From: a virus
UHGV virus genome: UHGV-1599718
Length of the DNA stretch: 17,932 nucleotides
Reading direction: 5' to 3' (one strand)
Positions 1-17,932 of the stretch are shown here, piece by piece. The notes beneath the pieces were generated by a model. The model did no database searches. It was not told where the DNA came from and saw nothing but the letters and a program-made list of their open reading frames with translations. A program made the position numbers and the translations under genes. The number at the start of each line of letters is the position of its first letter. The first letter of the stretch is position 1.

Positions 1-94
1 TGACATTTTTTACAGGTCGGCGAGTCTGCGTCTTCCTTCCTTCGAGGATGGCCCTAACCATATCGTCATTAAAAACAACACCACGTTCTTTCAT
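1..94 (-). CDS. phage protein, N-terminal fragment only (gene continues beyond window start); ASCH-like N-terminal motif
   Basis: Minus-strand ATG at 94..92 overlaps the TGA of the upstream ORF (ATGA). It opens a frame reading MKERGVVFNDDMVRAILEGRKTQTRRPVKNV with no stop before position 1. The motif resembles ASCH-type phage proteins, from memory only. Confidence 0.35.
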   Translation of the reverse strand, partial: MKERGVVFNDDMVRAILEGRKTQTRRPVKNV

Positions 95-249
95 TTAGAA
101 GCCACCTTGTTCAATTTCCGGCGACAAGACACGCAATCATCAGGACTCTCAAAAGTGTCTGGCTCACGGTAATCACCAAAATACATCCAACGGCCGCAAA
201 TGCTGGTTACTTCACCTTCATTAAAATAATGATGTTTATTCGCCTTCAT
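91..249 (-). CDS. small Cys-rich hypothetical protein (about 52 aa, possible zinc-ribbon)
   Basis: Internal ATG at 249..247 (MKANKHHYF...) chosen over the track start at 345 to avoid a 67-nt overlap with the upstream gene. CxxxW and CxxC motifs present. Stop overlaps the next start. Confidence 0.35.
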   Translation of the reverse strand: MKANKHHYFNEGEVTSICGRWMYFGDYREPDTFESPDDCVSCRRKLNKVASK

Positions 250-278
250 TGGCCTGACCCATCCGGCATTTTTCTTGC

Positions 279-644
279 TCACTTCAACTCCTCCCGACGA
301 CGTTCCTGAAGCTCTAGCATTGCGGCTCGGAAATCCTGCCACCATTCTTCATCGGCTACTGGGGTGTTCCGCTCCAGCACCTTGTCCGCATCGGCGATCA
401 GGTTTGCCAGACTCTTGTCTGAAATCTTCGTTACCGGAGTCGTTGGTTGCTCAACCTGCCCGATAGGTTTTATCGTGCTCAAAAGGAGGCGACGGCGGGA
501 AAGTGGTGCCCCACAACGACGGCCATCTTCCTTGCGATATGTTTCTTTCGGACCAACACACCAGGTTGTCGGCGTCTCGCGCAACTTCACTTTTTTCTCA
601 CCATCATTGGTAATGATTATTCCGGTATGTGTTTTGATGCTCAT
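279..644 (-). CDS. hypothetical phage protein (121 aa)
   Basis: ORF with ATG at 644..642 overlapping the TGA of the upstream gene (ATGA), so part of the same minus-strand operon. No family recognised. Confidence 0.5.
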   Translation of the reverse strand: MSIKTHTGIIITNDGEKKVKLRETPTTWCVGPKETYRKEDGRRCGAPLSRRRLLLSTIKPIGQVEQPTTPVTKISDKSLANLIADADKVLERNTPVADEEWWQDFRAAMLELQERRREELK

Positions 645-922
645 GCCACAGCCCCTCTCAACGGCTTAACTTTGGCTAATAAGGTGTTAAACAACATGGA
701 GTTAGGATTCATGCCAAATGGCAATTCCGGTTTAGCGGAGTAGTACAGGCAACCATTTATTTTCCTGGTTGTTATCTGTCCTTCGGCAACCATGCTTCTC
801 AGTCTGCAACGCATAGAGTTCTGCGACACACCAATGTGCTCCGCGATTACGTCCACTTTTGAACATGGGTGATCGGTCAGGAAATTAATCACATCTTGGG
901 GGTTAATAATTTTGCGTTTCAT
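641..922 (-). CDS. putative winged-helix DNA-binding protein (93 aa)
   Basis: Second in-frame ATG at 922..920 has an AAGGA about 10 nt upstream; the first ATG at 943 lies inside an AT-rich repeat with no RBS. HTH-like segment VDVIAEHIGVSQNSMRCRLRSMVAEGQI. Confidence 0.45.
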   Translation of the reverse strand: MKRKIINPQDVINFLTDHPCSKVDVIAEHIGVSQNSMRCRLRSMVAEGQITTRKINGCLYYSAKPELPFGMNPNSMLFNTLLAKVKPLRGAVA

Positions 923-942
923 TGTCGAGGCATCCTTATACA

Positions 943-968
943 TTTATATAAATATATAATTCTATATA
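943..968. promoter_or_regulatory. AT-rich operator/promoter-like repeat (TATATAA / TCTATA family), copy a
   Basis: tttatataaatatataattctatata lies directly upstream of the 641..922 gene; same motif family as copies at 2152, 5908, 5982, 6688 and 11052. Confidence 0.35.
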
Positions 969-988
969 CGGCGGGAGACGTCCCGCCG
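969..988 (-). terminator. stem-loop, candidate terminator after the 355-aa gene
   Basis: Perfect inverted repeat cggcggga-gacg-tcccgccg 12 nt downstream of the stop at 1000; followed on the minus strand by an AT/U-rich stretch. Confidence 0.4.
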
Positions 989-999
989 TAGGCTTACTG

Positions 1000-2067
1000 T
1001 CAGGCTTTCAATAGCGATTCTTTTAGATATCGGGCATCAGCCAGGGCGTTTGGAGTAATCTTGCGAACCCATGCATTACGGGTTGGACTCCACTTAAAGG
1101 CGCGTGATTTAAGCAGCGAACGAATGTTTGCCTCTGGTTTGCCAGGGAAATAAAACAGGATGCGGTTATCCTCTGGATCTATCTCCATAGAAAAGCCGTC
1201 GTATTCTTCGCGCTGTGCTCCTGTTACAGACTTGACCGATTCAAGCTCCTTAATACGGCTCTGTAGTCGTTTGATTTCGGCGTTATTGTTGCTCAGTGCG
1301 TATGAAGGGAATCCGATGCGCCCACAGAAATCTCCGGCCAGTAACTCTTTGGCTTCGCTTTCTGTAAACCTGAGATCGATTAATGCAGAAAGCTGCTGTA
1401 ATTGGTCTTTTTTGTATTTGCGAATGGCCTTATTTGCGGCCTTCATTTTGACGTGTGACTTCATGCAGCCTTGCAGCTTACGAAGCAACTTAAATAGCGC
1501 ATCAGGATCATCAGACGAAATTCCATTACGACCAACACCTGCGGCTTTGCTCTCGTAGTGTGATGCTTTACTTTCGCATTCAACAAACGCTTTTCTGAAT
1601 AACGCATCAGCTTTAGACAAACGGCGGCGATGGCCTTTCGCGCTATAATGGTCAACTAAAATCGGCTGGCCTAACGGGATCACATCCAACAGGTCATGCG
1701 CTCGCTTATGCGCTACCGCACCTTCTTTTCTGGCTTTTTCTGCACGAGCAATATATCGGGCAAGACGCGCGTTCTGGCGTTCCTGATAGGTGTTTACGTA
1801 ATCATCTCCGCGCTGCTGCTGTTCAAGCCATGCTTTGCGCAGATCTTCTGTTACGTCCACCAGCTCCGCAGGGATACAACCAGTTTGGGCTTCATAAGAG
1901 TAACCATCCTCATAGATACGCCCATCGTCTTCAACAAAGAAAAAGGTTTCGTGCTCATCGCTTTTGACCATACGACCATTAACATGGCGTAATAGGTAGC
2001 CAGTATCAGTGCTTAACAGGCTGTTAGGGTTGTTGATCCAGTCAGAAATAATTACTTGTTTATTCAT
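1000..2067 (-). CDS. hypothetical protein (355 aa), unknown function
   Basis: Long uninterrupted ORF starting ATG at 2067..2065; preceded by the conserved 89-bp leader. No family confidently recognised (DUF3560-like is a weak recollection only). Confidence 0.75.
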   Translation of the reverse strand: MNKQVIISDWINNPNSLLSTDTGYLLRHVNGRMVKSDEHETFFFVEDDGRIYEDGYSYEAQTGCIPAELVDVTEDLRKAWLEQQQRGDDYVNTYQERQNARLARYIARAEKARKEGAVAHKRAHDLLDVIPLGQPILVDHYSAKGHRRRLSKADALFRKAFVECESKASHYESKAAGVGRNGISSDDPDALFKLLRKLQGCMKSHVKMKAANKAIRKYKKDQLQQLSALIDLRFTESEAKELLAGDFCGRIGFPSYALSNNNAEIKRLQSRIKELESVKSVTGAQREEYDGFSMEIDPEDNRILFYFPGKPEANIRSLLKSRAFKWSPTRNAWVRKITPNALADARYLKESLLKA

Positions 2068-2073
2068 CAGATT

Positions 2074-2162
2074 TCTCCGGTTTAACCAGGGCGGGTATCG
2101 CTCGGTTTCGGTTATAACCTTAGGAAATTTTTTCCCACCTGTAAAGCACTTTTTATATAAAT
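2074..2162 (-). promoter_or_regulatory. conserved 89-bp promoter/5-prime leader element, copy A
   Basis: 89 bp differing at 2 positions from 10975..11063, in both cases immediately upstream of a minus-strand start codon; contains the palindrome GGTTATAACC. Confidence 0.55.
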
Positions 2163-2188
2163 CTATAATTATATATTTATAGATTTTC
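2152..2188. promoter_or_regulatory. AT-rich operator-like repeat, copy b (10-bp inverted repeat AAATCTATAA / TTATAGATTT)
   Basis: ttttatataaatctataattatatatttatagatttt; inverted halves aaatctataa and ttatagattt separated by 7 bp. Confidence 0.4.
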
Positions 2189-2236
2189 GATGTTCCCGAT
2201 GTCTACACACCATCAAAACAGCTCAAAATGACACTT

Positions 2237-2614
2237 TCACTCTCTTCGCTTTTTCAAATAGTCGACAACATACGCCCTGGCTTTTGCCAGCTTCCGGCGA
2301 TACTGTCTGAGACTAAGAGAAAGGGCGTGGGCTTTATCAATATGCGGTGCATTTATGTCGAGGCCCCGAATCTCCCACGCCCCGTATTCAATTCGGACAA
2401 CCAGCGCCGCAGTCTCATCAACTACCGTGAGGGCCGTCACCGCTCCCTCGATACTGGTTTCCAGTGAGTCATTTGGTGCGCCGCCCCCTCCGGTAAACTG
2501 GCAACGCGTAACCATCATCATTTCTAACATCGACGCGAAACCGCTACGGGCGTTGCAGCCATTGCGCACCCACAGCGCCCATAGCTCAAACAAGCTATCC
2601 AGATCGCGTCTCAC
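2237..2614 (-). CDS. phage antitermination protein Q-like (125 aa)
   Basis: N-terminal LFELWALWVRNG resembles the ERWGAWAANN motif of small Q-family antiterminators (QuuD-like), recalled from memory. GTG start at 2614..2612, 3 nt after the upstream stop. Confidence 0.55.
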   Translation of the reverse strand: MRRDLDSLFELWALWVRNGCNARSGFASMLEMMMVTRCQFTGGGGAPNDSLETSIEGAVTALTVVDETAALVVRIEYGAWEIRGLDINAPHIDKAHALSLSLRQYRRKLAKARAYVVDYLKKRRE

Positions 2615-2617
2615 TGT

Positions 2618-2950
2618 TCAGATCTCCCGTATCGTGACGGGATAAAGCGCCTCTACCTGCTTTTTCTTCATGATGTAGACGTCTGTTCGCACACCTTTAG
2701 TGTCGACACAATCAATCGTCCCATCGTCATAAAACACCATGAAATCAAGTTTATAAACGACACCACCAGGCAGATGAAAAGGCACCTGCATAAGAAACGT
2801 CACAACGCGGCCAGCTTTTCTCAGTAGCTTCAGTTCGCAGTAGTAATCAGCCTCTTTTTTGCTATCAAAAGCGATATCATCGACAACAGTTTTTTTATTG
2901 CCGTATTTGCTTTTCCTAGTCGCTGGTTTGCGAAAGCCGGTATATCTCAT
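2618..2950 (-). CDS. DUF1064-like phage protein (110 aa)
   Basis: Motif GNKKTVVDDIAFDSKKEADYYCELKLL is typical of DUF1064 proteins in lambdoid nin regions. ATG overlaps the upstream stop (ATGA). Confidence 0.55.
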   Translation of the reverse strand: MRYTGFRKPATRKSKYGNKKTVVDDIAFDSKKEADYYCELKLLRKAGRVVTFLMQVPFHLPGGVVYKLDFMVFYDDGTIDCVDTKGVRTDVYIMKKKQVEALYPVTIREI

Positions 2951-3351
2951 TTGGTATCCCCTGGTACTTCACCAAGACTAAGATCAAACCCAATTTCGTC
3001 TTTAACTGACTGCGGCAACAGCTCCCACGTCTGCGCACACAAAAATTCATCGGTGCCATAACGCTCAACAAAGCGAGCACAATTACTCAGGGGAGGGTGA
3101 CGAACGGCAATATGCGGAGGCACGCGCCCACCACCAGGCACAACACCGCGATGATGTGGTGCGCACAACCCAAAGCTATGGAAGTGGCAATTCTCATCAA
3201 CGCTGCCGTAATCAGGATCGTGATGTAGCTCCGTCCACAGCTCTGGATTCTCAATTTCACGGCCATCAATAATGCAAGCTATGCAACCCACGTGAGTGAG
3301 CACCGCTTGTATATAAAGTTTCTCTTTCTTCGTTGGTGTACGTCCGTTCAT
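2947..3351 (-). CDS. putative HNH-type nuclease, Ref (recombination enhancement function)-like (134 aa)
   Basis: Cys/His-rich pattern (HVGCIACII ... HHDPDYGS ... CHFH ... CAPHH) consistent with an HNH/Ref-like fold. Start overlaps the upstream stop. Confidence 0.45.
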   Translation of the reverse strand: MNGRTPTKKEKLYIQAVLTHVGCIACIIDGREIENPELWTELHHDPDYGSVDENCHFHSFGLCAPHHRGVVPGGGRVPPHIAVRHPPLSNCARFVERYGTDEFLCAQTWELLPQSVKDEIGFDLSLGEVPGDTK

Positions 3352-3584
3352 CAGCGCCCCTTACCATTGATAAAGAGGTTGAACTCGTTGATTAACTGGA
3401 CATACATGCTTCTGGCCGCGTAGTTCTTTGCCAGCTCTTTACGGGATGAGATCCCGCAAAACTCACGCAGAATCACAGAGGCCTCAGAACTGTTTGAAAC
3501 GTTCTTCCCTGTTTTACTGGTCAGAAAGCGCCAGAATTGGGGATTCTGGCAATGCATCGCAGCACCGCGAACATAACTACTCAT
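3351..3584 (-). CDS. hypothetical phage protein (77 aa)
   Basis: ORF with start and stop overlapping its neighbours (ATGA at both ends). Confidence 0.45.
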   Translation of the reverse strand: MSSYVRGAAMHCQNPQFWRFLTSKTGKNVSNSSEASVILREFCGISSRKELAKNYAARSMYVQLINEFNLFINGKGR

Positions 3585-4096
3585 TGATGGCCCCCGTCAT
3601 TTCTAGTGCTTTTCACCGTGCGGCTTCTTAAAAACCTGCCATCACGAACAACAGACACTTCTCGTTTACCCAACCTCATTTCACGGCGGTAACATTCAGA
3701 AAATGCCTCGTCCGGCATCATATAAATGCGACGCTTCGCCTCCGTATCCAGAAGGGAACGGCTTGGGGTTACATATAAGAACGACTCATCAATAGGGACA
3801 AAACCACGAGCAAGAATTGCTGGCAGAATGCCAGGAAGAACGCAGAAAACAGCTCCACGATGCAGCAACATCTGGTACTCCATGACCTCCGTTATCCCCG
3901 TGACGACTGTTACGGTGTCACGTCTGTTACGGCTGGCAACCAGTCGCTGCACACGTCCAATTTTCTGATCTACAGATAGATGTTTGCTATCGTTATCAAT
4001 ATGATCGATAACAAATCCTTTAATCGTTTGATCAAGGTAGTGCACCACCTGCGATTGAATCTGGTGATTATCACCAAAGAAGGCCAGAATCATCAT
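3581..4096 (-). CDS. hypothetical phage protein (171 aa)
   Basis: ORF with ATG at 4096 overlapping the stop of the Cro-like gene; no family recognised. Confidence 0.55.
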   Translation of the reverse strand: MMILAFFGDNHQIQSQVVHYLDQTIKGFVIDHIDNDSKHLSVDQKIGRVQRLVASRNRRDTVTVVTGITEVMEYQMLLHRGAVFCVLPGILPAILARGFVPIDESFLYVTPSRSLLDTEAKRRIYMMPDEAFSECYRREMRLGKREVSVVRDGRFLRSRTVKSTRNDGGHQ

Positions 4097-4587
4097 TCCT
4101 CAAGCCTCCCAAGTGCTGAACGCCGGGCGTTGCTAATCTCCTTATGAATCAGCTCGATATCGCTGGAATCTTTATTCTTAAGCTCCAGCACGGCAATCGC
4201 ATCACGAACCTCTGAAACGGTTACGTGTGAGTGTTTCCAGCGAGCAATGAATCGCGGACCGCGTAGATTGCAACGCTCCGCAGGCATCCCCAGCTCAGAG
4301 AAAACCGCTTTCAGCCTTGATAAGCAGTTAACAGGGAGATTCCCTTTGATCTTGTTCTGCCGAACCGATGTGCCATCGCTACGCTGGCGCTGACGTTCGG
4401 CAAAATCTGCCGCCCATTGCTGGACGTTAATCCGGCCTTCCGAATACGCCACCAGCAGCGTCAGGTTATCCGCACGAGGGAATCTCTCGAAGCGATACCA
4501 GGCACCAATCAGTGATGACGTAAAGCCAAACTTTCTGGCAACACCAATTTGGCCTCCATTTTCGTCAACCCACTCCTGAAAGGTCAT
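4093..4587 (-). CDS. Cro-like HTH DNA-binding protein with C-terminal extension (164 aa)
   Basis: First gene of the leftward operon, divergent from the CI-like gene. GGAG RBS 9 nt upstream of ATG 4587. N-terminal HTH-like segment GQIGVARKFGFTSSLIGAWYRFER. Confidence 0.55.
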   Translation of the reverse strand: MTFQEWVDENGGQIGVARKFGFTSSLIGAWYRFERFPRADNLTLLVAYSEGRINVQQWAADFAERQRQRSDGTSVRQNKIKGNLPVNCLSRLKAVFSELGMPAERCNLRGPRFIARWKHSHVTVSEVRDAIAVLELKNKDSSDIELIHKEISNARRSALGRLEE

Positions 4588-4606
4588 TTAACGAACTCCA
4601 GTTAAA

Positions 4607-4642
4607 ACCACGATATGTGGTATTAAAACCACATATCGTGAG
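4607..4642. promoter_or_regulatory. tandem operators O1 (ACCACGATATGTGGT, 4607-4621) and O2 (ACCACATATCGTGAG, 4628-4642)
   Basis: Two 15-bp ACCAC-N5-GTGGT dyads with centres 21 bp apart, between divergent CI-like and Cro-like genes. On the minus strand they fall in the spacer and -10 region of a TTGAAA-N17-TTTAAT promoter candidate. Confidence 0.6.
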
Positions 4643-4709
4643 TTTTTCAATGGGCGAAACAAAAAATAACCTTCTATTTGTGGTCCACCTCTCGTCTTAC
4701 CATGTGAAA

Positions 4710-4724
4710 ACCACTAAATGTGGT
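4710..4724. promoter_or_regulatory. operator O3 (ACCACTAAATGTGGT) upstream of the CI-like gene
   Basis: Same dyad architecture, 38 bp upstream of the start at 4762; adjacent TATAAA at 4729-4735. Confidence 0.55.
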
Positions 4725-4761
4725 AATGTATAAATAACCCACCATTCACGATTGATGAGAC

Positions 4762-5418
4762 ATGAAAAGCAACGACGAGAACATCAAGAAAGAAATAGGT
4801 CTGCGCATTCAGACTCTACGGAAACAATCCGGCATGACTGCCGGAGATCTCCAGCAAGTCACTGGAATAGGCTTAAGCACCTTGCAGAACTATGAGGCCG
4901 GATTAAGACAACCATCTATACCTGCCATCAAGAAAATCGCGCACGCCCTGAAAGCATCAGCGCCTTATATCGCGTGCTTAACAGATAACCCGTTCCCACC
5001 CCAGAATACTAACGCTCCTGTTATTCCTGGGCTTGTAGCTATAAAAAATGACATAGCATCGCACGCCGGAGAAAAACCAGTGCTGGCGATAGAACAGGAG
5101 ATTCTACGAAGCAAGAACATCAACCCATCGTCTCTGTCAGTTCTCCAGAGCAACGATGAGTTAATGTCACCAACAATATCCCCTGGCTCCCAAGTCCTGA
5201 TTAATACAGACGATACAGAGATTCATGAGGGGATCTATGCCCTTGAAGACAGAAATGGCCTGGTTGTTTTGAGGCACTGTAGAGTCATACCGGGTGACAA
5301 TGCTGTTATGCTGTCAACCGAAAGGGATGCTGAAATGAACACTAAGCATCTGAATAACGAGGAATTTAAGCGTTATAAAGTTCTTGGCCGCGTAGTTAGT
5401 GTTGTCAACTGGTTATGA
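4762..5418 (+). CDS. CI-like prophage repressor (HTH_XRE N-terminal domain plus S24 LexA-like peptidase C-terminal domain, 218 aa)
   Basis: HTH segment IGLRIQTLRKQSGMTAGDLQQVTGIGLSTLQNYEAG. C-terminal region ELMSPTISPGSQVLINTDD ... GDNAVMLS ... KVLGRVVSV matches the Ser/Lys autopeptidase layout of LexA/CI proteins. Confidence 0.8.
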   Translation: MKSNDENIKKEIGLRIQTLRKQSGMTAGDLQQVTGIGLSTLQNYEAGLRQPSIPAIKKIAHALKASAPYIACLTDNPFPPQNTNAPVIPGLVAIKNDIASHAGEKPVLAIEQEILRSKNINPSSLSVLQSNDELMSPTISPGSQVLINTDDTEIHEGIYALEDRNGLVVLRHCRVIPGDNAVMLSTERDAEMNTKHLNNEEFKRYKVLGRVVSVVNWL

Positions 5419-5460
5419 TACACAGCACGGCGAAAGCCGTGCATTTCTACGCTCAAAAAA

Positions 5461-5475
5461 ACCACATTTTGTGGT
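5461..5475. promoter_or_regulatory. operator O4 (ACCACATTTTGTGGT) upstream of the 5511 gene
   Basis: Same dyad, immediately followed by TTGACA (5477-5482) and TATAAA (5494-5499), 36 bp before the ATG at 5511. Confidence 0.5.
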
Positions 5476-5510
5476 TTTGACAACATGTAAAAGTATAAAA
5501 GAGGCTACGC

Positions 5511-5885
5511 ATGGAATTACATACAGCCAATAAAAACGAAACTCTGATCACTGCTGGAATCGAAATCCAAGCGTTGAACATAGCGATTGAGTGTATGTTA
5601 TGCCAACTCATTGATAATGAGAAAGATATCGACTGGATAGAATCTATCCTTCATCTGGCATCAGAACAAAAAGTCTGCCTCAAAACGGCCTTACAATACG
5701 ATGTGCCAGCGGTATCGAAGCTGTGCCAGTCATTGATGGCATATAACAGGGCTATTATTTCTGTATGCCTCATGATTCTCGATGAAAACACCCCTCTTAG
5801 CGACCGCTCAGAAGCTGCTCTAACCCTCTCACGTAAACAGCGACAGCTAGCAAATCAACTGATATCAACGATAGCTGACCTCTGA
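5511..5885 (+). CDS. hypothetical protein (124 aa), unknown function
   Basis: ORF with AGAGG RBS; operator O4 upstream and a terminator hairpin downstream. Confidence 0.6.
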   Translation: MELHTANKNETLITAGIEIQALNIAIECMLCQLIDNEKDIDWIESILHLASEQKVCLKTALQYDVPAVSKLCQSLMAYNRAIISVCLMILDENTPLSDRSEAALTLSRKQRQLANQLISTIADL

Positions 5886-5890
5886 CTGCA

Positions 5891-5908
5891 AGCGGGCTAA
5901 CGCCCGCT
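5891..5908 (+). terminator. stem-loop, candidate terminator after the 5511 gene
   Basis: agcgggc-taac-gcccgct directly after the stop at 5885, followed by an AT-rich run (ttatatgattat). Confidence 0.5.
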
Positions 5909-6013
5909 TATATGATTATAGATTTATATAATTATATAAAACGCTTTTCATCCGCCAAAAAGTTGGTTATGCTTATCTCATTCTATAAATATAGATTTAT
6001 AGAATTATATAAT
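5908..6013. promoter_or_regulatory. two AT-rich repeat clusters (copies c at 5908-5939 and d at 5982-6013) upstream of the ParA gene; candidate operator or centromere-like site
   Basis: ttatatgattatagatttatataattatataa and tctataaatatagatttatagaattatataat; TCTATA-AA-TATAGA is a perfect palindrome. Confidence 0.4.
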
Positions 6014-6035
6014 CAAACACATGGAGTCTCGACAA

Positions 6036-6689
6036 ATGACTATATCTGTAGGTATTTTCAACGGAAAAGGCGGCGTAACCAAATCAACCATTGCTCGTGC
6101 TTTAGCAGTTGCTTATGCAAAGGCTGGCTGGAATGTATGCCTGATCGATATGGATGTGCTTAACGGAACGGTAACGCGTTGGGTACAACGCAGAATGGCC
6201 AACAATATCGAACCTGCAATCGCGGCGCAGCCGTGCGGCACGCCATCACAAGTCCAGAAAATCATCGAATCAGAAGTATACGACCTGGTTATCGTTGATG
6301 GCGGTGCCTACGCATCTGAATCAGTACCGAAGCTATCTGAATTTCTGGATATGGTTATTTTGCCAACCAGATTCTCTACCGATGACCTGGAAACCACCGT
6401 TAACACTGCTCACGGTATCGTTAAAAAGGGTGTACCAATCAAGAAAATTTGCATGGTGTTTTCCGGCGCGGCTGAAAACGAAGCTGACTATATTGAAGCC
6501 CAAGAGTACCTGGCTAATACGCCATACTTTGTTGTTGATAAGTACATTCCCCACAAGCCAGCTCTGAGCAAAGCTCAGGATAAGGGCTTAAGCCTCATTG
6601 AGTGCTCATACGTTGCGCCACGCAAAAAGGCAGACGACGTTATTCAGGGGATTATCAACCAGCTTGAGGCTCTGACTACTGCCGCGTAA
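6036..6689 (+). CDS. parA: ParA/ParF-type partition ATPase (deviant Walker A)
   Basis: GKGGVTKST deviant Walker A at the N-terminus and DLVIVDGG Walker B-like motif. ATG 6036 has GGAG 9 nt upstream; the track start at 6021 lacks an RBS. Confidence 0.85.
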   Translation: MTISVGIFNGKGGVTKSTIARALAVAYAKAGWNVCLIDMDVLNGTVTRWVQRRMANNIEPAIAAQPCGTPSQVQKIIESEVYDLVIVDGGAYASESVPKLSEFLDMVILPTRFSTDDLETTVNTAHGIVKKGVPIKKICMVFSGAAENEADYIEAQEYLANTPYFVVDKYIPHKPALSKAQDKGLSLIECSYVAPRKKADDVIQGIINQLEALTTAA

Positions 6690-6720
6690 TATATAATTAT
6701 AGTTTTATAGATTTATATAA
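6688..6720. promoter_or_regulatory. AT-rich repeat copy e between the ParA gene and its partner
   Basis: aatatataattatagttttatagatttatataa starting at the ParA stop codon. Confidence 0.4.
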
Positions 6721-6732
6721 GAGGGGATACAC

Positions 6733-6981
6733 ATGGCCGCACCATCAAAACCACCAAAGAAGAACAGCAAAGGCGTACCGCCATCGATCGAACAACCGCA
6801 GGTTTTCGACCCGACTGAAACGCCAACCAGAACCAAATCAGGTGGGGCACAAATGGCGTTTAACGTCGACCCTGAATTTAAACGCGAGTACAAAACGTTC
6901 GCCAGCTCAATGGATATGTCATTGAAAGAAGTGCTGACAAAATCTTTTGAGTTACTCAAGTCTCAATACAACCAGAAGTAA
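6733..6981 (+). CDS. ribbon-helix-helix DNA-binding protein, ParG/Omega-like partition or regulatory partner (82 aa)
   Basis: Strong RBS AGAGGGG. Disordered basic N-terminus followed by an RHH-like C-terminus (AFNVDPEFKREYKTFASSMDMSLKEVLTKSFELL), immediately downstream of the ParA gene. Confidence 0.55.
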   Translation: MAAPSKPPKKNSKGVPPSIEQPQVFDPTETPTRTKSGGAQMAFNVDPEFKREYKTFASSMDMSLKEVLTKSFELLKSQYNQK

Positions 6982-7043
6982 GAGAAGGTGACGGCCTCCA
7001 GCGCCAACTGTTGGCCGTCGCGACACAACAAGGGGAATTTGTT

Positions 7044-7193
7044 ATGTCCGAGCAACAATATACACGGTTACTGAAAACTCGTCTAACCGACCTCAAACGG
7101 CTGCAAGCTGGTCGCTTATTTGCCCTGCTATCCACCAGGCCAGAATGGGTACGTGAAGCTGTTCTGAAAGGTTTAATGCGCTCCAGCGTTTAA
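7044..7193 (+). CDS. small hypothetical protein (49 aa)
   Basis: ATG at 7044 with AAGGGG about 8 nt upstream (the track start at 7011 is TTG); followed by a terminator hairpin. Confidence 0.35.
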   Translation: MSEQQYTRLLKTRLTDLKRLQAGRLFALLSTRPEWVREAVLKGLMRSSV

Positions 7194-7209
7194 ATTCAAC
7201 CATAAAAAA

Positions 7210-7225
7210 GGCCCCCGAAGGGGCC
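7210..7225. terminator. bidirectional intrinsic terminator
   Basis: ggcccc-cgaa-ggggcc flanked by an A-run on the left; on the minus strand the stem is followed by ttttttatgg. Confidence 0.5.
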
Positions 7226-7231
7226 TAATCG

Positions 7232-7354
7232 CTACTTGCTGCTAATGTTTATCGTCACATTCAGAGCGTTATCAGTAATCTTCCAACCCTCCCCATGTGG
7301 CGTAAACAAAGCTCCAGTAACAACGATAAAAATACACATACAGTATTTTTTCAT
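7232..7354 (-). CDS. possible small hydrophobic peptide (40 aa); speculative
   Basis: Internal ATG of ORF 7232..7414 gives MKKYCMCIFIVVTGALFTPHGEGWKITDNALNVTINISSK; ends at the minus-strand face of the 7210-7225 terminator. Weak RBS. Confidence 0.2.
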   Translation of the reverse strand: MKKYCMCIFIVVTGALFTPHGEGWKITDNALNVTINISSK

Positions 7355-7752
7355 TGTATGGCCCTTACAGGCCGTTTCACGGCATCCCCACCGACGAAAA
7401 CAACGCGAGAGCAAGCACGGCTGCTTGTGCTTGCATGTACGGCAACGGAGAATCCTCCCCTAAAGTCGGTGCCCGGGTGCGAATCGGCGGGAAGGTCCAC
7501 AGGTATTTTACGATTATTTTAAGATTAGTAATAGGAAAGAAATTAAACGAAAAAACTCGTTTATTTTCACAAAATCAGTAACCTACCCACAATCTGTGAG
7601 TTTGCAGGCACAACAAGAACCACAATTTTTTGAAGCATAATAGTGGACTATTATTACCTTTTGGGTAAAATTAACTTGCTGCTTGTGCTTGCGTGGTTGT
7701 TTATACAACAACGTAATGCTGAAAGGACCGCGAATCCGATCAGCACGAAAGA

Positions 7753-7779
7753 ACCGTCCTCAATAGGGCGGTTTTTTTG
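7753..7779 (+). terminator. intrinsic terminator candidate in a non-coding region
   Basis: accgtcct-caat-agggcggt (one G-U pair) followed by TTTTTTT. Confidence 0.5.
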
Positions 7780-7925
7780 TTTCTGCCTACCAATAAACCC
7801 ACGCTATGTGGTTGTCTCTGTTAAAATCCCGCCGTATTGACATGAATGCGCCATTGGTGGACACTTTCCGAGCCGTAGCAAAATCTACGGTCGGGATTGG
7901 AACCCCGATAATCATCATGGCGCAT

Positions 7926-7946
7926 ACCGCGTTAGCGGTTTTTTTA
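7926..7946 (+). terminator. intrinsic terminator candidate in a non-coding region
   Basis: accgc-gtta-gcggt followed by TTTTTTT. Confidence 0.5.
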
Positions 7947-8110
7947 TGCGTAAAGCACTGCTACACCCAAATTATGGTGGGGCGTGCGGGGGAGTCGTAA
8001 GACTCGCCGGATTCCATGGTGACCGGTAGTTCCAACCCTGTACGTCTCACCACCCAATGATTGGAACCAGACGGTGGTGAGTATCCTTAACCTTTAAGGG
8101 AACTATCACC

Positions 8111-8302
8111 ATGACAAACTTACCCCATGACTATTACGTCAACCTCGTAAAGATCCTTCTCAAGAAAGCCTCATACGCCGATAAATTACGCTTGGCTGAA
8201 ATCATCGAGCGCGAAGCTATGCGCATCGCCAGCAACGATAACGCTGTTTCTGACGCAAAAATCTCCCTCGTAACCAAAGTAGTTATGGGAGGTGCAAAAT
8301 GA
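8111..8302 (+). CDS. small hypothetical phage protein (63 aa)
   Basis: ORF whose TGA overlaps the ATG of the downstream Rha-like gene (ATGA); weak RBS. Confidence 0.45.
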   Translation: MTNLPHDYYVNLVKILLKKASYADKLRLAEIIEREAMRIASNDNAVSDAKISLVTKVVMGGAK

Positions 8303-9441
8303 AAACGCTTCCGACCGTTAACACCCTACAGCCTATCCTGCATAACCAGATCCCCGTTATCACTAGTGAACTTCTGGCGCAGTTATACGGAACAAAAATC
8401 AAAAACATTTCTGATAACTTTCTGAACAACTCGACGCGATTCGTAGCCGGAAAGCATTACTTTAAAATTGAAAAAAACGAATTACGCGAGTTCAAGAACA
8501 GACCCGAAACAATCGGGTTAGTTGGTAAAAATGCCCGCTCCCTAATTCTCTGGACCGAACGCGGGGCTGCACGTCACGCTAAAATGCTCGAAACCGATCA
8601 GGCGTGGGATGTATTCGAACGGCTGGAAGACTGCTATTTCAACCAGAACGCGCAAACGGCCGCGACCGTAACCGTCTCGCCAAACAATGCTCGTGAGGTT
8701 GTCGATACGCTCAACGCCAAACCGATGTTTTACATTAAGGTGTGCAATAACGAGCCACTCACAACCTCAGCCGATGTTGCCCAGGCATTCAGCACCACAA
8801 ACAATTCCATCGTTATGGCCATCGATGCGTTACGCATTCCTCGCACAGCTGCGGCACGTCATTTCTTTAAAGAGCAACGACCGCTGGAAGGAAGCGACCG
8901 CGAAATAACAATCTATCGCATGACAAAAGATGGATTTACCTTGCTCATGGAAAGTATCGACGGTCCAGGCGTGAAAGATATCAAGCTGGCCTACATTGAA
9001 GCCTTTAACGCTATCAGCAGCGTGTTAAAAACACAGTACGAGCGTGATCTGGCTAAACGACTGTACCAGGAAAAAACGATTATCCGCGCGGCAACAGAGC
9101 ATAATCGGCTATTAACGGAACCGAACTACAGGAAGGAACTAATCAAGGAGTTTGACAAGGCAACAGGGAAAACCAAAGCGGCGCTAAATCTGCCAGCAAT
9201 GACTCAGGAAAATGTGATATCAGCCTTACTTCTTGATCTGCTCAGAAACGCCAGAGCACTTATCAGCTTTGACGAAAACCTGAATCCTCAGCTCAAGCTA
9301 CTACCACCGACAGGCAAAGTAGTCGACCAGGCTGATCACAACAGCATACTCAGCGTTCTGGATGCAAACCTGCCAGCCAGGACACTACAGGATCTGATAA
9401 AAACATGTGCTGATAAGCTGGCACAGAAAAGCAGACCATAA
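8299..9441 (+). CDS. phage regulatory protein Rha family, antirepressor-like, with N-terminal ORF6N/KilA-N-like domain (380 aa)
   Basis: GGAGG RBS. N-terminal region (IPVITSELLAQLYGTKIKNISDNF ... SLILWTERGAARHAKM) resembles the ORF6N domain. Central region (PLTTSADVAQAFSTTNNSIVMAIDAL ... ITIYRMTKDGFTLLMESIDGPGVKDIKLAYIEAFNAI) resembles the Rha domain. Confidence 0.75.
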   Translation: MKTLPTVNTLQPILHNQIPVITSELLAQLYGTKIKNISDNFLNNSTRFVAGKHYFKIEKNELREFKNRPETIGLVGKNARSLILWTERGAARHAKMLETDQAWDVFERLEDCYFNQNAQTAATVTVSPNNAREVVDTLNAKPMFYIKVCNNEPLTTSADVAQAFSTTNNSIVMAIDALRIPRTAAARHFFKEQRPLEGSDREITIYRMTKDGFTLLMESIDGPGVKDIKLAYIEAFNAISSVLKTQYERDLAKRLYQEKTIIRAATEHNRLLTEPNYRKELIKEFDKATGKTKAALNLPAMTQENVISALLLDLLRNARALISFDENLNPQLKLLPPTGKVVDQADHNSILSVLDANLPARTLQDLIKTCADKLAQKSRP

Positions 9442-9447
9442 CTACAA

Positions 9448-9465
9448 GGGGCTACGGCCCCTTAC
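9448..9465 (+). terminator. stem-loop, candidate terminator after the Rha-like gene
   Basis: aagggg-ctac-ggcccctt 6 nt after the stop, followed by a T-rich stretch. Confidence 0.5.
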
Positions 9466-9637
9466 TCTTTTCTCTCTTATCAACACCAGAGACTTTCTGA
9501 AAATCCTTTCGAATAGCGTCAGCGTCACGCGCCAAGCCCATACTGGAACGTGTCGCCATATGACGAAAATGATCAACTGCCGGAAACAAAGAAATAATGG
9601 ACCCAATAGCTTGCAGCAAACTCGCTTTTCTACGCAT
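9452..9637 (-). CDS. possible small protein (61 aa); speculative
   Basis: ATG at 9637 with GGTGGA about 7 nt upstream gives MRRKASLLQAIGSIISLFPAVDHFRHMATRSS...; lies in an otherwise ORF-poor region. Confidence 0.2.
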   Translation of the reverse strand: MRRKASLLQAIGSIISLFPAVDHFRHMATRSSMGLARDADAIRKDFQKVSGVDKREKSKGP

Positions 9638-10180
9638 AATAATTCCACCATAACCGATAACCACCCTTCAGACACAACCCCCCCTCCCCCCATACAGGGT
9701 GCCCTTTACCGGAGTTCCGGCCCCTTCTCAAAAGCATCAAAAAAAGCTCGAGATCGAGTACCGGAACTCATGCCACCAGATAGCTCCACATCGTTTCCAA
9801 TGCTTCGCCGCCGTGTGCGCCCTGTGGCCCACAATCATGCCATTGGTCGTCTGATATACCTTCTTCTGCTCATAGAGCACAGGCGAGTTGTCGCACTCCT
9901 GCCTTTCTCAGACTCGACTTAGTTTAGATCGCTGTTCCTGGCTTGCGTCAGCACACTTTCCCCTTGTACGCATACCCGCGCGCCACTCCGCCCAAAAACA
10001 CCGAACCCAACGAAGTGGCAAAGACAACGACGCGAGCGTGAGTCTGAAATGGGCACCAGTAAAAAAGGGGTTGCAGGCGCAAAAAGATTTGATTATCTTT
10101 AGACGCAAGAAAGCCGCCCCAATCAAGAGGTGTCTTTTTAAATCCAGCCTACCAAGCAAGATTTAAATTTCAGACTGAAA

Positions 10181-10198
10181 ACCGCCCGGCAAGGCGGT
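10181..10198. terminator. bidirectional intrinsic terminator
   Basis: accgcc-cggcaa-ggcggt with an A-run before and TTTTT after; downstream of the minus-strand HTH gene and of whatever is transcribed rightward from the 9700-10180 region. Confidence 0.5.
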
Positions 10199-10250
10199 TT
10201 TTGTCTTTCTGGCGCTTACATTACACCACCATAAAACGATCCGTAAAGGA

Positions 10251-10523
10251 TCATTTGTTCCCTTGTTCCAATTCTGCCGACACTTTAACCTTTTCCCATA
10301 CAAGGGTTTGCAGCCTTAACAGAATCGCGTCTTTATCAAGGTGTGAAAGATCCTTCACCATATCGTCAAACGACAGAACGCGAATGGCCATCTCAATGAC
10401 CCTCGGCGGCTCCCCCTTCTCATATCGCTTATATGTAGCCAACGATATCCCAAATTCTTCGGCGGCTCGCTCCTGCGTCCAGTTCACCCCACGACGCCAT
10501 AATTTCAATTCATAACCCGTCAT
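10251..10523 (-). CDS. small HTH (XRE/Cro-like) DNA-binding protein (90 aa)
   Basis: ATG at 10523 preceded by GAGGAGGA at 5-nt spacing (the track start at 10556 is TTG). HTH-like segment WTQERAAEEFGISLATYKRYEKG. Confidence 0.6.
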   Translation of the reverse strand: MTGYELKLWRRGVNWTQERAAEEFGISLATYKRYEKGEPPRVIEMAIRVLSFDDMVKDLSHLDKDAILLRLQTLVWEKVKVSAELEQGNK

Positions 10524-10552
10524 AGCATCCTCCTCGCACAATATTAACACTC

Positions 10553-10577
10553 GCAAAGTGTCAAAATGACACTTTGC
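10553..10577. promoter_or_regulatory. perfect 11-bp inverted repeat GCAAAGTGTCA-AAA-TGACACTTTGC
   Basis: Sits between the 126-aa gene stop (10587) and the HTH gene start (10523); a 15-nt half-copy (tcaaaatgacacttt) recurs at 2223-2237 at the 3-prime end of the Q-like gene. Confidence 0.45.
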
Positions 10578-10586
10578 GCATTGTGT

Positions 10587-10967
10587 TTACTTAACGAGGA
10601 ATAAAAATGGTTTATTGTTCGGCGGTGTAATCGCGGCTGGCTCGCTTTTGCTCATGCGATCAGTGTACCAGGCCAGCTCCTTGTCAAAGTAAGCCTGATT
10701 AAAATAGGCAATGAATGTAGTTTCAAATCCATAACGGCCGCTAATACGCAGCATCTGATTGCCGTTCTCTGTTTCCAGATATACCTGGGCACGTTCCTGA
10801 TTCTCCTTCAGCCAGGTTAAAGCCTCATCGCATGAGGACACACGATACTCATCATCGTAGCAGTCATCGATGCGGCTTGAGGAAGAACGGCAAATCACGC
10901 CAACAGAACCAGCCAGGATAGTTTGAATTTTAAGGAAAGCGTTTTTGCGGATTTTAATCATGCTCAT
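10587..10967 (-). CDS. hypothetical protein (126 aa), unknown function
   Basis: ORF with ATG at 10967 immediately downstream of the second copy of the conserved leader. Confidence 0.65.
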   Translation of the reverse strand: MSMIKIRKNAFLKIQTILAGSVGVICRSSSSRIDDCYDDEYRVSSCDEALTWLKENQERAQVYLETENGNQMLRISGRYGFETTFIAYFNQAYFDKELAWYTDRMSKSEPAAITPPNNKPFLFLVK

Positions 10968-10974
10968 CGGGTTA

Positions 10975-11063
10975 TCTCCGGTTTAACCAGGGCGGGTATC
11001 GCTCGGTTTCGGGTATAACCTTAGGAAATTTCTTCCCACCTGTAAAGCACTTTTTATATAAAT
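10975..11063 (-). promoter_or_regulatory. conserved 89-bp promoter/5-prime leader element, copy B
   Basis: Differs from 2074..2162 at 2 positions, and the similarity continues about 13 bp into the adjacent AT-rich repeat; the flanking coding sequences are unrelated. Confidence 0.55.
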
Positions 11064-11086
11064 ATATAATTATATAATTCTATGAG
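11052..11086. promoter_or_regulatory. AT-rich operator-like repeat, copy f
   Basis: ttttatataaatatataattatataattctatgag. Confidence 0.4.
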
Positions 11087-11095
11087 CACAAAAAA

Positions 11096-11115
11096 GCCCC
11101 TTTGCAACAGGGGCT
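11096..11115 (-). terminator. intrinsic terminator of the toxin-antitoxin operon
   Basis: agcccct-ttgcaac-aggggct; on the minus strand the stem is followed by TTTTTTGTG, 16 nt after the antitoxin stop. Confidence 0.55.
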
Positions 11116-11130
11116 TATCATTCGTTCTGA

Positions 11131-11430
11131 TCAGATGTTAAACGCTATTCGTTTTCCTGTGGGAAGCTCAACATCCAGGCTTAATTTGCCTCCCATAGCT
11201 TCAACGTAACGCTTTAATGTCGCCAGCTTTAAATCATTTCCGCGCTGCTCCAGCTTTGTTACTGCTGGCTGGCTTATACCCATCGCCTCAGCAACCTGTT
11301 TTTGTGATAACTGGAGTTCTTCACGCATCATCTGCAAGCCGACCTCAAGAATCATCTCATCTGCCATTTCTTTAATTCGCGCCTGGCTTTCCGGTGAACG
11401 GCTGGCAATCGCCTCATCTAATGTTCTCAT
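11131..11430 (-). CDS. HTH (XRE-type) antitoxin, HigA-like addiction-module antidote protein (99 aa)
   Basis: HTH segment LQLSQKQVAEAMGISQPAVTKLEQRGNDLKLATLKRYVEAMGGKL; start overlaps the toxin stop (TAATG). Confidence 0.7.
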   Translation of the reverse strand: MRTLDEAIASRSPESQARIKEMADEMILEVGLQMMREELQLSQKQVAEAMGISQPAVTKLEQRGNDLKLATLKRYVEAMGGKLSLDVELPTGKRIAFNI

Positions 11431-11777
11431 TACTTGCTCTCCAGTGTGTTCAGATGTGCTGCAAACTCATCCTCAGCTATACGCACCAGTTTTTCATAAA
11501 ACCGCTTATCGTTACTTTTGTCTCCTGCACAAAGAACGATGGCCCGGCGAATCGGATCGAACGCATAAAAGGCTCTTATCGGACGGCCAGAAAACTGAAC
11601 GCGAAGCTCTTTCATATTTTTGTACCGAGAACCTTTTACGGTATCGGCATATGGCCTGGGTAACTCAGGTCCGTAAACCTGTAGCTTTTTCAAATCAGCC
11701 AAAACCTTTTCCTGAAGAGCGTCTTCTTGCTCATTTAGCCAGTCGTCAAATCGCTGGCTAAAAAGTACCGTCCACAT
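11430..11777 (-). CDS. RelE/ParE-superfamily toxin, HigB / Gp49-like addiction-module killer protein (115 aa)
   Basis: ATG at 11777 with AGGA RBS (the track start at 11783 is TTG). Motifs WLNE..., RAFYAFDPIRRAIVLCAGDK, FYEKLVRIAEDEF and the toxin-first gene order match HigB-type killer proteins. Confidence 0.7.
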   Translation of the reverse strand: MWTVLFSQRFDDWLNEQEDALQEKVLADLKKLQVYGPELPRPYADTVKGSRYKNMKELRVQFSGRPIRAFYAFDPIRRAIVLCAGDKSNDKRFYEKLVRIAEDEFAAHLNTLESK

Positions 11778-11786
11778 GCTCAATCC

Positions 11787-11833
11787 TATAACCTGTAGTT
11801 TATATCACTAAGTATATAACCTGTGAGTTATAA
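11787..11833. promoter_or_regulatory. candidate toxin-antitoxin operator: two copies of TATAACCTGT(A/G)AGTT(T)ATA
   Basis: tataacctgtagtttata (11787-11804) and tataacctgtgagttataa (11815-11833, containing the inverted pair TATAAC ... GTTATA) just upstream of the toxin start. Confidence 0.45.
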
Positions 11834-12021
11834 TTTCAAGAAAAACGGGGCTATTTAACATAATGGTCGTTATCGGCACCACCGGATCACCGTTCATTGT
11901 CGGATCTAAAAAATCCGCTCAAAAGATCATGTTTTCCTGGGCGTTTTCCACCGTTTTTTATGTTGCTTATTTGTTAATAAAATCTCGTTTCCAGTTTCGC
12001 CTTATTTTCGACGCGAAAGCC

Positions 12022-12285
12022 CTATTTTTGTGACTTTACTCCTGGCATATGGACTTCCCAGCGCCGAATCCCCATAGCTGCGCAAAAATCAGCCACATAA
12101 TTCAATCCCGCCCATTCGCGGATACCACCACGGGCTTTTTCAATGAAAACGGCAATCCCTTTTTTATTGAGAGCAAAAAGCCGCCAGCTTTTTGTCACTT
12201 CGTCCTGGGTAGCCACAACACAAGTGAAAGCTCCCATGCGATACAGGTCCAAGAACTCTTTGCGTGTTTTGCGTACAAGTTCCAT
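12022..12285 (-). CDS. hypothetical protein (87 aa) separated from its native RBS and promoter by the IS21 insertion
   Basis: ATG at 12285..12283 (MELVRKTRKEF...) lies 2 bp from the IS left end. When the IS and one duplication copy are removed by eye, a GAGG RBS sits about 7 nt upstream. The longer track ORF (start 12348) reads into the IS terminal repeat. Confidence 0.5.
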   Translation of the reverse strand: MELVRKTRKEFLDLYRMGAFTCVVATQDEVTKSWRLFALNKKGIAVFIEKARGGIREWAGLNYVADFCAAMGIRRWEVHMPGVKSQK

Positions 12286-12388
12286 AATGTTAGCGCCAGT
12301 GATATAAGACGGTAATTCACCATTTGGATTGTCCGCTCCACCCAACATGTTGTTTCCTTAAGGTTCCCACACCAGAAAGGACATCAAC

Positions 12389-14358
<1,970 letters not shown>

Positions 14359-14443
14359 CGAAAGTATTTTAGCGGGCATGAAAATGGCAAATAACGGTTA
14401 AAAATCGTGGCGTTGACAATAACAAACCTCATATTTGCATGTT

Positions 14444-14731
14444 TCAAACATCTGTTTTGTTATCAATGAAGATTAACCCTAACCCAGCGAAGTAACACAG
14501 CAGCGCCCAGGCTGCATACGGAATGCTGGATCTGGATGTGGACTCCTTTAACATCTGCCAGTTGCGAACATTGCGACTATCTTTTAAGCCAAGTTTTTTG
14601 GCCAACTGCGAGCCGCTCATTCCGGTCAGGCCAATGACTGCCCGAACTTCTCCACACGTAGGTGATTCCCATTCATCCGCTTTTTTTAAACAAGCCGGAT
14701 TCAACATTTTTAAAACAGTATCTTTATCCAT
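14444..14731 (-). CDS. HTH DNA-binding protein with hydrophobic C-terminal segment (about 95 aa)
   Basis: ATG at 14731 with GGAG about 7 nt upstream. HTH-like segment IGLTGMSGSQLAKKLGLKDSRNVRNWQ; C-terminal IPYAAWALLCYFAGLGLIF looks like a membrane anchor. Its stop lies 25 bp from the IS21 right end. Confidence 0.5.
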   Translation of the reverse strand: MDKDTVLKMLNPACLKKADEWESPTCGEVRAVIGLTGMSGSQLAKKLGLKDSRNVRNWQMLKESTSRSSIPYAAWALLCYFAGLGLIFIDNKTDV

Positions 14732-14761
14732 AACCATCTCCATTTATTACATCTACGATGG

Positions 14762-14802
14762 TAGGAAATCTTTTCCTATGTGGCAATAGAAATTTACCAC
14801 AT
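14762..14802. promoter_or_regulatory. operator-like palindromes upstream of the 14444..14731 gene
   Basis: Perfect palindrome TAGGAAA-tct-TTTCCTA (14762-14778) and dyad ATGTGG-N13-CCACAT (14778-14802); TAGGAAATC recurs at 14832-14840. Confidence 0.35.
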
Positions 14803-15129
14803 TTCGTATAAGACAAGTTTTCTATACCTAATAGGAAATCATGATTCTTACGTTTTATCGCGTTCTGATGGCTACTGTGTGCGTATTTATCGACGTTTAT
14901 TGATAAAGCTCACCCCTTCCTCCTGCAAAGCCCGGCCGTAGGCCTTATTTCGGCCTTATATAAATTGATTTTGTATAGTTCGAAACGCGCCGTTTCGAAA
15001 AGGATGATCAGGCTGCTCCATGCCTCCGGCAAGTGCCGGAGGAGGTATATTTGAGCGTAGCGATTCGAACCGGCGCGAGCTTTAGCTCGCTGCAAGGGCG
15101 AACATATTCACAGGCAAAGCCTGGGTAAG

Positions 15130-15370
15130 TTAAATAAAGAAAGTCTTAATAAAAGAAAGTGATTTTGCATTTATTTGTTTAGTGCATCTATTATAAAAAA
15201 CCATTTGCATATATGTATCAAAACTGTGGATAACTTTATTAGCCGATGCCTGTAAAGGCGATATTTTCGCTGTGTTCAGGTTTAGAGAAAATTAATTTAG
15301 ATTGTTTTTTGAACAGGTATTTTATTGCGACGTAGATAATCCTCCGGTAAAACCGGATTCATCATTCAGG
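15130..15370. other. putative replication origin region of the IncFII-type replicon (AT-rich, DnaA box, short direct repeats)
   Basis: Lies immediately downstream of the RepA stop. TGTGGATAA (complement TTATCCACA, the DnaA box consensus) at 15225-15233; AAAGAAAGT at 15136-15144 and 15152-15160; ATTTGCAT repeated. Confidence 0.4.
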
Positions 15371-15374
15371 TGGG

Positions 15375-16223
15375 TTAATGTTGGAGTGATTTCCAGGTCT
15401 TTCTTAGCCTGTTATAACGCTGCTCAACGAGGGATCGTAAATATGCAAGGTCAGCACCAGGATACATGCCATCAGCAAATTCCTGACTAACCTCTCTGGT
15501 GATTTGATGACGAAGTTCGGCCTCTCCCTTTTCACGAACAAGACGCGCAGCTCTCTCCGCTGCTTTCTGTTTTGCCTTTATCTCTCTGGCCGTCTTCCTC
15601 TGACGCCATACATTCTCCATCTGCTCCTGAATAACAATACGCTTATAATCAGCCTCCGTTATCGCTTTTTTAAGCCGTTCGCTATTCTTCGCATTGAAGT
15701 AATTAAGTTTCTGGCTAACCGCACGTCTCCATGCTTGTTCAGTAATACCAACGGTTTCCAGCAGTTGATCACGAATCTCTATTTTCGCTGGCCAATACTG
15801 TTTATTCACCCGATCCCAGCGACGTTCATAATCAATAAAACCTAACGCTTTCAGTTGCGACAACGCCCTTGTACAGCGCGTTATAGACTTGTTCCCAGCT
15901 TCGGATACGGTAGACAGGCCGCAAAAATCAGCCAACGCCTCAGCACTGGCCAGAACCCGCTTAGAAATGATGTTTACATGGTGCAAAATCGCAGCAATCA
16001 CAGCATTAATCGCCCGACGACGATGCTCGTTTATCCGGCGTTTCCGCTCTGACGGTTGATTAACGTAGAACGCAACCTCACACGTAAGATCACGACCATT
16101 AATGCGCTGTAAAGCATCAGATAATACCAGCGGCAGCTTGTGCGTATGGTGCTTTGGAGGCTGGAACTCCGGCGACAAATTACAAACGTAAGCTGAACGT
16201 AGAGACGGCATTGGTCTATCCAT
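15375..16223 (-). CDS. repA: IncFII-type plasmid replication initiator RepA (RepFIIA family, about 283 aa)
   Basis: Segment RRRAINAVIAAIL ... ADFCGLSTVSEAGNKSITRCTRALSQLKALGFIDYERRWD aligns by eye with R100/R1 RepA1 (RRRAIDALLQGL ... AIECGLATESAAGKLSITRATRALTFLSELGLITYQTEYD). Start placed at MDRPMPSL (16223); an in-frame upstream ATG at 16361 would add 46 aa and may instead be a leader ORF. Confidence 0.8.
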   Translation of the reverse strand: MDRPMPSLRSAYVCNLSPEFQPPKHHTHKLPLVLSDALQRINGRDLTCEVAFYVNQPSERKRRINEHRRRAINAVIAAILHHVNIISKRVLASAEALADFCGLSTVSEAGNKSITRCTRALSQLKALGFIDYERRWDRVNKQYWPAKIEIRDQLLETVGITEQAWRRAVSQKLNYFNAKNSERLKKAITEADYKRIVIQEQMENVWRQRKTAREIKAKQKAAERAARLVREKGEAELRHQITREVSQEFADGMYPGADLAYLRSLVEQRYNRLRKTWKSLQH

Positions 16224-16267
16224 ATGTTCGCTCTTGCGTCCACGGAAAACCAACGTATAATGGGAGT

Positions 16268-16353
16268 TGTCGAGGCGCCCATGGATTGTTGTTGGTTTTT
16301 GTTTCTTTCCGTGGATGTCGCAAGAAGCCCGCAGATTTATCTGCGGGCTTTTT
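16268..16353 (+). ncRNA. candidate CopA-like antisense RNA of the repA leader
   Basis: Plus-strand TTGCGT (16234-16239), 16 bp spacer, TATAAT (16256-16261), then about 85 nt ending in the hairpin agcccgcag-atttat-ctgcgggct plus TTTT (16326-16353). Antisense to the region upstream of the repA start. Confidence 0.45.
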
Positions 16354-16397
16354 GTTTCCATATCTGGTCACTTTTCAACCAGACACCCACAATCATA

Positions 16398-16412
16398 ACC
16401 ACGTTACGTGGT
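16398..16412. promoter_or_regulatory. operator O5 (ACCACGTTACGTGGT) in the repA promoter region
   Basis: Same ACCAC-N5-GTGGT dyad as O1-O4, about 175 bp upstream of the repA start, adjacent to a TATGAT -10 candidate on the minus strand. Confidence 0.5.
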
Positions 16413-16542
16413 TTTAAGAGAACTCTACCACAACACTTTCGGTCATGCACGAAGTCTCTCACTGATCGAACGATAATCCACCAGTAAAAGGATCTAAATT
16501 GGATCTCGTTTTGCGAGCATCATACTACTGGCCTAACTCCAG

Positions 16543-17097
16543 TCAATGATTCCCAGCCGGAAACCTGCGGTAAAGCGTGGATAAGGTAACATCGAAGATA
16601 ATCGCTATCCGCTTACGTGAAACACCATTCGCAATAAGCCTTCCGATCTGTTCCCATTGCTCTGGTGCCAATTTTGAGCGGCGTCCTCCTATCCTGCCGT
16701 TAGCCCTTGCCACCGCCAATCCTGCACGCGTTCTTTCAATCATATTTTCCCGCTCCATCTCTGCGACTGCACTCAGCATCGTGTAGGCAAAGCGGCCAAT
16801 TGAAGTGCTAATTTTTATCCCTTCCGTAATCGAAATAAACTCAATGTTGTTTGATAAAAAATAGTTTAGTAAATCAACAAGATGAATCAGAGAACGCCCC
16901 ATTCGGTCCAGCTTCCAGACAATAACCGTATCGCCCGGCCGTAACACCTTCAGTAGCTTATCAAGTCCTGGTCGTTTTGATTTAGCACCGGATATTTTAT
17001 CTTCAAAAATCCGGTCACATCCTGAACTCCTGAGCGCCTCCAATTGTAATTCCAAATTCTGGTCAAAAGTTGACACCCTCGCATAACCATATTGCAT
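16543..17097 (-). CDS. serine recombinase, DNA invertase of the Hin/Gin/Cin/Pin family (184 aa)
   Basis: N-terminus MQYGYARVSTFDQNLELQ with catalytic-Ser context; VWKLDRMGRS; C-terminal HTH (RKRIAIIFDVTLSTLYRR). Near-collinear by eye with e14 Pin. Confidence 0.9.
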   Translation of the reverse strand: MQYGYARVSTFDQNLELQLEALRSSGCDRIFEDKISGAKSKRPGLDKLLKVLRPGDTVIVWKLDRMGRSLIHLVDLLNYFLSNNIEFISITEGIKISTSIGRFAYTMLSAVAEMERENMIERTRAGLAVARANGRIGGRRSKLAPEQWEQIGRLIANGVSRKRIAIIFDVTLSTLYRRFPAGNH

Positions 17098-17107
17098 ACT
17101 TTCTAAA

Positions 17108-17932
17108 CCGCGATTGTTGCTAAAAGCGGGAAAAAATATCGTTCAGACGACACAGAGGCAATTCGCAAAAACCTCGGTTTACAGGAAACGGTAAATAAGG
17201 CTGGTAACGCCGTTCAAAAGACAGGTGATACCTTGTCCGGCGGACTTACTTTTGAAAACGACTCAATCCTTGCCTGGATTCGGAATACTGACTGGGCAAA
17301 GATTGGATTTAAAAATGATGCCGACAGCGATACTGATTCATACATGTGGTTTGAAACAGGCGACAACGGAAATGAATATTTCAAATGGAGAAGCCGCCAG
17401 AGCACCACAACAAAAGACCTGATGAATCTTAAATGGGATGCTTTGTCTGTCCTTGTTAAAGCCCTTTTCAGCAGTGAAGTAAAAATATCGACAGTCAATG
17501 CACTGAGGATATTTAATTCATCTTTTGGTGCCATTTTTCGCCGTTCTGAAGAATGCCTGCATATCATCCCGACACGAGAGAATGAGGGAGAAAATGGTGA
17601 TATAGGGCCACTACGCCCCTTTACGCTTAATCTCAGAACTGGTCGGATAAGCATGGGGCATGGTCTTGATGTTACAGGGGATATATTTGCAAACCGTTTT
17701 GCAATTAACAGTAGTACCGGCATGTGGATTCATATGCGTGACCAGAATGTTATTTTGGGACGCAATGCGGTATCCACCGATGGTGCACAGGCATTACTTC
17801 GTCAGGACCATGCTGATCGCAAATTTATGATTGGTGGACTGGGAAATAAGCAATTTGGCATCTACATGATTAATAACTCAAGGACAGCCAATGGCACCGA
17901 TGGTCAGGCGTACATGGATAATAACGGGAACT
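17108..17932 (+). CDS. tail-fibre C-terminal variable segment (no start codon of its own; 3-prime end beyond window); probably the silent alternative copy inside an invertible segment
   Basis: Open frame from the stop at 17105 to the window end, absent from the ORF track because it has no in-window stop. Translation ... NRFAINSSTGMWIHMRDQNVILGRNAVSTDGAQALLRQDHADRKFMIGGLGNKQFGIYMINNSRTANGTDGQAYMDNNGN resembles phage tail-fibre C-termini. Confidence 0.6.
17162..17187. other. gix/hix-like recombination crossover site
   Basis: TTCGCAAAAACC-TC-GGTTTACAGGAA: the right half equals the Mu gix half-site and the left half matches the TTATCAAAAACC consensus at 9-10 of 12 positions. It lies 65 bp from the invertase start, inside the tail-fibre reading frame. 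Confidence 0.65.

Follow-up and report, generated by a model that had tools for sequence, protein, structure and literature searches.

A Very Probable Gin-Type Tail Fiber Inversion Switch at the Edge of a Viral Genome from a ~48-kb Phage-Plasmid Family of Escherichia coli

Introduction

The window analyzed here, a stretch of 17,932 nucleotides of viral DNA (UHGV-1599718), ends in a serine recombinase gene followed by a reading frame that resembles the C-terminal part of a phage tail fiber and lacks a start codon. The question raised by this locus is whether the recombinase, the fiber-like frame and a 26-bp site located within that frame are parts of a programmed host range switch with its silent copy in view, as suggested by the initial annotation. 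Comparison of the window with related elements indicates that its right end is very probably the invertase-proximal edge of a site-specific inversion switch of the Gin type that controls the tail fiber of a ~48-kb phage-plasmid encoding an IncFII-type RepA. The switch itself is of a well-known, textbook type; its carriers, phage-plasmids of ~48 kb in E. coli and relatives, are common but have been little described. No description of this family or of its inversion system was found in a literature search of limited coverage, which is weak evidence of absence.

Results

The Source Element of the Window

The entire window is 97.5-99.1% identical to circular E. coli plasmids of ~48 kb. Among its genes are those for an IncFII-type RepA, ParA, a DUF3560 protein and HTH regulators, along with a Gp49/HigB-like toxin that has an HTH partner, and an ORF6N/Rha antirepressor-like protein whose gene has a C4 antisense RNA upstream of it, an arrangement known from the immunity region of P1 and P7. 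Beyond the window edge, the relatives encode baseplate, tail and tape-measure proteins of the P2/Mu type, and the deposited Yersinia phage isolates vB_YpM_39, 41 and 44 are three members of the family. Because plasmid replication genes are combined with phage tail genes in the relatives, and in view of the Yersinia phage deposits, the source element is a phage-plasmid. Judging by the near identity of the sequences, the window derives from a family of ~48-kb phage-plasmids of E. coli that encode an IncFII-type RepA and have a contractile tail similar to those of P2 and Mu.

Several parts of the window outside the switch region show recognizable organization of their own. An insertion of the IS21 family (2,131 bp, positions 12288-14418), missing from the relatives, is bounded by TG...CA ends, is associated with a target duplication of 4 bp (ATAA) and carries istA and istB. 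The product of istA (12389-13561) contains the rve domain and the C-terminal domain of Mu transposase, and that of istB (13558-14358) matches IstB_IS21 (E = 2.2e-90). Between positions 7204 and 8057, matches above the Rfam gathering score correspond to ryfA (7204-7500, minus strand), isrK (7872-7945, plus strand) and the C4 antisense RNA (7970-8057, plus strand), and this cluster lies just upstream of the ORF6N/Rha antirepressor-like gene (8299-9441). Together with the antirepressor-like gene, these RNAs resemble an immI immunity module of the P1/P7 type, here on a plasmid prophage of 48 kb. The gene for the Gp49/HigB-like toxin (11430-11783, minus strand) is followed by the HTH antitoxin-like gene (11131-11430, minus strand), and in the relatives this pair (11131-11783) is annotated as a toxin-antitoxin system of the RelE/ParE family. 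On the plus strand, a perfect inverted repeat of 16 bp is present at positions 16239-16350, along with a GC-rich hairpin that has a T run behind it. This region runs antisense to the beginning of the long repA ORF (15375-16361, minus strand), the start of which is annotated differently among the relatives, yielding proteins of 278 to 326 aa, and may encode an antisense RNA that covers the repA leader and controls copy number, as in IncFII replicons.

The Invertase and the Crossover Site

The features of the switch region are listed in Table 1. The invertase combines the N-terminal catalytic domain (Pfam Resolvase, E = 3.4e-44, residues 3-135) and the C-terminal helix-turn-helix (HTH_7, E = 2.9e-13, residues 138-181) of the small serine recombinases, which are about 180-195 aa long; with its 184 aa, it is within this range. 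In the alignment, it shows 54% identity to Mu Gin and 55% identity to P7 Cin, and the columns that are invariant across the three proteins include R7, S9, D64, R65 and R68. The closest solved structure is that of Gin (3uj3, E = 1.6e-61), with the gamma-delta (1.6e-30) and Tn3 resolvases, both at ~1e-30, far behind. In its sequence affinity, the protein is thus closer to the invertases than to the resolvases, with the catalytic serine and the Arg/Asp set retained. Among the deposited phages, the nearest invertase is that of Yersinia phage vB_YpM_44 (99.5%); three records reach at least 99% and the rest are below 90%. The protein accordingly represents a somewhat diverged lineage within the classical clade of invertases. 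Its exact allele is very common, being present in 1,208 index blocks, and the allele of the plasmid of E. coli ATCC 25922 differs from it in two residues, L25S and H79Y, at positions that vary between Gin and Cin as well.

Table 1. Features identified between the invertase gene and the right edge of the window
Feature	Position	Strand	Basis and remarks
Serine DNA invertase gene (Gin/Cin/Pin/Hin clade)	16543..17097	-	184-aa intact ORF
Candidate Fis-bound recombinational enhancer	17013..17076		Homology; inside the 5' end of the invertase gene
Spacer, invertase start codon to crossover site	17098..17161		Sequence and translation; includes TAA 17104-17106
26-bp gix-like crossover site	17162..17187		TTCGCAAAAACC TC GGTTTACAGGAA; central TC at 17174-17175
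Silent alternative tail fiber C-terminal module (Sv'-like), start of the invertible segment	17176..17932	+	In frame through the site; no start codon; ended by the window edge

The spacer between the invertase gene and the site presumably harbors the promoter and the ribosome-binding site of the invertase. A simple sigma-70 promoter/terminator scan of positions 16200-17400 found no invertase promoter, and Rfam yielded zero matches within the interval 16543-17932.

The crossover site lies 64 bp beyond the start codon of the invertase and consists of two 12-bp halves that form imperfect inverted repeats (8 of the 12 positions match) around the 2-bp TC core. It is identical to the Mu gix site in 23 of the 26 positions, with the same central TC/GA, and the alignment with Mu includes a block of 29 identical nucleotides that runs from the site inwards into the fiber frame. 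The 26-mer occurs only once in the window when up to 3 mismatches are allowed, and 200 shuffles produced 0 matches. These similarities mark the site as a gix homolog. The half TTCGCAAAAACC is the outer one and remains on the side of the invertase, whereas GGTTTACAGGAA is the inner half and belongs to the invertible segment. Assemblies of the ATCC 25922 plasmid in one orientation have an invertase-proximal site that matches the site of the window in 26 of 26 positions. In both copies, the site is translated as a conserved fiber motif, ..LGLQETVN...

The Silent Fiber Module

The plus-strand frame that contains the site opens after the TAA codon in the spacer and remains open for 275 codons up to the last base of the window (17107-17932), and no in-frame ATG, GTG or TTG is present between this stop codon and the site. 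The initial annotation, which described an invertase next to a gix/hix-type site embedded in a start-less fiber frame with an in-frame stop just upstream, is therefore correct in all of these respects, coordinates included. The product of the frame matches the Pfam family Gp34_trimer (E = 7.6e-12), and at the DNA level, identities of 87-95% are found between the frame and the variable ends of the tail fiber genes of SfMu, P88, Mu, D108 and P7. For the silent module, nucleotide identity amounts to 88.9% with the variable part of Mu S and to 93-95% with the fibers of SfMu and PhiR68_1. In the relatives, the matching stretch is annotated by NCBI as "phage tail protein, incomplete, missing N-terminus".

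When the module of the window is fused in silico at the central TC to the constant fiber part of one of the relatives, the plasmid pTD225C4_47 (L001), the result is a frame of 731 codons without a stop. The same junction between this module and the constant part is found contiguous in 133 E. coli genomes, plasmids of the phage-plasmid family among them. In the orientation captured in the window, the Mu-S-like module is the silent copy.

Architecture of the Segment in the Relatives

Close relatives match the interval from the invertase gene onwards up to the last base of the window, with identities of 97.8% for pTD225C4_47 and pE500002_49 and 98.4% for L021, a contig that encodes the identical invertase. 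The arrangement of these relatives (97.8-98.4% identical) supports the earlier proposal that the frame is the non-expressed fiber end of an invertible segment of the Mu G or P1 C kind. In the relatives, the invertase gene (minus strand) is followed by the site, the partial fiber end (plus strand), an assembly gene on the plus strand, another one on the minus strand, the complete fiber gene (minus strand) and the baseplate genes. The inverted partner site is located inside the complete fiber gene, which contains a constant N-terminal part of ~478 aa. According to the initial annotation, the segment should continue past the end of the window, where the constant part of the fiber was also expected, and this is exactly the arrangement found in the relatives.

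An inverted partner within a few kilobases had been predicted as well, and among the relatives it lies 2.7-3.1 kb away in all 15 full-length family copies examined, including seven contigs with the exact invertase of the window. The segment between the two sites measures 3,060-3,104 bp in most relatives and 2.68-2.82 kb in four of the contigs with the exact allele. A loose scan for the core ([AT]ACC-NN-GGT[AT]) detected exactly two sites in each full-length relative, and no directly repeated partner was found in these core scans. The partner site in the relatives reads TTATCGAATACC-TC-GGTTT(G/A)C... and the one expected in the source molecule of the window, inverted and beyond the window edge, would be TTATCGAATACC-TC-GGTTTNNNNNAA. 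Its center is predicted to be near coordinate 20,000-20,240, so that the window edge would fall ~2.1-2.3 kb short of it. For the molecule from which the window derives, the partner site, the second module and the constant fiber part are thus predicted by homology.

The constant fiber part contains internal direct repeats with a 132-nt offset (334 nt at 94% identity; positions 13344-13809 in relative L002), which represent a repeated collar or shaft motif and are present in all relatives compared. A contig with the exact invertase of the window, L022 (GCA_026235235.1, JAEGVG010000034.1, positions 1-6600), encodes a second invertase of 199 aa on the far side of the fiber segment. It is without a complete fiber gene, the tape measure and gpU genes abut the second invertase gene, and the outer half of the far site is a different one, TTATCTAAAACC. 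This contig looks like a rearranged or hybrid element.

Evidence of Inversion

A comparison within one strain is provided by E. coli ATCC 25922, whose plasmid belongs to the same family. The junction predicted from the flipped version of plasmid CP009073 was used as a search query and was recovered with 100.0% identity over 1,200 nt in other assemblies of ATCC 25922. When CP009073 is inverted in silico at the central TCs, it becomes identical to CP158444 (0 mismatches in 11,200 nt), as opposed to 2,164 mismatches, all within the segment, when it is left unflipped. The initial annotation had suggested a search for both orientations in long reads; in assemblies, within the scope of the phage-plasmid family, ATCC 25922 does carry both, with nothing else differing between them. 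The two orientations within a single strain are thus documented for an allele two residues (L25S, H79Y) away from that of the window, and the assemblies are a record of orientation, not of the rate of switching.

A further ATCC 25922 record, NZ_CP032086.1 (linear, 94,204 bp; L014/L015), contains two copies 48,488 bp apart with opposite orientations of the segment. It corresponds to about 1.94 head-to-tail copies of a 48,488-bp element, which points either to a mixed population that was assembled into one sequence or to a genuine dimer.

The sequences of the two ATCC 25922 sites also delimit the crossover. These sites differ in their outer halves and in one inner position (A/G), and after inversion, the inner half with the A/G difference appears at the opposite site. 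Given that the inner variant changes site upon inversion, the crossover is bounded to the shared 10-bp core ACCTCGGTTT. As expected, this interval fits a 2-bp staggered cut at TC.

The plasmids pE100248_50 and pE500002_49 of the family show the same topology, being co-linear in the flanks (99.6%) and inverted in the interior. Among the contigs with the exact invertase of the window, a window-like module is silent in L021 and expressed in L020. No exact flip isomers were found for the allele of the window itself; L016 and the flipped L019 are topological isomers, with 197 mismatches in 12,555 positions, and for L017 and L022, which were compared as potential exact flip isomers, the interior is unrelated. 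Four assemblies of ATCC 25922, Seattle 1946 and ZLWT share a single orientation and, in that comparison alone, show no sign of switching. Altogether, the invertible tail fiber switch is almost certainly active.

The Candidate Enhancer

The cis-acting enhancers of the Gin/Hin class contain two Fis sites ~48 bp apart. The initial annotation recommended a search for a Fis-dependent enhancer in the first 200 bp of the invertase gene, and a candidate was identified there by homology. It comprises two 15-mers of the form G-N13-C at positions 17062-17076 and 17013-17027 (nt 22-36 and 71-85 of the gene), a motif that is weak and common by chance. Mu gin has 15-mers at the same two positions, and both positions are within the "putative enhancer" of P7 cin (nt 19-86). 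The proximal element of the candidate is ~105 bp away from the center of the site; in the Hin system, the Fis enhancer is located ~100 bp from one of the sites, inside the invertase gene (PMC3798978). A test for synonymous constraint over the putative enhancer gave a mixed outcome, with identical codons at 62% vs. 31% in the comparison with gin and at 31% vs. 33% in the comparison with cin. The enhancer thus stands as a candidate based on homology.

Discussion

Proposed Mechanism and Alternative Interpretations

If the system operates by the established Gin/Hin mechanism (e.g., PMC3798978), invertase dimers would bind to both sites, and the site-bound dimers would be assembled, in supercoiled DNA, on the enhancer that Fis occupies within the 5' end of the invertase gene. 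Ser9 would then cleave each site at the central TC, leaving a 2-bp stagger, one pair of dimers would rotate by 180 degrees, and the ends would be religated. The flipped segment would carry two alternative fiber C-termini, each with its own assembly chaperone, and the constant N-terminal part of the fiber (~478 aa) would be fused in frame to one C-terminus or the other. The predicted outcome is a mixed population of virions with two receptor specificities.

The preserved architecture could, in principle, also be that of a fossil, in which the invertible arrangement has been locked by the two substitutions in the invertase, by decay of the partner site or by loss of invertase expression, so that the start-less fiber would be a permanent pseudogene. 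The window invertase indeed departs from the allele that has been caught flipping by L25S and H79Y, the simple scan found no promoter for it, and the partner site is outside the window. The substituted positions are, however, variable in Gin and Cin, whereas the invariant catalytic columns are all intact; the exact allele recurs in 1,208 index blocks, with the same fiber module both silent and expressed; the site matches the active ATCC 25922 site in all 26 positions; and the silent frame is still open over 275 codons. A locked switch therefore appears quite improbable. Even less credible is the interpretation of the recombinase as a multimer resolvase that serves plasmid maintenance, with the adjacent fiber remnant and the gix-like motif reflecting only conserved fiber coding sequence that a past module exchange left behind. 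Resolvases of the Tn3/gamma-delta type resolve cointegrates or multimers at res sites that are arranged as direct repeats and include accessory subsites. Such a role would be compatible with the location of the gene, 182 bp from the IncFII repA ORF, and with the translation of the site as the conserved fiber motif in both copies, but the protein is much closer to Gin (E = 1.6e-61) than to the resolvases (1.6e-30), the exact breakpoints of the inversion fall in the two sites, and no directly repeated partner was seen in the core scans.

The remaining alternative is shuffling of the p15B Min type, in which more than two crossover sites would generate many fiber variants. Exactly two sites were detected in each full-length relative by the loose core scan, and the ATCC 25922 isomers are separated by one simple inversion; these observations make multi-site shuffling highly unlikely, even though at least three inner half-site variants (GGTTTACAGGAA, GGTTTGCAGGAA and GGTTTACGAGAA) exist in the family, each tied to a different fiber module.

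The inversion switch explains why, in this phage-plasmid family, annotation pipelines place a "recombinase family protein" beside a tail protein labeled "partial, missing N-terminus". It also explains the 3-kb inversion by which assemblies of the same strain differ from one another, as they do in the reference strain ATCC 25922. Virions of these phage-plasmids probably occur in two receptor specificities, which is relevant to phage isolation, for example, on Yersinia pestis.

Comparison with Known Inversion Systems

The initial annotation left the choice between the Mu G and P1 C types open, and the geometry of the locus decides in favor of the former: as in Mu, the core is TC and the invertase gene starts on the side of the site, and the P1-like alternative does not hold. 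The order of elements, namely, constant fiber part, site, Sv, U, U', Sv', site and invertase, is that of the G segment and Gin of Mu (shared by D108 and SfMu). As in Mu, the segment does not include the invertase gene, which has its 5' end towards the site and is read in the direction away from the segment. The similarity to Mu extends to the sites (23 of 26 positions identical, central TC/GA), the candidate Fis 15-mers at the same positions of the gene, the length of the segment (3,058 bp in Mu vs. 3,060-3,104 bp in most relatives) and the variable part of S, which is 88.9% identical at the DNA level to the silent module of the window. There are also five differences from Mu. The invertase is only 54% identical to Gin; the two 26-bp sites, which are identical in Mu, differ in 4 of the 12 positions of the outer halves in the phage-plasmid family; the distance between the center of the site and the start of the invertase gene is 77 bp as compared to 67 bp in Mu; and the constant fiber part comprises ~478 aa vs. 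the 509 nt (about 170 aa) annotated in Mu. Furthermore, Mu is a transposing phage, whereas the element that hosts the present switch is a plasmid prophage with an IncFII-type RepA and a c4 immunity RNA of the P1 type.

The lifestyle of a plasmid prophage, combined with an invertible fiber segment that consists of Sv, U, U' and Sv', is shared with the C segment/Cin systems of P1 and P7. Cin of P7 is 55% identical to the invertase of the window, and cin carries an annotated enhancer in its 5' part. In P7, however, cin reads towards the segment, with its 3' end overlapping cixL, whereas it is the 5' end of the invertase gene that faces the site in the window; moreover, the central dinucleotide of the P7 sites is TT/AA, in contrast to the TC core found here, and the site centers are 4,007 bp apart.

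In the flagellar phase variation switch that depends on Hin, the invertase gene lies inside the invertible segment and it is a promoter that flips. The Salmonella Hin/hix system resembles the present one in that the recombinases belong to the same clade, the sites are 26 bp long and the Fis enhancer is found ~100 bp from one site within the invertase gene (PMC3798978), the enhancer being a candidate in the case of the phage-plasmids. In contrast to Hin, the invertase is outside the segment here and coding sequence is exchanged. An inversion of a promoter of the Hin type was accordingly rejected for this locus, given that the invertase is located outside the two sites and the flip swaps the 3' ends of coding sequences.

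The Min system of p15B is a plasmid-borne Gin-family invertase with six crossover sites that shuffles several tail fiber end segments. The present system is similar to it in that a Gin-family invertase encoded on a plasmid rearranges the ends of tail fiber genes, but differs in the number of sites, which is six in Min and two in every relative examined here. With two core matches only per full-length relative, assignment to the Min type was rejected.

Potential Exchange of Fiber Cassettes

In addition to its role in the two-state switch, the crossover site could be a portable boundary of a shared pool of fiber-tip cassettes, although this extension of the switch model seems rather unlikely. 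The idea of cassette exchange reportedly goes back to work on tail fiber mosaicism in the 1990s. Should exchange between co-resident elements also be mediated by the invertase or by homologous recombination across the conserved 10-30 bp, a plasmid prophage could sample host range modules from the prophages of each new host.

Within the family, the outer half-sites are fixed (L016-L021 and L012), and the inner variants GGTTTACAGGAA, GGTTTGCAGGAA and GGTTTACGAGAA go with different modules and with segment lengths of 2.68-3.10 kb; this linkage between inner variants and modules suggests cassette exchange at the site. At 92-98% identity and with the same junction, the module of the window is also present in fiber genes annotated on E. 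coli chromosomes.
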